In this document: piece by piece, positions 1 through 5,813 of the stretch | Layout of the letters: every line of letters starts with the position of its first letter | How positions within the stretch are numbered: the first letter of the stretch is position 1 | IMG/VR virus record: IMGVR_UViG_2690316152_000004 | Location: 1 to 5,813 of that record | From: a virus | Taxonomy: Duplodnaviria > Heunggongvirae > Uroviricota > Caudoviricetes | DNA length: 5,813 nucleotides | Direction: 5' to 3' (one strand) | Notes under the pieces: model-generated | The model's input: only the letters and a program-made list of their open reading frames with translations | Told to the model about the DNA's origin: nothing | Databases searched by the model: none | Made by a program: the position numbers and the translations under genes

Positions 1-41
1 AGCGCAGGCTGATTACGCAGTACCTGTTCGATCTTCGCTTT

Positions 42-180
42 CTAGGAAGCCTCACATTCACCATCTGCACAGGCCACCAGGTATGCGGCGTTAATCACCA
101 CCTGTGCCAGATCGCGTTTTTCAAACTTTTTAATTTCCGTTGCCGCTCTGCGGGCTTTTTTTACCAAAAATACCAAACAT
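42..180 (-). other. Possible small ORF interrupted by a frameshift at an A7 homopolymer (would encode about 45 aa if the run were A6)
   Basis: ATG at 180..178 sits 8 nt downstream of AAGGAA. In frame it reads MFGIFGKKSPQSGNGN then stops at 132..130. The +1 frame after the A7 run (+ strand T-run 156-162) continues as KKARRAATEIKKFEKRDLAQVVINAAYLVACADGECEAS to a TAG at 44..42. No homology recognised. Confidence 0.25.
142..162 (+). terminator. Weak intrinsic-terminator-like hairpin plus T7 tract on the plus strand
   Basis: GCCGC-TCT-GCGGGC forms a 4-5 bp GC stem, followed by TTTTTTT at 156-162. The stem is short and it lies inside the candidate minus-strand small ORF. Confidence 0.25.
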
Positions 181-310
181 CGTGACGTTCCTTTGGGTGG
201 GTGAGCCAACGCCCGGGAGCGATCTGCCCACAGAGAAAGTCACACTGACCACTCCGTAAGCTCACCCCCGAAAGGCTCTGTGGTTGATATGCACCGGGCG
301 TGGCGCAGAT

Positions 311-338
311 ACAAAAAAGGCCCGCCGAAGCGAGCCTG
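311..338 (-). terminator. Rho-independent terminator directly downstream of the tRNA pair
   Basis: Minus-strand RNA reads GGCUCGC-UUCG-GCGGGCC (7-bp stem with one G-U pair, UUCG tetraloop; + strand 319-336) followed by UUUUUU (311-318). Confidence 0.7.
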
Positions 339-349
339 GAAAATAAGTG

Positions 350-426
350 TGGCGCGTTGTAGTGGAGTCGAACCACTGACCGATTGCTTAGAAGGCAATT
401 GCTCTGTCCGGCTGAGCTAACAACGC
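350..426 (-). tRNA. tRNA-Arg, anticodon UCU (reads AGA)
   Basis: Reverse complement gives a 77-nt cloverleaf: acceptor GCGTTGT/ACAACGC, D-arm GCTC...GAGC, anticodon stem ATTGC/GCAAT with loop CTTCTAA, T-arm AGTGG-TTCGACT-CCACT, discriminator G and encoded CCA. It resembles the argN/argO-type tRNAs found downstream of Q in lambdoid and Stx prophages. Confidence 0.9.
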
Positions 427-526
427 AGAATACCGATAATGGACCGCCATCGGGGACCCGCCCCCGCACCAACAACCCTGTTATGGTGTCGTCTGCTCTT
501 CCTGATAAGCTAATGGCGGTATGTGA

Positions 527-602
527 TGGTGGCCCTTGCTGGATTTGAACCAGCGACCTGGCGATTATGAGTCGCTCGCTCTCACCACTGAGCTAAAGGG
601 CC
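527..602 (-). tRNA. tRNA-Ile2 (anticodon CAU, lysidine type; formally CAT, so Met cannot be excluded from sequence alone)
   Basis: Reverse complement is GGCCCTTTAGCTCAGTGGTGAGAGCGAGCGACTCATAATCGCCAGGTCGCTGGTTCAAATCCAGCAAGGGCCACCA, 76 nt, with a perfect 7-bp acceptor stem, anticodon loop CTCATAA and T-loop TTCAAAT. It is closely similar to E. coli ileX/ileY-type tRNA-Ile2 as I recall it, not to elongator or initiator tRNA-Met. Confidence 0.88.
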
Positions 603-651
603 GGGACCAGAATAATAATGGTGCGAAATTAATTCTGCAATCTCATCCGTT

Positions 652-1701
652 TCAAACGATTAAATCCTGAACTTCCCTGACTGTCTGCTCAAAACGTTCA
701 GTCTCCAGCTCAACGCCAATTGCACGACGCCCGAGCGCCAGTGCCGCTTTTACCGTTGAACCTGAGCCCATAAAAAAATCTGCAACCAGGTCACCCGGAC
801 GACTGCTTGCGCTGATTATCTGCTGCAGCATTTCTGCCGGTTTTTCGCACGGATGTTTCCCGGGATAGAACTGCACCGGTTTATGTGTCCACACATCCGT
901 GTACGGCACCTGCGCCGTCACACCAAAATACCGCCGCAGATGCTTATATTCACTCTGCAGCTCCGCATACTGTCGGTTCAGAGAGGCATACGTATCCACC
1001 AGCTGGTGGTGGGGCTTTTCCAGTTCACCCCGCTGATGCTTCTCTTCTGCCACCCGGGCAAACAGTGCCTGTAATTTCAGATAATCGCTTTCGTTCGGCA
1101 GCTGCCACTGACCGGCACTGAACCAGTGCGACACCATGTTTTTCTTTCCTGTGGCATCTGCAATCTGTTTTGCCGTTATCCCCAGGACAGCGCGCGCATC
1201 ACGAAAGTAAGCAATCAGCGGGGCCATCACATGCTGTTTCAGTGCCCTACCCTTCGCCTCATACCCGGCATCTTTCGGACGATACGGCCCCTGATAATGC
1301 TCTGCGAACAGAATGCGCTCTGTGGCGGGGAAATACGCCCGCAGGCTTTCCTTGTTGCACCCGTTCCAGCGTCCGGACGGCTTTGCCCAGATGATATGGT
1401 TCAGCACGTTAAACCGCTCACGCATCATGATTTCGGTGTCAGATGCCAGACGATGGCCACAGAACAGGTAAAGACTTCCGGCAGGTTTCAGCACCCGCCA
1501 GAACTGCGCAAGACACTGGTCCAGCCACTTCAGGTAATCTTCATCACCCGCCCACTGGTTATCCCAGCCCTCGGGTTTCACTTTGAAGTACGGCGGGTCC
1601 GTGACTATCAGGTCAACAGAATTTTCGGGTAACGACCGCATAAATTCCAGGCAGTCGGCGTTGATTAACTCACAACTGGATATTTTTACAGTATTAAGCA
1701 T
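652..1701 (-). CDS. Orphan DNA N6-adenine methyltransferase, beta class (349 aa)
   Basis: ATG at 1701 and TGA at 652. Motif IV DPPY lies near the N-terminus (LIVTDPPYF) and motif I FxGSGS near the C-terminus (FFMGSGSTVKAA), the beta-class order. No restriction endonuclease gene is adjacent. Its position between Q and the tRNA genes matches prophage-encoded methylases. Confidence 0.85.
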   Translation of the reverse strand: MLNTVKISSCELINADCLEFMRSLPENSVDLIVTDPPYFKVKPEGWDNQWAGDEDYLKWLDQCLAQFWRVLKPAGSLYLFCGHRLASDTEIMMRERFNVLNHIIWAKPSGRWNGCNKESLRAYFPATERILFAEHYQGPYRPKDAGYEAKGRALKQHVMAPLIAYFRDARAVLGITAKQIADATGKKNMVSHWFSAGQWQLPNESDYLKLQALFARVAEEKHQRGELEKPHHQLVDTYASLNRQYAELQSEYKHLRRYFGVTAQVPYTDVWTHKPVQFYPGKHPCEKPAEMLQQIISASSRPGDLVADFFMGSGSTVKAALALGRRAIGVELETERFEQTVREVQDLIV

Positions 1702-1837
1702 GGATCATTAAGCCTGTCTCTGATAGGCTCATTCTGCTTTTGCGCAAAGCAGTGGGCCTGAGGTTTGCTTGTGAACCCAACGCATGAGCAGATGGCTGGT
1801 GGGTGCCCCTTACACCCACCAGCCGCCCATTTACCAC

Positions 1838-1866
1838 AAATAAAAAAGCCTTCAGGACTGAAGGCG
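1838..1866 (-). terminator. Rho-independent terminator at the 3' end of the small HTH-like ORF
   Basis: Minus-strand RNA reads GCCUUCA-GUCC-UGAAGGC (7-bp perfect stem; + strand 1848-1865) followed by UUUUUUAUUUG. The hairpin overlaps the last codons and stop of ORF 1852..2049. Confidence 0.65.
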
Positions 1867-2049
1867 TCTGTAACAACCAAACTGATAGTCTGCCAGACCC
1901 GCCATAACCAGCTGGGTCAGTATTAACTGGCAGCGTTCGCGTGAAAGGTAAGTATTCTGCGCAATCTCCCCGACTGTCGCCGGGTCGGTAACGCTTAATT
2001 CATTAAACACCACTCTGGCGGTTTCTGTCATATCCTGCTGTTTCAGCAT
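1852..2049 (-). CDS. Small hypothetical protein (65 aa) with a helix-turn-helix-like segment
   Basis: ATG at 2049..2047 is preceded by GGAAAAGGGAAAAAGAC (SD-like AAGGGA about 7 nt upstream). The protein is MLKQQDMTETARVVFNELSVTDPATVGEIAQNTYLSRERCQLILTQLVMAGLADYQFGCYRRLQS. The track ORF starting at 2172 begins on GTG inside the terminator and is unlikely. No family recognised. Confidence 0.5.
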   Translation of the reverse strand: MLKQQDMTETARVVFNELSVTDPATVGEIAQNTYLSRERCQLILTQLVMAGLADYQFGCYRRLQS

Positions 2050-2170
2050 GTCTTTTTCCCTTTTCCGGTTAACGTGACACACCAATAACTCTTGTCGAAA
2101 AAGCCAGCAACCTGAAAGAACGGTATTAATAACCACCAGCGAATTTATTGCGCTGCTGTATATTACGGAC

Positions 2171-2193
2171 ACAAAAAAACCACCTTCCGGTGG
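2171..2193 (-). terminator. Rho-independent terminator downstream of the Q-like gene (tR'-like by position)
   Basis: Minus-strand RNA reads CCACC-GGAA-GGUGG (5-bp GC-rich stem, GNRA-type tetraloop; + strand 2180-2193) followed by UUUUUUU (2173-2179), about 100 nt downstream of the Q-like stop. Confidence 0.75.
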
Positions 2194-2290
2194 CTTCCTT
2201 GTGCGAAAAAACTTGCATTTCGCCTCGCGATACAGCTTTGCGAAGCTTACAGGAATTCAAGCTGTTTCTGCGTAAAAAAGCAAGCTTTTT

Positions 2291-2833
2291 TTATCGAAAT
2301 GAATCGTGCATAGGTACATAAAGCATGTGTTCAGCCACGGCTAACCAACCTGCAATACGTTTCTCACATGTGCTGAAACACCATTCCGGGTGAGTACGAT
2401 TTAAACATTCTGCCATTTTTCTCTTACTCATTCCCCGTCCTTCGTACCTTTGCCGGAGAATATTGATTAGCCCGGGATATTCCCCAAGCACCTCACTGAT
2501 AACGCGATCAATAATCAACGCCTCTGTGTCTGTACAATGTGACAACCAGCTCTTCTGCTTCCCTCTGGTCATATCCCGAAAAAATGCCTCAAGTTCCGGT
2601 TTTTCCAGCCCGGATTTCTTCATGCTGCGTAAAACCTCATTAACTGCTGTTTTCGTCAGCTTTTTCGAAACCAGTAACCGGTTAAACATATTTCCGGATT
2701 TATCCCCACCGATATACGACCACCGCCCCCACATCCGTAATTTCCCCTGGATCCAGACTGCTTCCAGCGTGTTCAGGCGTAAATGTTCGCCGCTTTTGCC
2801 TGTAATTTCCGGATATATCATATTTACGCTCAC
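2291..2833 (-). CDS. Putative late-gene antitermination protein Q-like (180 aa)
   Basis: It lies immediately downstream of rusA with a GTGA stop/start overlap, and an alternative ATG is at 2821. It is followed by an intrinsic terminator, the classical Q to tR' arrangement. The N-terminal WGRW motif (LRMWGRWSYIGG) resembles the WGAW motif of Q21/QuuD-type antiterminators. The family call is from memory and position, not a search. Confidence 0.6.
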   Translation of the reverse strand: MSVNMIYPEITGKSGEHLRLNTLEAVWIQGKLRMWGRWSYIGGDKSGNMFNRLLVSKKLTKTAVNEVLRSMKKSGLEKPELEAFFRDMTRGKQKSWLSHCTDTEALIIDRVISEVLGEYPGLINILRQRYEGRGMSKRKMAECLNRTHPEWCFSTCEKRIAGWLAVAEHMLYVPMHDSFR

Positions 2834-3189
2834 TCACTCTCAATTTTGTAAATCTTCACACCCAGCCGTCCACCAGATACTGGCTGACCACGTACAATAT
2901 TGATTTCATCAAACTGCTCATCGTCCATTAGCACCCCCGCATGCGTCAGCGCATCCAGCGGCGCTTTCAGAATATTGTCCAGGTCACGGCGGCGCTTATC
3001 CGGTGGCTCGGCAATAATCTTTATCGCCAGCCTTCCGGACAGGTTTAATTTCAGCCGCTGCTGGCGAACAATAAGTGCCACATCCCGGCGATAACGCTCA
3101 CCGGCTTTTGATACAAAATATGTGCTGCCACGACGTCGCCAGTAGGTGTTCACCGTCGGCGGGTAAGGCAAAACAAACTCTATACGCAT
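2830..3189 (-). CDS. rusA: Crossover junction endodeoxyribonuclease RusA (Holliday junction resolvase), 119 aa
   Basis: ATG at 3189 with SD AAGAGG about 7 nt upstream; TGA at 2830. The translation carries RusA hallmarks (PPTVNTYW, DKRRRDLDNILKAPLDALTHAGVLMDDEQ), matching the remembered E. coli RusA motifs PDRRRRDLDN...DAL...DD. Confidence 0.92.
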   Translation of the reverse strand: MRIEFVLPYPPTVNTYWRRRGSTYFVSKAGERYRRDVALIVRQQRLKLNLSGRLAIKIIAEPPDKRRRDLDNILKAPLDALTHAGVLMDDEQFDEINIVRGQPVSGGRLGVKIYKIESE

Positions 3190-3201
3190 CAGTAACCTCT
3201 T

Positions 3202-4125
3202 TTACCCGAGCACGCCGGTTGCAAAGGCGTGATCAAGAAAACGAAAAATTAAATCAACCTGGGAACCATGCTTTTCTTCGAACGCCAGCGGATCCGCATG
3301 AAGCTCGTTGTGATGCTCCCGACACAGCGGTAGCGTGAAAATATCGTGGGATTTTGTTCCCATTCCGCCCTGACCATGACCAATCAGATGATGAGGATCG
3401 TCCGCTGGCTTACCACAACACGCACACGGCTGTGTCTTTACCCAGCGTGTGTATTTCTCATTTACCCAGCGGCGACGTTTAGGTCGTTTCATGAAGGATT
3501 CCGGAGACTCCGGATCAACGGCAATGCTTACCACCGTCTTTTCCTGTGGCGGGTTTTGCTGGTGGGCGTGAGGCAGCGGCGCAAGATTTTTTGTGCGCTG
3601 TTTCAGGATGCTGGTGGCTGTCTGTTCTCCCGGTATGATGTCGCTTTCGCGGTACACCGAGCGGATTTTTTCCGCACGTAACCCCAGAGAACGACGTAAT
3701 GCTGCCTCTGGTAGCGCATCCGCCACCTGATTGCAGACCGCCCACCAGGATAATTCACCCAGAGATAATTCCCGCTCCTGCGTGCCATTCATTGCATGGC
3801 GTATGACGTCAATCATCCATGCTGACAAATTTTGGTGAGCAAGTTGCCCGAGTGATTCGGAGGTCTGGTCACGCAACTGGTTGTCGCAGTGCCAGCACAA
3901 CACCATTGCGCCGGTACCATAACGGTGAATGACAGTTTCGCTGTGGTGATAATCGCCGTGTGGCCACTGGCAGGATTTAATATGGCGCAACAGCCAGTCA
4001 GACAATGCACCAGCACCACCAGCAGCACGAATCACTCGTTCGTCGCTGAAAAATGGCAGCAATGTTTTGTCTTCCACCAGCGGATGGCGAACGGCAGGAA
4101 CGACCCCGGACGGCAGATTACGCAT
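3202..4125 (-). CDS. ydfU: YdfU-like DUF968 protein with HNH-type Cys/His motifs, downstream copy (native C-terminus, N-terminus removed by the duplication junction)
   Basis: TAA at 3202. The first in-frame ATG after the duplication junction is at 4125..4123 (MRNLPSGVV...), giving 307 aa. The track's longer 345-aa form starts at TTG 4239 and reads the upstream copy's 3' end out of frame, so it is unlikely. C-terminal motif: CACCGKPADDPHHLIGHGQGG...CREHHNELH. N-terminal module: CQWPHGDYHH...CWHCDNQ. The YdfU/DUF968 assignment is by length, motif and Qin-like synteny (ydfU-rem-hokD), from memory. Confidence 0.7.
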   Translation of the reverse strand: MRNLPSGVVPAVRHPLVEDKTLLPFFSDERVIRAAGGAGALSDWLLRHIKSCQWPHGDYHHSETVIHRYGTGAMVLCWHCDNQLRDQTSESLGQLAHQNLSAWMIDVIRHAMNGTQERELSLGELSWWAVCNQVADALPEAALRRSLGLRAEKIRSVYRESDIIPGEQTATSILKQRTKNLAPLPHAHQQNPPQEKTVVSIAVDPESPESFMKRPKRRRWVNEKYTRWVKTQPCACCGKPADDPHHLIGHGQGGMGTKSHDIFTLPLCREHHNELHADPLAFEEKHGSQVDLIFRFLDHAFATGVLG

Positions 4126-4981
4126 GCTTTTCTTCGAACGCCAGCGGATCCGCATGAAGCTCGTTGTGATGCTCCCGACACAGCGGTAGCGTGAAAATAT
4201 CGTGGGATTTTGTTCCCATTCCGCCCTGACCATGACCAATCAGATGATGAGGATCGTCCGCTGGCTTACCACAACACGCACACGGCTGTGTCTTTACCCA
4301 GCGTGTGTATTTCTCATTTACCCAGCGGCGACGTTTAGGTCGTTTCATGAAGGATTCCGGAGACTCCGGATCAACGGCAATGCTGACCACCGTCTTTTCC
4401 TGTGGTGGGTTCTGTTGCTGGTGGGTGTGAGGCGGTAGCGCAATATTTTTTGTGCGCTGCTTCAGTATGCTGGTGGCGGTCTGCTCTCCCGGCACGATGT
4501 CGCTTTCACGGTACATTGAGCGGATTTTTTCCGCACGCCCCCCCAGCGAACGACGTAATACCGCTTCCGGTAGCGCGTCCGCCACCTGATTGCGGACCGC
4601 CCACCAGGATAATTCAGCCAAAGATAATTCACGCTCCTGCGTACCGCTTATTGCGTGACCGATGACGTCAATCATCCATGCTGACAGGTTTTGATGAGCA
4701 AGTTGCTCGAGTGATTCGGATGTCTGGTCACGCAGCTGGTTGTCGCAGTGCCAGCACAACACCATTGCGCCGGTACCATAACGGTGAATGACAGTTTCGC
4801 TGTGATGATAATCGCCGTGTGGCCACTGGCAGGATTTAATATGGCGCAACAGCCAGTCAGACAATGCACCAGCACCACCAGCAGCACGAATCACTCGTTC
4901 GTCGCTGAAAAATGGCAGCAATGTTTTGTCTTCCACCAGCGGATGGCGAACGGCAGGAACGACCCCGGACGGCAGATTACG
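3267..4981. repeat. Head-to-tail tandem duplication: two units of about 856 and 859 bp (3267-4122 and 4123-4981) inside the ydfU-like gene
   Basis: CATGCTTTTC occurs at 3267, 4123 and 4982. The units are identical for the first ~262 bp, differ at about 45 positions plus one 3-bp indel across the central ~350 bp, and show a single difference in the last ~240 bp. Confidence 0.9.
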
Positions 4982-5107
4982 CATGCTTTTCGGTTCCGGC
5001 TCCACCAGTACCCGGGTATTGTGAAATACCTGCATGGATTCACGACCTGGCTTAAGGGCCACCAGCCCGAGTTCCGGTACCAGAACAGGTCGAAGTAATA
5101 CCCGCAC
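4118..5107 (-). CDS. YdfU-like DUF968 protein, upstream copy (native N-terminus, C-terminus truncated at the duplication junction); possibly a pseudogene
   Basis: GTG at 5107 is preceded by a strong SD (TGGAGGT, about 5 nt spacing); an alternative ATG is at 5035. The protein ends ...LAFEEKHA then TAA at 4118, whereas the downstream copy continues ...LAFEEKHGSQVDLIFRFLDHAFATGVLG. Both Cys/His modules are retained. Confidence 0.7.
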   Translation of the reverse strand: MRVLLRPVLVPELGLVALKPGRESMQVFHNTRVLVEPEPKSMRNLPSGVVPAVRHPLVEDKTLLPFFSDERVIRAAGGAGALSDWLLRHIKSCQWPHGDYHHSETVIHRYGTGAMVLCWHCDNQLRDQTSESLEQLAHQNLSAWMIDVIGHAISGTQERELSLAELSWWAVRNQVADALPEAVLRRSLGGRAEKIRSMYRESDIVPGEQTATSILKQRTKNIALPPHTHQQQNPPQEKTVVSIAVDPESPESFMKRPKRRRWVNEKYTRWVKTQPCACCGKPADDPHHLIGHGQGGMGTKSHDIFTLPLCREHHNELHADPLAFEEKHA

Positions 5108-5108
5108 G

Positions 5109-5387
5109 TTACCTCCAGATCCGTTGCTGGAATGTGCGGGACGGACGCGGTGGGCGTTCGGAGTAAGGAAGCCTGACGGAGATTATCCAGTGACGGTAGT
5201 CGAGGCTGAGGGCTTTCTTAATCTCGTATCCGCGCCTGCGGTAACACTGAATCAGCCATTCAGCCTGTTCTTCGGTGCAGGGGTCGTGCTGATACCAGTC
5301 AGATTTGAATGCATGAGAACGCCGCCCGTGCCTGCTGGCAGGGGCGGCAGAGTTATCCGAATTGTAAAATTTGGTATCGTGCGCCAT
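5109..5387 (-). CDS. Small hypothetical protein (92 aa); Rem-like by position between hok and the ydfU-like gene
   Basis: The only in-frame ATG is at 5387..5385; the track start at 5516 is GTG and would place the hok terminator inside the ORF. TAA at 5109 lies 1 nt before the ydfU-like GTG. No motif recognised; the Rem assignment is by synteny with K-12 Qin only. Confidence 0.45.
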   Translation of the reverse strand: MAHDTKFYNSDNSAAPASRHGRRSHAFKSDWYQHDPCTEEQAEWLIQCYRRRGYEIKKALSLDYRHWIISVRLPYSERPPRPSRTFQQRIWR

Positions 5388-5460
5388 CTGTTTTCTCTGC
5401 TGGCGCAGCAGGTGCCAGTTGTTCAGGCTGACGGATGGATTGTAAACCAGAACGACCAGA

Positions 5461-5486
5461 AAAAACAAAACCCGCCGAAGCGGGTT
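5461..5486 (-). terminator. Rho-independent terminator downstream of hok
   Basis: Minus-strand RNA reads AACCCGC-UUCG-GCGGGUU (7-bp perfect stem, UUCG tetraloop; + strand 5469-5486) followed by UUGUUUUU (5461-5468). Confidence 0.7.
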
Positions 5487-5554
5487 AAGTGCGGGTGCGT
5501 TGAGGATGCCTGACACATCAGCGGTGGCGAGGGATTTCTCCCCCGCCTGGTCTC

Positions 5555-5710
5555 TTACTCCTCAGGTTCGTAAGCTGTGAAGACAGCGACCTCCGTCTGG
5601 CCGGTTCGGATTCGTACCTCGCAGAGGTCTTTCCTCGTTACCAGTGCCGTCACTATGACGGTTAAACAGATGACGATCAGGGCGATTAACATCGCCTTTT
5701 GCTGCTTCAT
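5555..5710 (-). CDS. hokD: Hok/Gef-family type I toxin (HokD/RelF-like), 51 aa
   Basis: ATG at 5710 with SD AGGAG about 10 nt upstream. The translation MKQQKAMLIALIVICLTVIVTALVTRKDLCEVRIRTGQTEVAVFTAYEPEE has the Hok single transmembrane helix and the conserved RKxLCE(V/I)R...G..EVA.F.AYE core, and matches my memory of E. coli HokD. The track's 64-aa form is a TTG-initiated in-frame extension. Confidence 0.9.
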   Translation of the reverse strand: MKQQKAMLIALIVICLTVIVTALVTRKDLCEVRIRTGQTEVAVFTAYEPEE

Positions 5711-5779
5711 AGCCTGCTTCTCCTGTGTAAGTTCACAGAGATATTGCAATTGCCTCCGGATAAGTAAGGGGAGATTGCA

Positions 5780-5813
5780 CTATGCAAATGCAGCATCTGA
5801 TGGTTGGCTATCC
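5780..5813 (-). CDS. 3' end of an upstream ORF running off the window edge (C-terminus ...DSQPSDAAFA)
   Basis: An open frame on the minus strand enters at the right edge and stops at TAG 5782..5780, about 70 nt upstream of hok. Only about 10 codons are visible. By Qin synteny relE would sit here, but the visible C-terminus does not match my memory of K-12 RelE (...VKRIL). Confidence 0.2.
   Translation of the reverse strand, partial: DSQPSDAAFA

Follow-up and report, generated by a model that had tools for sequence, protein, structure and literature searches.

The methyltransferase gene carried by the window (the whole stretch of 5,813 nucleotides of DNA analysed in the current study) very probably encodes a prophage-borne orphan enzyme of the M.EcoGI/M.EcoGII family, which would methylate adenine regardless of the sequence that flanks it. 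The gene represents an ordinary, common and already characterised enzyme of a family that is already known: this family is sold as a reagent and has found wide use in the footprinting of chromatin and RNA, and the finding as such is of low importance since it adds one further copy. The leader RNA and the companion ORF that precede the gene are more interesting than the gene itself. A first-pass annotation of this DNA had described the gene from its letters, and that observation is confirmed in all particulars (gene, class, motif order, neighbours and orphan status); of the accompanying interpretation, the class, the orphan status, the late region and the place of the central region stand, while an unknown target and a specific motif do not.

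Reading frame, catalytic motifs and relatives of the methyltransferase

The reading frame opens with an ATG codon and runs for 349 aa with no internal stops, and is thus intact (Table 1). N6_N4_Mtase (PF01555) was the sole Pfam family matched by the methyltransferase, the match extending over aa 29–340 with an E-value of 3.6e-44 and a score of 151.8 bits (cut-off 26.7). Motif IV is located N-terminally and motif I, which is of the FxGxG type, C-terminally, an order that corresponds to the beta class. In an alignment of 47 family members both motifs are intact and invariant, as regards D35, P36, P37 and Y38 in the former and F309, F310, G312, S313, G314 and S315 in the latter. Its assignment of the gene to the beta-class N6-adenine methyltransferases, with DPPY ahead of FxGSGS, is borne out by the motif positions, the Pfam match and the fold matches described below.

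Table 1. Features of the window in and around the methyltransferase gene (positions are those of the window)
Feature	Position	Strand	Basis
hokD	5555–5749	-	
135-aa ORF, between the hokD and DUF968 ORFs in gene order		-	
Two overlapping DUF968 ORFs	4118–5107 and 3202–4239	-	
rusA	2830–3189	-	
Q-like late antiterminator gene	2291–2833	-	DUF1133 (E = 1e-109); Phage_antitermQ (E = 1e-8); phrog_753, anti-termination protein Q-like
Candidate tR'-like late-leader terminator, hairpin CCACC-GGAA-GGTGG followed by T7	2170–2197	-	Read from the minus strand
65-aa ORF, possible winged helix-turn-helix protein	1852–2049	-	RefSeq WP_000917750.1; phrog_331
Terminator-like hairpin and T-run, overlapping the stop codon of the small ORF	1848–1865	-	Terminator-like hairpin and stem covariation
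Conserved structured 5' leader, approximately 130 nt, abutting the start codon	1702–1830	-	Conservation, covariation and folding
Methyltransferase CDS, 349 aa, M.EcoGI/M.EcoGII family	652–1701	-	ORF, Pfam, identity and fold
Motif IV, DPPY, catalytic adenine-binding, aa 35–38	1588–1599	-	Sequence position
Predicted central helical domain with helix-turn-helix, aa 160–237	991–1224	-	Limits from the published AlphaFold model of M.EcoGII (PMC11551740)
Predicted charged helical linker from the central domain to the C-terminal catalytic half, aa 238–259	925–990	-	Model of this study and PMC11551740
Motif I, FFMGSGS, S-adenosylmethionine binding, aa 309–315	757–777	-	Sequence position
tRNA, anticodon CAU, directly downstream of the methyltransferase	527–602	-	ARAGORN (Met); Rfam tRNA, 72.5 bits
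tRNA-Arg (UCU)	350–426	-	ARAGORN, Rfam and RefSeq
Terminator-like hairpin and T-run after the tRNA pair	318–337	-	Terminator-like hairpin

The window protein is identical to the enzyme of the EC958 prophage Phi4 at 333 of 349 positions (95.4%) in a gapless alignment; the EC958 enzyme is M.EcoMV (EC958_1545, ST131), which is in turn 99% identical to M.EcoGI (PMC4659465). M.EcoGII (Murray et al. 2018, PMC5778455) is a beta-class enzyme of 349 aa that is encoded by a cryptic prophage in E. coli O104:H4 C227-11; the window gene shares its length, its DPPY and FxGxG motifs and its prophage setting, and differs from it by approximately 19 to 24 substitutions. At least 325 of 349 positions (at least 93%) match between the window protein and printed M.EcoGII, the two being collinear. 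The text used for M.EcoGII was a machine-read supplementary table of PMC11551740 with evident reading errors, and the EC958 enzyme was employed as an independent, clean cross-check reference. Since the natural homologues all side with the window protein at these places, at least five of the 24 differences from printed M.EcoGII (His103, a garbled THKPVQ stretch and an extra Arg) are reading errors, and the true identity to M.EcoGII, once these are discounted, is probably near 330 of 349.

The distance between the EC958 protein and printed M.EcoGII is approximately that published for M.EcoGI and M.EcoGII, which are identical at 333 of 349 positions and which are both sequence-non-specific adenine methyltransferases (PMC5778455), thereby tying the window, EC958 and M.EcoGII proteins together. 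As the window protein is approximately 94–95% identical over its full length to both M.EcoGI and M.EcoGII, it lies inside the spread of these two enzymes. M.EcoGII accepts adenine in any DNA context, as well as single-stranded DNA, RNA and RNA/DNA hybrids (PMC5778455), and homologues at 92–94% similarity have already been tabulated as 'nonspecific' in work on STEC methylomes (PMC6602927). Judged by homology, the window protein would likewise methylate adenine in any context. The statement in the first-pass annotation that the target is unknown is therefore outdated, given that the M.EcoGI-type enzyme of EC958 and M.EcoGII are near-identical to the window protein and that homologues at 94–95% identity are published as methylating any adenine.

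Among other orphan enzymes of the beta class, the chromosomal YhdJ of E. coli (PRK11524, NF008572), which targets ATGCAT according to the literature, was the best NCBIfam match. This match reached 110.7 bits in two separate stretches, the better of which covers aa 9–109, and orthology to YhdJ was rejected as the curated equivalog cut-off is 292; the window protein, for which a comparison with YhdJ-like methylases had been suggested earlier, is not YhdJ-like at the level of family. Orthology to CcrM (NF050803) was rejected on the same grounds, with 76.1 bits against a curated equivalog cut-off of 830.

It is conceivable, if unlikely, that the physiological substrate of the enzyme is RNA, or RNA together with DNA, and that methylation of host or phage RNA (for instance rRNA, tRNA or mRNA) at a late stage of infection tunes translation or RNA stability, either in place of DNA protection or in addition to it. 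In vitro, M.EcoGII acts on single-stranded RNA and modifies both strands of RNA/DNA hybrids (PMC5778455), its activity on RNA being described in the literature as non-site-specific, while the window gene is flanked by phage tRNA genes and is preceded by the conserved structured RNA leader and the small winged-helix-like ORF. A precedent also exists in a different Stx-phage methyltransferase, which is redirected to 16S rRNA by a winged-helix partner (PMC10810198). However, the literature describes the RNA activity of M.EcoGII as residual and weaker than its activity on DNA, with a variation among variants that looks neutral, and the precedent enzyme belongs to another family. This latter enzyme, the Stx-prophage rRNA methyltransferase M.EcoPA8orf6770P of Gong et al. 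(PMC10810198), is, like the product of the window gene, a prophage-encoded adenine methyltransferase from STEC phages whose gene is preceded by a winged-helix gene, but it is a member of the MT-A70 family that has a DPPW motif, is encoded in the early region and requires a partner subunit, whereas the window gene encodes DPPY and lies in the late region. The possibility that the two represent the same enzyme was rejected on the basis of family, motif, phage region and the need for a partner.

Fold, central domain and target specificity

The structure model of the window protein generated in this study has a mean pLDDT of 67, with values below 50 at aa 106–151 and 251–286; it is only moderately confident because the alignment is shallow, and it supports the assignment of the fold but is too coarse for a detailed view of the central domain. 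The top structural matches of the model are the beta-class DNA methyltransferases M.BceJIV (8URK), CcrM (6PBD), M.MboIIA (1G60) and M.RsrI (1EG2), which have the same catalytic fold and motif order as the window protein but display an identity of approximately 20% to it, with similarity only across aa 8–142 and 261–343, and which are all site-specific. The gap between the two matched blocks measures 166 aa in the window protein as against 73 aa in M.BceJIV. The copy of the PDB that was searched held no structure of the M.EcoGII family.

In the published model of M.EcoGII, a Rossmann domain composed of aa 1–134 and 260–349 is combined with a four-helix bundle that includes a helix-turn-helix (aa 160–237) and with a long charged linker (PMC11551740). 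The helix bundle and linker are taken by the authors of that model to bind the nucleic-acid backbone with no reading of bases, and M.EcoGII elutes as a dimer (PMC11551740). Our own model of the central region is consistent with the published one: helices are predicted for aa 146–173, 177–184, 190–194 and 204–223 (pLDDT 63–83) and for aa 231–255, with a pLDDT of 55–83 across the region, and the segment corresponding to the linker has a pI of 9.4. The central region is approximately 91–94% identical to that of the reference enzymes, while 10 to 11 of the approximately 19 to 24 substitutions relative to M.EcoGII fall in aa 135–259.

The central stretch of approximately 120 residues (KDAGYEAKGRALKQ...YKHLRRYF), which corresponds to aa 143–259 and to window positions 925–1275, had been put forward in the earlier annotation as the target-recognition region. 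The place was rightly chosen, but in the characterised homologues this region binds nucleic acid and reads no motif. By analogy with these homologues, the window enzyme would act as a dimer in which the two halves of the Rossmann fold (aa 1–134 and 260–349) would flip out and methylate the adenine, and in which the central helix-turn-helix bundle and the basic linker would grip the nucleic-acid backbone without reading the bases.

A sequence-specific orphan methyltransferase, with a central domain that reads an as yet undescribed motif, would be in keeping with the observation that beta-class enzymes with a domain at this position are usually site-specific, yet we consider this very unlikely in the present case. 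As the nearest site-specific relative of M.EcoGII the literature names M.PflMI (CCANNNNNTGG), a beta-class enzyme whose overall architecture, central domain included, is predicted to be similar (PMC11551740). Moreover, the central domain of the window protein contains two private substitutions, A172V and S197G, the latter at a position where at least 90% of the 47 family members have Ser, and these may have altered its activity. M.PflMI is, however, only approximately 27% identical to M.EcoGII and is set apart in the published description as a site-specific enzyme without the highly charged linker, and such a linker, by which the literature tells the non-specific enzymes apart from M.PflMI, is predicted in the window protein. 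Further arguments against site specificity are the gapless identity of 94–95% to two non-specific enzymes that are equally far from each other, and the retention of non-site-specific activity by reconstructed ancestors that are far more distant than the window protein (PMC11551740). For a family member that would methylate adenine in any context, the search for a methylation motif recommended in the first-pass annotation would be expected to yield bulk m6A without a motif, and not a new motif.

Genomic setting and expected expression

All genes in the window are encoded on the minus strand, and their content is that of the late-regulatory end of a lambdoid prophage. The gene lies between the Q-like gene and the tRNA genes, as the earlier annotation had it. 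The candidate tR'-like hairpin sits approximately 100 nt downstream of the Q gene, the same palindrome being reported on the other strand, and the stem of the hairpin at the end of the small ORF covaries among loci (GCCTTC/GAAGGC versus GCCTCC/GGAGGC). The tRNA with the CAU anticodon is assigned to Met by ARAGORN, and RefSeq annotates an identical gene as tRNA-Ile. A scan of positions 200–2900 for sigma-70 consensus promoters, which might have revealed the late promoter, found nothing.

Of 5426 complete E. coli genomes, 1750 carry a match over at least 80% of window positions 300–2300; where a genome has any match to this segment, the median number of places is two. Matches to the whole window were obtained in 316 phage records, mostly of Stx2-converting phages. 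In one genome, which is 100% identical over positions 300–2300, the downstream neighbours are a frameshifted TerB-family pseudogene, DUF3927, a large DUF6645 gene, a holin gene and a lysozyme gene. No restriction enzyme is encoded in the window or within 9 kb on either side in this genome, in agreement with the earlier description of the methyltransferase as an orphan.

The gene order in E. coli is Q, the small ORF, the methylase and the tRNAs, followed by lysis genes, and in a Stx2d phage it is Q, a 65-aa ORF, a 'DNA methylase', three tRNAs, stx2A, stx2B and the holin gene. [quoted passage not shown] The layout of this Q-dependent late region, both in the identical genome and in the Stx2 phage order, upholds the late-operon position that had been proposed for the gene. 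The Phi4 locus of EC958 has in common with the window the succession of hokD, DUF968, rusA, antiterminator, 65-aa ORF, methylase, tRNA-Ile and tRNA-Arg, and differs from it in lacking the second DUF968 copy, in carrying an antiterminator gene of a different type and in the 16 substitutions of its methylase. Beyond E. coli, prophages of Klebsiella and Erwinia carry a homologue between the antiterminator and the holin or lysis genes, with antiterminators of differing families, while in the Salmonella prophage examined the homologue is situated downstream of DUF968, a 207-aa ORF and a small ORF.

The stx genes are known from the literature to be transcribed from the Q-dependent late promoter, and since the module precedes stx2 the methyltransferase should be transcribed only after induction. 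The gene thus shares, in Stx2 phages, the late transcript path that leads to stx2, so that the terminators and the leader form part of the road to toxin expression. M.EcoGI, M.EcoGII and M.EcoMV are reported to be unexpressed in lysogens and to be harmful when expressed constitutively (literature, including PMC4659465 for M.EcoMV), and it is this damage to the cell that would make tight silencing necessary. Position and literature taken together suggest that the window gene would stay silent in the lysogen and would be transcribed once Q lets RNA polymerase pass the terminators after induction, with the structured leader that precedes the start codon probably providing an additional layer of control. 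A burst of enzyme would then coat the replicating phage DNA with m6A, and the progeny would thereby escape the numerous restriction systems that are blocked by this modification. Such an anti-restriction role is that proposed in the literature, also for M.EcoGII, and it is matched by the proposal of the first-pass annotation; our literature search for induced phage DNA hypermethylated by a M.EcoGII-type enzyme found no demonstration. On the grounds of gene position and published proposals, blunting of host restriction by m6A is the role which the enzyme may be expected to have.

Signs of prophage decay are apparent in the frameshifted TerB-family gene downstream and in the rearranged DUF968 gene, and the prophage may therefore be defective and this host may never express the gene. 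That the methyltransferase gene is itself a functionless leftover, silent and undamaged only by chance while the prophage decays, is extremely unlikely despite these neighbouring lesions and the lack of expression of characterised homologues in lysogens, because the reading frame is full-length with all motifs invariant, the module also occurs in complete Stx2 phage genomes, and a protein identity of 73–80% across genera, against 39–55% at near-saturated third codon positions, indicates purifying selection.

The structured leader and the small upstream ORF

The stretch of 150 nt that separates the small ORF from the methyltransferase start codon is 75–83% identical across genera, as compared to 66–77% for the adjoining methyltransferase CDS and 39–55% for its third codon positions. 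In 54 of the 77 species-level loci, a sequence-profile search placed the leader in direct contact with the start codon, irrespective of the presence of the small ORF, and it is also carried by the Phi4 locus of EC958. The small ORF has homologues, down to 37–50% identity, in 54 of the 77 loci, where they precede the methyltransferase by 116–200 nt. When the 65-aa ORF was compared with Pfam, the matches obtained were all below threshold and all to winged-helix families.

The structure tested on an alignment of 49 distinct leader sequences, dominated by Enterobacteriaceae, combined a closing stem with one long hairpin, a second one, two additional hairpins and a possible GGUC:GAUC contact directly 5' of the AUG; 95.6% of the cells are paired. 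Fourteen pairs change on both sides, against 4.3 ± 1.4 in shuffled alignments (0 of 500 shuffles, which ignore relatedness) and 5–11 in slid controls. Covariation is seen in nine of the ten pairs of the long hairpin, and the second hairpin contains a pair that is variously C-G, A-U, U-A and U-G. The copy in the window folds at −60.4 kcal/mol (z = −4.4). The frequent G-U pairs argue that the leader acts as an RNA on the strand of the gene, and a covariance model of the leader scores far higher on this strand. The same model yielded weak, mis-registered matches in Photorhabdus and almost none in Xenorhabdus.

RNAalifold identified a competing pairing of AUGGGC with GCUCAU, and a possible GGUC...GAUC pairing would mask the bases just 5' of the AUG. 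A conserved UGAUC[UC] is present directly 5' of the methyltransferase AUG, and no Shine-Dalgarno sequence is evident before it. In an Rfam search at E ≤ 1 only the two tRNAs passed the thresholds, with no match to the leader on the strand of the gene. Known phage elements were also considered: the prophage anti-sRNAs AgvB and AsxR sit downstream of moron genes or stx2B, and Pas sRNAs adjoin phage capsid and tail genes, and both were rejected for this reason. A conserved small peptide gene was likewise rejected, as indels in the alignment disrupt the short reading frames between species.

We tentatively put forward the leader as a candidate element, possibly a previously undescribed cis-regulatory RNA that would gate the translation or stability of the message for a toxic and non-specific methyltransferase. 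Its alternative pairings, together with the GGUC:GAUC contact over the bases preceding the AUG, could constitute a switch, and the leader might cooperate with the small winged-helix-like protein, or serve in a feedback loop as a ligand or substrate of the methyltransferase. The leader and its companion ORF offer testable points of entry into the question of how phages restrain so dangerous an enzyme before lysis.

Structure and conservation of the leader preceding the methyltransferase gene

The leader (Table) is adjacent to the methyltransferase gene in 54 of the 77 species-level loci and, across genera, shows stronger conservation than the coding sequence which it precedes, retaining 75-83% identity as compared to 39-55% at the third codon positions of the methyltransferase gene. 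The leader folds into helices, in which analysis of the 49-sequence alignment (A4) revealed compensatory changes: 14 pairs display change on both sides against 4.3 ± 1.4 in 500 alignment shuffles, which ignore the kinship of the sequences. No Rfam family was found to match the leader. A second, alternative pairing within the leader is possible, as is a GGUC:GAUC contact adjoining the AUG. The GATC preceding the methyltransferase ATG is retained in nearly all loci examined, and no Shine-Dalgarno sequence is evident ahead of this start codon.

Features of the window surrounding the methyltransferase gene
Feature	Position (nt)	Strand	Remarks
TerB-family gene, start portion	1-176	-	
tRNA, anticodon CAU	527-602	-	Met by ARAGORN; identical gene is tRNA-Ile in RefSeq
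Leader, ~130 nt	1702-1830	-	Adjoins methyltransferase start codon; alignment A4, covariance model R1
GATC (Dam site)	1703-1706	-	1 nt 5' of ATG at 1699-1701
65-aa ORF	1852-2049	-	phrog_331, no function given
DUF968 (ydfU-like) gene, tandem partial duplication	3202-5107	-	Repeats 3267-3855 and 4123-4714
isrK Hfq-binding sRNA family, sub-threshold match	5465-5546	-	Between hokD and 135-aa ORF

The 65-aa upstream ORF

Homologues of the 65-aa ORF are located 116-200 nt upstream of the methyltransferase gene in 54 of the 77 loci, ranging from Escherichia to Xenorhabdus, and diverge faster than the enzyme itself. All matches obtained for this ORF were below threshold and concerned winged-helix families only; its product could be a regulator or a partner.

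Other elements of the prophage

The tRNA(CAU), if it is a tRNA-Ile as annotated in RefSeq, would be of the lysidine-modified type, and it is accompanied by tRNA-Arg(UCU), an arrangement likewise present in the tRNA clusters that precede stx2. The isrK match, at 27.2 bits (E = 0.007), falls short of the gathering score of 50.

The DUF968 duplication, in which the repeats are spaced by approximately 856-859 nt and are 98% identical in one half and 87% in the other, results in two ORFs, 345 and 329 aa long, that overlap each other. In the closest complete genomes DUF968 is present as a single copy, with a stretch of 2155 bp there corresponding to 3014 bp in the window. In a genome that is 100% identical over window positions 300-2300, RefSeq annotates the TerB-family gene as a pseudogene carrying an internal stop, which is a sign of prophage decay.

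Follow-up and report, generated by a model that had tools for sequence, protein, structure and literature searches.

The locus studied here raises a simple question: what is the role of a 65-residue protein whose gene lies between two terminator hairpins, directly behind the late antiterminator gene of a prophage? The window, meaning the whole stretch of 5,813 nucleotides of viral DNA that was analysed (IMGVR_UViG_2690316152_000004:1-5813), comprises the late-regulation region of a lambdoid prophage on the minus strand, and its positions 1700-2300 are 100% identical to E. coli O157:H7 F8798 and other strains. The gene order on that strand is hokD, a phrog_1212 ORF, two DUF968 genes, rusA, a Q-type antiterminator gene, the 65-aa ORF, a PF01555 methyltransferase gene, tRNA-Ile2(CAU) and tRNA-Arg(UCU). 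The two DUF968 genes are a tandem duplication. The Q-type late antiterminator gene (DUF1133/Phage_antitermQ; 2291..2833, minus strand) matches Pfam PF06576 (1e-109) and PF06530 (1e-8) as well as phrog_753, 'anti-termination protein Q-like'. Between it and the first hairpin lies an ORF-free segment (2194..2290, minus strand), conserved among prophages with the same Q type, that is presumed to hold the pR' promoter and a short leader RNA region, the exact promoter hexamers being left unplaced. Alignment of the window with loci L005 and L007 delimits a conserved segment from CTTCGCAAAGCTGTA to CGAGGCGAA whose end is the terminator, and an equivalent terminator also closes the region in related loci carrying lambda-type qut sequences. 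In lysogens, pR' is constitutively active and its transcripts are terminated just downstream, and only Q-modified RNA polymerase overrides the lambdoid late terminators (PMC7547250). The 65-aa ORF is the first cistron after pR'/tR' in this Q-dependent late operon. The interval between Q and the lysis genes is a cargo site, also occupied by stx, tRNAs, iraM and DUF3927 genes, and between phages with different Q genes homology starts just past the T-run of tR' (window 2141-2147).

Both hairpins that flank the ORF follow the predicted pattern of an intrinsic (Rho-independent) terminator, a GC-rich hairpin with a U-run on the transcribed strand. The tR'-type terminator (2166..2193, minus strand) reads CCACC-GGAA-GGTGG followed by T7, with a folding energy of -15.1 kcal/mol (z = -3.6) and a stem whose 5-bp GC core extends to 12 bp with the flanking A-U pairs. 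A pattern scan placed the hairpin at 2180-2193 under the plus strand only; the T7 run is read on the minus strand. A GC-rich hairpin with a T-run occupies the place of tR' in every related locus. The second hairpin (1838..1865, minus strand) reads GCCTTCA-GTCC-TGAAGGC followed by TTTTTTATTT (T6AT3), has 7 bp and -10.5 kcal/mol (z = -2.8), and contains the TGA stop of the ORF as the first triplet of its 3′ arm. Across 1600-2400 the pattern scan returned 4 terminator-like sites, compared with 1.0 +/- 1.1 in shuffled sequences. Of 31 unique sequences, 27 have a hairpin around the stop codon, and its stem shows compensatory changes. Of these 27 hairpins, 14 are followed by 8 nt that contain 5 or more T, and a canonical U-tract is limited to the E. 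coli/Stx-phage lineage, which includes the window, and a few others. The 1838..1865 hairpin is thus a putative terminator in the lineage of the window, as well as the first hairpin upstream of the methylase leader described below. Since the stop codon sits inside it, a ribosome terminating there should, judging from ribosome footprints, cover the 3′ arm and weaken termination.

The reading frame (1852..2049, minus strand, ATG to TGA) is a genuine gene, given that its third codon positions vary and that it is intact in 111 of 129 related loci. For 33 unique coding sequences taken from many genera, the entropy at the three codon positions is 0.63, 0.51 and 1.26. A total of 51 distinct intact proteins of 63-67 aa were found, and the protein of the window matches phrog_331 with E = 2e-37. 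The N-terminal MLKQQDMTE is invariant as protein, with varying third codon positions, and the same holds for helix 3 (RCQLILTQLV), which is invariant or nearly so, as is R62 in the wing; identity in the remaining protein falls to 43%. A Shine-Dalgarno sequence, AAGGG (2058..2062, minus strand), stands 8 nt before the ATG, where an AAGG/GGA motif is conserved. A 106-aa form starting at the GTG at 2172 was rejected, as indels upstream break its frame, codon periodicity is lacking there, and MLKQQDMTE is the start that is conserved; over-long gene calls of this kind probably account for the additional N-terminal positions in the phrog_331 profile. This is a small family confined to phages (62 representatives among 1.84 billion proteins), whose RefSeq-annotated orthologues include phiP27 L23 and SfV orf47. 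The gene is therefore already annotated, under the RefSeq names 'hypothetical' and 'TrmB family transcriptional regulator', with its function unassigned in the annotation. A literature search by protein accession and peptide strings gave no match for the ORF, and PADLOC returned no meaningful defence-system match to it.

AlphaFold2 models the protein as a minimal winged helix (pLDDT 90.5) with the predicted topology α1-β1-α2-α3-β2-β3, in which α3 is the recognition helix and a β-hairpin forms the wing. The sequence-only reading had described a 65-aa ORF with a good Shine-Dalgarno sequence and an HTH-like stretch, lying between a tR'-like terminator after Q and a second strong terminator that overlaps its own stop. 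The ORF, its ribosome-binding site, the HTH-like element and both minus-strand hairpins are all borne out; the second hairpin does carry a T-run, but a canonical U-tract is kept in only about half of the lineages. The HTH profile search which that reading had proposed yields matches to TrmB, MarR_2, HTH_24 and DprA_WH, but all of them fall below the Pfam threshold: 17.4 bits against a cut-off of 25.6 for TrmB (PF01978, E = 0.004), 14.3 against 27 for MarR_2, 13.1 against 21.9 for HTH_24 and 15.1 against 22.9 for DprA_WH. NCBIfam models give no match. Because every Pfam match is sub-threshold, the RefSeq name 'TrmB family' is a fold-level guess. Characterised TrmB proteins bear a C-terminal effector or sugar-binding domain, which is absent here, the 65 residues forming a single winged-helix domain. 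Zα domains such as those of ADAR1 and E3L have a conserved Asn and Tyr in α3 and a Trp in the wing; this triad is absent at the expected spacing from α3 (RCQLILTQLV) and the wing (DYQFGCYRR), so that the similarity is one of fold only. The family divides into a type A, to which the protein of the window belongs, with a net charge of about -1, and a type B with about +4. Proteins that bind nucleic acids seldom have a net charge as low as that of type A.

The neighbour of the ORF on the downstream side bears on its role. This gene (652..1701, minus strand) encodes a β-class N6-adenine methyltransferase (PF01555, 4e-44) with an N-terminal DPPY motif (VTDPPYF) and a C-terminal FxGxG motif (FFMGSGS), and it is identical to M.EcoGII at 325 of 350 aligned positions (93%), the reference sequence being taken from the supplement of PMC11551740. 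By motif order and identity it is an M.EcoGII ortholog, and its non-specific activity is assumed from M.EcoGII, which methylates adenine in any sequence context (PMC5778455). M.EcoGII is silent in the lysogen, deleterious under constitutive expression, and fully active and non-specific on its own in vitro (PMC5778455). The paper that describes it calls the gene "switched off"; it discusses no control elements, and the word "upstream" does not occur in it (PMC5778455).

Of 40 loci drawn from phages and one-genome-per-species contigs, 36 carry the methylase behind the ORF. In nearly all loci, from Escherichia to Plesiomonas, 147-154 nt separate the stop codon of the ORF from the methylase ATG, and this distance stays constant even in Hafnia, Morganella and Plesiomonas, at 43-57% ORF and 59-72% methylase protein identity. 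Viral contigs contributed 121 leader sites: both genes accompany the leader at 107, the methylase alone at 8 and the ORF alone at 1, and no site lacks both. When 129 leader sites with enough flanking sequence are considered, both genes are intact at 111, the ORF is not intact at 10, the methylase is not intact at 5, and both are lost at 3. The loci that carry only the ORF (phiSTEC1575-Stx2k, ATCC 25922 and L059) derive from deletions and still contain the 5′ part of the leader. The region from ORF to methylase is matched in 2,531 of 5,426 complete E. coli genomes, including many Stx phages, and in these it sits just upstream of stx.

The spacer is itself a conserved element. A structured RNA leader of the methylase (1699..1843, minus strand), recognised by covariance model match and covariation, ends at the methylase ATG (1701..1699). 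Its length is constant at 143-146 nt with long invariant blocks, and its nucleotide identity of 66-81% matches or exceeds that of the coding DNA on either side, at 56-86% for the ORF and 62-79% for the methylase. A covariance model, R1, built solely from sequences outside the E. coli group, finds the copy in the window at 1843..1699 on the minus strand with 126 bits (E = 1.5e-33). The supported structure consists of helix P1 (1824..1813 with 1805..1794), helix P2 (1792..1783 with 1773..1764) and helix Hd (1758..1752 with 1732..1726), which encloses helix P3 (1750..1746 with 1740..1736), all on the minus strand. In this structure 96.1% of cells are paired, in an alignment that was fitted to the covariance model and is thus biased toward P1, P2 and Hd/P3. 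Compensatory double changes occur at eleven pairs and affect 76 cells; values this high were never reached in 500 shuffles, and slid controls yielded no more than 8 such cells. One pair in P2, for example, switches between U-A (30), C-G (28) and A-U (18). Covariation therefore backs helices P1, P2 and Hd, and the frequent G-U pairs place the RNA on the minus strand. Rfam holds no family for the leader and returns only weak P26 matches to P1 (24.3 bits on the plus and 14.3 bits on the minus strand, against a gathering threshold of 36), and the leader is a candidate new RNA family.

Four segments of the leader allow further pairings: segment 1 (AUGGGC), segment 2 (UUCGCUCAUG), segment 3 (GGUCACAAGCGAA) and segment 4 (CGCUUACUGAUC), the last of which abuts the methylase AUG. 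Helices P0 (UGGGC:GCCCA), Hb (segments 1:2) and H34 (segments 3:4) are pairable in 89-100% of cells and are nearly invariant, so that covariation neither proves nor excludes them. In the thermodynamic ensemble the 1:2 pairing reaches 0.71, versus 0.10 for the covariation-supported P2 (2:3). Occlusion of the methylase start region is not significant, with a paired probability of 0.66 compared with 0.54 +/- 0.10 when the leader is shuffled. Two other explanations of the conserved spacer were discarded. A hidden ORF on either strand (MGGWWV...; a 53-aa plus-strand frame at 1765..1926) is broken by indels in the loops and, in the window, by a stop at codon 7, and an extended -10 promoter before the leader (TGTGAAAAT-GGG) lacks the essential A at -11 in many lineages, that of the window among them, which have G or T instead.

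Taken together, Enterobacterales phages, among them prophages of a wide range of gut bacteria, share a three-part module: a conserved upstream block with the ORF and its stop-codon hairpin, the leader of about 145 nt, and the M.EcoGII-type methylase. The module and its leader RNA appear to be undescribed in the literature. The sequence-only reading had suggested a small DNA-binding regulator acting at the early/late boundary, for which we find no specific support; the gene is tied instead to the methylase, and the arrangement suggests a built-in safety and control unit for this enzyme rather than a general early/late switch. A terminator-like hairpin directly precedes every leader, this being tR' itself or the hairpin of another gene in loci that have no ORF, which fits insulation of the toxic methylase from non-Q-modified transcription. 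In a lysogen, transcripts from pR' would halt at tR', those that read through or arise from a weak promoter of the ORF would be halted again at the stop-codon hairpin, and the leader would further restrict translation of the methylase. The three elements would thereby act as successive safeguards that hold the toxic enzyme silent. After induction, Q-modified RNA polymerase would pass both terminators, and the ORF and methylase would be produced together. As a dedicated regulator, the winged-helix protein would probably bind the leader RNA or its DNA, as Com does for mom of phage Mu.

That the winged-helix protein regulates or serves the methylase unit is the reading we favour, at a probability of roughly 0.45. 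It draws on the linkage of the gene to the methylase, the toxicity of the methylase, the structured leader between them and the precedents of Mu com-mom; a little under half of its weight falls on a Com-like action of the protein on RNA. We consider doubtful the more elaborate proposal in which the protein and the 145-nt leader act together as a post-transcriptional licensing switch of a new type, the leader being bistable and made up of four segments. Such a leader would alternate between a 1:2 plus 3:4 form, which covers the region adjacent to the AUG, and a 2:3 form, which is P2, and the protein would tip the balance so that the toxic enzyme is made only with the late operon fully on. Several observations count against a regulatory role: the charge of type A, the activity of M.EcoGII alone in vitro, the non-significant occlusion of the start region, the preference of the ensemble for 1:2 over P2, and the conserved upstream block, which may act as a promoter and so allow independent expression of the ORF in the lysogen. 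Furthermore, the ORF is not strictly needed, at least in cis, since at 10 of the 129 sites the leader and an intact methylase occur in its absence.

The upstream block bears on a possible independence of the ORF. It is a non-coding element (2074..2111, minus strand) of the form CTTGCTG-N14-(C/A)AGAGTTAT-N2-GTRTGTCA, a candidate weak promoter or operator of the ORF that recurs in 91 unique upstream sequences covering all genera and whose distance to the ATG is fixed. Read as a promoter, which is possible, it would offer TTGCTG (2110..2105), a 17-bp spacer and TATTGG (2087..2082), about 26 nt from the ATG; across genera the -10-like element is TAYNNG, with G at -14. The sequence-only reading had seen just weak -35/-10 candidates in 2050-2170. 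This stands, in that a sigma-70 scan of 1600-2400 detected no consensus promoter, the block included, but the block conserved across genera had been missed. RNAalifold gives no consensus fold in the block or the 5′ UTR of the ORF, and comparison by eye with consensus sequences for sigma-54, sigma-32, CRP, IHF, boxA, CII and a reverse-strand promoter revealed no conserved match.

In a reading close to the sequence-only one, the ORF might be an autonomous moron, with its own weak or regulated promoter at 2111..2074 and its own terminator, that provides a lysogen-expressed DNA-binding factor for phage or host genes independently of the methylase. The promoter-like geometry is kept in all genera, and the block keeps company with the ORF, not the methylase: L082 and L112, which have no ORF, lack the block too. 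In the E. coli lineage a canonical terminator follows the gene, the ORF is intact in some methylase-less phages such as phiSTEC1575-Stx2k and ATCC 25922, and the closest folds to the model include the DNA-binding domains of IclR, MarR and ArsR. As such, a downstream terminator is present, but the upstream block has poor sigma-70 hexamers: the -10-like TATTGG has G in place of the critical T at -7, the -35 matches at 3 of 6 positions, and the scan does not call a promoter. A good U-tract after the ORF is missing in half of the lineages, a dimerisation or ligand domain is not evident in 65 aa, and an autonomous gene would not be expected to show such tight, constant-spacing linkage to leader and methylase. 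Of the alternatives to a role in the methylase unit, this one survives best, though we judge it unlikely.

A direct protein partnership places the ORF closer to the enzyme. Here the winged-helix protein would bind the methylase and alter its activity, its substrate choice between phage DNA and host DNA or RNA, or its stability. The conserved synteny with a small gene upstream would suit such a partner, as would the invariant MLKQQDMTE, which is flexible in the model (pLDDT about 66) and typical of a docking motif, and the near-neutral or acidic character of the type A protein. The top Foldseek matches are winged-helix dimerisation domains of SAM-dependent methyltransferases, but they are generic, with E of about 1e-3. 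A precedent exists in phage phiPA8, where a winged-helix ORF upstream of a methylase encodes a protein that co-purifies with the enzyme and directs it to 16S rRNA (PMC10810198). M.EcoGII, by contrast, is fully active and non-specific without a partner (PMC5778455), and the methylase occurs without the ORF at the 10 sites mentioned above. Moreover, ORF subtypes A and B are shuffled with respect to methylase subtypes, with mEp460 at 51% identity for the ORF and 82% for the methylase, and SfV at 94% and 81%, respectively. We regard a partnership as distinctly improbable.

Equally improbable is that the product is a late winged-helix protein with a role unrelated to the methylase, such as counter-defence or the binding of host or phage proteins or nucleic acids, and that the two genes are neighbours merely as cargo. 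The use of the Q-to-lysis interval as a cargo site, the tiny phage-restricted family and the generic fold would all agree with this, yet the junction is otherwise highly mosaic, and the order of the pair and its spacer nonetheless stay constant down to 43% ORF and 59% methylase identity. Finally, a chance ORF between two hairpins, which its shortness and the lack of any Pfam or NCBIfam family at threshold might suggest, is virtually impossible in view of the coding-type entropy, the phrog_331 match, the 51 intact proteins and the confident fold prediction.

A role in the methylase unit would have wider consequences. M.EcoGII is in wide use as a reagent, in footprinting, chromatin mapping and RNA m6A tools, and how a phage silences and then switches on a methylase of every adenine has so far been undescribed; the module offers a concrete and easily testable control circuit. 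Were the licensing switch real, lambdoid phages would have their own, non-homologous equivalent of Mu Com/mom, and the leader would define a new family of cis-regulatory RNA. All late transcripts of Stx phages that reach stx have to cross this region, and its terminators and RNA structures could therefore affect toxin output as well.

Comparison with known systems helps to place the module. Like phage morons, it has a small accessory gene with a terminator and a promoter-like block upstream and a terminator downstream; unlike them, the gene has a poor promoter match, is oriented with and embedded in the late operon, and is co-inherited with its downstream neighbour. The controller (C) proteins of restriction-modification systems are likewise encoded by a small HTH-type gene that lies upstream of, and is co-transcribed with, a potentially lethal modification or restriction gene whose timing it sets. 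However, C proteins are of the Xre-type five-helix fold, act at C-box operators and control an endonuclease gene, whereas the present protein is a winged helix without an HTH_3 match, and its module has no endonuclease gene and no C-box was found. Lambdoid Q/pR'/tR' control, including the StxS short RNA, shares the Q gene and the region of the short terminated transcript that precedes the late genes (PMC7547250), but textbook lambda or 933W has neither a second hairpin after the first late cistron nor a structured leader before the second, both of which are present here. A further parallel is PNB-2 with M.EcoPA8orf6770P of the Stx phage phiPA8, in which a predicted winged-helix ORF stands immediately upstream of a methyltransferase gene, with a terminator upstream of the pair, and PNB-2 is functionally tied to its methylase (PMC10810198). 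[quoted passage not shown]

The nearest parallel is Mu com-mom with the Com homologues of FluMu (hin1523), Pnm1 (nma1821) and B3 (ORF47/48), in which, as here, a small-protein gene stands directly upstream of a host-toxic anti-restriction enzyme that modifies adenine. Translation of mom in Mu, and of the non-specific methylases that take its place in Mu-like phages, is licensed by Com, whose homologues in FluMu, Pnm1 and B3 stand upstream of non-specific adenine methylases (PMC3299994, PMC6483171). The synteny of Mu Com, in which a late operon has a small gene immediately ahead of one for toxic adenine modification, recurs here (36 of 40 loci; 107 of 121 leader sites). The differences are in the parts. 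Com, at about 40-62 aa, is a zinc finger of the Cys4 type, whereas the present protein adopts a winged-helix fold and, with C40 as its sole invariant Cys, is not a zinc finger of the Com type. Likewise, com and mom overlap or adjoin each other, whereas here the two genes are separated by a 150-nt leader containing four hairpins, and the enzymes are Mom or α-class methylases in Mu-like phages as opposed to the β-class M.EcoGII. Activators of the Com type bind the leader of their target mRNA and open a structure that inhibits translation; the winged-helix protein would be a candidate for such RNA binding and translational activation. What the two systems have in common is late expression, a structured mRNA before the enzyme gene and silence in the lysogen (PMC3299994, PMC6483171, PMC5778455), and by this analogy the 65-aa protein is probably a functional, non-homologous analogue of Com.

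The 65-aa winged-helix gene (2049..1852, minus strand) is preceded in every genus by a deeply conserved non-coding block, CTTGCTG-N14-AGAGTTAT-N2-GTGTGTCAC, at 2074-2111 on the same strand, which co-travels with the ORF. No RNA fold was found in this block, and its match to a sigma-70 promoter is weak. The winged-helix protein also occurs as natural recombinants (P0172, P0103, P0173 and P0176), which combine an N-terminal half of type A, the subtype encoded in the window, with a type-B C-terminal half, the crossover falling within the invariant RCQLILTQLV segment.

At the start of the downstream M.EcoGII-type adenine methyltransferase gene (1701..652, minus strand), a canonical Shine-Dalgarno sequence is absent (1702-1707, minus strand), and a nearly invariant UGAUC(C/U), containing a Dam GATC site, abuts the AUG. 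The motif complements GGAUCA, which in 16S rRNA immediately precedes the anti-Shine-Dalgarno sequence on its 5′ side, so that the methylase start may pair with 16S rRNA there. The module formed by the ORF, the structured leader RNA and the methylase also occurs as decay variants at four related loci. In L059 (2133-2460), an internal deletion has brought the leader into fusion with the methylase C-terminus. The ORF is interrupted by a premature stop in L036, has an internal deletion in L030, and has lost its stop in L032, where the methylase is also frameshifted.

A tandem direct duplication at 3267-4714 (minus strand) has produced two DUF968 genes, with ORFs at 4239..3202 and 5107..4118 on the minus strand, spaced 856-859 nt start to start, the copies being 98% and 87% identical. 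The prophage of O157:H7 F8798 (L004), otherwise identical to that of the window, holds a single DUF968 copy. The early region of this same prophage also carries a paa adhesin gene of the AcfC family (L004, 1976-2734), adjoined by a frameshifted fimbrial gene. Between hokD and the phrog_1212 ORF, the stretch at 5465-5546 (minus strand) gives a sub-threshold match (27.2 bits vs a gathering score of 50) to isrK, an sRNA of the Salmonella Gifsy prophage.

The methylase is followed by a tRNA pair (350-602, minus strand), tRNA-Arg(UCU) and a tRNA-Ile2 (CAU) that is named Met by ARAGORN and Ile by RefSeq; in F8798 the downstream genes comprise a DUF1737 pseudogene together with a Mu-like transposase. 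This placement of the tRNA pair is similar to that of ileZ/argO upstream of stx in Stx phages. Unlike those phages, the window prophage carries no stx after the pair.

Follow-up and report, generated by a model that had tools for sequence, protein, structure and literature searches.

Lambdoid prophages are mosaics, in which recombination takes place at short or diverged homologies. Tandem duplications bounded by microhomology are explained by RecA-independent slipped misalignment or by template switching, as in the MMBIR model.

[quoted passage not shown] Members of the family have an Orf-like DNA-binding N-terminal domain fused to a zinc-finger HNH motif, and their genes are often located near recombination genes, e.g., rusA (PMC4118853). 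A nuclease-like role of the His-Me finger type is putative for DUF968 proteins, judging from family assignment (PMC5714182; PMC4118853).

Tandem units may also be created during genome assembly. GapFiller extends the edges of a gap one nucleotide at a time and, by default, regards it as closed once the extensions overlap by 10 nt or more (PMC3446322; Boetzer and Pirovano, 2012). SSPACE and GapFiller were called greedy, with assumptions that can give false joins, and 4–10 misassemblies per genome were reported (PMC5320598; Page et al., 2016).

Here we describe a DUF968 (ydfU-like) gene in which most of the coding sequence appears twice, head to tail, one of the two units carrying a foreign centre. 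The window, i.e., the whole stretch of DNA that was analysed (5,813 bp), is the entire contig CYBG01000068.1 of the short-read draft GCA_001285145.1.

Prophage context of the locus

The locus corresponds to the nin/Q region of an E. coli lambdoid prophage. The gene order on the minus strand is hokD, a 92-aa ORF, DUF968 (ydfU-like), rusA, a DUF1133/Q-like gene, a 65-aa ORF, a DNA methyltransferase gene and two tRNA genes, so the DUF968 gene is found beside rusA and the antiterminator gene, in a lambdoid nin-region context. The left contig end lies inside a TerB-family pseudogene, according to the annotation of relatives; this pseudogene is also present in other lambdoid prophages, e.g., at the CD45 locus. 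The right contig end (5813) coincides with the start of an IS481-family element in relatives. Both ends are repeat boundaries, the usual stops of short-read assembly, which fits a fragmented assembly of a genome with many prophages.

The two tRNA genes (350–426 and 527–602, minus strand) are located between the TerB-family pseudogene and the methyltransferase gene. One codes for tRNA-Arg (TCT); the other has a CAT anticodon and is called Met by ARAGORN and tRNA-Ile by RefSeq in relatives. An Rfam scan of the window returned these two tRNAs and nothing else; despite the presence of the hokD toxin gene (5555–5710, minus strand, 51 aa in RefSeq relatives), no hok/sok RNA family reached the gathering score in the window. 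A 107-aa ORF at 5190–5513 on the plus strand is antisense to the 92-aa gene and is annotated here and in about 29 other records (e.g., ECO55CA74_09590). It has no Pfam match and overlaps a gene on the opposite strand, and is probably an over-call.

Anatomy of the repeat

Self-comparison of the window has revealed two head-to-tail copies within the DUF968 gene (Table 1), the offset between them being first 856 and then 859 bp. Comparison at a fixed offset was used since the longest period considered by Tandem Repeats Finder is 500, and the repeat was therefore missed by that program. An earlier note, made from the sequence of this DNA, had described two head-to-tail units; these are confirmed, and the repeat runs 10 bp past the ends given there, as the word CATGCTTTTC occurs at 3267, 4123 and 4982. 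Chance cannot account for a repeat of 866 bp with 95% identity.

The two copies share two identical blocks, one of 262 bp (3267–3528 = 4123–4384) and another of 186 bp (3947–4132 = 4806–4991). All 44 substitutions are confined to 3529–3946, with 43 of them within 3529–3876 and a single one at 3946. The sole indel is a 3-bp one at 4412–4414 (CTG on the plus strand), which adds a CAG codon for Gln to the copy located upstream on the coding strand. The centres are about 89% identical between the units. This agrees with the earlier description of 262 identical base pairs, about 240 bp with one SNP, about 350 bp with some 45 changes and one extra Gln. The unit spans the gene from codon 42 (Met) to His327/328 of its 348/349 codons. 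As had been proposed from the sequence, the identical parts encode two Cys/His modules, namely the N-terminal one and the C-terminal HNH-like one, while the divergent part forms the linker between them. The central changes had also been described as mostly synonymous, with both centres looking like functional alleles. The dN/dS ratio, computed as suggested there, is about 0.12 for the centre (30.5 synonymous versus 15.5 non-synonymous changes, 14 amino acid replacements) and supports this view.

The regions to the right and to the left of the centre have no word of 10 nt or more in common except CATGCTTTTC, and no other long-range direct repeat of the gene is as long. This short direct repeat flanks the head-to-tail units and recurs once at the junction, the configuration typical of a microhomology tandem duplication.

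Table 1. Features of the duplicated DUF968 locus (window coordinates).
Feature	Position	Strand	Notes
rusA	2830..3189	-	Directly downstream of the DUF968 gene; lambdoid nin-region context
Downstream ORF, 307 aa from ATG 4125 (CTT85740.1 / WP_053888462.1)	3202..4125	-	Annotated as 317 aa from ATG 4155
Upstream ORF, 329 aa (CTT85745.1)	4118..5107	-	Native GTG start and GGAGG Shine-Dalgarno sequence; centre B inside
Unit 1, downstream copy on the coding strand, resident (A) allele	3267..4132	-	Self-comparison and collapsed-window matches
Unit 2, upstream copy on the coding strand, foreign (B) centre in A-type flanks	4123..4991	-	Self-comparison and allele alignments
Centre A, 418 bp, linker between the two Cys/His modules	3529..3946	-	Identical to the relatives NZ_CP148334.1 and GCA_965181015.1
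Centre B, 421 bp, 44 substitutions and extra CAG at 4412-4414	4385..4805	-	Allele match to CD45 / Z1323HEC0067
CATGCTTTTC, first occurrence, unit start in the single-copy gene	3267..3276	.	Self-comparison
CATGCTTTTC, junction copy, unit 1 end and unit 2 start	4123..4132	.	Homology of exactly 10 bp, mismatched on both sides
CATGCTTTTC, third occurrence, unit end in the single-copy gene	4982..4991	.	Self-comparison

The split gene and its predicted products

The period of the repeat (856/859 bp) is 3n+1 and not a multiple of three. Consequently, the frame is lost at the junction, and two overlapping ORFs take the place of one gene. The internal duplication proposed in the earlier note stands as far as the tandem units are concerned, but it is not an in-frame one, since the 3n+1 unit leaves one ORF of 329 aa and another of 307–317 aa. 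The upstream ORF ends with ...EEKHA and a stop codon, three codons past the start of the junction, and lacks the last 21 residues. The ATG at 4125, located inside the junction 10-mer, overlaps the stop codon of the upstream ORF as ATGCGTAA; the ORF that begins there lacks residues 1–41. A frameshift fusing both ORFs was considered and rejected, as the downstream ORF lies in the +1 frame with respect to the upstream ORF and a slippery context for −1 shifting is absent.

Both ORFs match the Pfam family PF06147 (DUF968), scoring 230.7 and 256.1 bits where 27.8 would suffice. The match covers positions 1–153 of the 171-position profile in the upstream ORF and all of them (1–171) in the downstream one. 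The CACCGK...HHLIGHG...CREHHNELH signature is present in both copies. The match to HNHc_6 reaches 22.4 bits, below the cut-off of 26.6.

Resident allele and single-copy relatives

To compare the locus with its relatives, a collapsed window was used, in which 4123–4981 (859 bp) was removed and 4,954 bp were left. It matches a contig of GCA_965181015.1 at 4755 of 4755 positions; a single SNP separates it from E. coli Z1323HEC0423 (NZ_CP148334.1), and 1–3 SNPs separate it from CYBO01, CYDO01 and CYBW01, assemblies with neighbouring accession prefixes of the CY series. All these relatives carry a single 348-aa gene, which indicates that the single copy is the ancestral state. As the collapsed window corresponds to the single-copy relatives, unit 1 is the resident allele (A).

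At position 2703, within the DUF1133/Q-like gene, a lone T/C difference sets the window apart from both Z1323HEC0423 and 14EC047. The Q-like protein in its T variant is found on approximately 15–22 contigs and served to find clone-mates.

A foreign centre and a second allele in the clone

Alignment of each unit with DUF968 genes of other prophages, recommended in the earlier note, has identified a donor type for centre B, which is CD45-like, and has matched unit 1 together with the flanks to the single-copy locus of the relatives. Over 4380–4810 (431 bp), unit 2 has 100% identity with the DUF968 genes that E. coli CD45 and Z1323HEC0067 carry in other lambdoid prophages. Unit 2 and the CD45 allele agree at every position from the equivalent of 3168 through that of 4035, and unit 2 is A-type, differing from CD45, at the equivalents of 4036, 4040, 4044, 4045, 4054 and 4084. 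Between CD45 and the resident allele, the blocks of identity are 3168–3528 and 3947–4035. Judged against CD45, the B-type tract of unit 2 must end within 4806–4894. The donor-identical tract thus ends inside blocks of identity, as is characteristic of mosaic exchange. Z1323HEC0067 was rejected as the donor: nine SNPs at 3349–3463 of its allele are absent from unit 2, and a CD45-like donor fits better.

The combination of identical flanks with a divergent centre exists already between natural single-copy alleles (CD45 versus the resident one), so no conversion after duplication has to be assumed. Of the proposed conversion with a different prophage allele, therefore, the allele has been found, centre B being that of CD45/Z1323HEC0067, but the post-duplication conversion itself is unnecessary.

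Contigs of clone-mates (99.7–100% identical) stop at 3166, 3308 and 3527/3528, the stop at 3308 being equal to 3168 plus k−1 for an assembly with k=141. Since these breaks coincide with the limits of the 3168–3528 block common to the CD45-like and resident alleles, the clone harbours a second allele. In Z1323HEC0067, a SASA esterase gene is located at a distance of 2.4 kb from the B-type allele; an identical esterase bears the accession CTT86775.1, which belongs to the same series as the proteins of the contig (CTT85726, CTT85740, CTT85745, CTT85751). Its RefSeq accession, WP_053888468, is six away from WP_053888462, unique to the contig. This numbering suggests that the source isolate itself may have a second, B-type prophage. 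No single-copy protein with A flanks and a B centre is on record in the protein collection.

The HNH block starts at a population-wide mosaic boundary, 3528|3529, where short-read E. coli assemblies routinely break. A 108-aa C-terminal fragment of DUF968, corresponding to a contig break at 3528|3529, occupies 247 blocks of the protein-position index and is found in several prophage contexts, with RusA of 119, 123 or 124 aa and different Q genes. In the long contigs of GCA_005392825.1 (locus 2968–4329) and GCA_005395705.1 (locus 3040–4329), DUF968 was called as two genes of 240 and 108 aa. The members of this gene pair are separated by a gap of about 240–310 bp, which represents another disruption of DUF968 near the same boundary.

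Rarity of the junction

The junction was not found in 5,426 complete E. coli genomes, nor in GTDB representatives (one genome per species), IMG/VR, GenBank phages or JGI metagenomes. The junction-specific proteins CTT85745.1 and CTT85740.1/WP_053888462.1 come from one contig only, among approximately 15 billion proteins. Two apparent full-length matches to the junction were rejected, as they represent an internally deleted, frameshifted DUF968 pseudogene, the halves of which are closer together. This pseudogene (757 bp, locus 1136–1892) is located in NZ_CP024245.1 (E. coli O27:H7 B4103-1) and is also present in NZ_CM129890.1. A literature search for the assembly accession GCA_001285145.1 has found no mention of it.

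Origin of the tandem arrangement

We consider it somewhat more probable than an even chance that the tandem is a false placement of two co-resident alleles in the draft assembly and not a real feature of the genome. The isolate would have two lambdoid prophages with DUF968 genes identical in the 3' HNH block and in part of the 5' block, and different in their centres. A short-read pipeline could then set the two centre contigs in series in one scaffold. The gap between them would be filled from both sides, the centre A side growing into the A-type 5' block and the centre B side into the shared 3' block. Closure at the minimum overlap of 10 nt, at CATGCTTTTC, the only 10-mer common to both extensions, would result in an 859-bp false duplication. 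The ENA-style accessions and the British spelling of product names point to the Velvet/SSPACE/GapFiller pipeline of the Sanger Institute, and the junction overlap of exactly 10 nt equals the GapFiller default (n = 10) if this program was indeed used for the assembly. The model assumes that the source isolate carries the second allele and that the junction has no spanning reads.

An assembly chimera had been mentioned in the earlier note as an alternative; with a short-read contig, a singleton structure, a co-resident allele and a 10-nt overlap it is now the likelier reading. Misassemblies at multi-copy prophage genes are, by a rough estimate, many orders of magnitude commoner than real duplications with a paralogue centre, which would be unstable as well. 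The short contig and the contig breaks at paralogues fit a short-read draft of a locus with co-resident near-identical paralogues, a setting in which false duplications may arise. False placement is favoured because the units differ exactly where the alleles differ and are identical where sequence would have been filled in, as the model requires, and because the structure is a singleton, the relatives have a single copy, the extra centre is a natural allele known from elsewhere and a second allele is present in the clone. Several points speak against it, however. SSPACE is designed so that the centre contigs should stay unlinked unless read pairs connect them. If GapFiller tests only suffix against prefix, both extensions have to end on the 10-mer, which is unlikely to happen by chance; a true junction, by contrast, would presumably halt both extensions on the 10-mer, as reads branch there. 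The A-type segment 4036–4132 is present twice and requires two independent gap fills, and the sister assemblies with neighbouring accession prefixes are free of such an error.

A real structure is the less probable reading. In that case a single event of repair or recombination would have involved two prophage alleles sharing a cell, or else the resident prophage and a phage infecting it. Near 4132, a DNA end of the resident gene would switch template to the B allele via the 10-bp microhomology, copy the 3' block, then centre B and the first part of the 5' block, and return by homologous pairing in the 89-bp identical stretch 4806–4894. The gene would gain a net 859 bp, resembling a tandem duplication with a foreign centre, and would be divided into two ORFs. 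Two switches explain everything, including identity to CD45 up to the equivalent of 4035 and the A-type sequence from 4036 on. Such an event is consistent with the single-copy ancestor seen in close relatives, with a unit bounded by the longest long-range direct repeat of the gene with a copy at the junction, and with the presence of the donor allele in the clone. As the protein with A flanks and a B centre is nowhere encoded by a single-copy gene, the combination would be new to this contig. The foreign centre may partly reflect a detection bias, since an assembler shows a duplication of this size only if the copies differ. On the other hand, the structure is a singleton known from one draft contig, the event is rare and has no apparent selective reason, and identical blocks of 262 and 186 bp should be lost fast by homologous recombination. 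Moreover, should the donor prophage persist in the genome, an exact repeat would cover 772 bp of unit 2 and could not have been phased by short inserts, so the contig would be no evidence for linkage. Very improbable, in our opinion, is a real A-A duplication by slippage at the 10-bp repeat, in which the A centres were collapsed and the B centre of the other prophage was mis-threaded into unit 2. It needs only a single common type of mutation, draws on a B allele available in the clone and accounts for the A-type flanks on both sides of unit 2 as well as for the junction on the longest direct repeat. Yet there would be no read pairs to draw the B centre in, this centre being strongly linked to its own flanks, and the expected output is a collapsed duplication.

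Implications

If the tandem is an artefact of assembly, it serves as a warning that mosaic multi-copy prophage genes like DUF968 are routine breakpoints and occasional sites of false duplication in short-read drafts. CTT85745.1 and WP_053888462.1 would then be database noise. If it is real, it constitutes one isolate-specific recombination scar in a prophage gene, which illustrates known mechanisms (microhomology template switching and lambdoid mosaicism) and opens no new question. In that case, one protein devoid of its 21 C-terminal residues would be produced, and possibly another that lacks the first 41. It is conceivable, though less likely than not, that the contig is correct and that one template-switch event turned ydfU into a pair of overlapping paralogues with different linkers, possibly coupled in translation. 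The contig would then provide a snapshot of phage gene duplication and diversification. Even if real, the structure is ordinary and its biological importance is small.

Comparison with known systems

Like other genes of the DUF968/YdfU family, the one studied here has predicted products that belong to PF06147 (both ORFs) and is sited between the hokD side and rusA with the Q-like gene. Unlike them, it is split, one ORF being devoid of the last 21 residues and the other of the first 41.

The false duplications in which scaffolding and gap closing with SSPACE and GapFiller set alternative alleles or paralogues in series (PMC3446322; PMC5320598) are resembled in the short-read contig, the multi-copy gene, the arms differing only between alleles, the 10-nt overlap and the singleton status of the structure. 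The textbook case, however, concerns heterozygous diploids, whereas the "haplotypes" here would be two prophages, and the pipeline is the one suggested by accession style and spelling.

With microhomology tandem duplications and MMBIR products the locus shares the head-to-tail units, the bounding direct repeat with a copy at the junction and the single-copy ancestor. The difference is that one unit here has the centre of a paralogue, which calls for a second, homologous switch, and that the junction is known from a draft assembly. As in lambdoid mosaicism, the exchange tract ends inside identical blocks, and the boundary 3528|3529 recurs in hundreds of genomes. Ordinary mosaicism, however, replaces sequence, while in this locus sequence would be added in tandem.

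Follow-up and report, generated by a model that had tools for sequence, protein, structure and literature searches.

The locus described here is, judged by its sequence, a ydfU-type gene (Pfam DUF968, PHROG 96) of a Qin-like lambdoid prophage in Escherichia coli, and it probably represents an HNH nickase or endonuclease for phage recombination-dependent replication or repair, the copy in hand being broken by a duplication. The intact protein of ~348 aa is predicted to comprise a ~225-aa N-terminal domain, a short disordered linker and a ~105-aa C-terminal HNH domain; in the N-terminal domain, four Cys/His ligands are strictly conserved and most likely bind structural zinc, and the C-terminal domain would be a zinc-stabilised His-Me finger of the same branch as YbcO/DUF1364, phage P1 Ref and Staphylococcus phage PhiNM1 Gp16. 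With a pTM of only 0.54, the structural model does not fix how the two domains are arranged.

The window, i.e. the whole 5,813-nucleotide stretch that was analysed, is one complete 5.8-kb contig from the E. coli draft assembly GCA_001285145.1 and spans the nin-to-Q region of the prophage, with the ydfU-type gene positioned in the delayed-early nin region leading into the late-gene antiterminator Q. The following features were annotated.

5109..5387, minus strand: 92-aa upstream ORF, PHROG 1212, unknown function
4118..5107, minus strand: DUF968 copy A, starting at the native GTG and running through residues 1-328 to an Ala and a stop made by the duplication junction
4739..4831, minus strand: N-terminal Cys/His cluster of copy A, C93...H101...C118-W-H-C121-D-N
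4154..4282, minus strand: HNH core of copy A, C276-x2-C279...H287 H288...D303...C310-R-E-H313-H314-x3-H318
3276..4990, minus strand: partial tandem duplication, with an 859-nt unit at 4990-4132 and an 856-nt unit at 4131-3276
3202..4125, minus strand: DUF968 copy B, 307 aa when read in the homologous frame, which opens at ATG 4125 (= Met42) and closes at the native stop
3880..3972, minus strand: N-terminal Cys/His cluster of copy B
3298..3426, minus strand: HNH core of copy B, same signature as copy A
2830..3189, minus strand: rusA, Holliday-junction resolvase family, Pfam RusA (PF05866) at 62.4 bits (cut-off 22.8)
2291..2833, minus strand: Q-like antiterminator, Pfam DUF1133, PHROG 753

The stop of the 92-aa ORF lies 1 nt ahead of the GTG at which DUF968 starts, and the 3′ end of that ORF contains a GGAGG ribosome-binding site; a longer mechanical ORF (5109-5516) includes the hokD terminator hairpin at 5486-5469. 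Downstream, 12 nt separate the copy B stop from the rusA start, rusA has an AAGAGG ribosome-binding site of its own and shares 4 nt with the Q-like gene, and no convincing terminator was found in the window between the DUF968, rusA and Q-like genes.

DUF968/YdfU-like proteins had been named in the preliminary description, and both minus-strand ORFs, 4118-5107 (329 aa) and 3202-4239, indeed matched Pfam DUF968 far beyond chance (E = 1.4e-68 and 2.3e-76, respectively; 230.7 bits for copy A and 256.1 bits for copy B versus a gathering cut-off of 27.8 for PF06147, a model spanning residues ~157-342 only), but they derive from one gene split by the partial tandem duplication. Residues 1-38 of the ORF 3202-4239 are the 3′ end of copy A read out of frame, and the homologous frame begins at ATG 4125, which overlaps the final codons of copy A. 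Copy A is devoid of the last 21 residues, the conserved C-terminal helix (residues 329-349), while copy B has neither the first 41 residues, an N-terminal beta-strand element, nor a canonical ribosome-binding site; since neither product is full length, the ydfU-type locus may be non-functional here. Three copies of a 9-bp microhomology, AAAAGCATG, are present, one at 4990-4982, one at the junction (4131-4123) and one at 3275-3267. The two units differ at 47 positions, 46 of which fall within the central ~350 nt, and the two central segments are each 100% identical to a different natural allele; as the evidence for the duplication is one short-read contig, it may be the assembly that decided which central allele went to copy A and which to copy B.

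The DUF968 gene is present in over 4,000 complete E. coli genomes, and the gene of the window is a close allele of it. The best-matching complete genomes carry one 348-aa gene at the locus (a 1047-nt CDS in H1), and, among the matches listed, the best genome matches span ~1.89 kb versus the 2.75-kb query. The duplication junction was absent from all 5,426 complete E. coli genomes searched, and the exact truncated 329-aa copy A protein was found on the window contig only. Two 329-aa ‘partial’ proteins (P0020 and P0024) were considered as the same truncation and rejected, since their sequences stop at ...KHGS and come from fragments at contig ends. What the window contig chiefly calls for is caution: its ‘two proteins’ are an interrupted gene.

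Both proposed Cys/His patterns, C-x2-C...HH...C-R-E-H-H-x3-H at the C-terminus and CQWPHGDYHH...CWHC at the N-terminus, occur in both copies, and both had been read as HNH-type modules; this reading is borne out for the C-terminal one by profile, model and conservation, but it is not supported for the N-terminal one. By sequence comparison and the AlphaFold model, the C-terminal module truly belongs to the His-Me finger (HNH) domains. PHROG 96, ‘HNH endonuclease’, was matched over the full length (E = 1.5e-174), and in the model H288 ends the strand 285-288, a second strand covers 306-309 and H313, H314 and H318 sit on the helix 311-319, giving the beta-hairpin followed by an alpha-helix of the beta-beta-alpha-metal arrangement. 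A catalytic-type His thus ends the first strand (H288), metal-type His lie on the helix (H314 and H318), and the structural zinc motif CxxC...Cxx[H/C] of the treble-clef HNH subgroup is present at C276, C279, C310 and H/C313. Among 111 relatives, C276 and D303 are kept in all, C279 in 105, H287 and H288 in 108 each, C310 in 106, H/C313 in 105, and H314 and H318 in 107 each; the HH pair is missing in three, and the zinc cysteines are lost in a small subgroup. Loss of the catalytic His, which the preliminary description had named as evidence against its own reading, was not seen, since the catalytic-type His are kept in 107-108 of the 111 relatives.

Comparison of the domain profile by hhalign placed PhiNM1 Gp16 closest by score (95% probability, E = 2e-8, 44% identity over 55 columns), followed by YbcO (82-85%) and Ref (75-79%), while fold comparison found the catalytic core to be structurally closest to P1 Ref. 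The Gp16 residues C145, C148, H157, C181, H184, H185 and H189 align with C276, C279, H288, C310, H313, H314 and H318. Neither the single protein nor the family profile matched any PDB sequence, so that these relatives were reached by fold comparison and hhalign only, and HNHc_6 (PF16784), to which Gp16 belongs, scored 22 bits, below the Pfam cut-off of 26.6 bits.

The N-terminal cluster, in contrast to the C-terminal module, is best read from its sequence as a real, structural zinc site in a domain of no recognisable fold, because profile and fold tests gave no link to HNH. The site ligands are nearly invariant (C93, C118 and C/H121 in 111 and H/C101 in 109 of the 111 relatives), the other His of the module, among them H97, are variable (H102 in 59, H120 in 81 and the strand residue H108 in 10 of 111), and the beta-hairpin plus helix at 105-125, together with the four conserved ligands, is consistent with a structural zinc finger. 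The hhalign probability of the N-terminal module against the C-terminal domain, YbcO and Ref was below 1%, by which an origin of the N- and C-terminal modules as internal duplicates was rejected; a permissive Pfam scan of the domain returned noise only, and comparison with 1PC6 and others gave no match. Long proteins in which the N-terminal domain is fused to tail-tip, tail-fibre or portal domains had the look of novel architectures, but they are chimeras from prophage deletions or assemblies and were discarded as functional evidence. The N-terminal zinc domain is the truly uncharacterised part.

Family membership, fold, residue conservation and gene order come directly from these computations, and from them we infer the nuclease activity. 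The most likely function would be that of a divalent-metal-dependent DNA nickase or endonuclease aiding phage recombination-dependent replication or repair, in which H288 would serve as the general base, H314 and H318 would hold the catalytic metal, and the N-terminal domain would target a substrate or partner. The enzyme would act in the same module as RusA, which has an unrelated fold and is encoded by the neighbouring gene, and stimulation by a recombinase is possible, as for Ref and Gp16. Gp16 is a RecA-dependent or RecA-stimulated HNH nickase (NAR 2026, PMC12817073) with the identical C-x2-C...H...C-R-E-H-H-x3-H; seven zinc and nuclease-centre residues are common, including all six mutated in that study. 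It is also an early phage gene, and rusA lies five genes downstream of it in that early region. However, its N-terminal domain is NinB/Orf-like, whereas the DUF968 N-terminal domain did not match 1PC6. Likewise, P1 Ref (PDB 3PLW), a RecA-dependent HNH endonuclease, is homologous in its HNH core, but its N-terminus is a disordered basic stretch of 76 aa in place of the folded zinc domain of DUF968 (PMC4330346). Since the DUF968 N-terminal domain is related neither to the NinB-like domain of Gp16 nor to the basic tail of Ref, RecA dependence cannot be transferred from them, and for the DUF968 protein both RecA dependence and branched-DNA targeting would be speculative. The putative nuclease YbcO/DUF1364 of DLP12 (PDB 3G27) is a 96-aa stand-alone HNH core lacking the N-terminal domain. 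Apart from Ref, P1 encodes a full-length DUF968 homologue, PdcB, which is non-essential (PMC10695390), so any DUF968 role would be accessory. NCBIfam and PADLOC gave no match for the DUF968 protein and thus no sign of a role in defence systems.

The preliminary description had also placed the gene immediately upstream of rusA. This holds in the window (12 nt) but not as a rule, being found at only 3 of 80 species loci in a related-locus search built on 15 closer sequences. The usual order is RusA, KilA-N, DUF968 and Q, with RusA upstream of DUF968 at 48 of the 80 loci, rusA on the same strand within 4 kb at 51, and Q directly downstream at 77. In the Qin prophage of E. coli K-12, YdfU (PF06147; PHROG 96; His-Me finger group 7, Jablonska et al. 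2017) belongs to the same family and has the same architecture, and the flanks hokD...ydfU...Q match those of the window; there, however, ydfU lies directly before ydfT, while in the window the gene is split and rusA stands between DUF968 and Q. The gene contexts in SfII, K-12 Qin and DLP12 agree with the picture across the 80 loci.

The position before Q could also point to a zinc-finger protein lacking catalytic activity, one that would bind DNA or control late transcription together with Q, its HNH scaffold being kept for binding only. The gene directly precedes Q-like genes of five unrelated sequence groups (77/80 loci) and, in P1, the late activator lpa; in Arsenophonus, a homologue carries the annotation of a phage transcriptional regulator (PMC5714182), and the catalytic His is lost in a few relatives. 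We consider this reading unlikely, because each of H288, H314, H318 and D303 is retained by 107-111 of the 111 relatives, a pattern to be expected of an active site, because Gp16 and Ref, the nearest relatives to have been characterised, are active nucleases, and because adjacency to Q is expected anyway of the last nin-region gene.

HNH homing endonucleases are common in phages, and the gene is mosaic, present or absent among lambdoid prophages, with the short YbcO in the equivalent slot of K-12 DLP12, as could be expected of a free-standing selfish element moving between related prophages. That it is such a homing enzyme is nevertheless quite improbable, given that its operon position and co-orientation are fixed (13-22-nt spacing to Q), its large N-terminal domain is conserved from Enterobacterales prophages to Vibrio phages and P1, no conserved gene is interrupted, and its closest relatives are linked to recombination rather than homing. 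Terminases are assisted by HNH proteins in many phages (PMC12817073), and P1 pdcB lies two genes before pacA/pacB; yet a terminase-associated HNH protein aiding cos/pac cleavage in packaging, like HK97 gp74, appears very improbable, for the lambdoid gene stands before Q and not beside the terminase gene, and pdcB is non-essential in P1 whereas pacA and pacB are essential (PMC10695390).

Among known systems, lambda NinG/Rap and RusA, structure-specific nucleases encoded in the nin region, belong to the same genomic module, and for them, too, a part in the processing of recombination intermediates has been proposed (PMC5714182; PMC4118853). The family had been called functionally uncharacterised, and a literature search indeed found no biochemical test of any DUF968 member, but the HNH assignment and RusA/Q neighbourhood (2017) and the recombination role had been published before (PMC5714182; PMC4118853), and phage annotation pipelines already call the protein ‘HNH endonuclease’. 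The practical gain is therefore a sharper experimental hypothesis and not a discovery, in that the catalytic core matches that of the newly characterised RecA-dependent nickase Gp16 residue for residue. YdfU-type genes are still ‘y-genes’ without an experimental function, yet they are among the commonest prophage genes of E. coli, DNA like the ydfU locus being present in 4,606 of 5,426 complete genomes.

The window is one whole contig (CYBG01000068.1, 5,813 bp) of the NCBI draft assembly GCA_001285145.1, and all its genes are carried on the minus strand, namely:

5555-5749, minus strand, hokD-type toxin gene
5469-5486, minus strand, strong terminator-like hairpin (AACCCGC-TTCG-GCGGGTT, then a T run), following the hokD-type gene, within the mechanical ORF 5109-5516
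5109-5387, minus strand, 92-aa ORF
3202-5107, minus strand, DUF968 region
4990-4132 and 4131-3276, minus strand, duplication units within the DUF968 region
2830-3189, minus strand, rusA
2291-2833, minus strand, Q-like antiterminator of the DUF1133/PHROG 753 type
between the Q-like gene and the methyltransferase gene, minus strand, small ORF
652-1701, minus strand, N6/N4 DNA methyltransferase
350-426 and 527-602, minus strand, two phage-borne tRNA genes, downstream of the methyltransferase gene

The hokD...ydfU...Q backbone matches the K-12 Qin prophage, and the same gene order is annotated, in a prophage, in the best-matching complete Escherichia coli genomes (98.3% identity). Because the hairpin lies inside the mechanical ORF 5109-5516, the true upstream gene is the 92-aa ORF, and transcription past the hairpin into DUF968-rusA-Q would need read-through or antitermination. 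One of the tRNAs is tRNA-Arg (anticodon TCT); the other, with a CAT anticodon, was called Met by ARAGORN, and the equivalent gene is tRNA-Ile in RefSeq.

The two DUF968 ORFs are a single gene interrupted by a partial tandem duplication, a point that the preliminary description had missed. Region 3267-4714 is covered by direct repeats of 856- and 859-nt period, and the nonamer AAAAGCATG opens both units and recurs immediately beyond the second one, thus defining the duplication junction as a 9-bp microhomology. The junction shifts the frame of copy A (5107-4118), so that it ends in ...FEEKH-A-stop and lacks the last 21 residues, while the homologous frame of copy B is readable only from ATG 4125 (the Met42 equivalent), which overlaps the final codons of copy A and has no canonical Shine-Dalgarno sequence; residues 1-38 of the mechanical ORF 3202-4239 come from reading the copy A 3′-end out of frame. 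A single 348-aa gene stands at the equivalent place in the best-matching complete genomes, the junction was found in none of 5,426 complete E. coli genomes searched, and the 329-aa copy A product is known only from this contig.

Comparison of the two units shows 47 differing positions, of which 46 fall within the central ∼350 nt, and the central segment of each is 100% identical to its own, different, natural allele; therefore, either recombination with another prophage has patched one of the copies, or the assembler made a choice between two alleles in the short reads. A de Bruijn-graph error does not yield a junction of 9 bp, so the duplication itself is probably genuine rather than an assembly artefact. 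Copy A is without the conserved terminal helix, in which G329, Q331 and G346 are almost invariant, and copy B misses the conserved N-terminal strands. With neither copy intact, the DUF968 locus of this contig may be a pseudogene.

Rearrangements in or around the gene seem to recur among draft assemblies. In two other E. coli assemblies, one DUF968 protein (P0001) carries a different, in-frame internal tandem duplication of ∼100 aa, and another (P0033) is fused with RusA in a single ORF. In six further predicted proteins (P0125, P0143, P0155, P0190, P0193 and P0245), the DUF968 N-domain is followed by a tail-tip J, tail-fibre collar, glycine-rich or portal domain; these are probably chimeras of prophage deletions or misassembly rather than genuine architectures.

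The DUF968 stop codon is 12 nt from the rusA start, rusA and the Q-like gene overlap by 4 nt, and no convincing terminator was seen between the three genes, confirming an operon-like arrangement. The proposed position immediately upstream of rusA thus holds locally; as a general rule it does not. Among 80 loci, mostly of Enterobacterales with a few MAG records under other taxon labels (one genome per species, some species with two loci), 51 have a RusA homologue no more than 4 kb away in the same orientation. It immediately follows the DUF968 gene in just three (E. albertii, one E. coli and one Shigella) and lies upstream in 48, either adjacent or with one ∼0.8-kb gene between, which in phage SfII encodes a KilA-N protein. 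A Q-type antiterminator directly follows in 77 of the 80 loci, usually after 13-22 nt, and falls into five sequence groups (PF06530, 29; PF03589, 17; PF06323, 11; DUF1133, 11; a 200-aa type, 9). Hence, as a rule, the DUF968 gene is the last of the nin region, in a module usually including RusA, and the position next to rusA is a local variation on this known module. Phage P1 pdcB (2905-3948 of locus L003) directly precedes the late activator gene lpa, and in K-12 DLP12 the short relative ybcO directly precedes rusA. PdcB, annotated as of unknown function, shares ∼27% identity with YdfU over residues 32-348, so P1 encodes both Ref and a full-length DUF968 protein.

The ∼200-aa Q-slot protein (MTPRQRR...; nine of the 80 loci: L025, L035, L042-L044, L051, L058, L063 and L086) had no match in Pfam and matches PHROG 753 'anti-termination protein Q-like', also the PHROG of DUF1133; it may be a Q-like group outside present Pfam coverage.

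Both ORFs match Pfam DUF968 (E 1e-68 to 1e-76) and each contains both Cys/His patterns, as initially described; PHROG 96 'HNH endonuclease' covers the whole protein (E 1.5e-174), and homologues are already so named in many phage records. Based on an alignment of 34 full-length relatives (26-95% identity), an AlphaFold model of the intact allele P0005 (95% identical to copy A; mean pLDDT 85.5) predicts an N-domain (1-225), a disordered linker (228-241) and a C-domain with putative strands 285-288 and 306-309 and helix 311-319. PDB searches by sequence alone gave no match. Profile-sequence alignment linked the C-domain to YbcO (probability 82-85%), Ref (75-79%) and, best, PhiNM1 Gp16 (95%, E 2e-8, 44% identity across 55 columns), a RecA-stimulated HNH nickase shown in 2026, in which zinc ligands C148, C181 and H184 and nuclease-centre residues H157, H185 and H189 were mutated (PMC12817073). 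These six residues plus C145 of the Gp16 CxxC motif align with DUF968 C276, C279, H288, C310, H313, H314 and H318, which are kept in 105-111 of 111 distinct relatives; D303 and K258 are invariant. The catalytic positions are thus retained in nearly all of these relatives, contrary to the loss named beforehand as refuting the nuclease reading.

The N-terminal module, proposed earlier as a second HNH unit, did not bear out that reading. Its conservation is limited to four positions (C93, 111/111; H/C101, 109/111; C118, 111/111; C/H121, 111/111), with D122 and Q94 near-invariant, and Cys/His swaps as seen at two of them are typical for a structural zinc site. The other histidines vary (H97, H102 and H120 in 66, 59 and 81 of 111 relatives), and H108, whose strand is the one expected to bear the catalytic His of an HNH unit, occurs in only 10. 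Residues 1-226 were modelled separately with good confidence (pLDDT 88.6, pTM 0.77), and C118 and C121 are predicted to lie where β-hairpin 105-118 meets the short helix 119-125. By hhalign the module matched the C-domain, YbcO and Ref with probabilities below 1%, Foldseek against solved folds gave E of at least 2.3, and Pfam has no model for residues 1-156; nor is the domain NinB/Orf-like, whereas that of Gp16 is. With these four ligands and no link to HNH or solved folds, we read it as a zinc-binding domain of no recognised fold rather than as a second HNH unit.

Computationally, the gene therefore encodes a protein in which a conserved zinc-binding N-domain is joined to an HNH domain that belongs to the Ref/Gp16/YbcO branch and has its active-site signature intact; the gene is predicted to be expressed in a delayed-early operon alongside RusA and Q. 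The protein would nick or cut the DNA of phage or host in a metal-dependent manner during recombination-dependent replication or repair; more speculatively, it might depend on RecA or another recombinase and be targeted to branched DNA via the N-domain. A non-catalytic DNA-binding or regulatory role, set beside the retained active site, is less likely than such a nuclease function, and so are roles as a homing endonuclease or a packaging HNH.

Reading the C-terminal module as HNH is correct, yet it had already been published. Curtis et al. 2014 pointed out that DUF968-annotated proteins have a zinc-finger HNH motif and occur fused to Erf, Rad52 and RusA (PMC4118853); Kaur and Subramanian 2016 predicted that YbcO functions as a nuclease and connected it with Ref (PMC4999995); and Jablonska et al. 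2017 assigned DUF968 and DUF1364 (YdfU, YbcO) to His-Me finger superfamily group 7, gave RusA, Q and antirepressor as the neighbouring genes, reported fusions with ERF and Rad52 domains, and suggested that these proteins serve recombination or repair, as do NinG and the RecA-dependent nucleases (PMC5714182). A literature search turned up no experiments on YdfU, on what PdcB does or on any other DUF968 protein; in P1, pdcB is dispensable (PMC10695390; PMC10067587).

In the alignment of full-length relatives, the HNH domain of one subgroup (P0160, P0177, P0200, P0209, P0235 and P0238) has kept HH...D...H but lost the zinc cysteines of CxxC...CxxH, and a small one (P0206, P0225 and P0240) has lost the HH pair; all members of both keep the N-terminal four-ligand site.

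What the first reader, a model, noticed from the sequence alone, without database searches (positions are those of the whole stretch)
5461..5813. Hok-family toxin embedded in the prophage, with an unidentified upstream partner at the window edge
The 51-aa Hok toxin is preceded by a partial ORF ending at 5780 whose C-terminus (...DSQPSDAAFA) does not look like K-12 RelE as I remember it, although the Qin arrangement is relB-relE-hokD. The upstream gene may therefore be a different toxin or regulator. I could not find a convincing sigma-70 promoter on the plus strand for an antisense Sok-like RNA, so control of this hok copy is unclear.
Basis: partly seen in the sequence, partly recalled or inferred. 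Interest (0 to 1): 0.45.

Follow-up and report, generated by a model that had tools for sequence, protein, structure and literature searches.

The report
Hok toxin gene split by IS
The small Hok toxin gene is real, but the "upstream partner" is not a gene: a mobile insertion sequence has landed on the toxin's ribosome-binding site and cut it off from its own control region, a known kind of event.

Summary
The 51-aa Hok ORF (5555-5710, minus strand) is real. It matches Pfam HOK_GEF at 1.2e-23, and RefSeq annotates the identical sequence as hokD. It sits in a lambdoid prophage.

The "partial ORF ...DSQPSDAAFA" is only 10 codons between two TAG stops. It is the antisense of the first codons of a plus-strand gene starting at 5782, an IS481-family transposase.

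The window is a complete draft contig that ends 89 nt inside a 1095-bp insertion sequence (IS). The IS starts at 5725 and has a 6-bp target duplication, AGGAGA, which is the hok Shine-Dalgarno sequence.

In the closest complete genomes the rest of the hok/sok module lies 1.1 kb away, beyond the IS: hok promoter, tac, mok start, Sok target and the sok gene (Rfam RF01794, 112 bits). Genomes without the IS show the uninterrupted locus.

Only the SD, the ORF, the fbi element and the terminator remain beside hok, so there is no Sok promoter to find.

Junction probes on 5426 complete E. coli genomes give 55 with this IS junction, 1164 with the K-12 relE-hokD junction and 4025 intact.

This is a new instance of a known kind (IS-disrupted hok loci).

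By-product: this IS repeatedly sits exactly 5 nt upstream of promoter -35 hexamers, often antitoxin sRNA promoters.

The parts
5555..5710 (-). hok coding sequence (51 aa plus stop), identical to K-12 HokD: MKQQKAMLIALIVICLTVIVTALVTRKDLCEVRIRTGQTEVAVFTAYEPEE
   Evidence: ORF list. Pfam HOK_GEF 82.9 bits. RefSeq hokD WP_000813254.1 on identical DNA. The ORF is intact in all six IS-bearing genomes examined.
5719..5724 (-). AGGAGA: the hok Shine-Dalgarno sequence and one copy of the 6-bp target-site duplication made by the IS
   Evidence: Alignment of the empty site with both IS flanks. The same TSD is present in six genomes. Matches to genomes without this IS junction stop at 5724.
5725..5813 (+). 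Left end (89 nt) of a 1095-bp IS481-family insertion sequence. The terminal inverted repeat is 5725-5751 (GTGTAAGTTCACAGAGATATTGCAATT). The window, a whole contig, ends inside the IS.
   Evidence: Homology limits of copies in other contexts. Inverted-repeat alignment. The window equals contig CYBG01000068.1, 5813 bp.
5782..5813 (+). First 10 codons (MQMQHLMVGY) of the IS481-family transposase, 362 aa in complete genomes
   Evidence: Translation. RefSeq CDS at L001 9683-10771. NCBIfam IS481 E 1.7e-65; Pfam rve and HTH domains.
5780..5812 (-). Not a gene.
   Evidence: Three-frame translation of the extended sequence. No ORF of 40 aa or more ends here.
5493..5505 (-). fbi (fold-back inhibition) element CCUCAACGCACCC in the hok 3' UTR. 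In the intact allele it is complementary to the hok mRNA 5' end (tac, GGGUGCUUGAGG). Its partner is absent from the window.
   Evidence: The MFE of the intact 416-nt mRNA pairs the first ~14 nt with this segment, z = -6.9. The segment is conserved in K-12, O145 and the window.
5460..5486 (-). Intrinsic terminator of the hok transcript (AACCCGCUUCGGCGGGUU followed by a U-run)
   Evidence: Terminator scan. The same hairpin is in all alleles.

Best explanation

Shown:
- The IS inserted with a 6-bp duplication of AGGAGA, the hok Shine-Dalgarno sequence, 8 nt upstream of the hok ATG. Its transposase gene points away from hok.
- The hok side keeps only the SD, the 51-codon ORF, the 3' fbi element and the terminator.
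- In the closest complete genomes the rest lies 1.1 kb upstream, beyond the IS. This includes the mRNA 5' end (tac) and the mok start codon, which is in frame with hok in the intact allele and now runs 59 codons into antisense IS sequence. The hok promoter, Sok target and Sok promoter (TTGCCT-17-TAACCT) were located there by eye, by analogy with R1, not by a tool. The Sok -35 starts at the last base of the duplicated target.

Inferred:
- A transcript from the hok promoter would have to cross 1.1 kb of largely untranslated antisense IS to reach hok.
- Translational coupling to mok is lost, and the tac/fbi and Sok-target controls no longer sit on a compact hok mRNA.
- The hok ORF is therefore most likely an orphaned, essentially silent toxin gene in the lysogen, like the IS-inactivated hokA, hokC and hokE loci of K-12.
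- Sok may still be made from the other side.

The supposed upstream partner ORF is an antisense reading of the transposase start.
For: - Hok family membership.
- RefSeq annotation of 100%-identical DNA as hokD next to an IS481 family transposase.
- IS boundaries: copies in unrelated contexts (ColV-type plasmids, galF-yegH, ldr cluster, pAA plasmid) share homology only over L001 9626-10720.
- Empty sites in O145, O157 and BL21 join the two flanks exactly, with a single AGGAGA.
- Rfam RF01794 (hok leader/sok) scores 112.6 bits on the empty site and 112.4 bits on the far side of the IS. It finds nothing in the window.
- tac/fbi pairing is predicted in the intact mRNA, z -6.9.
- mok is in frame with hok in the intact allele and fused to antisense IS in the split allele.
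- The junction probe finds the same junction in 55 complete genomes. Six examined in detail have the same TSD and an intact hok.
- The window is a whole contig of a draft assembly ending inside the IS, as expected for a repeat that is multi-copy in some genomes (up to 38 places per genome).
- No promoter-like site in 5300-5813 on either strand.
- Predicted SD/AUG accessibility is low in the IS allele (weak evidence).
- Literature: R1 hok/sok control by tac/fbi, ucb/dcb, mok coupling and Sok (PMC9841398). K-12 hok loci inactivated by IS elements or rearrangement (PMC7232551 and PMC12214031, citing Pedersen & Gerdes 1999). IS150 insertions recur in hok/sok and ldr regulatory regions in evolution experiments (PMC5419217).
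Against: - The far side of the IS is not in the window. It is inferred from four complete genomes that are 99.7-100% identical over 5100-5813 and from 55 genomes sharing the junction. It was not observed in the source strain, whose contig ends in the IS.
- No expression data exist. Silence of hok is an inference.
- The hok ORF and its SD are perfectly preserved in all IS-bearing alleles examined, including ones with divergent flanks. That fits a recent insertion but also fits retained function.
- During prophage induction, early rightward transcription runs in the hok direction and could read through the IS.
- K-12 hokD has the same truncated 5' end (only ACAGGAGAAGCAGGCU before the ATG). Its mRNA is nevertheless detected, with 6% A-to-I editing reported (PMC12214031).
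Confidence: 0.85

Rival explanations
1. One reading: hok is preceded on the same strand by a partner gene (a different toxin or regulator) in a relBEF-like operon, which controls or co-expresses hok.
For: K-12 Qin has relB-relE-hokD in this arrangement. The visible frame is open to the window edge.
Against: The frame closes with TAG one codon beyond the window, giving 10 codons in total. No minus-strand ORF of 40 aa or more ends at 5780. The plus strand encodes a 362-aa IS481-family transposase from 5782. The relE junction probe does not match this allele beyond the hok side.
Confidence: 0.01
2. The insertion rewires hok rather than silencing it. Freed from mok coupling and the Sok target but keeping its SD, hok is transcribed only by read-through, either early rightward prophage transcription after induction or transcription leaving the IS. 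It would then act as an induction-linked membrane toxin that helps lysis, as reported for HokW in Sp5.
For: The SD and ORF are fully preserved in all IS-bearing alleles examined, across divergent prophage backgrounds. hok lies in the same orientation as the cro-to-Q early genes. HokW of Sp5 is produced after mitomycin C induction and increases phage release about two-fold (PMC8621323). K-12 hokD has the same minimal 5' end and its mRNA is detected (PMC12214031).
Against: No promoter-like site on the minus strand in the IS left end. The RBS is predicted to be mostly base-paired for every tested 5' extent. A transcript would have to cross 1.1 kb of largely untranslated antisense RNA, a likely target for Rho termination (inference). 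There are no expression data.
Confidence: 0.2
3. The junction is an assembly artefact: a chimeric contig end joining hok to an unrelated repeat.
For: The window is a short-read draft contig that ends in a repeat. It also carries a tandem DUF968 duplication not seen in the closest complete genomes.
Against: The junction probe finds the same junction, covering at least 80% of the 149-nt probe, in 55 complete genomes. Six examined in detail have a matching TSD on the far side.
Confidence: 0.01

Closest known systems
K-12 hokD (relF) in the Qin cryptic prophage
   Same: Identical 51-aa protein (WP_000813254.1), identical 3' UTR elements and the same prophage neighbourhood with DUF968/ydfU and a Q-like gene downstream. 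In both, hok keeps only about 16 nt of native 5' sequence and lacks mok, sok and tac.
   Different: In K-12 the upstream sequence is relBE (relE stop 71 nt before the hok ATG). Here it is an IS481-family IS. The two breakpoints coincide to within 2 nt (K-12 shares ACAGGAGA...). I found no significant similarity between the relBE region and the IS.
IS-inactivated hok loci of E. coli K-12 and B (hokA, hokC, hokE, hokX; Pedersen & Gerdes 1999 as cited in PMC7232551 and PMC12214031)
   Same: An IS element sits close to the hok reading frame but not in it, and separates it from its regulatory elements. hok/sok and ldr regulatory regions are also recurrent IS150 targets in evolution experiments (PMC5419217).
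   Different: A different IS (IS481 family rather than IS150/IS186), a different hok paralogue (prophage hokD type) and a precise position on the hok SD, 5 nt upstream of the Sok -35.
hokW-sokW of Sakai prophage Sp5 (PMC8621323)
   Same: A prophage-borne hok/sok locus encoding a 51-aa Hok. The intact allele of the present locus is of the same general kind, and its leader matches Rfam RF01794.
   Different: hokW-sokW is intact and was shown to work as a type I TA system and to aid phage release. Here the toxin ORF is separated from sok and the leader. I did not align HokW with this Hok.
hok/sok (parB) of plasmid R1
   Same: The intact allele has the same architecture: 5' tac paired to 3' fbi, an upstream mok frame, and a Sok promoter embedded antisense in the mok/hok translation-initiation region (read). 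The mechanism is described in PMC9841398.
   Different: mok is in frame with hok here, as I recall for chromosomal mokC, whereas in R1 it is out of frame (from memory). The window allele lacks everything 5' of the hok SD.
IS481 family of insertion sequences
   Same: A single DDE (rve) transposase with an N-terminal HTH, a length of about 1.1 kb, imperfect terminal inverted repeats and a 6-bp target duplication.
   Different: The NCBIfam score is 221.4 bits, just under the 224-bit cut-off. PGAP gives no named ISfinder element. The transposase ORF has no stop inside the IS and runs 51 nt into the flank. The target preference seen here (TTG at flank positions 6-8) differs from the NCTAGN target I recall for IS481 itself.

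Membership tests
Hok/Gef toxin family (Pfam PF01848) | Small hydrophobic peptide of about 50 aa matching the HOK_GEF profile above the gathering score | tested here: met
   82.9 bits against a cut-off of 22, E 1.2e-23, residues 6-47. NCBIfam Hok subfamily models match below their cut-offs.
Complete hok/sok type I TA locus | hok mRNA leader with tac, mok start and Sok target (Rfam RF01794) contiguous with hok | tested here: not met
   No RF01794 match in the window, even at E up to 1. The leader lies 1.1 kb away beyond the IS in the identical complete genome (112.4 bits) and is contiguous in IS-free genomes (112.6 bits).
Complete hok/sok type I TA locus | Antisense Sok RNA gene with its own promoter overlapping the mok/hok initiation region | tested here: not met
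   No promoter-like site on the plus strand in 5300-5813. By my reading, the Sok promoter (TTGCCT-17-TAACCT) starts at the duplicated target on the far side of the IS.
Complete hok/sok type I TA locus | 3' fold-back (fbi) element complementary to the mRNA 5' end | tested here: met
   CCUCAACGCACCC at 5493-5505 pairs with GGGUGCUUGAGG in the MFE of the intact mRNA. The 5' partner is not in the window.
Complete hok/sok type I TA locus | Toxicity of the peptide and its repression by Sok | not testable with these tools
   HokD (formerly RelF) is among the ten Hok homologues listed as studied (bioRxiv 10.1101/2025.08.07.668861). RelF toxicity on overexpression is my recollection, not checked here. 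No experiment is possible with these tools.
relBE-hokD (relBEF) operon of Qin | relE immediately upstream of hokD on the same strand | tested here: not met
   The window diverges from K-12 16 nt upstream of the hok ATG. The K-12 junction probe matches only the hok half in other alleles. The extension shows the IS and no relBE.
IS481 family insertion sequence | DDE transposase matching the family model | tested here: inconclusive
   NF033577 scores 221.4 bits against a cut-off of 224, E 1.7e-65, over nearly the full model. The next best family is IS3 at 98 bits. rve, rve_3 and HTH domains are present. PGAP names it an IS481 family transposase.
IS481 family insertion sequence | Defined ends with terminal inverted repeats, a target-site duplication, and copies in unrelated contexts | tested here: met
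   A 1095-bp unit with 27-nt imperfect IRs. TSDs are TCTCCT, CTGTGT, AAACTT and CACTCT at four sites. Present in 1151 of 5426 genomes, up to 38 places per genome, on chromosomes and plasmids. Empty sites exist.

The most novel reading that the evidence does not exclude
This unnamed IS481-family element may be a promoter-targeting insertion sequence. It integrates in one orientation with its right end exactly 5 nt upstream of a sigma-70 -35 hexamer (the last base of the 6-bp duplication is the first T of TTGNNN).

The strong antitoxin-sRNA promoters of type I toxin-antitoxin loci are among its recurrent landing sites: Sok-type promoters of several hok loci, and the promoter of an Rdl antitoxin of ldr. 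In hok loci the Sok promoter lies antisense inside the toxin's translation-initiation region, so each such insertion cuts the toxin ORF from its leader as a side effect.

The same hotspot could be connected to the K-12 relBE-hokD junction, which lies at the same nucleotide.
Probability: 0.35. Interest if true: 0.65.

Novelty: new member of a known kind. Interest (0 to 1): 0.3.

Why it matters
For the finding itself, little changes. It removes a phantom 'partner gene' and explains why no Sok promoter is visible. It adds one more example, present in about 1% of complete E. coli genomes, of hok/sok modules being taken apart by insertion sequences. It also shows that a hok annotation in a prophage does not imply a working toxin-antitoxin pair.

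The side observation could matter more. A bacterial IS that picks a fixed register next to promoter -35 elements would be an unusual mode of target choice. It would also give a mechanistic reason why type I toxin-antitoxin loci collect insertion sequences. A transposition assay would test it directly.

Tried and rejected
- **Extending the window in its own genome.** The window is the entire contig CYBG01000068.1, so extension relied on identical complete genomes.
- **Shared origin of the K-12 relBE-hokD junction and the IS.** blastn of the K-12 relBE region against the IS gave only 9-16-nt chance matches. Other relE-hokD genomes have the same Qin layout and add nothing. A RelE/ParE gene near hok in strain FHI_NMBU_10 is a different TA pair, downstream of hok.
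- **Outward promoter in the IS left end driving hok.** The scan finds none.
- **RBS exposure by the insertion.** Partition-function accessibilities suggest the SD and AUG are mostly paired in the IS allele. The values for the intact mRNA (about 0.65) do not reproduce the published sequestration logic, so I treat this calculation as uninformative.
- **Rfam isrK (27 bits), rsmX, P26, STnc100 and sR55 hits in the window.** All are below gathering scores. The isrK and rsmX hits simply cover the hok 3' UTR hairpins.
- **Genome-contig scan for the IS end.** It gave only 2 loci.
- **Literature.** Searches for an IS481-family link to hok/sok or to -35 targeting found nothing relevant. Pedersen & Gerdes 1999 is not held and is cited second-hand.
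- **Linking the intact O157 allele to Sp5 hokW.** The hit I fetched lies in a different O157 prophage, so no sequence-level claim about HokW is made.

Full report
**What is in the window.**
The minus strand of 5555-5710 encodes a 51-aa peptide, MKQQKAMLIALIVICLTVIVTALVTRKDLCEVRIRTGQTEVAVFTAYEPEE. It matches Pfam HOK_GEF at 82.9 bits, E 1.2e-23. On 100%-identical DNA in complete genomes RefSeq calls it hokD, WP_000813254.1, the same protein accession RefSeq gives for hokD in BL21(DE3) and in a strain with the K-12-type relE-hokD arrangement. The rest of the window is a lambdoid prophage nin/Q region on the same strand: DUF968, RusA, a DUF1133/Q-like antiterminator, a DNA methylase and two tRNAs.

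**The 'upstream partner'.**
In strain 14EC007, which is identical to the window over 5100-5813, the codon just outside the window is TAG. The frame reads …FGST*DSQPSDAAFA*, ten codons. No minus-strand ORF of 40 aa or more ends there. It opens a 362-aa ORF (MQMQHLMVGY…) that RefSeq annotates as an IS481 family transposase. That protein matches NCBIfam NF033577 at E 1.7e-65 (221.4 bits, just under the 224-bit cut-off) and has Pfam rve, rve_3 and HTH domains.

**Why the window stops there.**
The window is the whole of contig CYBG01000068.1 (5813 bp) from draft assembly GCA_001285145.1. It ends 89 nt inside the IS. That is the usual break point when short reads meet a repeat, although the copy number in this strain is unknown. 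The IS interior occurs in 1151 of 5426 complete E. coli genomes, with a median of one copy and up to 38 places per genome, on both chromosomes and plasmids.

**Anatomy of the insertion.**
Copies of the element in unrelated contexts share homology with the hok-linked copy only over L001 9626-10720. Those contexts are ColV-type plasmids between iss and iroB, the chromosome between galF and yegH, an ldr cluster, and a pAA plasmid. L001 9626-10720 corresponds to window position 5725 onward.
- The unit is 1095 bp.
- Its imperfect terminal repeats are GTGTAAGTTCACAGAGATATTGCAATT and TGTATGGGTCCACCACATATTGCAATT.
- Genomes lacking the element (O145 RM10425, O157, BL21) join the two flanks exactly. The empty site reads …GGCAAGGAGAAGCAGGCTATG.
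- In the occupied site AGGAGA is present on both sides, so it is the 6-bp target duplication. It is also the hok Shine-Dalgarno sequence, 8 nt before the ATG (window 5719-5724).
- Whole-window matches to genomes that lack this IS junction stop at 5724.
- Six IS-bearing genomes from different prophage backgrounds have the same site, the same TSD and an intact hok ORF.

**What was displaced.**
Rfam RF01794 is named 'sok', but here it aligns on the hok-sense strand from the mRNA 5' end to the hok AUG.
- It scores 112.6 bits (gathering score 59) on the empty site.
- It scores 112.4 bits at L001 10715-10881, 1.1 kb upstream of hok beyond the IS.
- It finds nothing in the window.

Reading the alignments against the R1 paradigm (PMC9841398), the far side carries these elements:
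- a likely hok promoter (TTTGCG-17-TAGAAT; my reading);
- the 5' tac sequence GGGUGCUUGAGG;
- the mok ATG;
- on the opposite strand, the Sok promoter TTGCCT-17-TAACCT. Its -35 begins at the last base of the duplicated target, so the core promoter survives.

In the intact allele mok is in frame with hok, giving a 70-aa product MLYTRRLASYVPKGKEKQA-MKQQ…. In the split allele the same ATG runs 59 codons into antisense IS sequence. The window retains the 3' fbi element CCUCAACGCACCC (5493-5505) and the terminator (5469-5486). In the MFE fold of the intact 416-nt mRNA the first ~14 nt pair with fbi, z -6.9.

**How common it is.**
I probed 5426 complete E. coli genomes with 149-nt junction probes, each made of 60 nt of hok plus 89 nt upstream.

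| Junction | Genomes |
|---|---|
| IS junction (this allele) | 55 |
| K-12 relE-hokD junction | 1164 |
| Uninterrupted leader-hok junction | 4025 |

**Most likely function.**
Published work on R1 shows that hok translation depends on four things: mok translation, the tac/fbi and ucb/dcb rearrangements of a compact mRNA, slow 3' processing, and Sok pairing to the leader (PMC9841398).
- Here the hok ORF has lost all 5' elements. Reaching it from its own promoter requires crossing 1.1 kb of antisense IS, of which only the first 131 nt are translated.
- I infer that hok is an orphaned, essentially silent ORF in the lysogen, while Sok may still be made from the other side.
- This matches the reported state of K-12 hokA, hokC and hokE (inactivated by IS elements) and hokD (rearranged). 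I know these only second-hand, from PMC7232551 and PMC12214031 citing Pedersen & Gerdes 1999.
- IS150 also recurrently hits hok/sok and ldr regulatory regions in evolution experiments (PMC5419217).
- The main rival is that hok is now expressed only by read-through after prophage induction, behaving like HokW of Sp5 (PMC8621323). It cannot be excluded. The SD and ORF are perfectly preserved, hok points the same way as the early operon, and K-12 hokD mRNA with the same minimal 5' end is detectable (PMC12214031).
- The promoter scan and the RBS accessibility estimates do not favour the rival, but both are weak evidence.

**By-product: where this IS lands.**
Other near-identical copies sit next to other type I toxins in the same orientation.
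- One is 14 nt upstream of an ldr ATG, TSD CTGTGT. An Rfam rdlD match (83.7 bits) starts 40 nt beyond the IS right end.
- One abuts the ATG of an srnB-type hok on a pAA plasmid, TSD AAACTT.

The distance to the toxin ATG varies between sites (0 or 8 nt between the duplication and the ATG). The sequence after the IS right end, however, always reads NNNNN-TTGNNN-(17-18 nt)-TAnnnT.

A scan of metagenome contigs for the right-end 27-mer, combined with the loci already fetched, gave 132 junctions in 48 site clusters.
- 23 of 48 clusters have TTG at flank positions 6-8, against a background of 1.45%.
- 16 of 48 also have a -10-like hexamer 16-18 nt further on, against a background of 0.034%.
- After removing hok-like sites, 15 of 40 keep TTG in that register (P about 8e-18). 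Every other register has 0-2.
- 9 of those 15 have the -10 (P about 9e-12).
- The sites include several distinct Sok-type promoters (including an R1-like TTGCGC…TATCCT), the Rdl promoter, the start of the prophage sRNA STnc100, and promoter-like sequences that precede open reading frames.

These are natural insertions that have already passed selection, so survivorship contributes. The single-nucleotide register, however, argues for real target choice. That choice would explain why the IS sits on the hok SD: the Sok -35 lies 5 nt away on the other strand. I found no paper describing this, but the held library is incomplete and ISfinder was not available.

**Unexplained.**
- K-12's homology with this locus ends at ACAGGAGA, within 2 nt of the IS insertion point.
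- Metagenome contigs also show the IS right end abutting the K-12-type relE-hokD spacer at two positions that lack TTG.
- I found no similarity between the relBE region and the IS and cannot say whether the coincidence reflects a shared hotspot or history.
- The leaders beyond the IS differ by up to 18% between IS-bearing genomes, while the IS copies are nearly identical (0-1 differences in five of the six, 26 in one). That fits either repeated insertion at one site or one insertion spread by recombination through the invariant Sok segment.

**Verdict.**
The Hok ORF is confirmed. The partner gene is rejected. The locus is an IS-split hok/sok module, a new instance of a known kind and already annotated gene by gene in RefSeq. 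Interest in the finding itself is low. The apparent promoter-register targeting of the IS is the part worth following up.

Noticed in passing
window 5725-5813 and loci L015, L017, L019-L140: The same IS481-family IS is found with its right end exactly 5 nt upstream of -35-like TTGNNN hexamers, always in one orientation. 23 of 48 distinct sites have TTG in register against a 1.45% background, and 16 of 48 also have a -10 at 16-18 nt. Sites include Sok-type promoters of several hok loci, an rdlD (ldr antitoxin) promoter, the STnc100 sRNA start and promoter-like sequences preceding open reading frames.
   Followed up: partly
window 5710-5726 compared with L002 (K-12) 2276-2292: The K-12 relE-hokD junction shares sequence with this locus only from ACAGGAGA onward, so its breakpoint lies within 2 nt of the IS insertion point. 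Metagenome contigs also show this IS abutting the K-12-type relE-hokD spacer at two positions (IS|TCTCCTGTCAACGC… and IS|AGCAGAAGTGTCACC…). No similarity between relBE and the IS was found.
   Followed up: partly
window 3202-5107: There is a tandem, diverged duplication of most of the DUF968 (ydfU-like) gene. Repeat spacing is 856-859 bp and the blocks are 98% and 87% identical. It gives two overlapping ORFs of 345 and 329 aa. The closest complete genomes have a single copy, so it is either strain-specific unequal recombination between prophage paralogues or a short-read mis-assembly.
   Followed up: partly
L001 9683-10771 (extension of window 5782-5813): The transposase ORF has no stop codon inside the IS. 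It reads through the right inverted repeat and the target duplication, 51 nt into the flanking hok leader. The C-terminal tail therefore depends on the insertion site, and some copies are annotated as frameshifted or truncated.
   Followed up: no
window 5465-5546 (minus strand): The hok 3' UTR (stem-loop, fbi, terminator) gives a weak Rfam match to isrK, the Salmonella Gifsy-1 sRNA (27 bits, gathering score 50, E 0.007). The same match appears in the O145 and 14EC007 alleles. It could be chance similarity of two hairpins or a distant relationship between IsrK and hok 3' UTRs.
   Followed up: no
window 5570-5572 (minus strand, codon 47 TAC in CUUACGAA): Tyr47 is encoded by TAC inside a UACG context. 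This appears to correspond to the position reported to be recoded to Cys by A-to-I mRNA editing in HokC, HokD and HokE (PMC12214031; 6% editing for K-12 hokD). The motif is conserved here.
   Followed up: no
L031, L022, L032 (about 65 nt from the IS481-like junction): Three different hok leaders that carry this IS upstream of the Sok promoter also break, about 65 nt into the leader at …GGCCTCGTG(T/G)TGTA|CTGACCCCAAAAAGTTGGACAG. I recognise that sequence from memory as an IS150 terminus. These hok loci would then have been hit by two different IS elements.
   Followed up: no
window 350-426 and 527-602 (minus strand): Two prophage tRNA genes are present: Arg-TCT, and a CAT-anticodon tRNA that ARAGORN calls Met and RefSeq calls Ile. 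In strain 14EC007 an IS421 copy lies between them, but not in the window. A weak STnc100-like Rfam hit (20 bits) overlaps 307-411.
   Followed up: no
L001, L010-L014 (leader side of the IS): The hok leaders beyond the IS differ by up to 18% between IS-bearing genomes, with different mok N-termini. Five of the six IS copies differ by 0-1 nt (one by 26), and a segment of about 57 nt overlapping the inferred Sok RNA region is invariant. This fits either repeated insertion at the same site or recombination through the conserved Sok segment.
   Followed up: partly
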